A DNA stretch of 64,000 nucleotides, from IMG/VR virus record IMGVR_UViG_3300042448_001253, positions 1 through 64,000 of that record; one strand, given 5' to 3'. The notes under the pieces are model-generated. The model had not been told where the DNA came from. It saw only the letters and a list, made by a program, of their open reading frames with translations, and searched no databases. Source of the DNA: a virus. This document shows, one piece after another, positions 1-64,000 of this stretch. Numbering within the stretch: position 1 is the stretch's first letter; each line of letters begins with the position of its first letter. The position numbers were made by a program, and so were the translations under genes.

Positions 1-37
1 GTTTGCGTCATAAAACTTAGTCATAGGCTAAATCCTA

Positions 38-424
38 TCAACTATCTGAATCTTCTAGTAGCCAGTCAATTAGCCCAGGATTCTGCGAGAACACTAGTAA
101 TAGCGAGTTCTCAATGGTTCCAATGAAGTAATGCTCCCAAGTATCAAAATCGTCTGTCTTCTTAGGCTTTAGAGAGTTATCAAAAACCATGCGACAAGCG
201 TGCAGAATCTCATGCAACAGAGTTATCTGCTTTTTAGTTTTGTGAATATCTGCGTCTACGACAATCAGATTCTTTTCATCAAGCGTGTAGCCATAGGTAT
301 TGTCAGTAAGCATTCCATCTACATCAGCGGAACGCTCAATGATATTAAATACCTGAGTACCAACCTTTACGCTGGTTGGCATAGATGATTTCTTCTTTGG
401 ACTAGGCGTCGCTGGCATCTTCAC
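38..424 (-). CDS. Small zincin-like metallopeptidase-domain protein
   Basis: HEILH (HExxH) motif preceded by YGYT...LIVVD; part of a chain of overlapping minus-strand genes. Confidence 0.6.
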   Translation of the reverse strand: MKMPATPSPKKKSSMPTSVKVGTQVFNIIERSADVDGMLTDNTYGYTLDEKNLIVVDADIHKTKKQITLLHEILHACRMVFDNSLKPKKTDDFDTWEHYFIGTIENSLLLVFSQNPGLIDWLLEDSDS

Positions 425-524
425 TTTCCTTAATCGGTTCTAGGAAGTATCTAGCACAGCACCCGTCGCACTCGTGTCTAGCGTACTGATGTGTTAGGTC
501 GTGCTCACAAACAACGTAGTTCAT
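402..524 (-). CDS. Small Cys/His-rich hypothetical protein (40 aa, MNYVVCEHDL...)
   Basis: Start trimmed from the track ORF to the ATG at 524, which overlaps the upstream TGA (ATGA coupling); CEH...ECDGCC. Confidence 0.5.
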   Translation of the reverse strand: MNYVVCEHDLTHQYARHECDGCCARYFLEPIKESEDASDA

Positions 525-679
525 TGGTTCCTCATTTCGCATTTTTCTACAACATGATGCCCTGATAGGTTTTGGTATTCTTCTGTATAGCAGTCTTGAT
601 TCTCTGCAATCCAAAGATAGACAGTAACTCCAAACAGGAGTCCTACAGAGATAAGTAGCAACTTCAAATCTTTATTCAT
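521..679 (-). CDS. Small membrane protein (52 aa, MNKDLKLLLISVGLLFGVTVYLW...), not in the ORF track
   Basis: Read manually; one hydrophobic helix; overlaps both neighbours. Confidence 0.55.
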   Translation of the reverse strand: MNKDLKLLLISVGLLFGVTVYLWIAENQDCYTEEYQNLSGHHVVEKCEMRNQ

Positions 680-809
680 GCGAATCAACTTCTTTTTGCT
701 TACATCTAGCTAAATGCGACTCGCAGTCGTCAGACCAGTTGTACCAGTTCTCGTTTCCGCCTTGACGCGTTGCCCAACCACAAATTGGACATGTCCATCC
801 GTCTGCCAT
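672..809 (-). CDS. Small CxxC protein (45 aa, MADGWTCPICGW...DCESHLARC), not in the ORF track
   Basis: Read manually; TAATG coupling with the upstream gene; CPIC plus CxxH. Confidence 0.55.
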   Translation of the reverse strand: MADGWTCPICGWATRQGGNENWYNWSDDCESHLARCKQKEVDSHE

Positions 810-982
810 TATTCTTTTCCTTCACAGTTCATAATTGCTGCCTCTTCAGTCTGGTATTTATCCCAGCAGTTGTCCATCTTTCCGACTCCAACCACAAAGA
901 AACCATACAACAAAGAGCCAATCATTGCAACAAAGATTCCAGCAAATACTAGAATCTCTTTCGCACTCATTTTGTCATTCAT
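809..982 (-). CDS. Small membrane protein
   Basis: One TM helix ILVFAGIFVAMIGSLLYGFFVVGVG; start trimmed to MNDKM. Confidence 0.55.
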   Translation of the reverse strand: MNDKMSAKEILVFAGIFVAMIGSLLYGFFVVGVGKMDNCWDKYQTEEAAIMNCEGKE

Positions 983-1157
983 CAGTTTTCCCCTTAATAA
1001 CGTTGAGTGCAAAATACCATCCCTTTAGTTCTTCAGTAGATAGAGATGTAGTATCTGCCTCTACTAACAAGCTAATGATACGTTCACGCTCACGCTCAAT
1101 AGCTCGCTCTCTACCCTTACGGGCTACGTCAATATGAATCCAATTAGTGTCATTCAT
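975..1157 (-). CDS. Hypothetical protein, ERERII paralog family
   Basis: ERERERIISLL...ALNVIKGK; start trimmed to MNDTNW. Confidence 0.55.
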   Translation of the reverse strand: MNDTNWIHIDVARKGRERAIERERERIISLLVEADTTSLSTEELKGWYFALNVIKGKTDE

Positions 1158-1338
1158 TAGTTGGCTCCTTAGCGTAATACTTTCCATCTTTTTCAACGAT
1201 TTTACCCTCTACAATCAGTGCTTCAATTGCTGCTCTAACATCGTCTGACACATGTTCTAATTCTTTCTTAGCGATATCGCTTAGAATAGATGGTGCAACT
1301 ATCCTGTTAAAGTCTTTTTCAAAGTTTTCATTACTCAT
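1150..1338 (-). CDS. Hypothetical protein
   Basis: Overlaps both neighbours in the gene chain. Confidence 0.55.
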   Translation of the reverse strand: MSNENFEKDFNRIVAPSILSDIAKKELEHVSDDVRAAIEALIVEGKIVEKDGKYYAKEPTNE

Positions 1339-1526
1339 TTGTTCTCTCCTTTGAGTACATTAAGAGCAGTCTGAAGTCCATCAACATAACCCTTATTAAC
1401 TAACATAGGGTTCCTAATCTTCTCAATCTCTTTTGCTATAAGACCAATAAGGCGTTCACGCTCAGAAGCTTGACCAGCTTCAAAACCTAATACAAACGCC
1501 CTTGCGTTCGGTTCATTCATGTACAT
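1335..1526 (-). CDS. Hypothetical protein, ERERII paralog family
   Basis: GFEAGQASERERLIGLI...ALNVLKGE. Confidence 0.55.
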   Translation of the reverse strand: MYMNEPNARAFVLGFEAGQASERERLIGLIAKEIEKIRNPMLVNKGYVDGLQTALNVLKGENK

Positions 1527-1728
1527 CTCTCCTAATCAACTCAATATACTCAATAATAGCCTTACAACTCGAATGAGTTTGCATTATCTTTGCATCTCTA
1601 CAAAACACCTTATCACACAGTAAACCGTTAAGCAAGTTAATTACTCTATTACGTTCTTCACGTCTACCAGTCTCCTCACCAGCTAACCAGATAGCCCTGG
1701 ATTCCTCGTCGTCAGGACTACTCCACAT
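1513..1728 (-). CDS. Hypothetical protein, ERERII paralog family
   Basis: GEETGRREERNRVINLL; start trimmed to MWSSPDD. Confidence 0.5.
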   Translation of the reverse strand: MWSSPDDEESRAIWLAGEETGRREERNRVINLLNGLLCDKVFCRDAKIMQTHSSCKAIIEYIELIRRDVHE

Positions 1729-2395
1729 CCATATTCCCCTGAATAATCCCAAGAACCTGCTTTTTTGGACTATCTACGTAATGCTTATAACGCTCACTAT
1801 TTACATCTATGTAGTCTTGGTCTCTATGCTCGTGGTGTAAAGTTAGTGCGAATCCATCAACTCGCACAAAACCTCTACCTAAAATCTTTATATGAGCCTC
1901 GGAGAAAGCATCATCTTCATAACCCCACCCTACAAATCGTTCGTCCCATCCGTTTAACCTTAGGAACGTCGACGAACTCATAACGTAAGCACCTCCAGGA
2001 TGATTCCACGCTGAGTTCTCACCTTGAACAGCTAATTGCTCAAAAGACAATTCTCCTTTTAATAGGGACGTCGACACTTTTTCAGACAGACGATTGTAAA
2101 AGGTGTAAGGCATACATACGTAGTCTTCTTTACTTACTACAGCAATAGCCTTTTCAATAGCTTTTTTATCTAGTAGGGTGTCAGCATCTACGACCAGCAG
2201 AACGTCACAGCCGTCTTTGATTGCAGATAAGCACCCTTGATTACGACTACCGGAGACGTTGAATATCTTTGTTTCTTTGTCAGCGTAGTAAACAGTAGAG
2301 TTCGGAAATTGGTCCATTAGGCGATTAACAGTTAAGCCAAACGCCTTTACCCTAGTAGGTCTTGCCCTCCAGGGGACTACTATCCCGAGTTTCAT
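1718..2395 (-). CDS. GT-A fold glycosyltransferase (GT2/GT7-like)
   Basis: IVVPWR start, SRNQG, DAD (DxD) motif, LNGWDERFVGWGYEDD C-terminal signature. Confidence 0.85.
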   Translation of the reverse strand: MKLGIVVPWRARPTRVKAFGLTVNRLMDQFPNSTVYYADKETKIFNVSGSRNQGCLSAIKDGCDVLLVVDADTLLDKKAIEKAIAVVSKEDYVCMPYTFYNRLSEKVSTSLLKGELSFEQLAVQGENSAWNHPGGAYVMSSSTFLRLNGWDERFVGWGYEDDAFSEAHIKILGRGFVRVDGFALTLHHEHRDQDYIDVNSERYKHYVDSPKKQVLGIIQGNMDVE

Positions 2396-2400
2396 AAAAC

Positions 2401-2679
2401 TTACTCATCAATCTTTTCGCCGTTGATTACCCTAATCAAATCTTCTGACCTGAAATGGTCTCGGTACATGAACACACCGTCATCTATTTCAACCCCAGAG
2501 CGGTTCTCTTCAATCCACTCAATGATTCTCTGACGTTCCTCGTCAATGCCAATTTGAACACCCATAGCAAAAGAAGCGTCCATAGCATTCTCAGTTGCAA
2601 TCTGCATCTTCTCCCTAGCGTTTAGGGCATTCGCTACGCTTGTTCCGATAGGCGAGGTGATTTTGTCTTCCGTACTCAT
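2401..2679 (-). CDS. Hypothetical protein, ERERII paralog family
   Basis: GVQIGIDEERQRIIEWI...LIRVINGE; AGGAG ribosome-binding site upstream. Confidence 0.6.
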   Translation of the reverse strand: MSTEDKITSPIGTSVANALNAREKMQIATENAMDASFAMGVQIGIDEERQRIIEWIEENRSGVEIDDGVFMYRDHFRSEDLIRVINGEKIDE

Positions 2680-2737
2680 TTATGCTCCTTAGTGCATTAC
2701 TTCTTGTCAGATACTACACTAGCATCAAAGTTATCGA

Positions 2738-3292
2738 TTAGACTTCATTTCCCCAAACATCCCAACCATCCATAGGACGTCTAGCAAACATCTCTAACTT
2801 CGCAGCATCAGGGTACAGACGTTCAATCCTTCGGTGGATTTCGTCTGGCTTCCTCGAGTGCTCCATCTTTGCAGCAAGAACCACATGGGGAACACCCTCG
2901 TCCGCAAGGGGCAGGGGTCGGCCCTTCGTAACGTTTGAGGCAACAATAACAAACTCCGTTGTCGGTTTTACGACGCTCGGGCGTACGCCTTGTGCGCCGA
3001 TTGGAGTTAGGTTGTCTTTCTTTGTCTTCACCCATGTGAATGCAATACCTCTGTATGTATACCCCCAGTGGCGGAGTAGGTCTATAGCAAAGTCCAAGCG
3101 AGGTGAAGTAACCCACATAAAGATTACGCCAGGCTTGTTTAGAATGCTTTGGATATCCATTGCCATCAAATCTTCATCAGGCATGGTTGGATAGAACTTT
3201 GCAGCAGCACCCATCTTGTCTTGTGCACCATAGTAAGACCATGGTGGGTCCATCAAGATGACGTCATACTTCTTATCTGGAAGTGATGTCAT
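2738..3292 (-). CDS. MT-A70 family N6-adenine methyltransferase
   Basis: YDVILMDPPW catalytic motif, IFMWVT, WGYTY, WVK, HSRKPD, KLEMFAR, GWDVWGNE. Confidence 0.9.
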   Translation of the reverse strand: MTSLPDKKYDVILMDPPWSYYGAQDKMGAAAKFYPTMPDEDLMAMDIQSILNKPGVIFMWVTSPRLDFAIDLLRHWGYTYRGIAFTWVKTKKDNLTPIGAQGVRPSVVKPTTEFVIVASNVTKGRPLPLADEGVPHVVLAAKMEHSRKPDEIHRRIERLYPDAAKLEMFARRPMDGWDVWGNEV

Positions 3293-3295
3293 GTT

Positions 3296-3661
3296 CTACT
3301 TCTTGTTTATTACGATGTCAAGTCCGTTGTCTGGGTGATATGACCATGAAATAGCAATGCCATCAAATTCATCTGACTGACGTCCCATAAGAGAGTTTGT
3401 AGTTTCCATGTTGCTAATAATGTAGCTAGGAACCTTAATCTCAGTTAGTACACAGACAGTGTCATAGATGGTTGCTCCATAACTTTCTTCACCTGTACCG
3501 TTGATAATCAGGGATTTTCCACCGTCTGAGACTGTAATTCCAGTGGGGGTACGACACGTATCATAGGCTTTTTGAAAGGTATCAAAACCTACACAACCAG
3601 TTAGACCTAGTGTCGCTACTACAGCAACAATACCTGCGGCGACGATTTTAGTTTTCTTCAT
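3296..3661 (-). CDS. Putative lipoprotein
   Basis: Basic N-terminus, hydrophobic stretch, lipobox LTGC. Confidence 0.65.
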   Translation of the reverse strand: MKKTKIVAAGIVAVVATLGLTGCVGFDTFQKAYDTCRTPTGITVSDGGKSLIINGTGEESYGATIYDTVCVLTEIKVPSYIISNMETTNSLMGRQSDEFDGIAISWSYHPDNGLDIVINKK

Positions 3662-3700
3662 ATTTTCCTTTTGTAGAAGTATGAAAAAAGCCTAGCATAC

Positions 3701-4360
3701 CTACGTATTGTCTATAAGATTCTTCACTGTGGTTGGATACCACTTACCCCCATTTTGACCAAGCACTCCATCAGCATTCAGCCCATCCGCTATCTGACGA
3801 TAGGTGCGGCCACGACTTCGTTCCAAGTATACCCTATTCTTTACATCATCGGGAGTTTTGTTCTTCGGCCCCATATCAACGCCCCACTTCACCCCACGCT
3901 CTCGGCGGTCTTTATGCACGTCTTTCTGACGAGCAGAGATAATCCCACGCTCCATCTCAGCCAATGCACTCATAACAGTAACCACGAATCTCCCCTGATA
4001 AGTAGAAGTGTCTAAGTTTAGGTCCAGCATCACCAAACGCCAGTTTTTCCTGTTTGCCCTATCAACAATGTCCAAGAAGTCTGTTGTGCTACGAGCAAGG
4101 CGGTCAATACGAGTAACGAACAACGCCTGAGCCTCTCCGGTCTCTAACTGCTTAAGGGCGGCTGTGAGAGCGGGTCTACCAGTAATGCTTTTACCAGAAC
4201 GCCCCTCCTCACGAATAATCTCCCAACGGGTGAACCCGTGGAACTCAGCAGCCGTTACTAACTGCCTTTCCTGTACATCTAGCGATACGCCATCGTTTAC
4301 TTGCATTTGCGTAGATACTCTTGTATATAAGAGTGCTAGGCCAGGGTCAGGAGTTTCCAT
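3701..4360 (-). CDS. Serine recombinase (catalytic domain plus short recombinase-type DNA-binding domain)
   Basis: YTRVS catalytic Ser, SGKS, RPAL, RIDRLAR, EMERGIISAR, C-terminal TYRQIADGLN...GGKWYPTTV. Confidence 0.9.
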   Translation of the reverse strand: METPDPGLALLYTRVSTQMQVNDGVSLDVQERQLVTAAEFHGFTRWEIIREEGRSGKSITGRPALTAALKQLETGEAQALFVTRIDRLARSTTDFLDIVDRANRKNWRLVMLDLNLDTSTYQGRFVVTVMSALAEMERGIISARQKDVHKDRRERGVKWGVDMGPKNKTPDDVKNRVYLERSRGRTYRQIADGLNADGVLGQNGGKWYPTTVKNLIDNT

Positions 4361-4393
4361 ACCTATATTTTACCCCAGAATGAAAACCTTGCT

Positions 4394-4804
4394 TTAGAAG
4401 CCTAGTTTCTTAAGGACGTCGACGACTTTTACCTTGTAGCCATAACTGCCATTAGTGAAGTCATTAGTAATGCCTTGCTTGCCTAAAGAGTAGCCTTTTT
4501 CCTCGATAAGGTCTTTCAGGTCCGAAGTACGGATAATAAGCATCCCATTAGCGTTCGGACCAGCACATACCCACCAGTCCGCCTTAGTTGTTCTAATCCC
4601 AGAATCCCGTAGGTCCGATTCATCCGACCAGTTGAACTGTTGGCATTCAATGTAGAAGTTTCCGTACTCCCGAGCAAGGTAGTCAGTCTTTACTTCAAAC
4701 TTAGCTCCGTCAGCCAAATCTCCAAGAAACGTACCAAGTAGTCTTTCACCCACCTTTCCACGCTCTAAATCATGGTCAAAGTCTGGTTGATATCCGTCAG
4801 TCAT
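4394..4804 (-). CDS. Conserved phage protein with a PD-(D/E)xK nuclease-like motif
   Basis: DLERGKVGE...FEVKTD...GNFYIEC...SGIRTTKADWW. Confidence 0.55.
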   Translation of the reverse strand: MTDGYQPDFDHDLERGKVGERLLGTFLGDLADGAKFEVKTDYLAREYGNFYIECQQFNWSDESDLRDSGIRTTKADWWVCAGPNANGMLIIRTSDLKDLIEEKGYSLGKQGITNDFTNGSYGYKVKVVDVLKKLGF

Positions 4805-4838
4805 TGCGTTCTCCTTTGTGTTTATAGGACATATCTAT

Positions 4839-4867
4839 AAGGTATCATCTTGTACAACCAAATGCAA
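4839..4867 (-). promoter_or_regulatory. SigA-type promoter TTGCAT-N17-TACCTT
   Basis: Exact 17-nt spacing upstream of the 4804 start; same CTTGCA -35 element as at 22793 and 25566. Confidence 0.55.
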
Positions 4868-4877
4868 GTCCATCTAG

Positions 4878-4903
4878 GTATAAACCTAAACCTAAGTTTA
4901 TAC
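4878..4903. promoter_or_regulatory. 26-bp imperfect palindrome GTATAAACCTAA-AC-CTAAGTTTATAC
   Basis: Perfect 8-bp outer arms; 10 of 12 positions match between arms; lies between divergent genes. Confidence 0.5.
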
Positions 4904-5001
4904 AACATATACAAGCATCTCCCCGATTTGCAACAATGAACACCCGAAACTAGTGCGATAATAGAGGGGGAGATACACACACTTTAAAGGAAAACACCGC
5001 C

Positions 5002-5568
5002 ATGTCCGCTCAAGACCCTACATATAGAGTAGTTGCCGATTTAGTCATCTCTCCGACCGAAACCATAGTTTTAGGCGAAACCGGCTACATGTACTCAGTT
5101 ACAGAGCCTAACAGAATTGCGACCATTGGCGACTTAACATCTGCCGTCGGCGGGGTTGATACAGCTTTCACCGTTGCAGGTGGAACTCTAGGGACTCAGC
5201 CTACTTTTACTGGAGCACCCTTATTTACTGGTTCTTATGTAAGAACAGGCGACCAAGTCCACTTTAGAATTGACGTTGACATGGACAATATCACTAACTT
5301 TGGTAGCGGTCAGTACTACATGGACTTACCATTTCCATCCAAGTACAACTACCAGTTTGCTGCTGGCTGTTTGCACGATATCTCCACTGGTAGAGACTAC
5401 CCAATCTTTGGACACGTTCTAGCAGGACAATCTCAGATGGTGCTGAAGAGTATTGATGCTCAGGGTAACTCTGCCTACAATGTACCGTTTACTGCAACAG
5501 CCCCCGTTACTTTAGATGTAGCAGACAATTTCCACGTCTCTGGCGATTACATTACCGACGCAGAGTAA
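5002..5568 (+). CDS. Isolated plus-strand gene resembling a tail-fibre C-terminal beta domain
   Basis: Own -10 (GATAAT) and AAGGA site; G/T-rich beta-strand sequence (TGSYVRTGDQVHFRIDV...YYMDLPFP). Confidence 0.6.
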   Translation: MSAQDPTYRVVADLVISPTETIVLGETGYMYSVTEPNRIATIGDLTSAVGGVDTAFTVAGGTLGTQPTFTGAPLFTGSYVRTGDQVHFRIDVDMDNITNFGSGQYYMDLPFPSKYNYQFAAGCLHDISTGRDYPIFGHVLAGQSQMVLKSIDAQGNSAYNVPFTATAPVTLDVADNFHVSGDYITDAE

Positions 5569-5574
5569 GTTTGG

Positions 5575-5692
5575 CAGACCTAGTACTGACTTTCCCTAAG
5601 TTTGGACCTTAGTTCCAGAGGTTCCCACTCTTGCGAGTCGTCTCAAGTTTTCACTCTGCTGGTTGGTCGTGTGGACTCAGCAGTAAAGAGCC
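5575..5692 (-). ncRNA. Candidate structured non-coding RNA
   Basis: Minus-strand hairpins CTGCTG/CAGCAG, ACTC-GCAA-GAGT, GAGT-GAAA-ACTT (GNRA loops) and CTAAG/CTTAG; no ORF. Confidence 0.35.
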
Positions 5693-5696
5693 TTTT

Positions 5697-5782
5697 GTGG
5701 ACTGCGAGGAATCGCACCTCGGAAACTCCTTACGGAGCACCTCTCGCTACTTTATTCACAATGGTCAAGTAGCACAGTCCTA
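5697..5782 (-). repeat. 86-bp exact direct repeat, copy 1 (tRNA-like fold on the minus strand)
   Basis: Base-for-base identical to 6082-6167. Confidence 0.95.
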
Positions 5783-5786
5783 AAGT

Positions 5787-6035
5787 TTATTTAGTCTTTC
5801 TCTTAGAGATGGCAATACCTAAATCAAAAAGACCTAGAGTAATAGCAATCGGCAAAAGTGGCAAACTATAAGCAGCAACAAACATCATAACCTTCGCAGC
5901 ATCATTCACTGCTGCGTGAGAGTTGACATTGAAACCTGCTAAAACATAGACTGTGCTAATTGCTACTAGTGGAATTAGTCCTAAAACAATTCCAGTCCTG
6001 CGTATTACTTTTTGTACTTTGTCTTTATTATTCAT
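5787..6035 (-). CDS. Two-TM membrane protein (82 aa) between the repeats
   Basis: MNNKDKVQKVIRR followed by two hydrophobic helices; start trimmed so the gene lies between the repeats. Confidence 0.7.
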   Translation of the reverse strand: MNNKDKVQKVIRRTGIVLGLIPLVAISTVYVLAGFNVNSHAAVNDAAKVMMFVAAYSLPLLPIAITLGLFDLGIAISKRKTK

Positions 6036-6081
6036 TATTTCTTTCTGCCTCTCGGCGTTCTTTGTAGCATTTATGGTACGA

Positions 6082-6167
6082 GTGGACTGCGAGGAATCGC
6101 ACCTCGGAAACTCCTTACGGAGCACCTCTCGCTACTTTATTCACAATGGTCAAGTAGCACAGTCCTA
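6082..6167 (-). repeat. 86-bp exact direct repeat, copy 2 (tRNA-like fold on the minus strand)
   Basis: Identical to 5697-5782. Confidence 0.95.
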
Positions 6168-6295
6168 CGAAGCGTATAGGTGTTGGTACACCCACGCTTC
6201 GAGCCTCTAGGGAATCCCCTAAGCATCAACAGACCGATGAGCTAAAGTCTGGCTACCTCCACGCAAACTGGTACCACCCAGTCGGTGTCGGGCTC
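6168..6295 (-). ncRNA. Candidate structured non-coding RNA directly downstream of tmRNA
   Basis: GAGCC...GGCTC closing stem around hairpins ACTGG/CCAGT, CAGAC/GTCTG and TAGGG/CCCTA, then CGAAGCGT/ACGCTTCG hairpin. Confidence 0.4.
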
Positions 6296-6297
6296 TG

Positions 6298-6637
6298 TGG
6301 AGATGCGGGGAATCGAACCCCGGTCCAGTGGACGTTCAGTTATTCTTCTACAAGCTTAGGCAGTTTAAATATAAATAGTGTTTGACCTGCCAGACCACTA
6401 TATTTTCGCTTTTCCAGGCAAGCGATTTAGCCCTGTTACTAAGTTGTTCTATTTATTTAAAACCTGACTGCCCACCTAGAACTAGTGCTTTGTCAGGGGC
6501 CAAAGCGTTGCGATTAAATCACGCGGCTAGAGCGTATGCAGATGTATTAGCATTTATTGTTTTGACAGATTCAAGAGATACTGTCATCTCTGCTTGCTTC
6601 ACTAACATCAAGACAACTGTCGAAACCAGTCATCCCC
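6298..6637 (-). ncRNA. ssrA: tmRNA; tag peptide ANTSAYALAA (6519-6551)
   Basis: 5' GGGGATGACTGGTTTCGAC; 3' GGTTCGATTCCCCGCATCTCCA; acceptor stem with G3-U70 pair; ATAAAT-GCT resume context and YALAA-stop tag. Confidence 0.95.
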
Positions 6638-6644
6638 TCAATAT

Positions 6645-6776
6645 TTAGTTTTGTTGTACTACTAGCTTACGCTTCTCTTTATCAAAGACTTTAGGACGCT
6701 TTTTAGACGCCTTACCGTTTTGACGAGTAGTCGTAGTCTTTACTGGTGCCGAAGCACCGCCTTTACCTTTTGCCAT
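6645..6776 (-). CDS. Small, very basic protein (43 aa, MAKGKGGASAPVKTTTTRQNGKASKKRPKVF...), not in the ORF track
   Basis: AGGAG ribosome-binding site upstream; Lys/Arg-rich. Confidence 0.65.
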   Translation of the reverse strand: MAKGKGGASAPVKTTTTRQNGKASKKRPKVFDKEKRKLVVQQN

Positions 6777-6787
6777 AATAACTCCTA

Positions 6788-7021
6788 TTATACATCAATT
6801 CCATCATTTGTAGCACGCCACACTGACGGAGAGTGGTTTTCTTGAACTGCCTGCTTTACAGCAGCATCGTCGTAGAGACGAAGGATGTGTATGCAAGGGT
6901 CGCCTATTTCAAACTCATCGTCTTCTGCTGCAGTTGTTGGTAGCCCATCGTGCGTGTAGCAGACAGCTGGACCAGTCCAGCCATTAGCAATACCTAAGGC
7001 AATCCATTCATCGTATGTCAT
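6788..7021 (-). CDS. Conserved small phage protein (CYTHDGLP...PCIH)
   Basis: Start trimmed to MTYDEW, which has AGAGGAG upstream. Confidence 0.65.
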   Translation of the reverse strand: MTYDEWIALGIANGWTGPAVCYTHDGLPTTAAEDDEFEIGDPCIHILRLYDDAAVKQAVQENHSPSVWRATNDGIDV

Positions 7022-7071
7022 TATTACTCCTCTGTTAGATACTAAGCATAATACTAAAAACTCCTCCTTAA

Positions 7072-7108
7072 TGCAACAAACCCTCCGACAAGCGGAGGGC
7101 ATGTTGTA
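7072..7108 (-). terminator. Intrinsic terminator-like hairpin
   Basis: CCCTCCG-CTTGT-CGGAGGG followed by TTTGTT on the minus strand, after the holin-like gene. Confidence 0.7.
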
Positions 7109-7119
7109 AAGAACTTTAT

Positions 7120-7389
7120 TTATTCTTTAGTTGCACTTTTCTTGGTTTCAGCCAAAGCTGCCTCAGCAGAACTAGCAAAAGCAACATTGATTTCATCATC
7201 GTCTAGCTTCCCGTCAACTACGTAAGCACGAGCCAAAGACTCAGCAACTTCCATAATTCCAACGAAAGCAGCAATCAATGCAGACTTCCAAAGTTCAACA
7301 CCACCGATAGAACCAGCAGCAAGAACAGCACTAACTTTCAGGATAACAAGAGCAATAGTTCTCTTGAGAATCATCAAAACGAGTTTCAT
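7120..7389 (-). CDS. Holin-like membrane protein
   Basis: 89 aa, two hydrophobic helices, charged C-terminus, own promoter; function inferred. Confidence 0.45.
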   Translation of the reverse strand: MKLVLMILKRTIALVILKVSAVLAAGSIGGVELWKSALIAAFVGIMEVAESLARAYVVDGKLDDDEINVAFASSAEAALAETKKSATKE

Positions 7390-7446
7390 ATATCTCCCTA
7401 GGGTTGAGTTGGTTTATAAGCCTCCCTCTCCCAAGGGCATACATCT

Positions 7447-7474
7447 ATTGTACCTTAAAAAGGCATCTCCTATT
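7447..7474 (-). promoter_or_regulatory. Candidate late promoter AATAG-N17-TACAAT
   Basis: Same architecture as 51049-51076 and 60660-60687. Confidence 0.45.
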
Positions 7475-7811
7475 CAGACTTAGAACTACCCTTAATTTCG
7501 GTTTTAATCAGCCTGTTACGAGCAATGGCTCTTCTCTCACGCTCGGTAGTTCCACCCCAGATTCCGAGTTCATGGTATTTAAGGGCGTACTCCAGGCAAC
7601 GAACCTTGTAAGGACATTCAGCACAGATGGCTTTAGCCTCTTTACCGTAGGTGTACGAGGAGTGAGTAAGCTCGATTACTTTGCCGTTTCTGAGGGCGTC
7701 AGACGTACTTCTTTCTTCTGTAAAGAAAGCGTCTGGATACGTTTCAGAACAGGGAGTGGCACCATGCTCTTCAAAGTCGGGATAATCTTCTGGGATAAGG
7801 CCGTCTAGCAT
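7470..7811 (-). CDS. whiB: WhiB family transcription factor
   Basis: C...PDAFF...AKAICAECPYKVRCLEYAL...GIWGGTTERER. Confidence 0.92.
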   Translation of the reverse strand: MLDGLIPEDYPDFEEHGATPCSETYPDAFFTEERSTSDALRNGKVIELTHSSYTYGKEAKAICAECPYKVRCLEYALKYHELGIWGGTTERERRAIARNRLIKTEIKGSSKSE

Positions 7812-7822
7812 GGATTGTCTCT

Positions 7823-8020
7823 CTATCTAAATACGTCTCCTCCGAACCCGTTTCCGAACTTTATCGGGGGTGCGGTGAATATTTTTAATAGTTTAGCATC
7901 GCAACCCTCAACTCTGCAAATCAAGTCGGTAGGTTCGTCAGCCGTGATAGCACGGACCTCGATGTAGCGGTGCTCTTTATCCTCAGGGTGGGTCTCACAC
8001 TTATATTCGTACGTAGGCAT
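7823..8020 (-). CDS. FmdB-like zinc-ribbon protein
   Basis: MPTYEYKC...H...C...C...KIFTAP.IKF. Confidence 0.7.
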   Translation of the reverse strand: MPTYEYKCETHPEDKEHRYIEVRAITADEPTDLICRVEGCDAKLLKIFTAPPIKFGNGFGGDVFR

Positions 8021-8021
8021 C

Positions 8022-8246
8022 TTATTCCTTAACTAGAGAGTTCAGTCTATCTAATCTAAACCCAGCCCAGTTGTCCTCCCCCGCCACAACGACGGGGGCT
8101 GACGCATAGCCTTTTTCTTCAATGAGAGCAAAGACTTCAGGACTTTCTGAAATCATCTTTGACTCAAAAGGAATCTCCTTTAGAGTAAGGAATCTTTTAG
8201 TCTGCTCGCACGCAGTGCAGTTTGGGTTGCTGTATACGATTACCAT
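8022..8246 (-). CDS. nrdH: NrdH-like glutaredoxin
   Basis: VYSNPNCTAC...APVVV...WAGFRLD. Confidence 0.92.
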   Translation of the reverse strand: MVIVYSNPNCTACEQTKRFLTLKEIPFESKMISESPEVFALIEEKGYASAPVVVAGEDNWAGFRLDRLNSLVKE

Positions 8247-10279
8247 TACTTCTGGTTCTCCACAATCAACTTGATTTCACATGCGTCTGTGGTGCAGTAG
8301 GCATCGCCAATAGCATCGATACCAAGACCCTGATAAATACCGTCAAGAGAAATAGGAAACAGCTTTGATACTGACGCCTCATATTCTTCTTCAGTAATCT
8401 GTGTGTACGGCATCTGAGGGTAGGTCATGTTACCTGATGGCAAGAATGATACAGTCTTCAACTGACCGTCGTACATGTGTAGAACAGACTCGACGTGCTG
8501 AGCTTCTGTCTCAGGGTCGAATGAGATTGTTACAGATACGGAGTTGTCTGACCAGTAACGCTGAGCAGTTGCAGCAAGTGCCATCTTCTCAAAGATAGTT
8601 ACGTCACGCTCTGCACGTTCAGCCATTGACTTGATTGGGAAGTAGACAACTGTTGTGTGGTCTGGGTTAGATACGTCTGGCTCAACTGTGTAGTTAGCCA
8701 TCTTGAATAGCGTCAACATAGGGTCGTCGTTCCCAAAACGGATTGCACGGTTGAAGAACTTACCACCTGGAGTCCAGTGAACGCCCGGAGATTCCCCAGC
8801 CAAGATAGATACAGTACCTGATGGCTTGACAGTTGTGGTCTTGATTGACTCACGAATACCTAACCACTCAGAGTAAGTAACGTCATACTTCTTCACTACT
8901 GCGTAGCCCTCGTCCATCCAAGTACGAAGTTCTGGGAGACCCTTGCGGTCAGCAAAGTTAGCAATACCAGACATTGAAGTTCCAATACGACGGTTTCTCT
9001 GCATGATTGCGTTGGTCTCTTCCCAGTGGGTAGGTAGAAGAGTTACAGTCTTAGCGTATAGGTAGGCAAACTTCAAAGTGCGAAGATAGTCTTCCTTGCT
9101 TTCGTGACGGTTTAGGTAGGTCTCAACAAGAGTACACATTTCGTAGCTTTCAAGCGACTGCTCTGCACAAGGGTTGTAGCCCATGATGCGGTGGTCCTTG
9201 TTGTTGATTGGGTCACCTAGACGGCCATAAGCCTTAGATACGTCTTCCCAAATAACTCCAGGCTCACCGTTAAGAATGATTCCATCTACAATCTTAGAGA
9301 AGTCAGTACCAACGTTGACCATGACTGAGTTGTTTGACATCCAACCCCAACCAGGCTTTTCAGCATCGTATGAGTTACGGTCCGGGAACTTCTCAGCGTT
9401 CTTTAGGTTCAAGAAGTTGTCATCGTCAATGCGACCGATTAGTAGCTCAGCTGAACGACGAACGTTTCCAGATACAACACAGCGACCGATTAGGTTACCG
9501 ATGTCTGCAATATCCACGGTAGTCAAAAGCTGACCCGCACGACCGTTGAAGATTTCACGAATCTTGTCATGTAGAGCAATCAACGGGTCTGGACCTGAAG
9601 CAGTTCCACCAAATGTTGCAATAGGTGAGCCATAAGGACGAATCTCGCTGTAGTCGAAGACTAGGCTTGCTTGGTCTGCCTTTAGGTATGAGTTGATTAG
9701 AGCAACAGTGCTTTCCTGCCAACCCTCACGGGTGTCAGGGATAACGTAGGTCTGAGCCTCACCTGGAGTGAAAATCTCAAAGTTCTTGTCTGCACCCTTG
9801 TCGTCAAAGCCAACACCCACACCGAGCATCGATGCTTCCATGAGGAATGCGAATGGCTTTGCAGGATTTGACTTGGTCATTTCCAAAGTAGACACAAAAG
9901 CACAGTTCTGCAGAGCAGCCGAGTTCTTCTGAACGTTTACGATGTTAGTTCCCATAACCCAGAGTCCACGACCTGGAGGCGACCACTTCAAGTTGAATAG
10001 GGAGTCGTAGAACTCTTTTGCTGAGGCAGCAGCCTTAGCGTCTGACCATGGCAAGCGGTTCTGCTTTGCGTGGTCTTTCTGGATTGAATATGTACCGTTA
10101 GTAACACGCTCACAAACTTCGGCCCAAGTTTCTTTGGTGCCATCTTCTTTCTTACGTGAATAGGTGCGTAGGAATGTAATCTCGCCTACAGAGTTCCCAG
10201 CAGCGTCTTTATAGCCAAATGGTGATTCTTTTTTTCTGTAATCTGATACAAATTCTTCGTTTAGTTTAAATGAGAACAT
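8246..10279 (-). CDS. nrdJ: Class II (B12-dependent) ribonucleotide reductase
   Basis: PPGRGLW, NCAF, GVGF, GNVRRSA, GYNPCAEQ (thiyl Cys), TVKPSGT. Confidence 0.95.
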   Translation of the reverse strand: MFSFKLNEEFVSDYRKKESPFGYKDAAGNSVGEITFLRTYSRKKEDGTKETWAEVCERVTNGTYSIQKDHAKQNRLPWSDAKAAASAKEFYDSLFNLKWSPPGRGLWVMGTNIVNVQKNSAALQNCAFVSTLEMTKSNPAKPFAFLMEASMLGVGVGFDDKGADKNFEIFTPGEAQTYVIPDTREGWQESTVALINSYLKADQASLVFDYSEIRPYGSPIATFGGTASGPDPLIALHDKIREIFNGRAGQLLTTVDIADIGNLIGRCVVSGNVRRSAELLIGRIDDDNFLNLKNAEKFPDRNSYDAEKPGWGWMSNNSVMVNVGTDFSKIVDGIILNGEPGVIWEDVSKAYGRLGDPINNKDHRIMGYNPCAEQSLESYEMCTLVETYLNRHESKEDYLRTLKFAYLYAKTVTLLPTHWEETNAIMQRNRRIGTSMSGIANFADRKGLPELRTWMDEGYAVVKKYDVTYSEWLGIRESIKTTTVKPSGTVSILAGESPGVHWTPGGKFFNRAIRFGNDDPMLTLFKMANYTVEPDVSNPDHTTVVYFPIKSMAERAERDVTIFEKMALAATAQRYWSDNSVSVTISFDPETEAQHVESVLHMYDGQLKTVSFLPSGNMTYPQMPYTQITEEEYEASVSKLFPISLDGIYQGLGIDAIGDAYCTTDACEIKLIVENQK

Positions 10280-10352
10280 AGATATTTATGCTGCTTTCGA
10301 TGGGAGTGATTGATAAGAATACAAGTATACATCGACTACGAAGGGTCGAGTA

Positions 10353-10580
10353 TTACTCGTGATTCAAGAATAGTGCCTCTACTATTTTTTTGCAAATCGG
10401 GCAAATCCTTAGTTTTTCGGGGTCTCTAGAGGGTATAAACTCTATCCCGCATAGGGCCATTACGACAGTTCCCATAATATACCCCTCTGTTACTTTAGCG
10501 GCATCTGCGTAATGAGCGTAATGGTCGTCTGAATCTGTGTCGTTTGTGTCTGTCTTATCTAGTACGTCAGCCTGAGACAC
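10353..10580 (-). CDS. DUF3039-like actinobacterial protein
   Basis: HYAHYA...ALCG..FIPSRDPEKL.ICP.CK. Confidence 0.75.
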   Translation of the reverse strand: MSQADVLDKTDTNDTDSDDHYAHYADAAKVTEGYIMGTVVMALCGIEFIPSRDPEKLRICPICKKIVEALFLNHE

Positions 10581-10583
10581 GGT

Positions 10584-11585
10584 CTACCACTCTTCTTCGT
10601 CAATAATTGGCTGTAGCATCTCAAAAACATTTTTCTTAGGAATAGAGACAATGTTTGCACTGCCGTCTTCAATTCCATAAGACACAACAAAGTGCTCACC
10701 GCATTCCGCAAGCCCAGCAGCAAACTCCACGTCATAGCCCTCAAACAAGAACTCAGGACTTATCTCAATGATGTTGCCGTAGTAGTCATAACGCACAAAC
10801 TGGTGCACATATTTTCTAAATACCCTGCGGTCCAAGAACTTACCGTTAGGAACGTGAATAATGTTTTGATAGCAACTATGCGTAACAGCTAGATAGCTCT
10901 TATCTTCTAGGAGTAGGAGCGAACTCCCTCCCCTGATTGAGCCGATAGTCCGATTAGTGTTTGGCTTGAGAATAAACTTGTTGTCTTTTACGATTCCAGT
11001 TGGGCTGTAGATAAAGTCAAAGTTCGGGTTGGAATCATTTAGAGTTGTCATCCAGTTCTTCTCATAGCGGTCTACGTCAAAACCTTCACACTTTTGTACA
11101 AAGTATGCTTTATTTTCCTCTAGGTCCAGTCTGTAGATAGCAACACGAGAAGGTACAGTGTGAGCACGCTCTAACATCACCCCGTGCATGTACCAAACAC
11201 CGTCACGCCAGTAGATACGGCAGTCTTCGATTCCACGAGGAACAGACGGACCATCAGCAATGTGAATCTCACGCAGGTCATGGACAGACCAGTCCGTAGG
11301 GTCTAGACGGCATATCCAAGTTCTAGTACGGATATCCCCAGAAGTCTGAATCTTGAACTCTCGGGTTAGAGGGTCGATTAGGTAGTTGCTAGAGCGGATA
11401 AGGGTCATGTAACCATCCGCCTCGGAATAGCCGATTGAAGGGTTTAGGGCACTCCACTCTTTGACGTCCATTTCGGGGCGTAGCATAATCTGCTTTGTAA
11501 CCCCTTCAAAATCCTCGATATACGGAATATCAAACGGCATTTCTTTAGACATTAAAATCTTTCTTTTAGGCTTGAATACCAGCAT
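10584..11585 (-). CDS. Glycosidase-like five-bladed beta-propeller protein
   Basis: NPSI, GIEDCRI, EKNW, RGGS, VEFAAGL, SYGIED motifs; true start probably an internal Met (MSKEMPF). Confidence 0.65.
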   Translation of the reverse strand: MLVFKPKRKILMSKEMPFDIPYIEDFEGVTKQIMLRPEMDVKEWSALNPSIGYSEADGYMTLIRSSNYLIDPLTREFKIQTSGDIRTRTWICRLDPTDWSVHDLREIHIADGPSVPRGIEDCRIYWRDGVWYMHGVMLERAHTVPSRVAIYRLDLEENKAYFVQKCEGFDVDRYEKNWMTTLNDSNPNFDFIYSPTGIVKDNKFILKPNTNRTIGSIRGGSSLLLLEDKSYLAVTHSCYQNIIHVPNGKFLDRRVFRKYVHQFVRYDYYGNIIEISPEFLFEGYDVEFAAGLAECGEHFVVSYGIEDGSANIVSIPKKNVFEMLQPIIDEEEW

Positions 11586-11662
11586 ACTACACCCTAGACA
11601 GGCATTACTTAGCCAGAACTAGTGTAAAATAGAAGAGATTACTCCCACCGAAATGAGGCAAA

Positions 11663-12034
11663 ATGAGCTGCTGCGGCCCAGCCGGACTTCACAACTTCCT
11701 GTGCAATCAGGGTGCCACTTTTAAGCGTACCTTGACCTGGACCGACTCTGCCAGAAAACCTCGTGATTTGACTAGTTACACTGCTCGTATGCACGTCAGA
11801 ACAACAATAGACTCCTCTACTCTCTTTCTCCAGCTTACCACAGCAAACGGCAGAATCACATTAGGAACTACAGACGCAACAAAAGGTCAAGTAAATCTAA
11901 CAATTTCAGCCACAGATACAGCCGCACTAGCTCCAGGGCAGTACGTCTATGACCTAGAACTAGTTTCTGCTGGTGGAGAAGTAACCCGCCTTGTCGAGGG
12001 CAACTTTGTTGTAAAAGCAGAGGTAACTAGATAA
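11663..12034 (+). CDS. Virion baseplate/adaptor-like protein
   Basis: QGATF...[12 protein letters not shown]...GQYVYDLEL...RLVEGNF pattern; first gene of the tail-fibre module. Confidence 0.65.
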
Positions 12035-12483
12035 TGGCAGTTGAATCTAACGACCTACCTTTCAAAGTAACTGTAGACAGTCGAGACCTAAGCAAGGTCA
12101 TCGTTCAGGAGCAAGTTACTAATATCCAAATCTCCGAATCAGGGCCTCAAGGAATTCAAGGCCCCGCCGGCCCAGCTGGTAGCGAAGGTGCAGCAGGTAG
12201 TACAGGACCAGCAGGTAGTACAGGACCAGCAGGCGCAGTTGGCCCAACAGGACCGCAAGGACCACAGGGAGAGCCAGGCGAAACGCAAGTAGTCGCTTAT
12301 ACCCATAACCAAAATGAGGTATCATTAAGTTGGGTAGTTTCTCATAATTTGGGGTTCAATCCAAACTTGACAGCATTCGATTCAGCTCACAGAAATATCG
12401 AAGGCAGCGTCGAACACACAGATTTAAATAACTTAACCGTATCTTTCAGTGTAGCTGTCGGTGGCTATGCGTATCTATCTTAG
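12034..12483 (+). CDS. Collagen-like minor tail protein
   Basis: About 16 G-X-Y triplets; C-terminal W..SHNLG..P domain; 18-bp tandem duplication gcaggtagtacaggacca. Confidence 0.8.
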
Positions 12484-12491
12484 GAATGTAA

Positions 12492-15221
12492 ATGGCTCGT
12501 AGCTTTTTGACCCCCATAGACCTAAATGGTCTAGAACTTAGAAACTTTAGAGTACAAAACCTTACTGGGGCCAACCCAACAGGGTCCGTTGGTAGACTCT
12601 ACTTCAACGCCACTGACAACTCTCTTAGATTCTACGACAACACCGAATGGAAGACTGTAGCTACGGGCGGTAGCGCAATCACCATTGGTAGCACTGTTAT
12701 TACCATCGGTTCAACTACCACTTCTCTAGCCGGAAACAGCACTTCTACCCTAACACTAGGTAGTGCTAACCACGCTCACACCATCTGGGACGGTGCAACA
12801 ATTGCCGTAAACCGTGGTGGTACTGGCACAACAACTGGCTCTATTACAGGTTCAGGAGCACTTACATTTACCGCTGGTGGCTCTAACCAGAACATCAACC
12901 TAAGACCTACTGGTACAGGCTCTGTAGACCTAGGTAGCACAACAGGTAGCGACGGATTTAAGCTTACTGGTCTTAAAGACCCTACAGACCTATACGATGC
13001 AGCAAACAAGAAGTATGTAGATGGTGTTGCCGCTGGACTTAACGCTCACCCTGCAGTTAACTACGCTACTACCGGTGCTCTAGGTACTACTGGAAACCTT
13101 CTCGGTGGGACTATTACCACTACCTACAACAACGGAACTAACGGTGTAGGCGCAACACTTACTATTGCTACTTCCTCAAACTGGACTAACATCCTCATCG
13201 ATGGACAGAACGTAGTAGTCGGCAACCGCATTCTTATTAAAAACCAGGGTGGAACAAGTTCCAACCTGCAAAACGGTATCTACGTAGTTACTAGCGTAGG
13301 AACTCTAGGAACCTCAACTTCATTCGTATTTACTCGTGCAGACGACTCCAACACAACTCCAGAAGTTGGACCTGGAGACACTACATACGTTCTAGCAGGT
13401 TCCTCAAACGGTGGAAACGGTTTCGTTCAGACTGCAACAATTGTTGCTATCGGTACCACGGCAATAGCTTGGTCTCAGTCTTCTGGTTCATCTACTACAA
13501 CAGCTGGTCTCGGTCTTACAACTAACGGCACCAACCCAAACCAGATTGACGTAAACCCAGGAACTGGTCTAGCTATTTCTGGCGACACAATTGCTCTAGC
13601 AAATACAACGGTAACTGCCAATACTTACGGAGGGTCATCAACTGTCACCGGACTAGTTATCGACGCTCAAGGTAGAATAACTTCCGCAATTGACCAAGCC
13701 ATCGGAAACCTTTCAGCTACTGTAATCAATACAGGTCAAATAGCCCCTGCCCGCGGTGGTACGGGTGCCGACCTATCTGGAGCAACTCAATACGGTCTCC
13801 CATACTTCAGCACCACCGGTGGAGTTATGGCTTCAACTGGAGCTGGTGCTAGCACTCAGGTTCTAGTCGGTAACGCTTCAGGTGCACCTACTTGGACCAA
13901 CATCTCAGGTCTAAGCGTAAGCACCGCTACTGTATCTAATACTGCTGCTTTCACTAACGACACCACTTCAGCAGGAACTACTTTCTACCCTACTTTTGTT
14001 AGCGGTTCAACATCTCCTGCTGCACTAACAATTAGCTCTACAAAGCTTTCCTACCAGCCATCTACCGGAACACTAAGTGCAACCCTATTTGCAGGTAATG
14101 CTGCATCACTTACAAACGTACCTGCAGGTAACGTAGTAGGAACTTTAACCAGCACCGTCCTCGGAAACTCCAGCCTAAATATCGGTAACACATCCATAGC
14201 ACTAAACCGTGCTGCAGGAAACCTAGCCATTGCAGGTATCACATCCATTACAGGTGGAAACGGAACAACAGACATTGCTTTCAACACTGCCGCTGTTACT
14301 GCAGCAGCTTCAGGTGCAATCAACGTAATCACAGGTGCCACAACAACCTCTGGAACAACAGGTGCGGTAACACTACGCTCTGGAAACTCTGCGGCTGCCT
14401 CTGGTGCAGTAACAATTACTACAGGTACTTCAACAAGCGCAGCTTCTGGAGCCATCTCAATTGACACTGGAGCTACATCAGGCGGTACTACTGGTGCTAT
14501 TACTATTGGTACAACCAGTGCATCAGCACTGACTATCGGTAGAAGCGGAGTAACCACTTCTATTGTTGGTACTACCACTCACACACTAGGTAAAACAACT
14601 CTTGCAGTTCACGCTACAGGATATGCTGCTCTAAACATTCCTTCTGCATCTACAGTTATTACCTCACCAGCTTCAGGCGACCTCTGGAACTTATCCGGAG
14701 TACTTCAGTTCAACAACGGAACTGCTACTAAGCAGATTGCGTACCTTGACAGCAACATTACAGGTTCTGCAGCAACTGCAGGCTCTGTAACAAACTCGTT
14801 CGTACTTAGAGCCGATGGTGGAACTACCGAAGGTACCGACCTCTACACCTTCAATGGTTCTGGAGGAAAAAACGTTAACCTTGTTTCTGGTAATGGAATT
14901 GCTCTTACAGAAACATCTGGAACAATTACTTTTACCAACTCCGGTGTTAGAAGCATAAACGGTGCAACAGGAGTTATCGGTGCTACCGCAAATTCCAACG
15001 GCTCATACACTCGCTACCACAGAGCCACCTGTGCAGCAGCAACCACTACTGCTATTAACCACGGTCTAGGCCAATGGGTTCTTGTACAGGTTTACAAGAC
15101 AAGCGATGGCACTATTGCTGATGTTGATGTGACAAACACAGACACTAGCGGTGGAACTACTACTGTTGGATTTGCAGTTGCACCTGGTGCTGGAGACTAT
15201 ACAATCGTAATTATCGGCTAG
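12492..15221 (+). CDS. Tail fibre protein (G/S/T-rich)
   Basis: DAANKKYVD repeat, GGTG repeats, C-terminal HGLG..VLVQVY domain. Confidence 0.8.
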   Translation: MARSFLTPIDLNGLELRNFRVQNLTGANPTGSVGRLYFNATDNSLRFYDNTEWKTVATGGSAITIGSTVITIGSTTTSLAGNSTSTLTLGSANHAHTIWDGATIAVNRGGTGTTTGSITGSGALTFTAGGSNQNINLRPTGTGSVDLGSTTGSDGFKLTGLKDPTDLYDAANKKYVDGVAAGLNAHPAVNYATTGALGTTGNLLGGTITTTYNNGTNGVGATLTIATSSNWTNILIDGQNVVVGNRILIKNQGGTSSNLQNGIYVVTSVGTLGTSTSFVFTRADDSNTTPEVGPGDTTYVLAGSSNGGNGFVQTATIVAIGTTAIAWSQSSGSSTTTAGLGLTTNGTNPNQIDVNPGTGLAISGDTIALANTTVTANTYGGSSTVTGLVIDAQGRITSAIDQAIGNLSATVINTGQIAPARGGTGADLSGATQYGLPYFSTTGGVMASTGAGASTQVLVGNASGAPTWTNISGLSVSTATVSNTAAFTNDTTSAGTTFYPTFVSGSTSPAALTISSTKLSYQPSTGTLSATLFAGNAASLTNVPAGNVVGTLTSTVLGNSSLNIGNTSIALNRAAGNLAIAGITSITGGNGTTDIAFNTAAVTAAASGAINVITGATTTSGTTGAVTLRSGNSAAASGAVTITTGTSTSAASGAISIDTGATSGGTTGAITIGTTSASALTIGRSGVTTSIVGTTTHTLGKTTLAVHATGYAALNIPSASTVITSPASGDLWNLSGVLQFNNGTATKQIAYLDSNITGSAATAGSVTNSFVLRADGGTTEGTDLYTFNGSGGKNVNLVSGNGIALTETSGTITFTNSGVRSINGATGVIGATANSNGSYTRYHRATCAAATTTAINHGLGQWVLVQVYKTSDGTIADVDVTNTDTSGGTTTVGFAVAPGAGDYTIVIIG

Positions 15222-15230
15222 GATTAATCC

Positions 15231-17843
15231 ATGCCAAGAAGTATATTAACCCCCTTCACGTTTAGTACCGGTGGCAATACAATCACCAGTCATGGTGCTG
15301 CGATAATCCCGCTTGCTATTCGAGGTAGTTCAACAACCCCTACCTCAGATTTACTATCTATTCAAACCAACGGCGGCACACCTCTTTCTGGATTTGACTC
15401 CGCTGCAAATCTATTTGTAAACAAAACGTCATACGGAACAAGTATCGTTTCTTCAGGACCAGCAAACGTTACTTTTTGGAAAATAGCCACACTTCCAGCA
15501 ACAAGTGCCGGAACTTTTGACCACCTAGTGCTAGATGTAGTTTTAGATGACAACTGGGGCTCTGCTCAAAAAGTAACCGCTAAAATACTTTTTTCAAACA
15601 GAGACGCGTTTACATTTAGATACTACCTAAACGGTACTGTAAGGTCGGCTGCTAGAGTTCTTGCATACACCGAATCAAACGGCACCGTATCTATCTACCT
15701 TAGAGCAGGAAATGGAAACTTCTGTACTTTTTCTTACAACATCACTCACGGTGTTGACGCAAACCTTTCAATACCTAAAAACCCAGCGTCTACAACTACT
15801 ACCCCAACAGGCACTCTAGCTTTTGATAGCTCTAACATAGGTACCTATGTTCCAGAGTCTTACATTCCATACACAGGTCAACCTATTATTCGTGGACTTG
15901 TAAACAGCTCAGGCACCGTAAGCGGTGCATCTTTTGTTAGGTCTGGAGGTACAACAAACCAGTTCCTCAAAGCTAACGGTGACGTAGACTCGAACACATA
16001 CCTACCAACGACATCTAGCTATTTTGCTGGGCATAACCCAGAAGGTAGGTTGATGTACAACACCTACCTTACAAACGATATGGCCAACGCTAGGCTTCGT
16101 GGTTCTGCAGTTGCTGCTACACAAAATGGTAGTGCCTATACAATCTCAAACGCCAACTGGGATGCAATGTTTGATGGCACAGCTACCTTCTTCAACATTA
16201 GCCCGACTAGCGGATTCACCTTCCCACTAGTTATTACTGTCCCACTGCCTAGAACTTTGACCTACGGAACATGGATTGGACTTAGCTTTGGAAGCACAAC
16301 TTTCCGAGCTAACAGCGTTACTATCGAAGTATTCTCTTTGGACAGCAGTTCTTGGGTAACTGTATTTACAACCACAACAAACACCAGCGAAGACATATTT
16401 ACTTCTGTATCAGGACTAACAAACTCAAACGCTACTGGTATTAACCAAGTTCGCTACACTATTTCATCTCCTAACAGCACTCAACTTAGACTTCAGCATC
16501 TGTGGGCATACAACTTTAACTCTGACATGTGGTCACAGACTATGATGCCTCGTGCTGGAGGAACTATGTACGGAGCACTCACCGTACCAGACAGGATAAC
16601 CCTAAAAGCCGTAGCAAATGCCGCAAATCAGTCTAATGGTCTGCTTCTTTCCAATGCCGTCGATGCGTGGCAATCAGGAGTATACCTAAGAACAGATGGT
16701 AGCGGAAACCCTAGACTTTCACTTCTTGCTCCAACAGGGGCTTTAGGTGAAGCAGTCAGCGTTGATTCTGCAGCTAAGGTCGGTATCGGTAACGTTGCTC
16801 CCGTTGCTCAGTTGGATGTTTATAGTCAGGCTGCTGCTCGTGTGGGTCAAGTTATTCGTGGTGCTACATCTCAGACTGCAGACATCCTACAAATCCAGTC
16901 ATCCGCTGGAACTGTTTTAGGTGGGCATAATCGTATAGGCCAGCTGTTTACAGGAACCACCACTCCAATACTTTCTTCTACCGGCGGAATAATTCAGTCT
17001 ATTGCTACAGGTGCTAACCCCCTAGTAACTATGGCTTCGGCACATGGGCTTACTACAGGAGATTTAGTTACTCTTGCATCGACAACAGGTGGAACTTACA
17101 ACGGAACTTTTGTTGTGGCATCAACGCCACTAACAACAACTTTTACTATTACCACTGCCCTCACTACAGGTCAAGCAGGCACTGGTGGTATCGTTACTAG
17201 CCCAGTACAAGCTTCTATCACCGCTCGGTCTGCTAGCACTACAGGTTTGATTGTTCGTGGTGCAGCAAGTCAGATAGCCAGCGTTCAAGAGTGGCAGAAC
17301 TCCAGCGGAACAGTTACAGGCTACGTTCGCCCTGACGGCAATGCCATAATTTTTGGTGGTGTAGAGGCAACGTACTACATGACTACTACCGCTGGAACAA
17401 CAAGTAACGTTCCTATGACAGTCTATGGACAGGCTTCGCATACATCAAATCTCCAAGAGTGGCGAAGGCTAACCGAAGGAACTCCTAGGGCCTTTATTAC
17501 TCCTACGGGCAACATGGTATATCACGTTGATACTAATCCTAGAACAGCCAACTACACTCTGGCCCTGGTTGACGATGGCGACGTAGTTGAAATGAACGTG
17601 GCTTCAGCAAACACCGTAACCATTCCACTAAACTCGTCAGTTGCCTTTCCGATAGGAACGCAGATTACAGTTATCCAAACTGGTACTGGGCAAACAAGCA
17701 TTGCAGTTACTTCTGGGGTTACTCTAAACGCCACTCCTGTTACAGGCACTAACAACGCAAAACTTCGTGCACAATGGTCTTCGCTAACCCTACTCAAGCG
17801 TGGCACCGATACTTGGATAGCCATGGGCGATTTGACCGCATAA
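15231..17843 (+). CDS. Tail fibre / receptor-binding protein
   Basis: Repeated GATSQTADILQIQ / GQASHTSNLQEW units, one HGL..GD module, C-terminal FPIGTQI..IQ.G.G domain. Confidence 0.8.
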   Translation: MPRSILTPFTFSTGGNTITSHGAAIIPLAIRGSSTTPTSDLLSIQTNGGTPLSGFDSAANLFVNKTSYGTSIVSSGPANVTFWKIATLPATSAGTFDHLVLDVVLDDNWGSAQKVTAKILFSNRDAFTFRYYLNGTVRSAARVLAYTESNGTVSIYLRAGNGNFCTFSYNITHGVDANLSIPKNPASTTTTPTGTLAFDSSNIGTYVPESYIPYTGQPIIRGLVNSSGTVSGASFVRSGGTTNQFLKANGDVDSNTYLPTTSSYFAGHNPEGRLMYNTYLTNDMANARLRGSAVAATQNGSAYTISNANWDAMFDGTATFFNISPTSGFTFPLVITVPLPRTLTYGTWIGLSFGSTTFRANSVTIEVFSLDSSSWVTVFTTTTNTSEDIFTSVSGLTNSNATGINQVRYTISSPNSTQLRLQHLWAYNFNSDMWSQTMMPRAGGTMYGALTVPDRITLKAVANAANQSNGLLLSNAVDAWQSGVYLRTDGSGNPRLSLLAPTGALGEAVSVDSAAKVGIGNVAPVAQLDVYSQAAARVGQVIRGATSQTADILQIQSSAGTVLGGHNRIGQLFTGTTTPILSSTGGIIQSIATGANPLVTMASAHGLTTGDLVTLASTTGGTYNGTFVVASTPLTTTFTITTALTTGQAGTGGIVTSPVQASITARSASTTGLIVRGAASQIASVQEWQNSSGTVTGYVRPDGNAIIFGGVEATYYMTTTAGTTSNVPMTVYGQASHTSNLQEWRRLTEGTPRAFITPTGNMVYHVDTNPRTANYTLALVDDGDVVEMNVASANTVTIPLNSSVAFPIGTQITVIQTGTGQTSIAVTSGVTLNATPVTGTNNAKLRAQWSSLTLLKRGTDTWIAMGDLTA

Positions 17844-18301
17844 TGGCACTAAATGGTAGTATTGCCTCTTCGAATGGTAAGGCCCCTGGTGCCCCCACCA
17901 TAGGTACAGCAACGGCTGGAGCAGGAAATGCAACCGTAGCATTTACGGCTCCTGCCTACAGAGGAAAAGGAGACTCTATCTCTAACTACACTGCCACATC
18001 CTCTCCTAGCGGAATTACAGGCAATAGTTCAACTAGCCCCATTACGGTAAGCGGATTAGCCACAGGCACTTCTTATACATTTACTGTTACTGCAACTGCA
18101 ATTTCTGCGGGTATCATAGTTACAGGACCTCCTTCAGCAGCAAGTAACTCGGTTACAATTTCATCGGGAGCGACGTTAAGAAGATGTACATCTACACAAA
18201 TTAGTTTCGGTTGTTGTCAATCCACAGGCGAGTGTGGAGCACTTGGTGCTGGAGCAACATGTAGCCCAGCAGTCGGAGTTTTCTTCGAAGAGGCATGTTA
18301 G
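17843..18301 (+). CDS. Fibronectin type III-domain virion protein with Cys-rich tail
   Basis: PGAPTIGTATAG...ITVSGLATGTSYTFTVTA...PSAASNSVT; start at TAATG overlap; six Cys in the last 40 aa. Confidence 0.75.
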   Translation: MALNGSIASSNGKAPGAPTIGTATAGAGNATVAFTAPAYRGKGDSISNYTATSSPSGITGNSSTSPITVSGLATGTSYTFTVTATAISAGIIVTGPPSAASNSVTISSGATLRRCTSTQISFGCCQSTGECGALGAGATCSPAVGVFFEEAC

Positions 18302-18310
18302 GATAATAAA

Positions 18311-18712
18311 ATGCTTACAGACAACTCTCTTGAATTCGTACACACAGGAGTAAATGGCGTACCGCTAGTTTGGGTCATAGACACCCAATGCGTTTATGAC
18401 TTACCACTTTCTGTAGAACATGCCGCTATCTTTACAGGGGCAGATGAAGTAGTAGACATCTCAGACGACTACCCAGAACACGCAGGAGTTACCGTCAGAT
18501 TGTTAAAAAACGGCGAGGTCCTAGAAGAACTTCAGACCTCGGATTACTTCGGTAGCATCTTGCTAAGTAACCCTCAAGTTTTAGTTTTAACTGCCTATCC
18601 TTACGGGATGTATGTTGAATCTCCAAATGCTCTTTTTGTAGATGGGGAATTTGTAATACTAGATACAGATATGTCAGGATTGGAGCCGTTCCATCGTGAC
18701 CACGGAGCCTAA
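18311..18712 (+). CDS. Hypothetical protein
   Basis: AGGA site; co-oriented in the tail-fibre module. Confidence 0.7.
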   Translation: MLTDNSLEFVHTGVNGVPLVWVIDTQCVYDLPLSVEHAAIFTGADEVVDISDDYPEHAGVTVRLLKNGEVLEELQTSDYFGSILLSNPQVLVLTAYPYGMYVESPNALFVDGEFVILDTDMSGLEPFHRDHGA

Positions 18713-18938
18713 GAAGTCCCGCTGGGAGCAGTACAAAGAAAAGAATGGCGTAACGCCGCTAGACCTGCTAAACCCTAAGACCCGTAAGATTGACGAAAGC
18801 CATGCCGAGGGAAGAATGGCTATTTGTAGCGCTTGCCCAGAGCTAATCAAGAATTTAAATCAATGTAAGCAATGCGGCTGTTTTATGGAATTCAAGACAA
18901 AGTTAGAAGCGGCCAAGTGCCCGCTTGGTAAGTGGTAG
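18696..18938 (+). CDS. Small Cys-rich metal-binding protein (DUF6171-like)
   Basis: RMAICSACP...QCKQCGCFM..KTKL...CPLGKW. Confidence 0.7.
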   Translation: MTTEPKKSRWEQYKEKNGVTPLDLLNPKTRKIDESHAEGRMAICSACPELIKNLNQCKQCGCFMEFKTKLEAAKCPLGKW

Positions 18939-18942
18939 TAGA

Positions 18943-19095
18943 CTACTTTTCTTTAGTTCTAGGTTCCTGTTCAGGAAGCCTGACGAACACGACTCCGTCA
19001 TGTTTCATCTCGCAGCAGCGAGCTAGCTTATCTACTACAAAACGCTCTTTACATACAGAGCACATGTTTGAAGAATTACTATCAGATTTAGACAT
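18943..19095 (-). CDS. Small zinc-finger-like protein (50 aa, MSKSDSNSSNMCSVCKERFVVDKLARCCEMKH...), not in the ORF track
   Basis: Read manually; CxxC-x11-C-x4-H; AATAGG upstream. Confidence 0.6.
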   Translation of the reverse strand: MSKSDSNSSNMCSVCKERFVVDKLARCCEMKHDGVVFVRLPEQEPRTKEK

Positions 19096-19164
19096 AGACC
19101 TATTTCTAGATATAAAGTTATGCCTTAATTATCTCACACCTTGACGGCATCGACGGTAGAAAGA

Positions 19165-19182
19165 AACCGCCTTTCGGCGGTT
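19165..19182 (-). terminator. Intrinsic terminator
   Basis: AACCGCC-GAAA-GGCGGTT followed by TCTTTCT on the minus strand. Confidence 0.75.
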
Positions 19183-19188
19183 ATCTTA

Positions 19189-19962
19189 TTACTTCTTTTT
19201 CTTCTCAGCTTCTTCGTCTATAGCGTTTACCTGACCGATTTCCAGGGTTGCAAGGAGCATACCGCTAAAGTTGTACTCACCCGCATGTGAGATACGTACC
19301 CACGGGGCAGCCCAAACTTCTCCGCCAATCTCTCGCCACATGCGGCAGAAAGCATAGTCTTCAGATAGAAGAATTCTTTCAGGTTCAGGGGTAACCATAG
19401 TCTTGAAATACTCAACGATTTCCTGACCAAAAGGAACAATGTCTCCGATGGTGTTGAATTTGTAACTTTCACAAACGGCTTTTAGTTGCTCAAACACGGT
19501 ACGACGAATAAACATCATTCCAGTACCAATGTCTTTTACTCTAAACGGCTCATTTGATTTAAATGTTTGTTCTTCGTCTAAGAAGTTGATAGCAAAAAGT
19601 CCAGAATAAAGTTCTAAATCCTCTTTACCAGCAAGAGCAGCTTTACGAACATTGTTCCAGTCGATAGCCTTCATTGGATACGGTGCACCAATAAGGTCTT
19701 TACCAGATTCAATCATGGCAACGATATCTTCCGCAACAAAACCATGGTCGGCATCGATAAACAAAAGAGCATCAAAGTCAGTCTTCATAAACTCATTAGC
19801 AAGAGTGTTTCTTGCTCTAGTAACCAAACTCTCGTTAGTGATAGATGTGTGAGTTACTGTGTGGCCCTTAGCTGCAAGTTCCCTGCTCAAGTCAGAGATA
19901 CCAGCGACATATACGCTCTTAGCCATACCACCGTACATCGGAGTTGCAATAAAAATTTTCAT
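19189..19962 (-). CDS. GT-A fold glycosyltransferase-like protein
   Basis: MKIFIATPMYGG, SLVTRARN, LFIDAD, IGTGMMFIRR, LSEDYAFC, H.GEY.F. Confidence 0.8.
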   Translation of the reverse strand: MKIFIATPMYGGMAKSVYVAGISDLSRELAAKGHTVTHTSITNESLVTRARNTLANEFMKTDFDALLFIDADHGFVAEDIVAMIESGKDLIGAPYPMKAIDWNNVRKAALAGKEDLELYSGLFAINFLDEEQTFKSNEPFRVKDIGTGMMFIRRTVFEQLKAVCESYKFNTIGDIVPFGQEIVEYFKTMVTPEPERILLSEDYAFCRMWREIGGEVWAAPWVRISHAGEYNFSGMLLATLEIGQVNAIDEEAEKKKK

Positions 19963-20055
19963 AATAACCTCAGTCTAATTTGGGTTGCGAGGGGTTGAGT
20001 ATCTCTCCCAACCCCTCGTTGTGCCTCTCTCCCAAGGAGCACATTTGTATCTTAC

Positions 20056-20070
20056 ATCACTGTGAGTGAT
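20056..20070. promoter_or_regulatory. Operator-like palindrome ATCACT-GTG-AGTGAT abutting a TAAGAT -10
   Basis: Perfect 6-3-6 dyad just upstream of the -10 (20049-20054, minus strand). Confidence 0.45.
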
Positions 20071-20090
20071 ATAGACATCCTAACACACTA

Positions 20091-22706
20091 CTAAAAGTTC
20101 TTAGCGAACCTAGTAGCAGTGCTCCAGTCAACCCCACCGCTGGCAACAGCCTTAGGTATAAGCATCATGTTTAGAATCTCGGCTCTAGAGCCCTGACCCT
20201 CAACAGCCAACCCACGGTCAGCAAGTTTACGGTGGAAAGCAATTTGAGTCATAGGACGCTCACCACGGTCTTCGCTCCATAGGCGATAGACACCAAAAAG
20301 AGCCTTGATGCTAAGTGCAGCACCCTCAGACACTTTGGTTTCTTCATCCAAGAACAGACCGATTCTATCCTCGTTCTTACGATAGATGTCAGCAGCCTCT
20401 CTAACAACAGAACACCAACCAAGCGGGTCTCTCTCACTAGAGTTTAGATACTTCACAGCACCCTCAACTGCCCATGAAAGAACAGCAGGTAGACCACCGT
20501 CTGGGTCGAACAAGTATGCCTTTAGGTCTGGGTCTGGCTTTTCTGGAATGTTAGTAAGAGGGATAGGACGAATACGACGCCACATCGCATCATCTGTAAT
20601 AACAGGTCTGTGGTTTGTAGTAACCCACAACTTACCCTGAGCCTCAAATGTAAACGGCTTTTCACCCGGAGAACGAGCAGAGATTTCAGATGAACCAGTA
20701 AGTTTTTTTACAGAGTTTTCTTTTAGACGTTCAGTCTCAGGCAACTCGTCAACCCAAATCATACGACGACCACGCAACTCTGCCCAGTGGTACTGGTCAG
20801 ACTGGTTAGCACGTCCATCTCCTTGTGCAAGAACGCTAGAGTCAAGGGGCCATGCGTACTCCTGAGTACCAAGAGCCTTGACAACAGTTTCAACAAATGT
20901 GTTCTTACCAGAACCCGGAGGACCATAAACCAAGAACATGATGTCCTGAGTTTTGAATCCGCTTAGGGTATATCCAACTGCACGCTGTAGCCAGTCTTGA
21001 AGTTCTTTATCTCCACCAGTAGCAAAGTCAATGAACTGCTCCCAACGAACGTTGCGAAGTCCCGGAGTGTAAGCAACAGGTGCACGACGAGTTATGTACA
21101 AGTCTGGGCGACCACGAAGTAGTTCACCAGTACGCAAGTCGATTACACCGTTAGAAACACCAAGCATGTTGGAGTCGCCGTCCCACTGCTTTACACCGAC
21201 AACGACACGTGTGTCAGAGTTTGCACTCTTAATCATGTTCACTAGACGGCTATTAGATTTAGCCTGCTGTGCCCACTTAACTATGTCCTGCTTTTTCTGC
21301 TGGTCTCCATCTCCATAGTTGGAAACTTCGCTAGCAATAATCGGAGAAATACGTTTTGCAAGTTCGCTAATCTCTAGTTCTTCAATATCTGGTTTCCAGT
21401 ACTGACCAGTCCAGTGGAACCATCCAAGTCCAGGAGTGTAACGAACAGCAGAGCCATAAGTATCAATTAGACGACGACCATTACCGACATCAGTTAGAGT
21501 ACGAAATCCTGGAGTACCGCCATCTTCAGCATCAATTGCGTCAGGGTCGCCAGGAATATCAATGTTGCCACCACTAGACGCATCGCTAGCAGACATGCCA
21601 TCCGACACCATGCGAGTAACAGCCATACCAACAGCATTAGCAACAGGTGCAGCAGTAGAACTTTGGTTACTAGCAATTAAAGCATTGCTCTCTGCCTGCG
21701 ATTGTTCAGCCCACTTCTTACCTTGCTCCCAGTCTTTTAGTCCAGGCCAGATGCGGTCCGTCTTTGGGTTGTCAGCAATAAAATCCATTGCACGTCTTGT
21801 GTGCATAAGTAGAGAGTTAGGACCCTCAAGTTCCATAGGGGGGCGAACTTTTTCGTGGTTGAAACGAATCATCATTGTCTCAATCATCATGCGAGCCTCT
21901 GGAGTAGTTCCAAACTTACTTGCAAGTGAGCACGCTAAACGATAGATGTCTACAGCACGAGAGCCTTCAGAAATACCTTCTTCAAGCATCTTTTGAGTGT
22001 CAACTCTTTCGCCAGAGAATTCAAGACCGTCCATCCAGTCCCAGTTGCCCTCGGTGTAGCTAGTTGATTTGCGTCTACCCTTACGAAGAAAACCTAGAAG
22101 TTCTTCAGGAGCCTCTGCCATTTCGATTTCCCAAGGTGCTTTACCCGGAGCCCAGTCATAAGTGGTTCCAGAAAAGTGTCTCGACGGAGCAACAAGAACG
22201 TATCCGTTGTGCTTGATGTCAACACCCTTTAGTCCAGCCTTGAGAAGATTTCCAACAAGTTGTTCTTCGGAATCTGCTTTGTAGTAAAGGTGTCTACCAC
22301 GTACAACTTTTCCGTTGATGCTGTACTCACCTGTGATTGCTTCAACAGTAGGAGGGAGTGCACCCTCAACTAATCTTTCAAATTCTTCATAACTATCTGT
22401 TCCACCAGAACGTGGGTCAATGTCAATGACAAAGAATCCAGACGGCTGACAGAAAACACCGATGTTGTAGTTAGGGTTTTTACCCCACCATCCATCTACA
22501 TCGTGAACTTCACTTGTGGCGTTAATATTCCATTCGCCGATGGCTGGGTGCTTACCAATATCTTTAGAGTCGCCATGTTGGCTATTGCAAGTACAACGTC
22601 CCCCATCGTCGATACCGTGAACTGGAAGAATCTTCCAACCGTTTTTTGCGTACCACTGGGCACCTTTTATAAGACGCCCGTTACTTGCTGATTCCCATGA
22701 AGCCAT
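20091..22706 (-). CDS. Bifunctional primase-polymerase fused to D5/P4-type SF3 helicase
   Basis: Prim-Pol motifs (NIGV, VIDIDPR, GRHLYY, VDIK..GYVLVAPS); Walker A GPPGSGKNT; WVDE; WVTTNH.P. Confidence 0.92.
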   Translation of the reverse strand: MASWESASNGRLIKGAQWYAKNGWKILPVHGIDDGGRCTCNSQHGDSKDIGKHPAIGEWNINATSEVHDVDGWWGKNPNYNIGVFCQPSGFFVIDIDPRSGGTDSYEEFERLVEGALPPTVEAITGEYSINGKVVRGRHLYYKADSEEQLVGNLLKAGLKGVDIKHNGYVLVAPSRHFSGTTYDWAPGKAPWEIEMAEAPEELLGFLRKGRRKSTSYTEGNWDWMDGLEFSGERVDTQKMLEEGISEGSRAVDIYRLACSLASKFGTTPEARMMIETMMIRFNHEKVRPPMELEGPNSLLMHTRRAMDFIADNPKTDRIWPGLKDWEQGKKWAEQSQAESNALIASNQSSTAAPVANAVGMAVTRMVSDGMSASDASSGGNIDIPGDPDAIDAEDGGTPGFRTLTDVGNGRRLIDTYGSAVRYTPGLGWFHWTGQYWKPDIEELEISELAKRISPIIASEVSNYGDGDQQKKQDIVKWAQQAKSNSRLVNMIKSANSDTRVVVGVKQWDGDSNMLGVSNGVIDLRTGELLRGRPDLYITRRAPVAYTPGLRNVRWEQFIDFATGGDKELQDWLQRAVGYTLSGFKTQDIMFLVYGPPGSGKNTFVETVVKALGTQEYAWPLDSSVLAQGDGRANQSDQYHWAELRGRRMIWVDELPETERLKENSVKKLTGSSEISARSPGEKPFTFEAQGKLWVTTNHRPVITDDAMWRRIRPIPLTNIPEKPDPDLKAYLFDPDGGLPAVLSWAVEGAVKYLNSSERDPLGWCSVVREAADIYRKNEDRIGLFLDEETKVSEGAALSIKALFGVYRLWSEDRGERPMTQIAFHRKLADRGLAVEGQGSRAEILNMMLIPKAVASGGVDWSTATRFAKNF

Positions 22707-22765
22707 GGATACACCACCTCTGTGTCATTGTATAAGTCAATATACTTCTCGTATCTGCTTACAAC

Positions 22766-22793
22766 ATAATACACAAGAACGGACCAGTTGCAA
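22766..22793 (-). promoter_or_regulatory. SigA-type promoter TTGCAA-N16-TATTAT
   Basis: Upstream of the primase-helicase gene, which has a GAGGTG site. Confidence 0.55.
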
Positions 22794-22944
22794 GCATTAA
22801 ATGGATTAATTGCTGAAAAAAGTGTAAAAACACTAACTGACCGAGAGTGGTTGACCTAACAACCTGCCGAATCAGGGCGACCCAAATAGGGTAAAATTGT
22901 AGGAACGAAACTAACCGCTACTACCAGGAATACTAGTATAACTC

Positions 22945-23295
22945 ATGGCCATGGACCCTATTCTAACTATTGCAGCAAGTATTACAGCTATCGGAGTCAT
23001 CATTGGTGGCATTGTTGCAACATACAGACTAGCACGAAAAATCAACGACTCTATCGGATTAGACGCGCAAGGCCGAACTTTGTCTGAAAGATTAGGCAGA
23101 GTAGAACACCAGCTCTGGCCAAACGGCGGAAGTTCACTAGCCGACCAAGTACACGCTAGCTCAGATATGGCTAAAGAAACAGCAGTAGAAGTTCGTTTTA
23201 TCAAACAAATGCTTTTAGCATCTAACCCAACCTACACTCCTGCAGAAGAAGTTACACCGCTAAAACCAAAAAGGACACGCCGTAAAGCTAGCTAA
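22945..23295 (+). CDS. Membrane protein with NGGSS motif (lysis-associated type)
   Basis: N-terminal TM helix, then RLGRVEHQLWPNGGSSLAD. Confidence 0.6.
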   Translation: MAMDPILTIAASITAIGVIIGGIVATYRLARKINDSIGLDAQGRTLSERLGRVEHQLWPNGGSSLADQVHASSDMAKETAVEVRFIKQMLLASNPTYTPAEEVTPLKPKRTRRKAS

Positions 23296-23366
23296 CAAAC
23301 ACTAGACAACCACTTGAAGGTTGTAGTAGACTAACAGAGACATATACACAGTACGAAAGGAAAAGT

Positions 23367-23636
23367 ATGTCTTTATCTAATCGACTAAAAGAAGCAAGCA
23401 CTCAAGCAGAAAACATTCTGTGCAAGGTCGGCTCCATTATGGTTAGCGACAAAATTACTAAAGAAGAAAAAACGCAACTAGAAGCAATTCTTCATACTCC
23501 AATAGATTATCCGGGTAGGGTATCGAGCTCGGAACTAAATAAGATTTTTCGTGAAGAAGGCTTTGACGTTTCAATAAGCTCATTTGATAGACACCGTGCT
23601 GGACGTTGCTCTTGCGCTAGAAAGATAAAACAATGA
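23367..23636 (+). CDS. Small putative DNA-binding protein
   Basis: SSSELNKIFREEGFDVS.SSFDRHR...CSC; ATGA overlap with the nuclease gene. Confidence 0.6.
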   Translation: MSLSNRLKEASTQAENILCKVGSIMVSDKITKEEKTQLEAILHTPIDYPGRVSSSELNKIFREEGFDVSISSFDRHRAGRCSCARKIKQ

Positions 23637-24829
23637 GCCTAGACGACAAACTCAAAAAACTAGTTGACCCCGGTCGAACTGGTTCCGATGTCAAAGCTCT
23701 AAATACTCCAGAAGAGTGGCGTCCCCGAATGGACGTTGACGACTCTAAGGGTGGATTTGTAATCTCTAAGCCGAGACCATCTTCAGAAATCCCAGACGCA
23801 CAAACTGTACTGACTGAGTTTGGTTTGAATCCAAACGACTGGACAGTTACTTCTATGCGTAGAGGTAAGTGGCAAACTTATCACGGCGAATGGCTAGAGT
23901 CAGTTCGTGTAAACCTAGTCCCTGTCGGAACATCTCTAGCAGACCAACTAGACGCCGAAAAACTTGCTGACGAAATTCGCAAGTGGCGACCAGCAACCGG
24001 AATCAAACAGTCCACTGGAAACGGCTCATTTCTCGTTGTCCCTAGCGACCAGCAAATCGGTAAGAAAGCAAACGGACAAGGAACTGCTCAGTCTGTAGAA
24101 AGAATTCTTCACCTTACCGAAGCATCAGTAGAGCGTTATAAGCACTACAAAAAGCTAGGTCTCGACTTGGGAACAATCACACTTGCTCTTCCGGGAGACC
24201 ACGTTGAAGGAAACGTTTCTCAAGGTGGACGACTGCAAGGTCTAGCATCTTCAGACCTAGGACTAACAGAGCAAGTGCGTGTTGCACGTCGCTTGCTTAT
24301 GGCACAAATCAAAGCATTAGCACCTCTTGCTGAAAATATGATTGTTCCTGTAATCAACGGAAACCACGACGAGGTAACTCGTCAAGTTGCAGCAGACCCT
24401 GCAGACGGATGGAACGTTGAGATTGCATCAGCAGTACAAGATGCCTGTGCAGAGAATCCAGCACTACAGCACATCGAGTTCCGTTATCCAGCATCTGGAC
24501 ATCAGACTTTGACTGTAGATATTTGCGGAACTATGCTTGGACTTTTCCACGGCCACCAGTCAAGAGACCCGCTAAAGTATCTATCTGGTCAAGCAGCAGG
24601 ACAGACTGCACTTGGTAATGCAGACGTCTGGGTATCTGGGCACTACCACAACTTCAAGTGCATGGATATCAGCCAAAGATTCTGGGTACAAGCCCCGACA
24701 ACTGACCCAGGTTCAGAGTGGTTCCGAGACCGAGCAGGTATGGAATCGAAGCCAGGACTACTTACCATGGTTATTGGTGGAGACTACGACCCACGAGAGT
24801 TTTTATCGGTAATCCCAGTAAGACTCTAA
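23633..24829 (+). CDS. Calcineurin-like metallophosphoesterase (Mre11/SbcD-like)
   Basis: DQQIGK, GDHVEG, GNHDE, HGH, GHYH. Confidence 0.8.
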   Translation: MSLDDKLKKLVDPGRTGSDVKALNTPEEWRPRMDVDDSKGGFVISKPRPSSEIPDAQTVLTEFGLNPNDWTVTSMRRGKWQTYHGEWLESVRVNLVPVGTSLADQLDAEKLADEIRKWRPATGIKQSTGNGSFLVVPSDQQIGKKANGQGTAQSVERILHLTEASVERYKHYKKLGLDLGTITLALPGDHVEGNVSQGGRLQGLASSDLGLTEQVRVARRLLMAQIKALAPLAENMIVPVINGNHDEVTRQVAADPADGWNVEIASAVQDACAENPALQHIEFRYPASGHQTLTVDICGTMLGLFHGHQSRDPLKYLSGQAAGQTALGNADVWVSGHYHNFKCMDISQRFWVQAPTTDPGSEWFRDRAGMESKPGLLTMVIGGDYDPREFLSVIPVRL

Positions 24830-24884
24830 AAAACGCTATACAATAGATATGTAATACCCCACAAGACAAGTTAGGAAAGACAAT

Positions 24885-25091
24885 ATGTCCCAAGACGCAC
24901 CAACCCCAGAAGCTGAACTAGAGTACGTAACTAACGTACTAGAACTAACTCGCAACCAGCTAAGCAGAGCGATGAACGCTACAACTGAGCTAGAGGCTTT
25001 AGTTACTTTTGAACGTAAGCGTAACGCTGAATTAGAAGCAAAGATTGCCGAGCTGGAATCAGCAAAAGCAAAACCTGCCACTGATAAATAA
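24885..25091 (+). CDS. Small coiled-coil protein
   Basis: Heptad-like helix; AGGAAAG site. Confidence 0.7.
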   Translation: MSQDAPTPEAELEYVTNVLELTRNQLSRAMNATTELEALVTFERKRNAELEAKIAELESAKAKPATDK

Positions 25092-25561
25092 TGATTGAAG
25101 TTAGGGATGGAGCCCGCACACTTCAGTTCGATGGCTCCCTATTAGGCGAGTCTTCATCTTTTAAAAGAGGCTCGACTCGTTGGATTGAATTCAAACTCTA
25201 CAGAACAGAGAGTGGTTCTTACATTCTTTCTAGAGTCGGAGTTTCTCTAGTGTATCACGGAGCCGCATGTCCGCTAGTAAAACGCTACGGGCTACAGGAA
25301 ATCGCAATAGAAACAGTTTCAAACCTGTCTATACCTTGCGAAGAGTGCTACCCAACTGAAGAAGCCGAACTAGTGTTCCCTGAAAAGAATCGCTACTGGG
25401 CTCAGGTTAGCGAAGAGCCAACCGCAGTTTTAGACGCTCTATATAAGTATGACGACGGCGGAGCTAGGTATCTAACTAACGTTGCTCAGAGACTTTTAGA
25501 AGAAGCATCTAAATCAGATGAAAAGATTGCCAGCATTTACAAGATAGAGATTATCCCCTAA
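25091..25561 (+). CDS. Hypothetical protein
   Basis: TAATG coupling; RW.EFKLYRT..G.YILSRVG; C...C..C. Confidence 0.75.
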   Translation: MIEVRDGARTLQFDGSLLGESSSFKRGSTRWIEFKLYRTESGSYILSRVGVSLVYHGAACPLVKRYGLQEIAIETVSNLSIPCEECYPTEEAELVFPEKNRYWAQVSEEPTAVLDALYKYDDGGARYLTNVAQRLLEEASKSDEKIASIYKIEIIP

Positions 25562-25565
25562 CGAC

Positions 25566-25594
25566 TTGCAATATTTCTAAACAAGACATAAGAT
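25566..25594 (+). promoter_or_regulatory. SigA-type promoter TTGCAA-N17-TAAGAT
   Basis: Upstream of polA with exact 17-nt spacing. Confidence 0.6.
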
Positions 25595-25621
25595 ATACAA
25601 AATGACACTAAAGGACACAAT

Positions 25622-27442
25622 ATGACCGGACTTGGCGACGTCAAGTTAGAATTGGTAGACAGCGTAGAGCAGGCTGGAAGATTTATCTCGTGGTTGAGCG
25701 AACGCCGACCGCATAACGCCATTGCTATCGATACCGAAACCGGAGAACTTCCTGGCGGTAAGCGTGATGATGCTCTATCTCCCTGGCATGGTCAACTACG
25801 CTTAGTTCAAGTTGGCGACGGGCAAACAGGATGGTCTCTCCCCTGGAATGAATGGTCTGGTGTTTTTTACGAGGCCATGGATAAATTCGATGGTCCTCTT
25901 GTCTGCCACAACGTAGCATTCGAAGCTCGTTGGTTTGAAATCCAGTCTCGTTGGAAGATGCCTTGGCATCGTATGCACGACACTATGATTATGGCTCACC
26001 TAATCGACCCGCTCGGTTCAGGTGCTCTAAAACGTCTAACTGCTCAGTATGTCGACGGTAAAGCAGCACAACTACAATCAGTGCTAGATGATGGCATGAT
26101 AAAGAATGGTTGGACTTGGGGGACTGTTCCAATCAACTTCCAGCCCTACTGGGCGTATGGTGCACTAGACACAGTTCTAACTATGAAACTCTGGGAGCAG
26201 TTTTGGGAAAAGTGTGGACCAGATAAGCCATACAGCCAAGCCTACGAACTTGAGATGAACACTCGTCGCATCGTTACTCGCATGGAGCTAAATGGTGCTC
26301 GTCTAGACCTCGACTACTCTAAGAAAAAATACCAAGAACTTGTTGACTACACAGAGCAGGTAAAAGACTGGGCCAAGAAAAACTACAACGGCATGTCTAT
26401 AACCAGCAACGCTCAGTTAGTACGTCAGTTGGAGGCAATGGGTGCAGTTATCATCGAGACAACCCCGTCAGGCAATAAGTCCGCATCAGCAGACCAACTA
26501 AAGATGCTAGTTCGTGATGGCTCACCAGAAGTTCAGATGCTAGCTGAGACTGCACTAAAGCAGCGTAAGGCAGACAAACTTGCGTCTACTTACTTCTCTA
26601 ACTTCATCAACGACAACGTCAACGGCTTTGTTCACCCGTCCATCAAAACCATGGGTGCTAGAACTGGACGTATGACTATTCAGAACCCAGCCTTGCAGAC
26701 ACTGCCTAAGGGCGACGATACTGTAAGACGTGCGTTCTTACCTAAAGACGACGACCACGTAATCATCACTTCCGACCTCGACCAAGTCGAGTTCCGTATG
26801 TTTGCCTCTATGTCCCAGGACCCAAACCTAATCAACCTATTCAACCTCGCAGATGCTACTGGCTCTGACCCGTTCACCGAGATTGGTCGTGAGATTTATC
26901 AAGACCCGTCAATGCAGAAGTCAGACAAGCGTCGTAATCTAATCAAGGGTGTAGTCTATGGACGCCTCTATGGTGCAGGTGTTGCTAAGCAGGCTCTTAC
27001 TGCCGGTGTGCCAGAAGAACAGATGCGTGCTGTTTCTAACGAGTTCGATGTTAGATTCCCGGGAATGGTTGGATTCCAAAAGAAAGTAGAAGACGTTGGA
27101 ATGCGTCGTCTTCGTTCTGAGGGTCAGGGCTACGTCAATACTTGGACTGGACGTCGCTTACCTTGCGATGAAGATAGAGTGTATACGCTCGTCAACTATC
27201 TTGTACAAGGGGGAGCAGCCGAGGTGTTCAAATCAAACCTAGTAAAACTAGACCAAGCAGATTTGACCGAGTACCTAATCGTCCCAGTGCACGATGAAAT
27301 TGTTCTAAATGCTCCACGTGAGAGTGCCGCTGAAATTCAGCAAATCGTGCGTGAGTGTATGACAACAACAGATGGTTGGGCAGTTCCACTAACTGCCGAT
27401 GTAGATGGCCCACTAGAGAATTGGGGAGCAAAATATGCCTAA
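25622..27442 (+). CDS. polA: Family A DNA polymerase with 3'-5' exonuclease domain
   Basis: AIDTET (ExoI), HN..FE, YGALD; motif A DLDQVEFR, motif B RNLIKGVVYGRLYG, motif C VHDE. Confidence 0.95.
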   Translation: MTGLGDVKLELVDSVEQAGRFISWLSERRPHNAIAIDTETGELPGGKRDDALSPWHGQLRLVQVGDGQTGWSLPWNEWSGVFYEAMDKFDGPLVCHNVAFEARWFEIQSRWKMPWHRMHDTMIMAHLIDPLGSGALKRLTAQYVDGKAAQLQSVLDDGMIKNGWTWGTVPINFQPYWAYGALDTVLTMKLWEQFWEKCGPDKPYSQAYELEMNTRRIVTRMELNGARLDLDYSKKKYQELVDYTEQVKDWAKKNYNGMSITSNAQLVRQLEAMGAVIIETTPSGNKSASADQLKMLVRDGSPEVQMLAETALKQRKADKLASTYFSNFINDNVNGFVHPSIKTMGARTGRMTIQNPALQTLPKGDDTVRRAFLPKDDDHVIITSDLDQVEFRMFASMSQDPNLINLFNLADATGSDPFTEIGREIYQDPSMQKSDKRRNLIKGVVYGRLYGAGVAKQALTAGVPEEQMRAVSNEFDVRFPGMVGFQKKVEDVGMRRLRSEGQGYVNTWTGRRLPCDEDRVYTLVNYLVQGGAAEVFKSNLVKLDQADLTEYLIVPVHDEIVLNAPRESAAEIQQIVRECMTTTDGWAVPLTADVDGPLENWGAKYA

Positions 27443-27902
27443 GTTCGTACTTTCAATCGACCCTGGAAAAGCAACAGGAATCGCAATGTTTGATTATCAG
27501 GATGGCGAAGAGCCAGTGCTGATGTGGTCAGGCGAGTATCAGCAAGACGAGTACGCTAAGCCAATCAGAGAGGCATTTGCTCTAGCAATCACAAGCAACA
27601 CGCCGATGGATATAGTTTGCGAAAGATTTACTATCAACGCTCAGACTGTAAAAAACTCACAAGCACCTTACTCTTTAGAACAAATCGGCATCCTAAAACA
27701 GATAATGATGGACATTGGACGTAAGCCTGACGACATCTATTTTCAGTCTCCAGCAGACGCTAAAGCCATGTTTGACAACGCAAAACTAAAGAAGTTAGGC
27801 TACTGGCACAAGGGTGGCGAAGGACATGCACTTGACGCAATCCGACATGGTTTGCTAAGGTTGATAAAACTAGGGTGGAAACCTCTAGGATTGCTTAAAT
27901 AA
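27435..27902 (+). CDS. RuvC-like (RNase H fold) resolvase
   Basis: VLSIDPGKATG, IVCERF, GH.LDAIRH. Confidence 0.7.
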   Translation: MPKFVLSIDPGKATGIAMFDYQDGEEPVLMWSGEYQQDEYAKPIREAFALAITSNTPMDIVCERFTINAQTVKNSQAPYSLEQIGILKQIMMDIGRKPDDIYFQSPADAKAMFDNAKLKKLGYWHKGGEGHALDAIRHGLLRLIKLGWKPLGLLK

Positions 27903-27984
27903 AAAAATAAAAAGATATTAGCAAAAAACGCAATAAGTTTTAGTTTTTTGTGTTAGTATGTATTAGCGACGAAAGGATGGCTCA

Positions 27985-29793
27985 GTGCCTACAAATGTAG
28001 AACTCGATGAATCGGGTAAACACATTATTATCAATGCCGAATGGCGTTTGAAAGAACTCTGTAAAAGCATCCCTGGAGCAGCGTGGTCTGCCAAGGAACA
28101 AGTTTGGCGTATCCCGACTTCATGGGCAGGATGCCTAGCCCTACGCTCTACTTTTAAAACAGACCTAGTAATTGGTCCAAGACTTTCAGAATGGGCAACC
28201 AACGAATCTGCTGTTCGTATCGGCCCATCCAATGAGCTAAGAGATTTAGAAATCACAGACGATGGCGATGAAGATTTATTCCCGCACCAGCGTGCAGGAG
28301 TGAAGTTTCTAGCTACTGCTAGGCGTGCACTTCTTGCAGACGAGCCAGGACTTGGTAAGACCGCTCAGGCTATCCGTGCTCTAAAAGCACTCCACGACAG
28401 AGGCGAGGATATTTTTCCTGCTCTAGTTGTCTGCCCAAACACCCTAAAGAAAAACTGGGAACGTGAGTTTGAAAAGTGGTGGCCTGGAGTTGATGTTCAG
28501 GTTATCAAGGGAACTGCCACTCAGCGACGTGCTCAGTTCGAACACCCAGCAAACGTTTACGTTATCAACTGGGAGTCTCTACGCACTCATTCCCGTCTTG
28601 CACCCTATGGCTCTATTGCTCTTGCTAAGTGCCCAGACTGTGGCGGACACGACGAGCGTGTAACGCACTCAAGATGTGAGTCTCACAAGCGTGAACTAAA
28701 CGAGATTGATTTCAAGGCTATTATTGCTGACGAGATGCACCGCTCAAAGGACCCTAAGTCCAAGCAGAGCCGAGCATTGTTTGCGGCTAGTGGCGACGCA
28801 GATATTCGTTTTGCCCTTACTGGTACTCCTATTGCTAACAACGTTCTAGACATGTGGGCAATCCTGCACTGGATTTCTCCGTCAGAGTGGCCTAGCAAAA
28901 CCAAGTGGATTGACCGCATGGTAAATACTATGATGAACGCTTTTGGCGGGATGATGGTTCTTGGCGTAAAGCCGCACATGGAGCAAGAGTTCTATGCTGC
29001 AATCAACCCTCGTATGCGTAGAATGCTGAAGTCTCGTGTACTACCTTGGCTACCTGAAATTATCAATGACCGTCGTGATGTAGAGATGTCTGCAAAACAA
29101 GCAAAAGCTTACAAGCAGATGCGAGACAACATGATTGCAGTTCTTGAAAAAGAAGAGCCAGGGCTTGGCGACGCAGTTGTCGCACCGAACCCTCTTACTC
29201 AAACTATTCGTTTGCTACAGCTAGCAAGTTCTTATGCCGAAGTAACAATTGGTGAAGATGGAGCAGAAAAGATTCTTTTGTCAGACCCTTCCTGTAAGGT
29301 AGATGCTCTGATGGATGATATTAAAGAAGGCGACTTCGGAGACGATTCAGTTGCAGTCTGTGCAGTGTCTAGGCAGTTGATTGAACTACTAAGTGCACGC
29401 ATGACTAAAGAAGGAATCGAGCATGGTCTAATCACTGGTGCTCAGGACGAAGATGAACGTCAGAAAGCTATTGACGACTTCCAGTCTGGACGCATAAAAT
29501 GGATTCTATTCACCGCACAAGCAGGTGGAGTTGGTGTCACCTTGACAGCGGCTCGCAGACTTGTTATGCTACAAAGACCGTGGTCTCTTGTTGACCACAA
29601 ACAGGCTATGGACCGTGTTCACCGCATTGGCTCTGAGATTCACGACTCTGTGATTATCACTGACTATGTAACTGAAGGCACCATAGAAGAACGAGTACTA
29701 CAAGCACTAGATACAAAAGCAGATAACTTCGAACAAATCGTTCGAGACAAGAGCAAACTTCTCGAATTGCTAAAAGAAGAGAAGACCAAGTAA
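27985..29793 (+). CDS. SNF2-family helicase
   Basis: LADEPGLGKT, ADEMH, LTGTP, GGVGVTLTAA, QAMDRVHRIG; GTG start. Confidence 0.92.
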   Translation: MPTNVELDESGKHIIINAEWRLKELCKSIPGAAWSAKEQVWRIPTSWAGCLALRSTFKTDLVIGPRLSEWATNESAVRIGPSNELRDLEITDDGDEDLFPHQRAGVKFLATARRALLADEPGLGKTAQAIRALKALHDRGEDIFPALVVCPNTLKKNWEREFEKWWPGVDVQVIKGTATQRRAQFEHPANVYVINWESLRTHSRLAPYGSIALAKCPDCGGHDERVTHSRCESHKRELNEIDFKAIIADEMHRSKDPKSKQSRALFAASGDADIRFALTGTPIANNVLDMWAILHWISPSEWPSKTKWIDRMVNTMMNAFGGMMVLGVKPHMEQEFYAAINPRMRRMLKSRVLPWLPEIINDRRDVEMSAKQAKAYKQMRDNMIAVLEKEEPGLGDAVVAPNPLTQTIRLLQLASSYAEVTIGEDGAEKILLSDPSCKVDALMDDIKEGDFGDDSVAVCAVSRQLIELLSARMTKEGIEHGLITGAQDEDERQKAIDDFQSGRIKWILFTAQAGGVGVTLTAARRLVMLQRPWSLVDHKQAMDRVHRIGSEIHDSVIITDYVTEGTIEERVLQALDTKADNFEQIVRDKSKLLELLKEEKTK

Positions 29794-29802
29794 GGTAAAC
29801 AC

Positions 29803-30762
29803 ATGACATACGATTACACCGGAGGAAAAGGTCCTCTAAGAGTTTCTAACTCAGAGATTCAGACGTTCAAAGACTGCCGTCGCAAGTGGTGGTTGGCGTA
29901 CTATAGACGTCTAAAGCCAAAGCAACAAGACTTCGTTGGTCCACTGGCACTAGGTTCTCGCATCCACGAGGCACTAGACCAGTACTATTCATCTAACGGT
30001 GAAGTAGGTCTACTAGATGCACATGCTGCATTGGTAGAGGCTGACCGCAAGACTCTAATGAACGAGTATCGTGATACTTCTGACCTAGAGTCTGAAGCAG
30101 AGCTAGGACGCATCATGCTTGAGGGCTACCTACAGTGGGTAGAAGACGAGGGTATCGATGCTGAACTAGAAATGATTTCTACTGAAGAGATTATCTCTAT
30201 GCCGATGTTTGATGGTGCAGTGGAACTACAAGGTAAAATCGATATGCGAGTTCGTCGCAAGTCTGATGGTGCCCGCATGTTCCGTGACTTCAAGACTGTT
30301 GGTGGCTCATTCACTGAGTTCGGTTCAACCGCACACATGAACGAACAGATTCTTACCTACATGACACTAGAGGCTGCTCAGAACAAAGAGGGCGAGCGTT
30401 CAGACGGAGGTATCTTTACTCTTATCAAAAAGGTAAAGCGTACTGCCAATGCACGACCTCCTTTTTACGAGCAGATGGAAGTTCGTCATAATATTTTTGC
30501 ACTACGTGCGTTTTGGAAACGCTTAACTGGTAGCATAGGTGATATGCTCGCAGTCCGTAGAGCATTAGACGAGGGCACAGACCACCAGTTGGTTGCGTAT
30601 CCTCGTCCGAGTCGCGACTGTAAGTGGAAGTGTCAATTCTTTGCCATTTGTCCACTTGTAGATGACGGCTCTGCTGCAGAAGCGGCAATCGAAGATTCAT
30701 TTGTGGTTGGCAACCCTTATGATTACTATGGAAACACTGAAGATAAAAAAGGAAGTGAATGA
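29803..30762 (+). CDS. Cas4/AddB-like PD-(D/E)xK exonuclease
   Basis: DCRRKW; GKID...DFKT; Q..TY; C-terminal DCKWKCQFFAICP (four-Cys set). Confidence 0.85.
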   Translation: MTYDYTGGKGPLRVSNSEIQTFKDCRRKWWLAYYRRLKPKQQDFVGPLALGSRIHEALDQYYSSNGEVGLLDAHAALVEADRKTLMNEYRDTSDLESEAELGRIMLEGYLQWVEDEGIDAELEMISTEEIISMPMFDGAVELQGKIDMRVRRKSDGARMFRDFKTVGGSFTEFGSTAHMNEQILTYMTLEAAQNKEGERSDGGIFTLIKKVKRTANARPPFYEQMEVRHNIFALRAFWKRLTGSIGDMLAVRRALDEGTDHQLVAYPRPSRDCKWKCQFFAICPLVDDGSAAEAAIEDSFVVGNPYDYYGNTEDKKGSE

Positions 30763-31529
30763 TGGCTGACGTACAACGTTCTTTGACCCTCATGGTCTAT
30801 GGCGAAAGCAAGGTAGGTAAATCTACCCTTGCTGTTACTGCACCTTACCCACGCCTAATGCTAGATGTTGAGGGTGGGCACAGATTCCTACCAATCAACG
30901 TCAAGTACTGGGACCCTATCCGTGAAGAGCCACCTGTGGCTGACGGAACATGGGACACAGTAGTTGTGGCTGTCCGCGACTACGACGTGGTTATGAAGGC
31001 ATTCCAGTGGCTACAAACTGGAAAGCACCAGTTCAAATCACTAATCATCGACTCAATCTCTGAGTTGCAGGTTAAGTGTATGGACAACATTGCTGGTACC
31101 GAGCAAATGAAGATGCAACAGTGGGGCGAACTTCTTCGCCACATGGGTGCACTACTTCGTGACCTACGTGACCTTACAATGCACCCTACTCAGCCTCTTG
31201 AGGCTGTAGTACTGACTGCTATGGCACGTAAGGGTCAGGATGGCGTATACCGTCCTTACCTACAAGGCCAGCTAGCAATTCAGGCACCTTACTTCTACGA
31301 CATCCTCGGAGCAGTTACAGTGGAGCAGATTCCAAATCCTGACCCAATGCAACCGCCTTACAAGGTTCGTCGTATGTATGTAGAACGCACTCCGGAGTAC
31401 GAAGCCGGTGAGCGTGTACAAGGACGACTAGGAAAAGTCGTTGAGCAACAAGATTTGGGCATCGAAAGAATGCTCGATATGGTCTTCGGAGCGAAGACTG
31501 TCACCCCAACCCCAACACAGAATAGTTAG
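30759..31529 (+). CDS. AAA ATPase (Sak4-like recombination protein)
   Basis: YGESKVGKST, LMLDVEGG, LIIDSISE. Confidence 0.8.
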   Translation: MMADVQRSLTLMVYGESKVGKSTLAVTAPYPRLMLDVEGGHRFLPINVKYWDPIREEPPVADGTWDTVVVAVRDYDVVMKAFQWLQTGKHQFKSLIIDSISELQVKCMDNIAGTEQMKMQQWGELLRHMGALLRDLRDLTMHPTQPLEAVVLTAMARKGQDGVYRPYLQGQLAIQAPYFYDILGAVTVEQIPNPDPMQPPYKVRRMYVERTPEYEAGERVQGRLGKVVEQQDLGIERMLDMVFGAKTVTPTPTQNS

Positions 31530-31540
31530 GAGATAAAACT

Positions 31541-32104
31541 ATGAGTTCACTTAATTGGAGCGACTTAGTAAAAGAAGCTGGAGAAACCTCTAGCTACGAA
31601 CCACTACCGGATGGCGATTACGCCCTTAAGGTAATCGAGGCAACTGCAAAGGTGTCTCAATCAGGCAAGACCATGTTTGCCATCACCACCGAAGTTCAGG
31701 GTGGGCCACATGCTAAGCGTCGTGTTTGGGACAACCTAGTTGTCTCTCCTGACTCTGCAGCTGCCCTAGGCATCTTCTTCAAGAAGATGGAAGCTCTTGG
31801 CTTGCCACGTAGCTACTTCGACCAGAACCCAACCAACGCACAGATTGAAGCGGCCATTCGTGACCGTGTATTCCGTGGCCGTGTAGGTTCTCGTGTTTGG
31901 CAGGGTGCCAAGAAGAACGAAATCAAGGACTACTTCCCAGCAGTCGTTGACGGCGTTGCTCCTGCGGCAACAGCAGCTACACCTTTTGCTGCTCCTGCTC
32001 CTGCTCCTGCACCAGCTCCAGCACCTGCTGCTGCTCCAGTGTACGCATCTGCACCTGCTCCAGCCCCAGCGGCTCCAGTGAGTTCAGCAGACGCTCCGTT
32101 CTAA
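31541..32104 (+). CDS. Single-stranded DNA-binding protein (DUF669-like)
   Basis: YEPLPDGDY...SQSGKTM...GPHAKRRVWDNL; Ala-Pro repeat tail ending DAPF. Confidence 0.75.
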   Translation: MSSLNWSDLVKEAGETSSYEPLPDGDYALKVIEATAKVSQSGKTMFAITTEVQGGPHAKRRVWDNLVVSPDSAAALGIFFKKMEALGLPRSYFDQNPTNAQIEAAIRDRVFRGRVGSRVWQGAKKNEIKDYFPAVVDGVAPAATAATPFAAPAPAPAPAPAPAAAPVYASAPAPAPAAPVSSADAPF

Positions 32105-32112
32105 TCAACTAG

Positions 32113-32151
32113 ATAGCAGGGGGCACTACTTTTGTGGTGCTCCCTTGCTAT
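32113..32151 (+). terminator. Long hairpin after ssb
   Basis: ATAGCAGGGGGCACTAC-TTTT-GTGGTGCTCCCTTGCTAT. Confidence 0.65.
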
Positions 32152-32166
32152 TGATTAAGGTTAAGT

Positions 32167-33192
32167 ATGAAAATTCTTTTGACTGGTATGGCGTCAAGCC
32201 ACGTATCTCCAAAAGCACACTCTAACAACTTTGGATTTTTTGCAGCTCTAAATGAGAGTCTGACTACAGATGGCCACGACGTTACTTGGGGCCCATCTAG
32301 CGTTACTTGGGATGCTAGCGATTTAGACGCCTATGACGCAGTTTTTGTTGGTGTAGTGCCTCCGACTGCTATTAGTGCAAATAGAGCATACGGTGCCCTA
32401 AACGTAATCCAAAAACTTTTTGGCTCTAAGAAACTTTACTTGGTGATTGACTCACCGCAGTATTGGCTACTAGAGCACAGCCTCGCATCTATAGTTAGAC
32501 AGCCAGAAAAACTCGTAAGTGCTTTCTACAATAAGCGAGCCGAATACAGCCTAGCGATAAGCCCGAAAACCTTAGAGGGTTTGATGGACGCATGTCAGAA
32601 GTTGCTTTCTGAGAAATGGCCTACAACCCTGTACCCATCGCTACCTTGGAAATCCTCTCAGTCCGTAGCCCAACTGCTACCAAGCGGAGCATCAGATTCA
32701 GTTGTTGGAATCAATTTTGATTCTTTATACATTACAAAATCTCTTGCAGAGCCCGGAACAGACAGCGACCACTGGACTGTAACAGAGTCAAAAGGCCCTT
32801 GGGCATTGGCTATGGGAAGGACTGTTCGCCACCGAATAGCCCCAGTTAGGGCTTCTAAGGCCGATACAAACGACAAAGTATCCGAGACCATATCAGGCTC
32901 TATTGGGGTCATAATAACCCCTCAGAGGCGTAAGGGCGGTACTTGGTGGTCATTTGTGTATGCTCAGGCTATGAACGAACTAGTGCCTGTAGTTACAGAA
33001 TGGCGAGAGTCTTCGCTAATCGGACAGAGCTGGAATGTCCTAGCCTCCGAAGTAGAAGATATGACACCTATTGATAGATACCTACTAGCCATAAAGCAAA
33101 GAGAAGACTATCTAAACGCAATAAATTCAAACACCGAAAACAGCGTCCTACTAGAGAGTATCTTAGGACTAACAAAGAAAGAAGAAGCATAA
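32167..33192 (+). CDS. GT-B fold protein resembling DNA beta-glucosyltransferase
   Basis: MKILLTGM...DLDAYDAVFVG...ALNVIQKLFGSKKLYLVID echoes the T4 BGT N-terminus as recalled; not aligned computationally. Confidence 0.5.
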   Translation: MKILLTGMASSHVSPKAHSNNFGFFAALNESLTTDGHDVTWGPSSVTWDASDLDAYDAVFVGVVPPTAISANRAYGALNVIQKLFGSKKLYLVIDSPQYWLLEHSLASIVRQPEKLVSAFYNKRAEYSLAISPKTLEGLMDACQKLLSEKWPTTLYPSLPWKSSQSVAQLLPSGASDSVVGINFDSLYITKSLAEPGTDSDHWTVTESKGPWALAMGRTVRHRIAPVRASKADTNDKVSETISGSIGVIITPQRRKGGTWWSFVYAQAMNELVPVVTEWRESSLIGQSWNVLASEVEDMTPIDRYLLAIKQREDYLNAINSNTENSVLLESILGLTKKEEA

Positions 33193-33620
33193 TGCCAGAT
33201 GTAAATTTTGAATGGGTAAGACAGCAACTACAAGAAGTAAAAGCTAAAGTAGGTTCCGGCAATGCCGTACTGAACCTGCTAGAAACCTGGGCTAAAGACA
33301 CCAAACTGTCTCCAGGCATGGCAAAAGAGGCTGTAGAGATGTTCAGCAAACTAGCTTTGAACGAGGCTCTAAGCACTCCACAGGTCGATAAAGACGAGGT
33401 ATGGGTACCAGCAAGAGCAGGTCAGTTAGTTGTAGGCGACGAAGTTAGAGTTGCTACCAATGCTTTCTCAGATAGTGCTGGTGCGATTCACAACGGACGT
33501 AGAGGTAAGATTATTGCTATCCGCTACGGAGACGTTATTTTCAAAGCAACTGATGGTAAAATCCCTGACCTAGAGGGCGTACACTATTCTCCAGACCGCC
33601 TAGAGAAAAGAGTTGGCTAA
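33192..33620 (+). CDS. Hypothetical protein with SH3/KOW-like C-terminus
   Basis: LVVGDEVRV...HNGRRGKIIAIRYGD. Confidence 0.7.
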   Translation: MPDVNFEWVRQQLQEVKAKVGSGNAVLNLLETWAKDTKLSPGMAKEAVEMFSKLALNEALSTPQVDKDEVWVPARAGQLVVGDEVRVATNAFSDSAGAIHNGRRGKIIAIRYGDVIFKATDGKIPDLEGVHYSPDRLEKRVG

Positions 33621-33829
33621 TGGCTAAAGTAACATTTGAACTAGAATTGACAGGAAAAACCCTAACTGACGTAAAAGAAGTAGCCGTAAAACGCATAGCT
33701 TCCTTTCTAGAATCAGACGAGGATGCACTGGATAACCTAGTAGATACAGAATACAAAGTTCAGTTGGGCGAAGGTACTTACAAGGTAACTTGCTATGCAA
33801 CTGTAAAGAGAAGTATCTCTAGAATCTAA
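33620..33829 (+). CDS. Hypothetical protein
   Basis: TAATG coupling. Confidence 0.7.
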   Translation: MAKVTFELELTGKTLTDVKEVAVKRIASFLESDEDALDNLVDTEYKVQLGEGTYKVTCYATVKRSISRI

Positions 33830-33852
33830 TTTTGTAATCCACGGTGACTCAC

Positions 33853-33882
33853 CCTGACGGATTTAATTTGTCAGGATACAAT
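33853..33882 (+). promoter_or_regulatory. Dyad CCTGAC-N11-GTCAGG immediately upstream of a TACAAT -10
   Basis: The -10 at 33877-33882 sits 6 nt before an ATG at 33889 (leaderless geometry). Confidence 0.5.
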
Positions 33883-33888
33883 CTTAAC

Positions 33889-34236
33889 ATGAAAGATTCT
33901 AGAAAAGGCGAGTCGCTTTGGTCTGAGTGGGACGGCTACGGCTACCCAAATAAGTTCGAAGACAGCTCACTCGTTTATTACACCTATGACCATGTTGATT
34001 TAGAGCACGAAGTAGTTAGGCGTGCCTTAGCGTCGTCCATCCAGCGAGACGGAATAGTATCCTCTCTAGGCGAAGCATTCAAGATGCTTGACTCTAGCTC
34101 CGTAGTGCAAGGATACGCTGGAGAAGTAAACGGAAACTACCACCTAACATTTTGCCAAGACGACGGCTCTACCATAAATGGTGATGAAGTTGCCGAGGTT
34201 CTGTACATTACTTTTGTAGAGGTGCGGGACGAGTGA
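33889..34236 (+). CDS. Hypothetical protein (probably leaderless)
   Basis: Start moved from GTG 33844 to ATG 33889 on promoter geometry. Confidence 0.65.
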   Translation: MKDSRKGESLWSEWDGYGYPNKFEDSSLVYYTYDHVDLEHEVVRRALASSIQRDGIVSSLGEAFKMLDSSSVVQGYAGEVNGNYHLTFCQDDGSTINGDEVAEVLYITFVEVRDE

Positions 34237-34790
34237 CACTAAATCCTGACTGGTATGATGATGCCGAGTGCGGAAAAGCACAAAACAGAGACAAGATGGA
34301 ATTCTTTTTCTCTAACAATAAAAATGAGCAAGAGCAGGCTAAGAGCCTATGCTTTGCCTGCCCTGTAAGAAAAGAATGCATCAAGAGTGCTTTGGAAGAT
34401 AAGCAAATGTACGGCGTGTGGGGTGGCCTAGACCAGGGCGAGATGAGACGTACGTTGTCCATCAACTGGGAAGGTCAGGAGATGCGTAGAGGTAAGTACC
34501 CTATCTGTGCATACTGTGCGGCATCTACAATAAAACTAAAGACTAAAACAGTGAATAGACCTTCGGGAGGCCGATGGGCTACCATGCGTGTAGTGGAGTG
34601 CTCCAGTTGTAAGTTTGAGTGGCAGAGTAGAACCAGTGCAAATGCTGTAGACGCTTATCATGCTTGGCTTGCTGAGCGTTTGGCTAAAGCTGAGCGAGAT
34701 AAGATTAAAAATCAAAAGATTAGAGAAAAGAACAAGGCTAAGCAAGCAGCAAAAGACGCAAGAGCTGCTAGCAAAAAGAAACCTAGCTAA
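34233..34790 (+). CDS. whiB: Second WhiB family protein with zinc-ribbon and basic extension
   Basis: C...FF...AKSLCFACPVRKEC...YGVWGG, then CAYC...CSSC and a Lys-rich helix. Confidence 0.88.
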   Translation: MTLNPDWYDDAECGKAQNRDKMEFFFSNNKNEQEQAKSLCFACPVRKECIKSALEDKQMYGVWGGLDQGEMRRTLSINWEGQEMRRGKYPICAYCAASTIKLKTKTVNRPSGGRWATMRVVECSSCKFEWQSRTSANAVDAYHAWLAERLAKAERDKIKNQKIREKNKAKQAAKDARAASKKKPS

Positions 34791-35205
34791 GGTCTATAAT
34801 TCTTTTTCTTAGTTCGGTAGTGCTTACATCGTTTGTGTAAGGCACATAGACAAGACCAATACCCCGCTGGTCTAACCATTCCTGAGTAAAGCCCATCTGC
34901 TTATAGTAATCCTTAGAGGCCCAGTCCGAGCCAATAACTATGTAGTCAGGATTTACTAACTCAATGGCAGGCTTGCTATCAGGGCCACCAAAGTTTGGCA
35001 CTACCTCATCTACCCACTTACAAGCAAGTAATATCTCTCTACGTTCCTCGTAAGACATAATAAGTTTTTTCCCTTTGTATTGCTCCGAAAAGTGTGAAAG
35101 ATTGAGAGAGACAGTCACTAATCCAAAGTCGGCACAGCGTTCTAGTAATCTGTAGTGCCCGTGATGTGGAAGGTCGAAACTTCCGCCTGTATATACTCTT
35201 TTCAT
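34783..35205 (-). CDS. TagD-like cytidylyltransferase
   Basis: YTGGSFDLPHHGH (HxGH), YEER, IVIGSDW, YT..VSTTELR. Confidence 0.9.
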   Translation of the reverse strand: MKRVYTGGSFDLPHHGHYRLLERCADFGLVTVSLNLSHFSEQYKGKKLIMSYEERREILLACKWVDEVVPNFGGPDSKPAIELVNPDYIVIGSDWASKDYYKQMGFTQEWLDQRGIGLVYVPYTNDVSTTELRKRIIDLS

Positions 35206-36026
35206 TAGGGGATAAACCTGCCTTTATATTCGTGCAAGTTTGGGTATACCCTATCTATAGGCCAACCTTCATTAGGTGCATCTCTAAACTTGTTATAAAT
35301 ATTTTCATATATGCCCCAAATTTTACTTTTGCTGTACCCTAGAGAGTAAACATAATCAGCAAACTTTTCCTTAATAATCTCGCAGTCGAGATTAGAAGTA
35401 GTACCGTCGTGGCTAGAAGTAGTACCGCAAGTAAGGGTAAATGCTGTATCACGATAGATTTTCTTGTTGCTATACATAGTCCAAGCAGCGTATACAGTGT
35501 CTAGACAATGCCCAGATATCATTTTGTAGAAATCCATGTATTTGTGCAAAAGCATCCACTCATAAAAATCTAACATAAACAGTGCCAACTCACGTCTGAA
35601 GGCCACCCACAAACCATTTAGATGCAAAGAGAGAATAAACTTGTAGTGCTTTATTGACTTACCAATCATGGTCATAATGCCAGTAGGGTCATCGTTTATC
35701 ATTGCTGGAGCCATAAGCCATATGTCTTCATCTTTTGCCATAGACTGCTCTACTTTTACAGTTAGGTCAGCCTGCAGTGGACCAGACACATCCCCAGCGT
35801 TCCAAATAAAAACTTCATGGTCTGTTTTTGCAAAATCCACTAAAGAGTTGTAGAAGTGACCGTAGTATCTAACCTTCTCTGCAACAACCCAGTTAGGCTT
35901 CGGCTCTGGATTAGTAGATACGTCGAAAACTAGATACTCAAGATTAGCCGCACTAAGCTGATTAGAGATGTCTATAGACGTAGGCATAACCTCATCCCAA
36001 GCAACTACATAAGTTTTACTACTCAT
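35205..36026 (-). CDS. Hypothetical protein, possibly a diverged glycosyltransferase
   Basis: Stop overlaps the cytidylyltransferase ATG; VFIWNAGD, LNGLWVAFRR loosely GT-A-like. Confidence 0.55.
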   Translation of the reverse strand: MSSKTYVVAWDEVMPTSIDISNQLSAANLEYLVFDVSTNPEPKPNWVVAEKVRYYGHFYNSLVDFAKTDHEVFIWNAGDVSGPLQADLTVKVEQSMAKDEDIWLMAPAMINDDPTGIMTMIGKSIKHYKFILSLHLNGLWVAFRRELALFMLDFYEWMLLHKYMDFYKMISGHCLDTVYAAWTMYSNKKIYRDTAFTLTCGTTSSHDGTTSNLDCEIIKEKFADYVYSLGYSKSKIWGIYENIYNKFRDAPNEGWPIDRVYPNLHEYKGRFIP

Positions 36027-36028
36027 GC

Positions 36029-36157
36029 TTACCTAGAAAGTAGGTCTTTGAAAGCCTCTGCGTAAGTAGAGTAAGATGCAAGCACGGTGTGGGATAATTT
36101 GTTGTAAACAGCAAACTCTTCTACACCGCCTTTATTAGTTTTTAGGATTATATACAT
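36029..36157 (-). CDS. Small protein (42 aa, MYIILKTNKGGVEEFAVYNK...), not in the ORF track
   Basis: TAATG coupling to the upstream tail gene; fills the gap exactly. Confidence 0.5.
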   Translation of the reverse strand: MYIILKTNKGGVEEFAVYNKLSHTVLASYSTYAEAFKDLLSR

Positions 36158-39100
36158 TAGTTACCCTCCAGAATGTCTAGTCTATTTTTTAGAGAAGTAA
36201 TCAACGTGTCTTGATGTTTAATTGCAGATACAAGTGCAGAAACCATTTCTGCATAATACAATGAATCTGGAATTAAGTCTCCATCAGGAGTTCTGGCATA
36301 CCCTACAAAAACCTTTAAACTGTCTATCTCATCCACGTCTTCAGCAATAAAACCAGCATAAGTTATCGGATTCTCTAATTCTTCGACTTCTGACTTTAGT
36401 TTAAAAGTTTTTGGCTGAAGCTTTAGTATGTCTTCATAGATATAATCTACGTTAACTATGTCCTGTTTATATCTTGCGGATGACGTTGCATTAGTTAGAA
36501 TACCGGTGGAAGTTGAGTTAACGTTTCTGGTTCCGGCTCCAGCTAGGTTTCCAAACGTTCCGTTTCCATCTACGACTATATTGCTATTTGTGGACAGTAG
36601 CCCAGTAGTGCTTATAGTAGCTCCAGAAGTAGCATAACCACCGCCAACCTCCAAACTTCCAAGTGCCGATACTACAGACGTAGAAGTTCCAATGACAACA
36701 TTTCCACCAAAAGTATTTATGTTTAATGAAGCAATTGCCCCATCATTTACAGTTTGGATACCGTTATCATCAATTCTCAGATTGGCATTATTGGTCGGAC
36801 CTACCTGAAATGGGTGAGCTCCCTCAGCAAGATTATAGGCAGTAGTTGATGTTATACGAACAGTATTTGCAGTCACCCTACCGTTACTAGTGTAAACGTT
36901 TCCTATAGTTGTGTAAATATTTCCAGCAGTTGTGTAAATATCTCCACCAGTTGACTGAATATCTCCACCATTATCAGCGTGGAATCCAGTGCCCGAACTG
37001 AGAGTTGTTACGGTGTCAAGACTGGTTATAGTACTATTTACTACTAGAGGAATGTAAGAGGTTAAAGACGGGTCGCTTCCAAAAAGAACTTCTCCCTTAT
37101 CTATAACTATTAATTCTTTACCAGGGTCGGATAGATTTTCTACTTCCCAGCCCCAAGTTAGTCTATCGCTCCCTATGCGGATAGTGGAACGAGGGACAGT
37201 TTGACCGACTTGGGTGTAGTCGCCATAGCTTCCGGAAATTACCGCAGCTTGCCTACCAATAATATCGCCATCTAAAATACTCTTAAAATCAGAAGACAGT
37301 TCAAATCCTGAAGACCTGCCGCCAGTAATAAGCTTTAAACTAGAACCTAAATTTGAATAGCCAGTTATATCATTGTATTGATAGTTTCCGCCAGAAAAAG
37401 TGGTGGTTTCATATTCAGAGTCAATAAAAGGCTGATAAAGAGGGGCATCGTCTTGAGTTCCAATGGAAGGTCTAGATATCATAGTTTTAGTAAACGTATT
37501 ATTTCTAAAACCAATCTGATTGAAGTAATCTAAAGTTGCTGCTTGAGTTGTTAAGTCAATATTCATCCAAGTTTTGGTACCCTCAATTGACGCCTGAGCA
37601 GGGTTATAACTAGGAACGTCCTCAGTAGTCGCAAACCATCGATTAGTCGCTAGTTCAGAGCCGTAAAAGAAATTAGGTGCTGTAGATAAATGAACGTTAT
37701 CTACTATGTATCCCGTATTTGCTAATTTAGTGCCAGAGACAGTTACGTTACCATCGTGTTTAAGCATCCAGCCAGGTAAATCTACGTAAATATCCTCACC
37801 GGTAGCAAAAGAAGTAGGGTCAGCAGCCTGATATGCAGCAGCAATAGAGGCACCGTCAACTGCAAGAGAGCCAGTCTTCGGCATTGGCGAAACATCTATA
37901 TCGGTTTCACTGTATTGAATATAGTAATCATTAGCGTAGCTTATTAAGTATTTATTAGTACCAGCGTCCCACTGAGATTGCGTGAGTGGCGAAAGTACAT
38001 CGTAAAGATTAGTAGTTTGGCCATTAGGGTATCTTAGCCTAATAGCGGATAAATCTAAGGCGGCCTCATAAACCTTATAAATGTCGCTAAACCCTATTTT
38101 ACCGGGTATATTTACCCTAGGAATAATTATCCCCGGAGCAGGAAAAGTACCATCCACATCTATGTAAAATTTAGTAGTGGTCGGAGCTGGGCTGGCTGCT
38201 ACAACATAAGTATACCCAGACGAGCCATTAGGCAAAGTGTGTGGTAGATAGCTAGTACCGCCATAGGATGAATTGAAATCAAAGAATACAGAGTCGCCTG
38301 CAACCAACCCATGGCTTGTTGAAGTAGTTACTTCGAAGAACCAGTTGGTAGAAACGCTATAACTAACCATAGAAGTTATAGTTATGGAAGAAGGGTTATA
38401 GTAGGGAAATACAGTTAAATTAAAATACAGGGGTCTTTCAATTTCAAAAAGCTTATACGCATTTCCAGCAGTATAGTCAATCTTTGCAGACAAGTATCCA
38501 GAACTAGTCGAGTTCCAAGTTAATGCACCTCCGTAAGAGCTACCAGAGACGTAGTCACTTAGGATTGAGACAGTGGATAGCGTTAATCCGCTACCTACGG
38601 TGCCCCATGAATCATTAGCTGAATTAAGGTCCCCAACAGAGTCTAGATATTCAAAGCTAGGATTCTCAATAAGGTTGACATCCTCAGCAGAAACATAGGA
38701 CAGTCCTTGGTTAGAGAAGTAGCCGTAATCAAACTCACGCTTCGAGTAGTCTCTTAGGTATAGACCAGCAATGTCTGGGTTATATAAAGTTACAGTACCG
38801 ATTGCTGTATTATCTACAGGGTCTCCACTAGAGTCTAGGTCAGTAAAGTCAATACCCTCGTTGATGTAACTAATAGTATCTCCAGCAACTTGAATAATAG
38901 AAACTGGTGAAGATATAGCATTAAAGCCGTCTACATCGTTGTCGATAGATACGTAAACTCTATCTCCCAAAAGAAAAGCATGTCCGGGAGTTGTAATGGT
39001 TGCGATATTGTCTCTACGATACTTAGAAACAATAAGATTCGGCTCCAACTCGTAAGACTTAAAAAGACCAACGTATGTACCATCAGTTTTATTTACGTCC

Positions 39101-39483
39101 GAGTCTCCAACGGCAGAGCTCTCAAGAAAAGTTCCATAGAGAGTTATGTCACCAAAAGTACGGCTAACAGAAGGGGAGCTAATATTCCAGTAACCAATAG
39201 TTCCAGAGTATGCGTTAATATCTCCACGCACAAACACGTCAGAAAACTCTGCTACTCCAGAACCACTAATACGCCACCCAGCGTAGTTAGGGATGTAGTT
39301 ACTACTGTAGATACCATTGGATGCTAGAGAAAGCTCATCGGCAAGTGCCCCTCCACCCACCGAACCCTCTGTAGGACCGAGCCCTGTGGTATCTGCTCTA
39401 GACTTTAGTACCGAAACTTCGTCATTTATGGATGATAAATATGCACTAAAACTTTTAGTTCTAGTTATTCTTCTACTTGCCAA
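36157..39483 (-). CDS. Tail spike/fibre with C-terminal intramolecular chaperone (peptidase S74) domain
   Basis: SSARYKQDI...ILKLQPKTF...GFIAEDV...Y.EMVS.LV.AIK plus terminal coiled coil; N-terminal GWRISGSG.AEF. Confidence 0.85.
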   Translation of the reverse strand: MASRRITRTKSFSAYLSSINDEVSVLKSRADTTGLGPTEGSVGGGALADELSLASNGIYSSNYIPNYAGWRISGSGVAEFSDVFVRGDINAYSGTIGYWNISSPSVSRTFGDITLYGTFLESSAVGDSDVNKTDGTYVGLFKSYELEPNLIVSKYRRDNIATITTPGHAFLLGDRVYVSIDNDVDGFNAISSPVSIIQVAGDTISYINEGIDFTDLDSSGDPVDNTAIGTVTLYNPDIAGLYLRDYSKREFDYGYFSNQGLSYVSAEDVNLIENPSFEYLDSVGDLNSANDSWGTVGSGLTLSTVSILSDYVSGSSYGGALTWNSTSSGYLSAKIDYTAGNAYKLFEIERPLYFNLTVFPYYNPSSITITSMVSYSVSTNWFFEVTTSTSHGLVAGDSVFFDFNSSYGGTSYLPHTLPNGSSGYTYVVAASPAPTTTKFYIDVDGTFPAPGIIIPRVNIPGKIGFSDIYKVYEAALDLSAIRLRYPNGQTTNLYDVLSPLTQSQWDAGTNKYLISYANDYYIQYSETDIDVSPMPKTGSLAVDGASIAAAYQAADPTSFATGEDIYVDLPGWMLKHDGNVTVSGTKLANTGYIVDNVHLSTAPNFFYGSELATNRWFATTEDVPSYNPAQASIEGTKTWMNIDLTTQAATLDYFNQIGFRNNTFTKTMISRPSIGTQDDAPLYQPFIDSEYETTTFSGGNYQYNDITGYSNLGSSLKLITGGRSSGFELSSDFKSILDGDIIGRQAAVISGSYGDYTQVGQTVPRSTIRIGSDRLTWGWEVENLSDPGKELIVIDKGEVLFGSDPSLTSYIPLVVNSTITSLDTVTTLSSGTGFHADNGGDIQSTGGDIYTTAGNIYTTIGNVYTSNGRVTANTVRITSTTAYNLAEGAHPFQVGPTNNANLRIDDNGIQTVNDGAIASLNINTFGGNVVIGTSTSVVSALGSLEVGGGYATSGATISTTGLLSTNSNIVVDGNGTFGNLAGAGTRNVNSTSTGILTNATSSARYKQDIVNVDYIYEDILKLQPKTFKLKSEVEELENPITYAGFIAEDVDEIDSLKVFVGYARTPDGDLIPDSLYYAEMVSALVSAIKHQDTLITSLKNRLDILEGN

Positions 39484-42400
39484 TTGTGTCTACCTGCCAA
39501 TCAGGAACTAGGGTTAAATCAATCATCTCCGGGAATGCCGGATTATTAGGCACAGACACTTTAATTGCATCAATTTTACGAACAATAACATCTTTTCTAG
39601 GCTCTAGCGGACTATTCAAACGATTTTTTATAAAGTCATCGTTAATAATGATAGAGCACCAATCGCCGGGGTCATAGCTACCAACCGCAGGAGTTAGAGA
39701 ACCATTTACGCTAATAGTTATATCCCCCTGAGGAGGCTTGGATTCACTTAGGAATCTGACAGCAGATGTGTGGAAATCTGTCTCCATATCGTAATTACCG
39801 TAATCATCAATGTTTTTATTGTCTGGAGCATTTGATTGCGGGTAACTTACCGTTTCTTTTTTATCTAGTAGAGGCCACCCAGCAGCCAATAGGGTCGTAT
39901 CAGACGCAGCAGAATAAGGAACTTCCGCCACCCCACTACCATTGCTGCTAGACGAGACAAACATACGAGTAGCTGAATCCTGAGCACTTTCGGTCATGTT
40001 GACGTTAGTGATATTTCCCGGATACTCAAAGATAACTTTGTCTGCACCAAAAGCAGCAGGCGGTGCCCACTGACCTACAGCAAGTTTATTACCTGGCAGA
40101 CTATTCAAGTACTGAGTCATAGAGTCTGGATAAATCGGGATAAGAACAAATGTTCTAGTAAAGTTTTTATTGCCTTGAGCATCATAGGTTAAATTGCAAT
40201 CAACTCTATATTCAAATCCTCCGATACCGCTACTGTATTTGTCCAGAATACTTGCAACCGTATTTAATGAACTTCCCGTAATTGGTGTGTTTTGAATAGC
40301 ATTTCCGCTGTAGTCATTGGTGGAATATGAAAGTCCAATATCAGCATTGAGCGGGAATTCACCAAAAGTCCTAGAAAAAATTGTCGGAATTCGTTGAATA
40401 AAAGCCCCCGGAACTGCATAGCCGTCGTATGAAGGACCGTTAAAATTAACATAACTAGTTACTGAAATAGTACCGTTGTTTCTAGTTTTTTTAACATCGG
40501 CAGTTCCTGCAGTCACTGAAAAACTTATACTAGACACTCCAGTATTAGTTATAGTCCTAGAACCATTTACCGAAGCAGCTATACTAGATACAGTAATTAC
40601 ATCGCCTCCAACCAGATTGTGGCTAGAATTACCAGCAAAAAACAAAGTAGCAACGTCATCGCTTATGGAGTAATACGAAATCTTAACAGGTGCCCTCATA
40701 ACATAACTAAAAGTGTCCTCAGTTACAGCTGTAATCTCTCTAGCAAGACCTCCCTGCTCAAATGCCGCTGAATACTTACCAAAAATATTTACTTCAGCAA
40801 AATCACCAACTTTAAAGTCATGCCCCTCAGAGGTAAAGATAGCCACTGTAGGGGTAGAGCTCGACCTAAATACGCCACTTATTTCCTGAACCTGAGCATT
40901 AGTTTTAGTAAAATCTAAACGTGCAGTTCCGCTGGTAGACTGCCATTTTTCTATTTTTGCTTTAGATAATGAAGGATATTTTGCATCAGTATAGCTAGCA
41001 TCAAAGCCCGGGTAAGGAAGATTATTTAGCACTAAAGTACTCTTGCCATCATCTGTTTTTAAGTTATTTACAACGGTCACCCTGGTAGATGTTTTTCCAT
41101 CAGAATAATTAGAGTTGGATGCAGTTTTTTTGACAGTATGCGCTCCATTAAGTTTAGAGAACTTTAGAACTTTTTTAGTAGTCGTAGAGGTGTAATTCTG
41201 CAAACCTAAAACGTTAATTTTAGAACCAACACTAATATTTGATTTATTATATGAAGGAACTTTTGCCGTACCGGTGGTCGACAGAGTGTACTCTGTCCCA
41301 ATTGCATCATCGCTAGCAACGCCGTTGCCGCTTTTTTCTGATAAGAAGTCGTACTTTACAGAGAAAGTAGAACCGCTAACATAAGCAACAGTACCGGTGC
41401 GGTTGAACTGCTCAAAGTTTTTATAGGTATTAGTTACCTTATTTTTATTATAAACAATCGAAGAAAGACCATTCCCATTATAAGAGTCAAAATTATAATT
41501 AGCAGGAAAAGCAGTAAACGATATAGTTACAGTTTGACTATCAACGACCTTTGCTACATTAATTTCACGATTATTAAAAGGTAAAAATAAATTAAGATAA
41601 GACTGTTTAGAGTATACGGACCACCCCGCTTTTTTGATAGGGTGCTTAGTCAGAAATCCGGATATTTTTATAGTATTTTTATTGGTAGGTTTTTTGGAAT
41701 CGTTAAATCCGCTACCCACTGGAAGGCCATGACCAGTAGCAAATTTTATAGTCATAGTTTTTCCCGGCTGCTTTTGTATGCCAGCAGTCGCAGCAAAAAG
41801 CGAACCAGCAAAATAAGAAAAACTTTCAATGCTAGGAGTGGCAGTAGTAGTGCTAGTAGTAATGCTTCCGGAGTCCTGCAGTCCGGAGATAGTTACTTTA
41901 TCGCCAACTACAAAAGTTGTAGCCGAAGAAGTGGTGTAGGTTACATAGTTCTCGTTTGCTGCACCTTTATGCCATTTAGGTTTTATTTTGGTAATTGTAT
42001 TTGTTTTAGCAGCAACAGCAGTCCCCTTTTCTACAATGTCAAAAGCTACAACTTTTTGCCCGTCAGTGTCCGTATCAAAAACAACACCTCTAATCTCCAT
42101 AGAGTCTGTTTGAGGGATAGAGTTGCTTATTTTATAGCTAATCGTGTCCCTAGTAGTTTGAGTTATTTTTACAGATTTTCTGTCATTTTCTAAATCTGAA
42201 TTTTTAGTTCCATGCATGTCTACAAATATGTAATCACCGACTGCAAGTCCGTGGTCAATCGAGTATAGAGTTACCTGACCACCCTCATTGACGTTTTTTC
42301 CGTCAGCATGGCTGAAAGCTATGGACACGGGCTGAGGGGCACCGACAACTGACTTTATTCTAGTAACTATTCCAGATTTAGAGACAAAACCTTCGGTATC

Positions 42401-44587
42401 TTTTTTCGGGGGAATAGGGTCCTTTGTTGTAGAGCTAGAGTTTTTTGGGACAATGTATGTAAAAGTATTTATGTCTTGAACTGTAACGACTTTTACATAG
42501 TCAGCTCCATAGTACTTTTGGTCCTCTTCCTTTGAATATTTAATTGAAACAAAATCCCCGGGATTTAAGTTATGTCTAGTAGTAGTGCTTACTATCATCT
42601 TGTTAGTAGACGCTCCTGCATCAGCTTTATAGCTGATTTTTACAATATTTGATACGGCATCAGGTTCTTTTAGCGTAACACTATACTTAATCTCGCTATA
42701 TGCAGGCTCGTATGATAGCCAAGATTTACCATTTACGGATGCAATACCGCCGGAAGTGACGCCTCTATAACTAGTAGGCTCAAAAAACATTCTAAAATAA
42801 ATGTAGTATCTGCCGCCGTGAGACGCAGATGGCTTTGAATCCTCTTCAATTCTAAAATAACCATTGAGAGCACTAATATCGTCAGCAGTAGGAGTAGCCG
42901 TGCTTGTGGTTAGTCCCTCAACTAAAACCTCATCGCCGGCTTTAAACTTAGGGTCTGTTGTATCAAAATAAAGATAGACAAGGGTGTCAGTCTGGTAACT
43001 TGTTGCATCTTCGATGTCCGGGTCAACGACTACTTCATAGTATCTTATCGTGTATGAGTCTCCCGGTGCTACATCGTACACTTCAGCGTAGCCATCAAAA
43101 ATAGGCTCAGACCACTTGCTCGCATAGCCGTCAACGTTTACTATTTTTACCTGTTCACCGATATTGTATCCGTGATTTGCGCCAGCAGGAAATACCTTAA
43201 GTAAGGTTTTTTCTGCAGCATTTTTAACAATGTTTTTTTCTGGATTTTCAACGGACTGCTTTTTTCTATTGTATTTTGCATCCGAATGTCCTGGAACAGG
43301 GTCGGTAAAAAATATACTTCTAGATGTTATATCTGTAATTTGAACAGTATTGTTATACTTTTCATAATCAAAGCTATTTACATCTTTATTATTTTCAGTT
43401 TGAAGAGCAGGTTTTTTTCCTTCAATCGCTACAATTACTTTATCTCCAACGGAGAACCTGTGAGCAGAGTTCAATGTAAGCTCTACTAGACCAGCGGTCC
43501 TGGTTAAGTGAGTTATGTACTCCTCATTGTACTTGGTAATCTGCCTATACTGAACCGGAGTTTGTTGAATAGATACCGAAGTTTCCGCAATATTGGTGAG
43601 CGGTATAGGGCTTAATTTATTGAAATTACTAATCGGATTACTGATTACGTATGTAATTTTAGTTGGGCTAGGTATCTCAGAAACAAGATATCTACCATTC
43701 AGTAAATCGTCTACGTTCGAAATTTCTATTCTTTGGCCAGCAACCAATCCGTGAGGTAGGTCAGTGGTTAAAGTTGCAACTCCATTATCTTCATCTGTAG
43801 TTACTAATTCTTTTTTAGTAACCGTTATAGGAACTCTAATTCCTGGAGTAATTTCTTCGTTAGGGAACTGTACATACTCAAAATCATTCAAAGTGTTGTC
43901 AATTAAGTTTCGTAAAAACTCATAGGTATCGACCTTCATCGTTACAGTTACATTAGGGTAGCTGCCAGTAGGCGGAATAGGGAGTTTTTTAATATCAACA
44001 TAAAAGGAGTTCTGACCCGGGTCCGCAGGAGCACCGTCATCATCAATATTTAAAACTCTATAATTACCAGTGTATTTTCTCAAACTACTAGTCAAGAACG
44101 AGATACGAACACTTTCTCCGTCAGCTCCTCCCCTAGGAGCTTCTAGTAAAGTCCTACTAGTAGACTGTACGAGAACCTTACCGTTCTTTTCAATTTTAAT
44201 AACCTTAGCTGTAAAAGTCTGAGAATAAGCTTTCCAAATCATCCTGTGGTTTAGGTAGCTAGTAAACTCGCTTGCAGAGAAGCTAAGGCTACGGCCTACC
44301 ATGTCATAGGTTCTGCCCCAAATAATCCCACCCCAGACACAAACTCCGTCTCTAACTGCGTAGATAGCAGTTTTACCGGGCATGGTTGCGTTATATAAAT
44401 CAAGAGCATTTGTCTGATTAGTAATGGTAATTTTTCCATCAAAGCTGCCAGGGCTCTTTAGGCTACGCTCGTAGTTTACGTCTTCTAAAGATAGTTCACC
44501 AATAATAGTATTAGTGACGAGGTCAGCTGTATAGTAGCGGTAGCGAGGGGCAGTGGTACTACCTACCGGTATAACAATATCTGGCAT
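39473..44587 (-). CDS. Large minor tail / tail-tip hub protein with about 10 inserted repeat modules
   Basis: N-terminal RYRYYTADL...GKTAIYAVRDG.CVWGGIIW and C-terminal FEYPGNI...YDPGDW halves flanking HGL..GD repeats. Confidence 0.8.
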   Translation of the reverse strand: MPDIVIPVGSTTAPRYRYYTADLVTNTIIGELSLEDVNYERSLKSPGSFDGKITITNQTNALDLYNATMPGKTAIYAVRDGVCVWGGIIWGRTYDMVGRSLSFSASEFTSYLNHRMIWKAYSQTFTAKVIKIEKNGKVLVQSTSRTLLEAPRGGADGESVRISFLTSSLRKYTGNYRVLNIDDDGAPADPGQNSFYVDIKKLPIPPTGSYPNVTVTMKVDTYEFLRNLIDNTLNDFEYVQFPNEEITPGIRVPITVTKKELVTTDEDNGVATLTTDLPHGLVAGQRIEISNVDDLLNGRYLVSEIPSPTKITYVISNPISNFNKLSPIPLTNIAETSVSIQQTPVQYRQITKYNEEYITHLTRTAGLVELTLNSAHRFSVGDKVIVAIEGKKPALQTENNKDVNSFDYEKYNNTVQITDITSRSIFFTDPVPGHSDAKYNRKKQSVENPEKNIVKNAAEKTLLKVFPAGANHGYNIGEQVKIVNVDGYASKWSEPIFDGYAEVYDVAPGDSYTIRYYEVVVDPDIEDATSYQTDTLVYLYFDTTDPKFKAGDEVLVEGLTTSTATPTADDISALNGYFRIEEDSKPSASHGGRYYIYFRMFFEPTSYRGVTSGGIASVNGKSWLSYEPAYSEIKYSVTLKEPDAVSNIVKISYKADAGASTNKMIVSTTTRHNLNPGDFVSIKYSKEEDQKYYGADYVKVVTVQDINTFTYIVPKNSSSTTKDPIPPKKDTEGFVSKSGIVTRIKSVVGAPQPVSIAFSHADGKNVNEGGQVTLYSIDHGLAVGDYIFVDMHGTKNSDLENDRKSVKITQTTRDTISYKISNSIPQTDSMEIRGVVFDTDTDGQKVVAFDIVEKGTAVAAKTNTITKIKPKWHKGAANENYVTYTTSSATTFVVGDKVTISGLQDSGSITTSTTTATPSIESFSYFAGSLFAATAGIQKQPGKTMTIKFATGHGLPVGSGFNDSKKPTNKNTIKISGFLTKHPIKKAGWSVYSKQSYLNLFLPFNNREINVAKVVDSQTVTISFTAFPANYNFDSYNGNGLSSIVYNKNKVTNTYKNFEQFNRTGTVAYVSGSTFSVKYDFLSEKSGNGVASDDAIGTEYTLSTTGTAKVPSYNKSNISVGSKINVLGLQNYTSTTTKKVLKFSKLNGAHTVKKTASNSNYSDGKTSTRVTVVNNLKTDDGKSTLVLNNLPYPGFDASYTDAKYPSLSKAKIEKWQSTSGTARLDFTKTNAQVQEISGVFRSSSTPTVAIFTSEGHDFKVGDFAEVNIFGKYSAAFEQGGLAREITAVTEDTFSYVMRAPVKISYYSISDDVATLFFAGNSSHNLVGGDVITVSSIAASVNGSRTITNTGVSSISFSVTAGTADVKKTRNNGTISVTSYVNFNGPSYDGYAVPGAFIQRIPTIFSRTFGEFPLNADIGLSYSTNDYSGNAIQNTPITGSSLNTVASILDKYSSGIGGFEYRVDCNLTYDAQGNKNFTRTFVLIPIYPDSMTQYLNSLPGNKLAVGQWAPPAAFGADKVIFEYPGNITNVNMTESAQDSATRMFVSSSSNGSGVAEVPYSAASDTTLLAAGWPLLDKKETVSYPQSNAPDNKNIDDYGNYDMETDFHTSAVRFLSESKPPQGDITISVNGSLTPAVGSYDPGDWCSIIINDDFIKNRLNSPLEPRKDVIVRKIDAIKVSVPNNPAFPEMIDLTLVPDWQVDTIGK

Positions 44588-44630
44588 TATTTCCTCACGT
44601 AATCGTCTTCAGTACTTTGCTAGTACTATT

Positions 44631-46511
44631 CTACCCTATCCAGCCAGAGCGGTATTTGACCACGGCAGTTCCCACGCCACCGGTTTTAGTAAATTGAAAG
44701 ACGTTATTCCCCGGCTTTAATTTTATCCAGTCAATGTCTGCAGCCAGCATAGAGCGGGAGCTGTCAGGTAGCCCTCTATACTCAACACTGTTGTTATAGG
44801 TATCAATTTCAAGAGTATCGCTTACGGACAGAGTGACCACACCACTGGAAACGACTGCACTCGCTATCTCGTAGGATAGCTTGCCTTCATAACTAGTCGG
44901 CTGATTAGAGACTGTTTTAGTGAAAGTAAAAGTTGTAGATGAAGTATTTGAGACAACTGCATAGGTACCGTTGAAAATAGGGTTGCTTGTCCCTGAAATA
45001 TGGAATGAGTTTCCAGCAGACATTCCGTGATTAGCAGCTGTAGTAACCGTAGCTAGGTTGGATGAGTGAGTTATGCTAACAACATTAACGCCTGGATTTA
45101 CATAGCTTAGGGTATTAGAAGTTATTGCTGTAATTACAACATTTGGTTTGTTATACCTAGCTGCTACGCTAGTGACAGTTATAGTGTCCCCTACAAGGAA
45201 TCCATGCTCAGATACACCGGAAGGGTTGGTGATAGTTAAAGTTGCAATGCCAGACTGGTTTACAGAGTTAGAGACATTGGAAGTGGTAAAAGTGGTAGCC
45301 GCACGCAAACTTTTGATTATTTTTATAGTTTGCGTAGTAGTTCCGGAGACGCTAGTAATATAAGCAGGTGCGGTTACAGGAGCAGTAACAACAAAACTTG
45401 CAGCAACGTCAGTATTCCCCTGATTAGTTAAAGTTGCATCCGTTATGTCAAAATAAGGATATACAGACGATGCTTGGTGGAATAGCACGGCATCATAGAA
45501 TGCCGCTTCAGCACCAGTTCCTGCATATCTTGTATAGAAAGCCACTTGAGCTTTTACGGCTCCGGCAGGTGCTGTTGCAGTAAGACTTAATCTTGTCCAA
45601 GTACTAGGATTAATTGAAAATAGTTGAGCACTAGTCGGAGAGACATTAGGCACCTGAGAAATTATAGTATCCGATGAGTCGTACCAGTTAATATTAAGGT
45701 AAGCAGTAGTATCGTATGTTTCAGATAGTCCATACGCTGATGCAGTGTAGACCTCTCCAGCAACAACTGCTGGAGAAGTTTCGGTAGTAGTTGAAGCAAT
45801 ATATAACGCACCAGGAGACCCTGTAACTACCGAACTAACTTTGAGAGATGCTGTTCCAGAGTAAAACTTAGACGTAGAACGGGCAACTGTAGTAGATAAG
45901 TACCCTCCCCAACCATCAGCGTTAGTCCCAAAATTAGGATTGGGTATTAGATTAGTAAGTCCGACAGAGGTTAACCCATCTCCAGACTCTAGACCCTCCC
46001 AGCCATACTTTATCGGGTCTCCTGCTTTTAGCGGGATAGAAAACTCTATACGACCACGAGCACTAACGTTAGTGATTGACGGCTGTCCAGAAAGTCTAAC
46101 GTAGGCCGCTTTTTTAGGAGACTCATCAACAAATAGCCAAGCACCAGTGTAGACAAGGTTGAAAGCCTCAAGTAGTTCCTGACGAGCAGCCGGCACCTGA
46201 GACGGAGTTTGGGTCAAGATAGCACCAGTAAGGGTTAGGCTACGAGCAGTCCAGCGGCCACGAACATCGTAAGAGCCATCGTCTAGACCACGCTTGTAAT
46301 CCTGGACCTCAACGCCAGATGAGTTCCACCAACCTTCAATATCAGTACACACCCAAACAACGTTGTTAGCGTCTATAGTATTTAGCGTTAGGCCGTTGAT
46401 ACGAATATCTCCGGCTAGAACCATACCGGTCAGATGTGGTCTAGGTAGTTTAGTTAAGGCCGTATTTACAGAATCGTTCTCATAACCCTGCGGGTCAACA
46501 TATGGAGTCAT
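44631..46511 (-). CDS. Distal tail (Dit-like) protein with inserted carbohydrate-binding-like domain
   Basis: Directly after tape measure; GRW.AR.LTL.G, LKAGDP.KY; NLIPNPNF CBM-like insert; W.KL.PG.N. Confidence 0.8.
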   Translation of the reverse strand: MTPYVDPQGYENDSVNTALTKLPRPHLTGMVLAGDIRINGLTLNTIDANNVVWVCTDIEGWWNSSGVEVQDYKRGLDDGSYDVRGRWTARSLTLTGAILTQTPSQVPAARQELLEAFNLVYTGAWLFVDESPKKAAYVRLSGQPSITNVSARGRIEFSIPLKAGDPIKYGWEGLESGDGLTSVGLTNLIPNPNFGTNADGWGGYLSTTVARSTSKFYSGTASLKVSSVVTGSPGALYIASTTTETSPAVVAGEVYTASAYGLSETYDTTAYLNINWYDSSDTIISQVPNVSPTSAQLFSINPSTWTRLSLTATAPAGAVKAQVAFYTRYAGTGAEAAFYDAVLFHQASSVYPYFDITDATLTNQGNTDVAASFVVTAPVTAPAYITSVSGTTTQTIKIIKSLRAATTFTTSNVSNSVNQSGIATLTITNPSGVSEHGFLVGDTITVTSVAARYNKPNVVITAITSNTLSYVNPGVNVVSITHSSNLATVTTAANHGMSAGNSFHISGTSNPIFNGTYAVVSNTSSTTFTFTKTVSNQPTSYEGKLSYEIASAVVSSGVVTLSVSDTLEIDTYNNSVEYRGLPDSSRSMLAADIDWIKLKPGNNVFQFTKTGGVGTAVVKYRSGWIG

Positions 46512-49500
46512 TAGATAGTCGCACCTTTACGCATTTCGTTTCTAAGTTGGTAAGCAACAAGAGATGCTACCTGCTGTTCGTCCATACCCGGAGCGGCGTT
46601 GACTACAATAGACATCCCGCTTCCCATTCCAGAAACATTTCTATTACCGTTGATAGCATTTAGAAGTTCCAGATTCTGAGCGGTAGCACGAGCGTTTACA
46701 ACAAACTCACCGTTTGAAATCATCGCAGGGATTTGGTCCGAACGGGCAGTACCTAAGCCAGAAACTCTACCGCTATAGCTAGGGCCGAATCCATCAGCAA
46801 ATCGGCCAACTAGACCACCGTTACTAAACCCTCTGAATAGTCCGACGCTGAAGAACCCGCCATCCTTCTTCTCAGCAGCAACTGTAAGAACGACGTCTCC
46901 AAGACCTTCCTTAAGTTTAGTCTTTGCATCGGTCAGTGCTTTCTTATCCCACTGAGCAGTTAGATTTACAGTGCTCGCAAGGTCAGCTCCACCCTGCAGA
47001 CGTTTTTGCTCAGCAATAATATCTTTATCTCTAATACCAAACTTAGCAGCAAGCTCTAAAGCACCAAGCTCTCCTTGGCTAGCAAGCATTTGAGCTCTTA
47101 AGCCAGCAGTTCCGCCCATCTGCTTAGTAATAACGTTAATTACAGCAGTAGTATCGCCAAAAGCGGCAGCAAGAGTTTCAGCATTTGCAGTTGCAGTAGA
47201 TGCAACTTTATTTGCAGCAGTGTAGTTATCAACGGCAGCTTGACCACCTGCAGCAAGAGCCGCAACTAAATCTGCTCCAGCAGCCCCCTGAGAAATAATA
47301 CCTTGAAGTGCTTTCTTATCTTTAAACAATGTATTAAGTTTAGAGATGTTTAGTCTCCAGTTTGTGAGTGCAGTACCCTGAGTCTTTAAATTCTCTAGAT
47401 ATTTAGTTAGGCTAAACTTACCATTTTCATCTGTTGCTTTTTGCATAGCATCATTTGTGTCAATAAATGATTTAGCTGCATTCTTAAATGTTTCAGCAAA
47501 TTTCTTCTGCTCAAGTACAGCTTTTCTACGAACATAAGAGCCTTCACCGATAGCGTAGTCAACAGCTTTCAAAGCGTTTACAGTGCCGTCAGCATTCATA
47601 ATGGTGTCACCCATAGCCTTGGCTTGCTTCTCTAGAGATGCAACCATGTCCTTGTTAGAGAGAATTGCTTCCTCGGTGGCCTTACGGTTCATACCGCTAG
47701 AGACAACTAGGTTACGGAATTGACGCTGAGCCTCCGGAAGGTTCTTCTTAGCTAGCTTAGCTAGGCTAGTCATGTAAGTGTCCATGGCTTCTCTAGCAGC
47801 GTACGTCTTTTGACTGTACACTGTTATAGTTCTTCCACCCTTACCGTACTGAATCTGAGTACCGTTTAGAGCTTTACCCATCTCCTTGATGCTTTTGATT
47901 CCATTTTTCTGGTCATCTCGTACGGATAGCAGCGATGCAGTCCACATGTCCTGAGCATCCTTGACCCCAATAATTTTGCCTCTAGTACTATCAAAGCTAC
48001 TGTCAATCTCTTTGCTAGCTTTTTTAACGTTATCAGCTTTGATTTGGTTAAACCAAGATACAAGAGCAACAACTACAGCAATAACTGCAGCGATGGCTAA
48101 AACAATAAGAGTCAATGGCCAGATAGCTGAGTTAACTGCTACAGAGAATGCTGTTACTGCCGGGGTAGCTATACCTGAAGCAACTCCAACAGCTCCAGTC
48201 GCAACTGCGTCTGCTCCCTTAGCTGTAACACCCGCCCAGGTGGCTGCGGTTTCGACGGTTCTTTTACTAGCAGAGAATGCAACTTTTATTGCGTTCATAG
48301 CTGCAAGTCGACCTTCTTTAGTCATAAGAAGTAGTAGTCCAGCTTTAGCTCTAGCTGCAAATGTTTCCGCAGTTGTGTTTAGTATTATTGCTGTTCTATA
48401 GATTCTAAGAACTTTAATTACGCCAGTAACTTTTCCACTAAAAAGTAAAAATGTTCCAGCAATAATTTTACCAGCTGTATTTAGAAGCAGCATGGTGGTA
48501 ACCAGAGCACCAATAAGACCTATAAGAGGACCAAGTGCATTCATTAGAGGTTGCAGTGTTCTTAAGAAGGCACCAATACCACCTAGTATGTTTCCAAGAA
48601 CGCGTAAGTAAGTTTCTAACTGACCGGCGTCGGCAAATGCTGCAACAATTTCAACTATACGAACCAGTAGGATAGCTAGCTCGTCGCTAGAACCTTGAAT
48701 AGATGCAAAGATTTCTTGCAGCGGTCCCTCTAAATCAGCTAGAATTCCCCAGAAAGCAGCAACTGCAGGGCTTGTACCTAGTTCGGTCATAAAGCCAAAT
48801 ATCTTACCCAGACTGTCAAGCATAGCCTTCAGGTTTGTAGCTGCAGCTAAGAAGTGCTGCTTACGAGCAAATTCTCCGGCTGCTCCATCTAGACCTTTAA
48901 ATCCAACAGTTCCTTTATTGAAGAAATCTAGTAGTAGCTGACCTCCGGTACCTGGACCAACGTTAGCCTTAATCATCCCCTTAAATTTTTCAAATAGACG
49001 TCCTAGAATTGCACCCCAACCAGCGGCCGCATCTCCTGCATCTTTAAAGAACTGCATAATGTTTGCAAAGTTGCCTTGCATGTTCTTACCGAAGTCGTCA
49101 GCTTTAGCATCTAAAAATAAAGTAAACCTACTGATTAGCGGCTGAATAGCACGCATCAGAGCTAGGAATCCGCCGAATGCTTTACCTAAAGTTCCGCCTA
49201 GCGTACCCACGGTAGTCGAGCTATTTTTAAAGAACTCAGCCATATTGTTTTTAGTTTGCGGGTCAAATAGAGTTCCAGCAAAACTAGCCGTTGCTTTACC
49301 AAGACCTTTGCTTACCTCTGAGAACCCGTCGACAAGCATGTCAAAGAATCCGCCGCTAAACATCTCTTTCATTTGCTCTGTAAGCACAGGCAAGAAGCTA
49401 GATGCAGCAGCCTCTTTTAATTCCTTCATTCGAGGCTGTACGCTAACTAGATACTGAGCAAACTTTTTCTGTGTCTCGGTTAAATCTTTGTACGGGTCGG

Positions 49501-50239
49501 CTCCAGCAGCTCCTCCAGAACCCTTTTTCTTAGGATTAGCAATCTGCTCTTGAAGGTCAGCGTTCCTGTCTTTAGCTTTTCTAAAAGCCAAATCGGCTTG
49601 CTGATAGGCAAGTTCAGCCTCACGTCTAGCACGGTTGTCCGGCGGTAGATTTTGAACCCTAGCGAGGTTTTCTCTTGCTTTTTCTAAAGCTATTGCAGCT
49701 TCTTCTTGACTAAGAGCGGCACCTTCAGCAGCAAATGCAAGTTGCTGCATTTCCTCTTTAAGTTCTCTAATACTTTTACTAGTGCCCCCGGCAGCAGTGC
49801 CACCAGCTTTGACGGCCTGCATTACTCCGCTAAATGCCTGCTTACCTACTAGGCTAGCAACTTTCAGCTGAGCCATAATACCGACTAGTGCTATGCTGGC
49901 AGATGCAGCTCCAGCCATGTTGCCAGCTAAAGCAAGGAGACCGCTACCAAGAGCAGCCACCGACTGGATTAGAGCACCAATACCCGCTTGAAGTACGTAG
50001 CTTCTACGGACAGTTTTAGCAAAACTACTAGCTACGCTTTCAGATTCTTTTCTTAGCCTCTTAAAAGCATCAGCACCACCACCTAGCCCTTCGTTCAGTC
50101 CTTTATTAAAAGACTTAGAGACTTCTTCGGAGGCCTTCTGAGCCTCGGCAGTAGCACCATGGAATCCTTTACGAATTTGTTCTTTTACGCGGCTAGTATC
50201 CGCGATGACGGTGATTTTTGCTTCACCTACTACTGCCAT
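46511..50239 (-). CDS. Tape measure protein
   Basis: 1242 aa, Ala/Gly-rich helical; follows the chaperone pair; C-terminal SDQIPAMISNGEFVVNA. Confidence 0.92.
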   Translation of the reverse strand: MAVVGEAKITVIADTSRVKEQIRKGFHGATAEAQKASEEVSKSFNKGLNEGLGGGADAFKRLRKESESVASSFAKTVRRSYVLQAGIGALIQSVAALGSGLLALAGNMAGAASASIALVGIMAQLKVASLVGKQAFSGVMQAVKAGGTAAGGTSKSIRELKEEMQQLAFAAEGAALSQEEAAIALEKARENLARVQNLPPDNRARREAELAYQQADLAFRKAKDRNADLQEQIANPKKKGSGGAAGADPYKDLTETQKKFAQYLVSVQPRMKELKEAAASSFLPVLTEQMKEMFSGGFFDMLVDGFSEVSKGLGKATASFAGTLFDPQTKNNMAEFFKNSSTTVGTLGGTLGKAFGGFLALMRAIQPLISRFTLFLDAKADDFGKNMQGNFANIMQFFKDAGDAAAGWGAILGRLFEKFKGMIKANVGPGTGGQLLLDFFNKGTVGFKGLDGAAGEFARKQHFLAAATNLKAMLDSLGKIFGFMTELGTSPAVAAFWGILADLEGPLQEIFASIQGSSDELAILLVRIVEIVAAFADAGQLETYLRVLGNILGGIGAFLRTLQPLMNALGPLIGLIGALVTTMLLLNTAGKIIAGTFLLFSGKVTGVIKVLRIYRTAIILNTTAETFAARAKAGLLLLMTKEGRLAAMNAIKVAFSASKRTVETAATWAGVTAKGADAVATGAVGVASGIATPAVTAFSVAVNSAIWPLTLIVLAIAAVIAVVVALVSWFNQIKADNVKKASKEIDSSFDSTRGKIIGVKDAQDMWTASLLSVRDDQKNGIKSIKEMGKALNGTQIQYGKGGRTITVYSQKTYAAREAMDTYMTSLAKLAKKNLPEAQRQFRNLVVSSGMNRKATEEAILSNKDMVASLEKQAKAMGDTIMNADGTVNALKAVDYAIGEGSYVRRKAVLEQKKFAETFKNAAKSFIDTNDAMQKATDENGKFSLTKYLENLKTQGTALTNWRLNISKLNTLFKDKKALQGIISQGAAGADLVAALAAGGQAAVDNYTAANKVASTATANAETLAAAFGDTTAVINVITKQMGGTAGLRAQMLASQGELGALELAAKFGIRDKDIIAEQKRLQGGADLASTVNLTAQWDKKALTDAKTKLKEGLGDVVLTVAAEKKDGGFFSVGLFRGFSNGGLVGRFADGFGPSYSGRVSGLGTARSDQIPAMISNGEFVVNARATAQNLELLNAINGNRNVSGMGSGMSIVVNAAPGMDEQQVASLVAYQLRNEMRKGATI

Positions 50240-50260
50240 AAGTTCACCTCCTCCTAATCA

Positions 50261-50671
50261 CTAATTAATTGGAGCATCTAGGATGTCACCAAACGGAGTG
50301 CTTGAGAACTCATCCATGTTGGTTGCTGGAACAAATGGTTTTGTCTCAGCATTGGTAGGGTCAAATGGAGCAAGGTCATCAAAGTCGAAATCAGAATTAG
50401 CTGCAGCAGTCCTATTCTTAATCTCATCAGACGCATACCTGTAGTTAATCCCATAAAGTTGCTTGAATATGGTGATACGTCTAGCGTCAGTCATTTGAGC
50501 CTGCTCTACGCTAGCGTAATTCAGGTCTTCTTCATAGAAGTAGTGAATGACATCTAGCATGTCAGAGAGTTCCATCTCTTCAAGTCTCAATCCATTCACT
50601 AGTGCTTTACCATTTACATACGGCCAGAGGTCAACCGCCCAGAGTGTTAGGCCTCTGGCTGCTGATTTGGG
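50261..50671 (-). CDS. Tail assembly chaperone, frameshifted (GT-like) portion
   Basis: -1 frame open from the slippery site: PKSAARGLTLWAVDLWPYVNGKALVNGLR... Confidence 0.85.
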   Translation of the reverse strand, partial: PKSAARGLTLWAVDLWPYVNGKALVNGLRLEEMELSDMLDVIHYFYEEDLNYASVEQAQMTDARRITIFKQLYGINYRYASDEIKNRTAAANSDFDFDDLAPFDPTNAETKPFVPATNMDEFSSTPFGDILDAPIN

Positions 50672-50988
50672 CGATTACCGTATTCTTCAATAATCCAACC
50701 GATGATTTCACCAAGTGTTTCAACAGAAACAATCTTGTCTGGGTCATCAAGTAGAGCATCAAAACGCTTGTATGTCTCAGCAGACATAACCTTTTCAAAG
50801 AAAACTCGGGTAATTTTTGCGGAGTCTCCTGCGTCATCTGAGTTTGCTAGTTCAACGAACTGTAGTAGGGTCTTACCCTGCATTCTTGGGTGGCACACAA
50901 ATTCTTCACCGTGAAGTGCGAACTTGATTGGTTCCTTGCTATCTGAACCGTCTTCTTTACCTTTGCCAAAATCTTTAAATCTTGCCAT
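50647..50988 (-). CDS. Tail assembly chaperone (G-like)
   Basis: Upstream of tape measure; ends near a canonical slippery heptamer. Confidence 0.88.
   Translation of the reverse strand: MARFKDFGKGKEDGSDSKEPIKFALHGEEFVCHPRMQGKTLLQFVELANSDDAGDSAKITRVFFEKVMSAETYKRFDALLDDPDKIVSVETLGEIIGWIIEEYGNRPNQQPEA
50665..50671 (-). other. Programmed -1 ribosomal frameshift site C-CCA-AAT
   Basis: XXXYYYZ heptamer in the correct phase, joining the two chaperone frames. Confidence 0.85.
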
Positions 50989-51048
50989 CTTAGTAGTATC
51001 CTTCTTTTGTAGTTGTAGTGGAAAGGCGTTGATATTACGCCTACGTCT

Positions 51049-51076
51049 ATTGTACTATGGCTTAGAAATGCCTATT
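51049..51076 (-). promoter_or_regulatory. Candidate late promoter AATAG-N17-TACAAT
   Basis: Upstream of the chaperone gene; leader contains an AGGCGT/ACGCCT hairpin. Confidence 0.45.
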
Positions 51077-51504
51077 TAGACTCTCTTTAGTCCAGCTAAA
51101 ACGTCTAGATTTTTGAACAGGAATCTATTAGGTTTGGTTCCAGGGTGCTTGACTATAATTGTTCTAATCAACCTGCTCTTAGACATAAACACTAACTGAG
51201 GAGCTTTGTCAGGCTTAATGATGTGCGGCCTTGTTCCGTTGTGGTGGGCCAGGGCGTAAGGCAGCGGAGCTATTACCTCAGCATATTGACCAGCAGAAGT
51301 ACCCCTATGGGTGCTATAAATACTGTCACGCAATGCACCGCTCTTAACACCAACGTCTCTCTTAGCACGAATGATAGTGCGGTTGAGACGTCTATCTATG
51401 TACTTCCATAGGTTGTCTTTATCGCCTTGACCTGAGTCAGGAGTATTTAGGAAGAAGTGAAGCGGTTGGTCATAAATCTTGATTCGAGTTCTAGGGGTAG
51501 CCAT
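51076..51504 (-). CDS. Neck/tail completion protein (HK97 gp10-like)
   Basis: VKSGALRDSI...YALAHHNGTRPH.I...V.HPGTKPN.FL. Confidence 0.8.
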   Translation of the reverse strand: MATPRTRIKIYDQPLHFFLNTPDSGQGDKDNLWKYIDRRLNRTIIRAKRDVGVKSGALRDSIYSTHRGTSAGQYAEVIAPLPYALAHHNGTRPHIIKPDKAPQLVFMSKSRLIRTIIVKHPGTKPNRFLFKNLDVLAGLKRV

Positions 51505-52001
51505 TATGGAACCGCTATCGTAATCTGAAGTCCAACTGTATTGAACCCGCCATCTGGACCAGAAATCTGCAACTGGGCAACCACACCAAGGCCGTAGCCA
51601 GTGTCATCCCACATATCAAACTCACGAACAGTTTCCATCAAAATCCAAGCATCAATTGTAGGAAGTACGGAAGTTTGCTGAATCTTGTCTCCTGTTGGAG
51701 GTCTACCGTTTACGCCAACGATGGCTACTTCACGAGAGATAAGAATACGGAAGGTTGCAGTGCGAGGAACGTTGCATCGGTTAGGTTGAGCAATCTCATC
51801 GCCTGGAGTTCCTAGATACAACTGGTCAAACGCAATAACAACCTGCTCGCAGTCCAGGGCTGGCTCACCAATCATCCAGTAGCGGCGGTTAGGTAAAGCA
51901 ACGTTATAACTTTGATAGACGCTCTCTACACGTTCTAGAACTCCGTCTAGCATGTTCTTTAGGCGTAATGCCTCGGAATCTACTCCACTTAAGTCTCTCA
52001 T
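51504..52001 (-). CDS. Tail terminator-like protein
   Basis: Position between adaptor and neck genes; P.LDCEQ.V...GP.GG. Confidence 0.6.
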   Translation of the reverse strand: MRDLSGVDSEALRLKNMLDGVLERVESVYQSYNVALPNRRYWMIGEPALDCEQVVIAFDQLYLGTPGDEIAQPNRCNVPRTATFRILISREVAIVGVNGRPPTGDKIQQTSVLPTIDAWILMETVREFDMWDDTGYGLGVVAQLQISGPDGGFNTVGLQITIAVP

Positions 52002-52015
52002 CTATCCTTCTATCC

Positions 52016-53146
52016 CTAAGGGTACATCTTTATAGTTAGGTTGCCATCAGCAATCAGATTGATATTAGGGACTCCCGCAATAGTCTTGGTTGCGTATAGC
52101 GTCCAAGTTCCAGGGTCTACCATTCCGATTGCAGCAAAAGCTTTATCGTAAGAAACGCTAAAGCTGACAACATTAGTAACTGTGTTTACAGTTATTGCAG
52201 ACGGGTCTAGGTCAATAGATTTAGTCCCGCCGTAGTTGCGAAGAGTTACTACGGGGGTCCAACCTACATCGTCAACAAGAGCAGTAACGTTGGCTGTAGT
52301 TCCTGTAGAAGTCCAAGTACCTGCAGTTGCCCCATGAACGTTGATGTCATAGTCAGCGTCAGCAGTTAGATACAAAGGCTTAGCTGTGTAGCGACGAGCA
52401 CGAGGAACGTCAGGGGTAAATACCTTAGCTTTCTTACGAGCGTTGTCAGGGTTTACTGTTTTTAGGAATAAGTCGATAGCGTAGACACCAGTGCGAAGTT
52501 CGTCAATGAACTCCTGGTTGTCTAGGATTGTGTACGATACACCTTGACGAGATACGGAAGTTACACGCTGCGGTAGAGCACAGTCGTCGTCGCCAGACCA
52601 AAGTTTAGCGAACTCCATAGCTAGAGTCCTAGCAGCCATCTTTCCAGCCGCAGGTACAGGAGTTCCGTAGGTGTAAGTAATTTCTGTGTTGCAAGGAGTC
52701 CAAGGAGTGCCAGCAACAACGTGAATGGTCGAGTGGTCTACTAGGTAATAGCTTGAAGGGTCTAGGATAAGACCAGTCTTATTACGCATAGCAATAATCT
52801 TTACGACTGGTCTTCCACGGAGGCGGATACGTGCGTCGGGAGAGAGGCCGTCTGCAACGAGTTCTGAATACTCGTCGTAGTCTCCAGATGGGATGTTATA
52901 AACATCTCCACCAAAAAGTACAGGGGAGTTAGTCTTAGTCGATGGTCCCATGCGGTTGTTTCTAAGCACACAGGTATATCTTTCGGTAACTGTAGTTACG
53001 CCAGTGTATTTACGTCCAGACATTGCCCAGAGCATAAACGACGCAGTCTGAGCCGCCTCGGCAGCGTACTCAGTGTTAGCGTAGTCGCCTAGGTCTTCCG
53101 GCTGGACCCACAAATTATTAGACATAATTCTCCATTGTGAAACCAA
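52016..53146 (-). CDS. Head-to-tail adaptor
   Basis: AS..LWA.SGRKY...C.LPQRVTSVSRQGVS...TG..AIDLFL..VNP; probable start MSNNLW. Confidence 0.75.
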   Translation of the reverse strand: MVSQWRIMSNNLWVQPEDLGDYANTEYAAEAAQTASFMLWAMSGRKYTGVTTVTERYTCVLRNNRMGPSTKTNSPVLFGGDVYNIPSGDYDEYSELVADGLSPDARIRLRGRPVVKIIAMRNKTGLILDPSSYYLVDHSTIHVVAGTPWTPCNTEITYTYGTPVPAAGKMAARTLAMEFAKLWSGDDDCALPQRVTSVSRQGVSYTILDNQEFIDELRTGVYAIDLFLKTVNPDNARKKAKVFTPDVPRARRYTAKPLYLTADADYDINVHGATAGTWTSTGTTANVTALVDDVGWTPVVTLRNYGGTKSIDLDPSAITVNTVTNVVSFSVSYDKAFAAIGMVDPGTWTLYATKTIAGVPNINLIADGNLTIKMYP

Positions 53147-53148
53147 GC

Positions 53149-53183
53149 GGGCGGCACATCCAAGATTATTGGATGCACCGCCC
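53149..53183 (-). terminator. Strong hairpin after the major tail gene
   Basis: GGGCGGTGCATCCAA-TAATC-TTGGATGTGCCGCCC, 15-bp stem. Confidence 0.7.
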
Positions 53184-53197
53184 TACTTAGTCAGCTA

Positions 53198-54544
53198 CTA
53201 GATGTCGCTCTGAGAGCCAATTTCGTTAGCGGTGATGATGTTGTCGATTACGTTAGCTGGGTTGTAAGCAACGCTACCAGGAACGTTGAATGAGCTTCCA
53301 GCAACTGCATCGCTGATTGATGTGGTTGCAACTGGGGAAGCTGGGCGAACCTCAGTTACTGAGTTGACCAACTGAACACGTCCAGGAGATACTACGGTTG
53401 TTACTGCCACGTTTGCAGCTGTCTTATTGTATCTGATTCTAGGAAGAGCAGTAGCAGCACCTACAGCAGTCTCAGTTGGAACGTCGGTTCCAACCTTAGG
53501 AACAGTTACTGTAGTAGCGTTTGCTGTAGCAACGGTAACATTAGACACATTCAAAGCTGCTGCGTAGCCAGTGACAGTAATAATGTCGCCGGCCTCTAGA
53601 GCTAGCCCAGTACCTGTGTAAGTAATTACGTTAGAGGTTAGGTTAGCAGTAGCAAAAGCTGAGCTTGCAGGAGACACAGTAGTTACTGTGTAGGTTCCAT
53701 CGAATGACTCACCGATGTTGGTAACAACAATCTGGTCGTTTGTCTGGATGTTAGGGTTAGCACTGAATCTTAGAGTAGCTACGTTGCTTGTAAGAGCAGC
53801 GTTGCTTACAGTGATTGTGCTTGGCTGTAGGGCGTTAGACGCAGTAAATACAACCTGGTCAGTAGCGTTGTCAGTCCAAGTGTAGAATCCGCGTAGACCA
53901 ACTGGTGCCCATGAAGAACGTGCGTAAGCGTATGGACGCTCAGCAGCAACCGGGAATTCCCAGCGTCCGTCGATACCAGATGCGAAGTTCACGTTTCCTA
54001 GACCATAGCCTTCGAATGTGTTAGCCAATAGACCGTTTTCAATAACGCGGTCGCCTGACTGACGGAACTTAGCGTATGGGAATACCCAGTGGAAGTAAGG
54101 AAGAACGCCATTACGCTTTCCACCTGATACTGCGTGAGACCAAGCCTCAACTGCAACACCGTTACCTGCAGGGTCATCGCCTACACCAGGAGCAGCCCAA
54201 CCAACAGACTGGTTGTTAGGGTCAAGTGTAGAGCCAATGTTCTTGCGAAGTAGTAGACCACCTGATAGTAGAGCAGAAAGCTCTGGGTCTGGCTCACAGA
54301 TAGCTAGTTCCATTGTGATTCTTTTTAGAGTGTCCGGGGCTTTGTATGATACACATACAACACCGTTTGCACCCTTTTCGGTGATTTCATCGCCCTCTTC
54401 ATATTCTGGGGTGAATGAAACACGCATGAAGGCCGAGGTAGTGTAGCTGTCCTGCGGACCAGTTAGTAGGTTTCCAGCAGCGTCCAGACGGGTGACACGG
54501 ATTGACACACCTTGGATGCTTGCTGCATAATCTTGAGTAGCCAT
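53198..54544 (-). CDS. Major tail protein with C-terminal accessory domains
   Basis: RVTRLD..G...EYEEGDEIT.K.ANG.VC...P.TLKR....AICEPDPEL; Thr/Ala/Val-rich extension. Confidence 0.88.
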   Translation of the reverse strand: MATQDYAASIQGVSIRVTRLDAAGNLLTGPQDSYTTSAFMRVSFTPEYEEGDEITEKGANGVVCVSYKAPDTLKRITMELAICEPDPELSALLSGGLLLRKNIGSTLDPNNQSVGWAAPGVGDDPAGNGVAVEAWSHAVSGGKRNGVLPYFHWVFPYAKFRQSGDRVIENGLLANTFEGYGLGNVNFASGIDGRWEFPVAAERPYAYARSSWAPVGLRGFYTWTDNATDQVVFTASNALQPSTITVSNAALTSNVATLRFSANPNIQTNDQIVVTNIGESFDGTYTVTTVSPASSAFATANLTSNVITYTGTGLALEAGDIITVTGYAAALNVSNVTVATANATTVTVPKVGTDVPTETAVGAATALPRIRYNKTAANVAVTTVVSPGRVQLVNSVTEVRPASPVATTSISDAVAGSSFNVPGSVAYNPANVIDNIITANEIGSQSDI

Positions 54545-54576
54545 TTAGCTATTCTCCTTAGGTTATTAGTTTTGGT

Positions 54577-55458
54577 TTAAGCTGCGGTCAGGTCGACACG
54601 GACAGCAAGGTGTATCGAGGTGTCAAAGAAAACCGCCGCTGGGCGGATTGCCTTCAACCTCATGTCATTCTGGTTTCCACCGACATCATAAGCCTGAGCT
54701 AAGTTGTCGTTTACGACATCAACATCACCAAGGTATACCTTGACAGTGCCGGTTGCGTAAATCCATTTGTTTGTAGCTGTTGGGGTTTGAGAACCGTCAG
54801 TAACGCTGGTCGGTCCTTGACCCGTGTAGCCACTTCCAACGATAACTGGAGTACCACCCATAGTTTGTAGGTGGTCTTTCTCTTTCTCGTGGAAAAGCAT
54901 GTTTGAGTTGCTTGATAGTAGAGCAACAACGTCGCGAGTTGCGTGAATAATACCCTGCTCGCCTGCGTGAGATGCAATAGCGATAGAGTGTTCTAGTAAA
55001 GCCAATGCTCGCTTTGGAGATAGTGCGGTGCCGGAGTTTAGAACAGTTGCCCCGCCAATGAGTGCCTTGTTGTCGTCGCTCTCAGCAATACGAATATCGC
55101 CGTGCCAAAGTTCACGTTCTAAAGCTTTTTGAGTAACGCCTTCAAGTTGACGCTTTAGACGCTCAATTCTGTCTAGTCCTAGAAATCCTAGAGTAGAGCG
55201 TACTTCATCTATCTCAATAAAGAATGGCTTAATCTCGTCATAGTAGTTCACGGTTGCGTTGTTTACTAAGACGTAGCTACTAGTGTCTGTGTCGTCCCAG
55301 TTTGTAAGGGTGTCTACAGTAGTTTCGTACTCTTGAGAGAACCCACGAATCCAACGGTCTTCGTCAGCAGAGTTCTCAGGCTTTACTACAGCGAGTAGGC
55401 CAAAAGCGGAGGGCACAATCTTTGATGCCTCTACAACGCCATTCTTAGGAAAAGCCAT
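54577..55458 (-). CDS. Second capsid protein (pentamer-type)
   Basis: RW..G...PFFI...QKALERELW...ALALLE...GTPVIVGSGY...W.YATG; follows the large capsid gene as in cluster B-like actinophages. Confidence 0.65.
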   Translation of the reverse strand: MAFPKNGVVEASKIVPSAFGLLAVVKPENSADEDRWIRGFSQEYETTVDTLTNWDDTDTSSYVLVNNATVNYYDEIKPFFIEIDEVRSTLGFLGLDRIERLKRQLEGVTQKALERELWHGDIRIAESDDNKALIGGATVLNSGTALSPKRALALLEHSIAIASHAGEQGIIHATRDVVALLSSNSNMLFHEKEKDHLQTMGGTPVIVGSGYTGQGPTSVTDGSQTPTATNKWIYATGTVKVYLGDVDVVNDNLAQAYDVGGNQNDMRLKAIRPAAVFFDTSIHLAVRVDLTAA

Positions 55459-55493
55459 TTGAAATCCTTAAATAAATCTAAAGTTTGGGGGGT

Positions 55494-55523
55494 AGGTGGT
55501 GCCCCATTTCTGGAGCACCACCC
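55494..55523 (-). terminator. GAAA-capped hairpin between the two capsid genes
   Basis: GGGTGGTGCTCCA-GAAA-TGGGGCACCACCT. Confidence 0.7.
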
Positions 55524-55538
55524 GCCAAGTTGGAGCTA

Positions 55539-57455
55539 TTAGCTGTTGTAAACAGTTCCTGCTACAGCAGCAGTGGTTGTACCCTTGACTGTGAAGGTCG
55601 AGGTAACCTTTAGAGATTCGATACCAACGAAGGCAACGTTCTCGAAGGTTTCAACGAACATCTTGTAGTCGTTTGTACCAACTAGTGAGCTGTCACGGAT
55701 GATACCTAGGTCTAGAGTACCGCCGTCTAGGAACAGGAAGCTGCCCTCTGCGAATAGGTACCAGTCGAAGGTAGCTGGGAATGCGTTTACTGCACCAGTT
55801 GTCTGAGCTCCGAAGAAGCCTAGGTCTGGTGAGCCAACTAGTGTTACGTTGCTTGCTGCTAGGTAACCCTGGATTTCAGCAGCTGAAACAGAAATTGTTC
55901 CATCTCCTGGAAGAGCCAAAGTTAGGTCTGCTGCCATTGCGTCGTATAGCCACTGTGGAACGATTGCCTTTAGCTGAGTGCTAGCAGCGATACGGTGACG
56001 TGAACGGTAACCAACTGCTGCACGGCGAATCTGTACCAAGAAGTCACGGCCAAGACCGATTGTTGAGGTAGTAGTTACAGCTGTTGAAGCGTTAGTGATT
56101 TTGCTTAGTAGGTTAACCTCTGCCTCACGAGCGTGCTGTACTAGAGCAAGTTCGTTGTGGCGAGCGATTAGCTCTGGGTAAGCACGGGTCATCAGGTTAC
56201 CGAACTGTAGCTGTAGTGTTACAGCGTCAGTTGAAACGGTTTGCTCTGCAGCAGCAGACACAGTCAAGCTGGTCTTGGTGTTGCTGTAAGGAGCAAGGTC
56301 TGTAGCGGCAGTCCATACACCAACTGCGTTTGCGTAAGCACCTGAAGCAAAGCTTGGTGGTGTTACGAAACGGATACCACCACGGTCAGCCTGGAACTTC
56401 GGTAGAAGGTCGCGAACTGGACGCTCAGTGGTTGAGCCGATGTTGTAGATGTCGTACTTGACTTCGAATGGAGCAGCGTGTCCACCAGAAGCAACAAGTG
56501 CATCCTGGCCTACAACTGCGTCAATCTTTGCCTGGTTTGAAAGTGCGTCAGTTGAAAGAACGCGCTCTTCTGGGTACTGGGTTGTGATAGATGCAACGAT
56601 GTGCTGCTCTCCATCTCCTCCGTTTACACGACGTAGAGAGTGAATTCTCTTCTCCATTGCTGACGCAACTTCGGTCATGCTGTTAATAGTTGAGCCAGCT
56701 GTGTATCCAGGGATGTCAGCACCAGCAGTGATTGCCACTGGAGCCTCAGTTACTTGGATAACAGGCTGACGGTCTGCTGGAGCGTTGAAGCTCTCTTCAG
56801 CTGATGCGGTCACAGTTGCCTGCTCTTCCTGCTCGATAGGAGCAATAGTTTCTTGTGGGGTTGATTCAGAAGGTGCTGCATCGGCAACAACTTCTTCTGG
56901 TGCGTTTTCGGTAGATAGCTCTGAGCCATCTCCTTCAATAATTGATGCGGTCTCGGTTTCAGCAGAGTATTCAGAAACAAGTTTCTTCTTCTCTTCTTCG
57001 TCTTCTACCATTCCGGCTTCAGCAATTTCTTCTTCAGTAGGTTCGCCCATTGGAAGTTCTTCCACTGGTGCGTCTTCCATCGGAACTTCTTCAGCAGGAG
57101 CTTCTTCCATTGGAACTTCTTCCATTGGAACTTCTTCTTCTGCCAGAACTTCTGGGTTTTCTGAATTGTCGGTCATTGCCTCTCCATCGGTTTGAACGTC
57201 GCTTTCGCCTTTAACACGTGCGGTTGCCTCAGCTGCCTTGGTAGCTAGCTCTGCAGCTAGAACCTCTCGGCGTGAAAGCTCACCACGGACGGTGTCTAAT
57301 GCGTCAGCAAGTGACGTCATAGCATCAACTGTCTCAGGAGTTGGGTCTTCACCCTCAACCGCTTCAAATTGGCTGATGATAGATGACTGTAGTTCGGCGA
57401 CTTGTTCGTCGGCGAGTTCTGTCAGTGTATCCAGCTGGGATTTGATTTGGTCCAC
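55539..57455 (-). CDS. Major capsid protein (hexamer-type) with N-terminal acidic scaffold-like region
   Basis: AAGGAGG site plus GTG; EEVPM repeats; ALVASGG...RPVRD.LP.FQADRGGIRF...GNL..RAYPEL. Confidence 0.88.
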   Translation of the reverse strand: MDQIKSQLDTLTELADEQVAELQSSIISQFEAVEGEDPTPETVDAMTSLADALDTVRGELSRREVLAAELATKAAEATARVKGESDVQTDGEAMTDNSENPEVLAEEEVPMEEVPMEEAPAEEVPMEDAPVEELPMGEPTEEEIAEAGMVEDEEEKKKLVSEYSAETETASIIEGDGSELSTENAPEEVVADAAPSESTPQETIAPIEQEEQATVTASAEESFNAPADRQPVIQVTEAPVAITAGADIPGYTAGSTINSMTEVASAMEKRIHSLRRVNGGDGEQHIVASITTQYPEERVLSTDALSNQAKIDAVVGQDALVASGGHAAPFEVKYDIYNIGSTTERPVRDLLPKFQADRGGIRFVTPPSFASGAYANAVGVWTAATDLAPYSNTKTSLTVSAAAEQTVSTDAVTLQLQFGNLMTRAYPELIARHNELALVQHAREAEVNLLSKITNASTAVTTTSTIGLGRDFLVQIRRAAVGYRSRHRIAASTQLKAIVPQWLYDAMAADLTLALPGDGTISVSAAEIQGYLAASNVTLVGSPDLGFFGAQTTGAVNAFPATFDWYLFAEGSFLFLDGGTLDLGIIRDSSLVGTNDYKMFVETFENVAFVGIESLKVTSTFTVKGTTTAAVAGTVYNS

Positions 57456-57580
57456 TGTACCTCCTTAGGCCAGTTTGTAGTTATCGGATACCTTTTGGCA
57501 TCCTGGTGAACAGTCAAGGCTGAGGGACTCGAACGAAAACCGCTGAGGCACTCCACCTATCACTAATTTTACCTTACTTT

Positions 57581-60500
57581 TTAGGTAAGGAGTCGGAGCA
57601 GCGTTGCTAAACGAGATGAAATCTCAGATTGGCTGTAGACATCTGCTCCAGCCTTAAAAGCACGCAATTCCGATGTCGCAACATCTGCGTCCTTCTTGCC
57701 AATCTTTCCCTCCACACGAGTAATCATGTCATCCATGAGTTTCTTTAGTGTAGGTGGAAGGTCGCTATACCTAACCTTTTGTGCTTGGTTGGTAAATGGT
57801 AAAGGAAGGTTAGCAATAACGCTTCCAAGCTCTCTCGCACTGTTACGTACGTTTTCTAGACTAGTTGCGTCCAGCGCACCTGAGTCTAGACGGTCAACGA
57901 TTCCGATAAGGTCGCCAGCAGACTTGTTAGCCTCGGCGTAGTTTCCAGCAAACTCCATGTTCTCGGTTGCTTCAACCTTCTTCAGAACTCTCTGAAGACC
58001 AGCAACACCGAGGTCCTGCTTTAGACGAGCAAGAACCTTACGGAACTTACCTCTGTTATCTCTAGGCTGAGTTTTAGCAGTGTACTTCATACGACCAGTC
58101 TCTGGGTCATACATGTCTTCTGCGTTAGTTTTGCCGGCTTCTCTAGCACTAATCATTTCTTGCTCAGCAATGGCTTCTGCTTCTGCATCTTCCTTAGCAG
58201 TTTTGACTTCCTCAAGTACTCGGTCATCTACTTCAATAGGTGCAGGAAGTGCAGCAGTAAGAGATGAGATTCTCTCACGCATAGAAGACAATGCACTCAA
58301 TGCCTCGGCTGACGCAGCGTTCTGCCACTCAGCAGGAATCAGGTGGCGAGCTTTTAGCTGACCAGCACGCTTGATAATGTGCTTACGAACCTTTGCACGG
58401 TCAGATTCTTTTGAACGGCCGTAAGCCTGAATCGCATTGCGAAGGTCTGCAACGCTGCTGATTGGGTAAGAGCCGTTAGGCATTGCCTCACCCTTTTCAG
58501 CAAGTTTCATACGCTCGTCGCGAGGCATGTAGCCGAACTCCATGTCAAGACGCTTAGCTTCAATACGCTCGCTAATGTTTAGTGTCGCAACGCCTGCAGA
58601 TAGTTCTCCAAGCAAACGAGACTTCATGCTTAGCTGACCAGCAATGTCAAGTTTCATCATCGCCATTTCGTAAGCACCAGCAGCAACAAGAGCTACGATT
58701 TCACCAGATGCAACCATCGCACGGGCAATAGGGAAGCCAGGAACGTTTACCTGACATACAGCAACAAGTTCGAGTGAGCCGCCGATTGGTCTCCAGTCAC
58801 CTGAAGGAGCAGACGCACGTAGAGCACGAATCTGAGCTTCAGTAACTTCTGGACGCAGAGCACCAGCTACCCAAATACCGTAGCGGTCTTCTCCAGCGTG
58901 AACGTCTGCGATTGCAGATGCTGTGTCGTCGTAGTGCTTAGCAGCCTGAGCAGCATCGGCACGCAGTGATGCGTGTCCACCAGCAAGAGTAAGCTGACCA
59001 ACAGGCATGTCTTTACCAGTGTCTGTGCGGCAAACGCCTGTGTGAAAGTAAGAGTAGTTGCTACGTGAGCGAGGTGGCTTGGTTGCGTTTGGCATACCAA
59101 TGTGGTTTACGTGCCAAGCAGCAATGTGTCCGTAAACTCTACCGCTGTCGTCAATCATTAGCGGAGTTGCCTTGTCTAGCTTAGGGTTCATAAACCATGT
59201 CTCAGGCGGTGTTACTGGGATTGGGTGGCTGAGGAATCCAGATGCAGTTAGAGCGTTTACGTTAGGCTCTACCCCGCCATCAATAGACTCTTCGTAAATT
59301 CCATCTTTAGGAATCATTTGTTCCTCCTCGACTGGGTCTGGCCCGTCAATAATTGTGATAACGCATTCTTGGAACGCCGGCTTTGGAACAATGGTGATTC
59401 CCATTACTCGTGCACGGCTAATTGTTAGTTTGTTCTTGCCTAGTTCGTCGGAGTCTTTAGCTCCGTTTTCGGTGTCTTTGTCTTCCTTGGCCTCAAACTT
59501 GTCTAGGTCAGCAGATACGCCACGAAGGAACCCGTTGCGTACTAGACGCTCAGCTTCTTTACCGTAAGGACCGTTATCAAAAACACCCTGAGCGTTTCCG
59601 ATACCGCCTTCCATTCTCTCCATAGAATCAATGCGACCAACGACTACAGAACCTGAGTGCCCATCGCCAGTTTTGTACTGCCACATAAGTGGTAGCGGAA
59701 GTTCTCTAATCTCGACTGATTCTGGCTTGAACTTACGTCCATCGCCTGACTCCATATCCTCAGGTAGAACTAGTGGAATAGAGAATCTAGCTCCGTAGCC
59801 TGTGCTAGTTCCGACAGCTGGGTCTCCAGCAGCGGTTAGTGCAAATCTAGATTTTAGTTCGTTAGTCTTGGCATTTAGAACCGCTATTTCCATTACCTTG
59901 TCTGAAAACGCTTCGTTCATTGCAGCCTCGTTGCCAGGGTTGAATCTGCTACCTGTGTAAACACCAGTAGCTTCCTTGTGGCGTAGCTGGCAGTAGCCCT
60001 TAGCACGAGGACCCATGTACTTTGAAAGTTGACGGACGCAACGAGTCCAGTCGCCTGGAGTTCCCCAACGGATTTTAGCCGCACCCTTACCCTTGGTCCA
60101 GTAGCGGCGTAGCTCTTCAGCGTTGCCACGGTTGCGGTCAAAGCCGCCGGCAGCCTGGATAGAGAAATCTTCTAGTAATCCTTCTGCTTCAAGGAATTCG
60201 TAGTCTTCTGCACTAAGTTCCTCGAAAGGAGAAAACTCTGGAAGTTCAAGCGGGGAGTCGCTAAGCAGAGATGCAATGATTGCTCCAGAAGCAGTTACCT
60301 CGGTAAGACCATCTACCTGCTGCAAAACATCGTTCAATACTGTGTCATCTAGTGGGACAACTGGAGGTGGGGTAGCAGACTTTAGGTCTCTAACGATTTG
60401 CTCGTCAGGAATCCATTGCTGGTCTTTACGCTTGTAAGCCATAGGGTCAGTTGAAGTAGCGTCTTTAGGAACAAGAGCAACTAGGTCCATAACAGCGTTA

Positions 60501-60628
60501 GGGTCGTCTGGCGAGACGACAGCAAAGTACATAGGAGGCACGTCAGTAGTCTCAGGAGTCATTGGCTTCGCCTCCTGGGTAGGGGCGGTTGCAGTTGCCT
60601 GTGATACAGGTTTTACTTCATCTGCCAT
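57581..60628 (-). CDS. Multidomain capsid maturation protease
   Basis: Directly upstream of the capsid gene; ESGDGR.F...LPLPLMWQ...GH.GS.VVGRI...SADLD protease-like core with several accessory domains. Confidence 0.75.
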   Translation of the reverse strand: MADEVKPVSQATATAPTQEAKPMTPETTDVPPMYFAVVSPDDPNAVMDLVALVPKDATSTDPMAYKRKDQQWIPDEQIVRDLKSATPPPVVPLDDTVLNDVLQQVDGLTEVTASGAIIASLLSDSPLELPEFSPFEELSAEDYEFLEAEGLLEDFSIQAAGGFDRNRGNAEELRRYWTKGKGAAKIRWGTPGDWTRCVRQLSKYMGPRAKGYCQLRHKEATGVYTGSRFNPGNEAAMNEAFSDKVMEIAVLNAKTNELKSRFALTAAGDPAVGTSTGYGARFSIPLVLPEDMESGDGRKFKPESVEIRELPLPLMWQYKTGDGHSGSVVVGRIDSMERMEGGIGNAQGVFDNGPYGKEAERLVRNGFLRGVSADLDKFEAKEDKDTENGAKDSDELGKNKLTISRARVMGITIVPKPAFQECVITIIDGPDPVEEEQMIPKDGIYEESIDGGVEPNVNALTASGFLSHPIPVTPPETWFMNPKLDKATPLMIDDSGRVYGHIAAWHVNHIGMPNATKPPRSRSNYSYFHTGVCRTDTGKDMPVGQLTLAGGHASLRADAAQAAKHYDDTASAIADVHAGEDRYGIWVAGALRPEVTEAQIRALRASAPSGDWRPIGGSLELVAVCQVNVPGFPIARAMVASGEIVALVAAGAYEMAMMKLDIAGQLSMKSRLLGELSAGVATLNISERIEAKRLDMEFGYMPRDERMKLAEKGEAMPNGSYPISSVADLRNAIQAYGRSKESDRAKVRKHIIKRAGQLKARHLIPAEWQNAASAEALSALSSMRERISSLTAALPAPIEVDDRVLEEVKTAKEDAEAEAIAEQEMISAREAGKTNAEDMYDPETGRMKYTAKTQPRDNRGKFRKVLARLKQDLGVAGLQRVLKKVEATENMEFAGNYAEANKSAGDLIGIVDRLDSGALDATSLENVRNSARELGSVIANLPLPFTNQAQKVRYSDLPPTLKKLMDDMITRVEGKIGKKDADVATSELRAFKAGADVYSQSEISSRLATLLRLLT

Positions 60629-60659
60629 GCTATGCCTTTACTTTAAATCTCTATTTATT

Positions 60660-60687
60660 AGTATACTTTGGATTGAAACAGGCTATT
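60660..60687 (-). promoter_or_regulatory. Candidate late promoter AATAG-N17-TATACT
   Basis: Upstream of the protease gene. Confidence 0.45.
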
Positions 60688-60694
60688 TTGGTGC

Positions 60695-63600
60695 CTACTT
60701 AGCATTACGTTTTCTGGACCCAGCACTACCCTTAGGTTTTGGAGCAGGTTTGCTTGACGGACTAGGCGCTCCCTGCTTATACTGGCTGCTGCCCGGAGGT
60801 AGTGCTATACCTGAATTACTGTAGAGCTTTTTACCCTTATTCATTTCTTTGATAGCACCAAACCATGACTCGACAGATTCTCCCTTAGGAACAGTCTTCT
60901 CGGCAATTGACCAAAGGCTCTCGCCTTTGGTTGCTCTGTACTCACGCATTGCCGGTGCTGCTTTAGCAGCAGGCTTAGCAGCTGGCTTGTTGGTAGCGTC
61001 TAGTGCCTTCTTAGCATTGCCAGCAATCTTGTTTGGTCCAACCGGCTTGTATTTAGGGTCAGCAGATTTAGCAGCTGGCTTAGCTGCTGGCTTTGAAGGG
61101 GTAGCAGCTTTTTTAGCTTCACCGTATTCTTTAGCGTCAGCATTTTGCTTTCTAGACTTAGCAGCATCTGCCTTAGCAGTAGCAGCACTCTTAGCGGCTG
61201 TATCCTTACGCCCCTGAGCAACTCGGTCAGTAAAGTTTGGTTGCTTGGCAGGTGGCTTCACTCCAGGCTTGTAAGGAACAGTTGCACTGTTCGGAACATT
61301 TACACGCTCACCTGAATAGATAAGGCTAGGGTTGCCACTCTTTACGTTAGGGTTGGCCTTCATAATGTCTGCCCAGTGCTTAGCGATGCTTACACCTTCA
61401 GGCTTAGTTTTGTTAGCAATGCTCCAAAGGCTGTCGTCTTTCTTGACGATGTATCTACCCTTATCATCGTAATCAGATACAGGTGCCGCTTTAGCAGCTT
61501 CAGCTTTTCTTGCTTCGCCATATTCTTTAGCGTCATCAACAATTTTTCTAGCTGTGGCAGGGTCTACCTTAGGTGCAGGTTTAGCGGCTGGCTTGGCTCC
61601 AGGCTTAGGTAAGCCCTTCGCTGCATTACCAGCAACTTTGTTAGGACCAACTGGCTTGATTCCAGGCTTTGCTGCTGCAGGCTTTGCTGCGTCAGGCTTG
61701 ATTGAGCTTGATGGGTAAGGCATACCTTGCTTATACTGGCTGCTGCCCGGAGGTAATGATACACCCGAGTTGCTGTAAAGTTTTTTGCCAGCGTTTGCTT
61801 GCTTAATAGCATTGAACCAAGAGCCGACATCTTTACCTTTAGGAACTGTTTTTTCGGCGATGCTCCAAAGGCTGTCGCCTTTTGATGCTCTGTACTCCCT
61901 CATTGGACCTGTTGGCTTGGTTTCCTTGTTGGCCCCAGGAGAGTTGCGAGGGTCAGCGGGCCTGGCTGTAACAGGACGTGGAGTGGTTGTTCCCGGTGCG
62001 TTACGTGGGTCTGCTTTTTTAGGAGCCGGGGCTGCAGGCTTAGGTGCAGCAGGTTTGACTGAGCTCGATGGGTAAGGCTGTTGCTGTTTGTACTGGCTAC
62101 TGCCTGGAGGCAAAGCTACGCCAGAGTTGCTATATAGCTTCTTGCCTTCGTTCATCTTCTTGATAGCACCGAACCATGAGTTTAGGTTTTCGCCCTTAGG
62201 CAAAGTCTTTTCTGCGATAGACCAAAGGCTGTCGCCTTTTGATGCTCTGTACTCCCTCATTGGACCTGTTGGCTTGCTGTCTGCGTCTTTTTTTACTCCA
62301 GCACGACCAGCCATCATAGGAGCGTCCTTGACAGAAATCTGTCCGTTTTCTCCCGGAACAGCAATCTGCTTGCTAGCAGCACCAGCGTTGCGTGTAGTGT
62401 TTGGGTCTAGGGTTGCAGGAGTTGGTGCAACTTTTTGACCAGTCTGCTTAGCATAATCTTTAGCTTGCTGGTCGGTGATTGGTTTGAAAGCAGCACGCTG
62501 TGCCTCAACGAAACCGCCCCAGTTTTGTAGAACATCCTGCAGGGCTTTTTGGTCCATAGGTGGTTGAGTCCCTGGAAGTTGTGCAGTCGGCTGGTTGATT
62601 GGGCTACGAGGTTCGCCTAGAACTCCAGAAACATCTAGAGGCTCTGCTAGCTCTTCAGCACTAGGTGCGGTGACAGCAGGTGCAACATCTGGTCCTTTAA
62701 ATCTGTCTTCCTTTTGAGTCATCTTTGCAGGAACGTCAATGGTCTTACCGTTGTCTAGCTCGACTTTAGTTCCACCAGTTGCAGGGTTGAATCCCACAAC
62801 AATACCACGGCCATTCTCGCCGTCGTTTCCGACAACTACACGGCTACCCTTGGCAACAAACATACCGCCAGCATCACGGGTCTGGCTCTTAGCGTTGATT
62901 GAACGCTCTTTAGGGGAGTATGTGCCGTCTTCAGCAACAGTTCCTGTAGGACCTTTTTGCTGAGGAGGCATAGCAGCTGTAATACTTTTTAGGAACTCCC
63001 AGTCTTCCTGAGGAGCAGCATATTCAAACATCTCTGCTTCTTCAGGAGCAATGTCGTTGATTGAAACAATACCAAAAGGAGTCTCCTGAAGTAGAGCAGA
63101 CATAATCATGGCTGACTCTGGGTCAATGACTACGTGGTCTTTTTCGCAAGTGTCATAAGGGTCATCTAGGGCTTTGTCGTAAGTCCAGACATCACCATCA
63201 ACGTGGCCAATAGAATCCCAGCCCATGTCGTCCCAAACATAAACCTGTCCATCAGTGTCAAGTTTGTATAGGCGGTCCATACCAGAACCATCCAAGCGAA
63301 CACGAGCCATAAACTCCGGCACAACGCCTTCGTTCATTTCAAAAGCGTCTTTGAAAGCATCTACGTCAGTATCGTAGTCATTAGGGGTGCGATACATCTC
63401 AGGGTCGACTTCGTAGCCGTGAACAGTGTAGCCGCCAGCAGTGGTAGCCTTCTTGTTTTCACGCTCAACGATAGAGCTTGCCCAACGCTGTCCAGCGTCT
63501 CCGCCCCACAGCGACCATGCGATTCGCCCGTTGCTCGGGAAGCCATCTTCGCCAGGCTCGTAGCCTTTACCTTTTTTATCGACTTCGTGGCGTGGGAAGT

Positions 63601-63991
63601 ACTTTGCGATGTGGCGAAGTTTTTCAATGCCAATCTGACCACCACGAGCAAGAGTGCGAGCAGTGTTTAGACCTACAGGAGTTCCACCACGCTTTTCTTC
63701 TTTACGCCATTCCAAAGCTTTCTTTGCTTCGGAAACAACGCCAGCAGGGATGGTGTACATACGGCCAGAGGCAGTAATAACTTTGATGTCAAGAGTAGTT
63801 AGAGCACCTGAGGCAAGCTCTACAGTAGAGTTGCTGAACGTTTCGTTGGTAGACTGCCAGTCACGACTAGACAAGACTACATCGGCTTTGCCGAGACCAA
63901 CAACTAGGTTTAGGCTAGTGTCAATAATTACAGCGTCAGTTGCATTGCTGAATACAGCAAGGGAACCATCGCGACCAACGAAATCGGTCAT
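60695..63991 (-). CDS. Head-operon protein with four LysM-like domains and Lys/Pro/Ala-rich linkers
   Basis: Y..(S/K)KGDSLWSIA.KT four times; N-terminal GGTPVG...KYFPRH...IAW.LWGGD domain. Confidence 0.8.
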   Translation of the reverse strand: MTDFVGRDGSLAVFSNATDAVIIDTSLNLVVGLGKADVVLSSRDWQSTNETFSNSTVELASGALTTLDIKVITASGRMYTIPAGVVSEAKKALEWRKEEKRGGTPVGLNTARTLARGGQIGIEKLRHIAKYFPRHEVDKKGKGYEPGEDGFPSNGRIAWSLWGGDAGQRWASSIVERENKKATTAGGYTVHGYEVDPEMYRTPNDYDTDVDAFKDAFEMNEGVVPEFMARVRLDGSGMDRLYKLDTDGQVYVWDDMGWDSIGHVDGDVWTYDKALDDPYDTCEKDHVVIDPESAMIMSALLQETPFGIVSINDIAPEEAEMFEYAAPQEDWEFLKSITAAMPPQQKGPTGTVAEDGTYSPKERSINAKSQTRDAGGMFVAKGSRVVVGNDGENGRGIVVGFNPATGGTKVELDNGKTIDVPAKMTQKEDRFKGPDVAPAVTAPSAEELAEPLDVSGVLGEPRSPINQPTAQLPGTQPPMDQKALQDVLQNWGGFVEAQRAAFKPITDQQAKDYAKQTGQKVAPTPATLDPNTTRNAGAASKQIAVPGENGQISVKDAPMMAGRAGVKKDADSKPTGPMREYRASKGDSLWSIAEKTLPKGENLNSWFGAIKKMNEGKKLYSNSGVALPPGSSQYKQQQPYPSSSVKPAAPKPAAPAPKKADPRNAPGTTTPRPVTARPADPRNSPGANKETKPTGPMREYRASKGDSLWSIAEKTVPKGKDVGSWFNAIKQANAGKKLYSNSGVSLPPGSSQYKQGMPYPSSSIKPDAAKPAAAKPGIKPVGPNKVAGNAAKGLPKPGAKPAAKPAPKVDPATARKIVDDAKEYGEARKAEAAKAAPVSDYDDKGRYIVKKDDSLWSIANKTKPEGVSIAKHWADIMKANPNVKSGNPSLIYSGERVNVPNSATVPYKPGVKPPAKQPNFTDRVAQGRKDTAAKSAATAKADAAKSRKQNADAKEYGEAKKAATPSKPAAKPAAKSADPKYKPVGPNKIAGNAKKALDATNKPAAKPAAKAAPAMREYRATKGESLWSIAEKTVPKGESVESWFGAIKEMNKGKKLYSNSGIALPPGSSQYKQGAPSPSSKPAPKPKGSAGSRKRNAK

Positions 63992-64000
63992 TTTTCCTAC

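Follow-up and report, generated by a model that had tools for sequence, protein, structure and literature searches.

The stretch of viral DNA analysed here, 64,000 nt long and referred to as the window throughout, is on its gene content that of an actinobacterial siphophage, with the uncultured host placed at phylum level only, from the WhiB gene at 7470-7811. Besides a siphovirus Dit domain, the window encodes a class II ribonucleotide reductase, an MT-A70 methylase, a PrimPol-D5 helicase, Pol A and an SNF2 helicase. The locus of interest is read on the minus strand and begins with a phage tmRNA gene at 6295(6297)-6637, identified by ARAGORN and by Rfam model RF00023 (130.5 bits), with ANTSAYALAA as its tag; no other Rfam family reaches the gathering level anywhere in the 64 kb. 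The tmRNA gene carries no encoded CCA, and its 3' end, CUCCAC, resembles the GUCCAC of the units described below, the AC at the tmRNA end (the discriminator A and then C) being the same AC that stands behind every unit. Downstream of the tmRNA lie a structured spacer (S, 6168-6294), a first copy of an 86-nt repeat (6082-6167), a 46-nt leader with an RBS (6036-6081), a small gene that we call gene X (5787-6035), the second copy of the repeat (5697-5782), and a conserved, structured tail (T, 5567-5693). The latter is 82-96% identical to at least 13 other loci, and RNAalifold finds in it five pairs changed on both sides. A repeat search of the window showed the two copies to be 100% identical, with a start-to-start distance of 385 nt, which bears out the exact 86-bp duplication reported in the preliminary description of this DNA. 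That description had also placed the tmRNA 130 nt upstream of the first copy and a serine recombinase 1.3 kb away, and both are indeed found there, the latter as a resolvase-type gene at 3701-4360 that encodes a short form of 219 aa.

On the strand of the tmRNA, the repeated element, hereafter the type A unit, folds as a four-way junction with a 6-bp closing stem (GGACUG/CAGUCC), a first arm of 7-8 bp with a 14-nt loop, a second arm that forms a 5-bp hairpin capped by GUAA, and a T-arm whose stem has 4-5 bp and whose T-loop reads UGCGAUU. The minimum free energy of this fold is -33.2 kcal/mol, compared with -21.4 +/- 3.4 kcal/mol in shuffled sequences (z -3.5), none of 200 shuffles being equally good, and the four-way junction that had been drawn for the minus strand is thus upheld both by energy-based folding and by the covariation detailed below. 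Copy 1 consists of the 84-nt fold and two conserved 5' nucleotides, and both copies score 114.4 bits with CM R1. In blastn comparisons, homology of the window to 12 other contigs begins and ends 0-4 nt from the repeat ends, in keeping with the earlier remark that repeat ends and fold ends nearly coincide, so that the unit can be regarded as a discrete module. Neither a CM search nor a generic acceptor/T-arm scan found further units in the 64-kb window.

The 299 nt between the copies had been said to hold exactly one membrane-protein gene, and a single real gene is what we find there. Gene X starts with the ATG at 6035 and encodes 82 aa with two hydrophobic stretches in the hydropathy profile (residues 14-36 and 47-77, approximately); a 112-aa ORF obtained mechanically, with a GTG start and running into copy 1, was rejected in favor of this 82-aa ATG ORF. 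No Pfam or PHROG match was seen for the gene X product, and the 11 homologous clusters are all unnamed or annotated as hypothetical. The gene is intact in three related contigs (L006, L024 and L041; such labels denote related contigs throughout). Copy 2 starts 6 nt past the gene X stop codon, and this junction between gene and unit is identical in L006 and L024.

Relatives of the locus, about 50 in number, were gathered through pattern scans of IMG/VR and JGI metagenomes, and the contigs that carry them form a clade of large, uncultured freshwater actinobacterial siphophages. The possibility had been raised that homologs of the unit might show no covariation. Among 15 distinct type A sequences (alignment A1, scored on the four helices), however, covariation is seen in every one of the helices: 97.7% of the cells are paired, compared with 92.4 +/- 0.6% after shuffling (a value reached by none of 500 shuffles), both-sided changes affect 8 pairs (1 of 500 shuffles), and controls in which the 3' partner was slid by 1-3 columns leave only 31-48% of the cells paired. 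Closing-stem variants include A-U, G-U and G-C pairs, with the third pair being A-U in 9, G-U in 4 and G-C in 2 of the 15 units; arm 1 shows C-G/A-U and U-A/C-G exchanges and arm 2 a U-A/A-U exchange, and in the T-stem GAGG/CCUC is replaced by UAAG/CUUA. Pairs such as the G-U of GGGCUG/CAGUCC, found in L001 and L004, would turn into A-C mismatches on the opposite strand and fit the tmRNA strand only, which identifies the strand of the tmRNA and of the flanking ORFs as the functional one. Outside the helices, the loops and the junction AGAGGU are almost invariant in alignment A1. The hexamer in the arm-1 loop, in turn, is self-complementary in all five of its variants (UUGUGA, UCGUGA, UCGCGA, CCAUGG and CCGCGG), and no consistent partner in cis was found for it within 800 nt on either side. 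The unit as a whole is more conserved than the tmRNA when the same pairs of genomes are compared (93% vs 69% against L006, for example), and it differs at 2-14 nt between genomes and at none between the two copies of the window.

As to what this RNA is, ARAGORN reported only the tmRNA in the window and made no tRNA call for the unit, as had been anticipated. A match of the unit to a known Rfam family had been held possible beforehand, and none was obtained, either at the gathering threshold in the 64 kb or at E<=10 in a 1.4-kb segment and in 111 nt; the tRNA model (RF00005) gave no match at E<=10 even with 111 nt searched. The best score for the unit was 10.6 bits (E 1.4), from the permuted-tmRNA model, and involved only the T-arm and the 3' strand, and the mascRNA-menRNA model of Rfam matches only the T-arm region of the tmRNA itself, at 21 bits. 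When positions 5000-7000 were compared with GenBank phages by blastn, no match was returned. We also compared the unit with named classes of tRNA-like RNA. Identification as a tRNA was rejected, the two interior arms, one of 7-8 bp that carries a 14-nt loop and one of 5 bp that carries a 4-nt loop, having the form of neither a D-arm nor an anticodon arm; so was the standard tRNA stack of a 7-bp acceptor stem and a 5-bp T-stem with UUCRANY, in place of which the unit has 6 bp, 4-5 bp and UGCRANN. The tRNA-like domain of tmRNA, or a part of a two-piece tmRNA, was likewise discarded as an identification, given the best score of 10.6 bits and a third pair that is not constantly G-U (G3-U70 in tmRNA). 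On the other hand, an acceptor-like stem and a T-arm-like hairpin are conserved as structures, both helices covarying, and units are placed at boundaries of mRNAs and RNA genes on the transcript strand in the window and at about 40 loci, which are features expected of elements resembling the t-elements discussed below. The initial view of a tRNA architecture that lacks an anticodon arm is hence supported in the sense of a structured RNA with tRNA-like ends. The type A unit is a covariation-supported RNA family that has no entry in Rfam 15.

Judging from the sequences compared, type A is in fact one of at least seven interior types that have the same ends and different middles. A search with the shared 3' half yielded 42 units, corresponding to 33 distinct sequences, with lengths of 81-84 nt for type A, 71-73 nt for type B and 65-68 nt for type C; L034 and L037 each contain a singleton type, and L027, L030, L019 and L047 contain further ones. 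The types found by this search share GGRCUG...CAGYCC followed by AC, and the 7-nt T-loop UGCRANN; a few further types deviate, with an altered closing stem (GGACUA/UAGUCC, for example) or with the canonical UUCRA T-loop. All units of types A, B and C have a G at T-loop position 55, as do most units of other types, and five of the six closing-stem pairs are constant across all the alignments made, five interior types included. RNAalifold gave a poor consensus on a MAFFT alignment of types B and C, in which arm 1 was misaligned, and single-sequence folds were used in its place. Folded in this way, types B and C and the two singletons of L034 and L037 adopt the same cloverleaf, with a 6-bp closing stem, a T-arm of 4-5 bp and two variable arms. 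When all types were aligned with the CM, the arms came out too ragged for a superfamily model to be built.

All the units found are from WhiB-encoding contigs of related phages. The model detects one or two units in each of five related genomes (95-137 kb; at least 90% complete in four cases), lying at most 0.5 kb apart at the position of the tmRNA island, and statements on copy number accordingly rest on five whole contigs together with partial loci. With only one or two units per complete relative, the family does not amount to a genome-wide punctuation system. A metagenome scan with the type A pattern added four type A loci with three new sequence variants, and its remaining matches were rejected as sigma-factor coding sequence or other unrelated chance matches. 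When bacterial genomes were searched with the shared 3' pattern, none of the matches listed (at least 80 loci) was a CM hit and they are chance matches, so that among these there is no evidence for the unit in bacterial chromosomes.

We tabulated the island of the window and 20 other tmRNA-bearing islands. In the window and in all 20 of the others the tmRNA has a unit behind it, in most cases 52-136 nt past the tmRNA end, and the tail of about 127 nt closes the island in the window and in 13 others. Between the first unit and the tail lies a slot occupied by zero to two small orphan genes, by additional units or by a tRNA. The minimal island, tmRNA-S1-B-T, is that of L019 and L020. Other contents are orf63 (L008, L010, L018 and L022), orf135 (L007), orf218 (L017), orf124 alone (L003) or with orf57 (L004), the series A-S1-B-tRNA-Leu (L001), gene X-A-S1-B (L024) and C-gene X-A-S1-B (L006); in L003, L004, L007 and L010 the slot genes have no unit trailing them. 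Most slot genes encode products with hydrophobic stretches, and no Pfam or PHROG family was found for any of them, except that the L017 gene matches a PHROG labelled ferredoxin. Type A follows gene X in the window, in L006 and in L024. Units preceded by structured spacers are also found between ordinary protein genes (L002, L012, L023, L028, L029 and L037), where they start a few nucleotides after a stop codon and end about 16-46 nt before the next start. The tmRNA, tRNAs and manA RNA are the RNA genes that neighbor units. The spacer S and the unit move together, as is seen in L004 and in L028, where they stand behind the gene of an Hsp20-like protein, with no tmRNA (blastn aligns 6296-6082 with L028 at 89% identity, and 6638-6036 with L004). 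Among the roles initially considered for the locus, that of a gene-shuffling hotspot fits these observations, as small genes are exchanged at this position among related phages.

The probable route by which the window came to have two identical units can be traced in alignment A3, in which the window tracks L004 up to the RBS and L024, L006 and L041 from the ATG on. The left break of gene X is hence at its start codon, with a few nucleotides of microhomology, and not at a unit, and the leader behind copy 1 is found in L004 as well, ahead of a different gene. On the right side, type A of the window runs straight into the tail and L024 has A-S1-B-T, so that the loss of a module is placed at the shared CAGUCCAC. 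In our own reading of alignment A1, copy 2 agrees with the L028-like allele, which is also that of copy 1, at four of the five sites that differ in the L024 unit, and this pattern points to gene conversion, or to parents that had one allele, as the source of the copies' identity. The stretch from the first unit to the conserved tail would then be a hypervariable slot whose modules are swapped by recombination, and a module made of gene X and type A, like that of L006 and L024, would have been placed behind a module made of tmRNA, S, type A and leader, like that of L004 and L028.

The preliminary description had favored a different origin, namely that a 385-bp circle made of the RNA unit and the gene integrated site-specifically at the RNA gene, or can excise from it, possibly through the serine recombinase, in which case the locus would be a minimal cassette targeted to an RNA gene. 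Such a circle would explain why an exact direct repeat brackets a single gene and why the repeat ends are those of the unit; a resolvase-family gene does lie 1.3 kb away, L024 retains about 25 nt of the 5' part of type A upstream of gene X, and any 86-bp direct repeat can release a circle by homologous recombination. However, the left homology break falls at the start codon instead of at a unit, the leader belongs to the resident unit and serves a different gene in L004, and gene X stands amid protein genes, without any unit, in L041, whereas in L006 it is flanked by units of two different types. The recombinase fares no better: the window's protein is short, and its homologues adjoin the single-unit islands of L007, L009, L014 and L021, and the flanks retrieved for the remaining gene-X islands, L006 and L024, contained none; a link between it and the duplication was rejected on these grounds. 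Further arguments against the circle are provided by the G-U pairs, the T-loop and an orientation fixed with that of transcription, all of which mark an element acting at the RNA level, and by the fact that no other contig among those examined has the same type twice. A search for homologous loci with one copy and no gene, or with different cargo, had been proposed as a way to recognize the cassette; islands with one unit and no gene (L019 and L020) and islands with other cargo do exist. Because of the junction at the start codon, the leader shared with L004 and the recombinase homologues beside single-unit islands, modular recombination with gene conversion explains the locus better, and we consider the circle very improbable indeed; the idea of a mini-cassette targeted to an RNA gene is not supported.

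An ORF accompanied by a structured element that has conserved ends and a variable middle also loosely recalls integron cassettes, a likeness that would speak for the circle. In an integron cassette, an ORF is followed by attC, an imperfect inverted repeat, and promoterless small genes accumulate in arrays within one variable locus; attC is used as folded single-stranded DNA by the IntI tyrosine recombinase. The locus studied here differs in that no tyrosine integrase was seen among the neighboring ORFs scanned, there is no R'/R'' core, and the left boundary is a start codon, and in that the fold of the unit bears hallmarks of RNA, namely the T-loop, the G-U pairs and an orientation tied to transcription. 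An integron-type cassette was rejected on these grounds, the sole recombinase nearby being the resolvase-type protein of 219 aa and the left break of gene X being at its start codon. A further parallel for the shuffling might be the PeSL elements, which Arbiol et al. reportedly described in 2010 as mobile regulatory cassettes that flank small ORFs in the hyperplastic regions of T4-type phages; their repeats are said to supply the homology for modular shuffling among phages. A PeSL, however, consists of an early promoter and a stem-loop, and is not a tRNA-like RNA beside a tmRNA gene.

It could also be argued that the duplication is a product of assembly, two co-occurring strains (one with tmRNA-S-A-leader-X, the other with X-A-tail) having been joined through the 86-nt unit, in which case A-X-A would occur in no single genome. 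The relatives are metagenome-derived viral contigs, every junction other than that between leader and gene X is separately present in other contigs, and a collapsed or chimeric path in the assembly graph would be expected to yield exactly identical copies. Against this, 86 nt is shorter than ordinary reads and far shorter than read pairs, and a repeat of this size is normally resolved; the novel junction of leader and gene X, which lies between the copies, must exist in some molecule; and the type A remnants upstream of gene X in L024 provide a precedent for the A...X-A arrangement. We therefore regard an assembly origin as quite improbable.

With respect to function, our preferred reading, for which we see the chances as evenly balanced, is that the type A unit is a mimic of tRNA ends that would be cut by RNase P and RNase Z, residing in a slot where modules recombine, the duplication itself having probably arisen by module swapping. 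Type A appears to keep the parts of a tRNA that processing enzymes read, namely a closing stem stacked on the T-arm and then AC, and its own conserved arms would take the place of the D and anticodon arms; RNase P, RNase Z and the CCA-adding enzyme need no more than a minihelix of acceptor stem and T-arm as substrate. A simple scan of the minus strand between 7900 and 5400, the sigma-70 part of which covers actinobacterial promoters poorly, showed no promoter- or terminator-like site. The island gives the impression of being the last part of the transcript that begins with the WhiB operon, and it would be transcribed as a single long RNA continuing from that upstream operon. Within this RNA, the tmRNA, because its CCA is not encoded, needs an endonucleolytic 3' cut and CCA addition, and its maturation would involve RNase P at the 5' end, an RNase Z-type cut at the 3' end, and then the addition of CCA. 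In the units, host RNase P would cut on the 5' side and RNase Z on the 3' side, after the A of AC. Such cuts would free the tmRNA with S as its trailer, two stable RNAs of about 84 nt, and a monocistronic mRNA of gene X, its leader 46 nt long and its trailer 6 nt. A processing signal was among the roles first suggested for the element, and its fold, strand and placement at boundaries agree with that suggestion, the cleavage being a prediction. Against processing, the closing stem has 6 bp and not 7, and the stack of acceptor and T-stem reaches 11 bp only, unless an A-A mismatch is counted. The short stem, or the G in place of U55 in the T-loop, could make the unit a poorer target for RNase P or RNase Z.

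Near-invariant loops together with AGAGGU, conservation above that of the tmRNA and an invariant closing-stem sequence all go beyond pure processing, and the conservation of loops and junction, of the closing stem and of the unit overall suggests that the excised RNA probably also has a function of its own. Carried further, the same features lead to a reading in which the unit is mainly a trans-acting small RNA whose tRNA-like ends serve its own maturation and stability, as in a natural tRNA scaffold. Its interior could bind a partner, for instance as a bait for proteins that act on the acceptor ends of tRNAs, such as the CCA-adding enzyme, actinobacterial nucleotidyltransferase toxins of the MenT/AbiEii type or EF-Tu, or could form a homodimer, and the second copy would just double the dose. 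In addition to the near-invariant interior and the high overall conservation, the presence of several interior types on one frame, the company of RNA genes at one or two units per genome and the self-complementarity of the arm-1 loop hexamer in all five variants would agree with such a role. Nonetheless, no consistent complementary site was found nearby, the commonest hexamer, UUGUGA, pairs with itself by A-U and G-U only and would make a weak kissing dimer, and a mini-hairpin of one pair closing a tetraloop explains the covariation of the hexamer equally well. A trans-acting RNA would not need to stand at start and stop codons, and within protein operons too, as the units do, and it is compatible with processing, differing only in what is taken as the primary role. 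We hold it to be rather unlikely that action in trans is that primary role. A decoy against anticodon nucleases, another of the roles proposed initially, is also unlikely, as the unit contains no mimic of an anticodon loop.

A more speculative extension of the processing reading starts from the closing stem and AC being shared by at least seven types. These might act as a sequence-specific exchange point, in a cassette system of tRNA-like RNA genes where one site would be used both for RNA processing and for crossover and where arm-1 loops might pair with each other to loop the gene out of the transcript. We think this very unlikely; if it were true, a single element would be both a processing site and a site at which interiors and small genes are swapped.

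The nearest functional analogues of the units would appear to be the t-elements of plant mitochondria and the mascRNA of the MALAT1 transcript. Forner et al. 2007 (PMC1920247) present t-elements as tRNA-like, non-decoding structures found at the 5' or 3' ends of mRNAs within longer transcripts, and as putative signals acting in cis for endonucleolytic cleavage by RNase P and/or RNase Z. The phage units resemble them in being tRNA-like structures with no decoding function inside longer transcripts; they differ in having a 6-bp closing stem, G55, several interior types and one or two representatives per genome. A second difference lies in their descent, for t-elements are decayed copies of tRNAs, whereas the phage units are not detectably derived from tRNAs and have well-conserved arms of their own. 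At the 3' end of MALAT1, a tRNA-like fold that has no anticodon function and lies in a longer transcript is cut by RNase P and RNase Z to give the mature end of the flanking RNA and a small stable RNA, mascRNA; that transcript, however, is a eukaryotic nuclear lncRNA that has no sequence or family relation to the phage unit, and its fold has another interior. Among phages, species 1 and 2 of the T4 tRNA cluster (rnaC and rnaD) are small, stable, structured RNAs of uncertain role that are co-transcribed and co-processed with it, but they are not known to be repeated around protein genes, and no homology with the units is expected. Precedents for tRNA mimicry that sets the ends of RNAs are provided by plant mitochondria and by MALAT1, and laboratories exploit the principle in the form of the tRNA scaffold.

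If RNase P and RNase Z do cut the units, mimicry of tRNA would be a means by which these phages punctuate their operons and provide small RNAs with a frame. The locus is also a clean natural example of modular shuffling, in which conserved RNA modules stay and small orphan genes come and go, and as most of the genes in the slot encode membrane proteins, it would be a good place to look for accessory or exclusion genes of phages.

The RNA island, in which the tmRNA is followed by the tRNA-like units and a variable slot with small genes, ends in the window with a tail element, T (5567-5693, minus strand), that is conserved among relatives. In at least 13 of these the island is closed by T at 82-96% identity, making T more conserved than the tmRNA. 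Analysis of T with RNAalifold returned several hairpins, some of them GNRA-capped, with both sides changed in five pairs and, in one hairpin, a variable insert (seen in the related phage contig loci L001 and L009). A search of Rfam gave no match to T, which looks like a second structured RNA absent from catalogues, besides the 86-nt unit.

Spacer S, a multi-hairpin element lying between the tmRNA and copy 1 of the type A unit (6168-6294, minus strand), moves together with type A and is found in relatives at L004 6246-6371 and L028 2927-3057. Because in L028 S lies directly 3' of a gene for an Hsp20-like protein, with the tmRNA absent there, S and type A may be a single composite module. In the loop of arm 1 of the type A copies (6139-6144 and 5754-5759) is a hexamer that, allowing G-U pairs, is self-complementary in all five variants found across relatives (UUGUGA, UCGUGA, UCGCGA, CCAUGG and CCGCGG), and that might serve for kissing or dimerisation or, alternatively, form a mini-hairpin that closes a tetraloop. 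To judge by eye from their sequences, the spacers lying in front of the units of relatives (for example L007 5226-5282, L001 5961-6015 and L012 1812-1876) look like H-type pseudoknots with covariation. By the same inspection, a GGAG loop in spacer S1 pairs with a 3' CUCC, with the variants GAGAG/CUCUC in L019, AGAG/CUCU in L001 and L024, and GGAG/CUUC in L017 and L020, while in spacer S2 a GCAACUA loop pairs with a 3' UAGUUGC (GCAACA/UGUUGC in L015). Like the arm-1 hexamer of type A, the sequence CCUAGG sits in a loop, here that of S1 spacers.

With regard to the neighboring genes, a 43-aa ORF (6645-6776, minus strand) stops 8 nt upstream of the tmRNA, and tblastn shows it conserved in more than 20 related loci. 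This points to transcription of the tmRNA together with the upstream protein genes, the WhiB operon. In L024 (6460-6555, minus strand), a stretch of about 25 nt similar to the 5' portion of type A (GGACUGUGCUACAUGAC...) is retained upstream of gene X, which encodes an 82-aa protein with two hydrophobic stretches. After this stretch come unrelated sequence and the motif UUCGGGG...GCCUUGG. In L041 this motif precedes both gene X and the next gene; it is a possible promoter or regulatory box of the phage, travelling with small genes. The resolvase-type serine recombinase (3701-4360, minus strand) is only 219 aa long, with a full catalytic domain and ~44 residues from the start of the 'Recombinase' domain. 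In L009, L014 and L021, homologues that are 72-80% identical to it over nearly all of its length are located ~3-4 kb away from the unit, and a partial match is found at the locus end in L007. This enzyme has no tie to the duplication of type A around gene X, and the phage is probably lytic.

The relatives L004 and L019 also carry a second RNA island, in which a manA RNA (RF01745, 59-65 bits; L004 7477-7654 and L019 1645-1822) adjoins a tRNA-Gly, with a promoter-like site, TTGACA-17-TACTAT, upstream; the window itself gave no match to manA RNA. Modules S2 and S3, with type A or type C (another interior on the same frame), also fill the intergenic region 5' of a conserved gene starting with MDEKIS (L002 449-531, L012 1877-1946 and L029 2263-2348), which in L002 is preceded by a gene ending in GMPI*. 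This intergenic region is a second module hot spot in a sub-clade.
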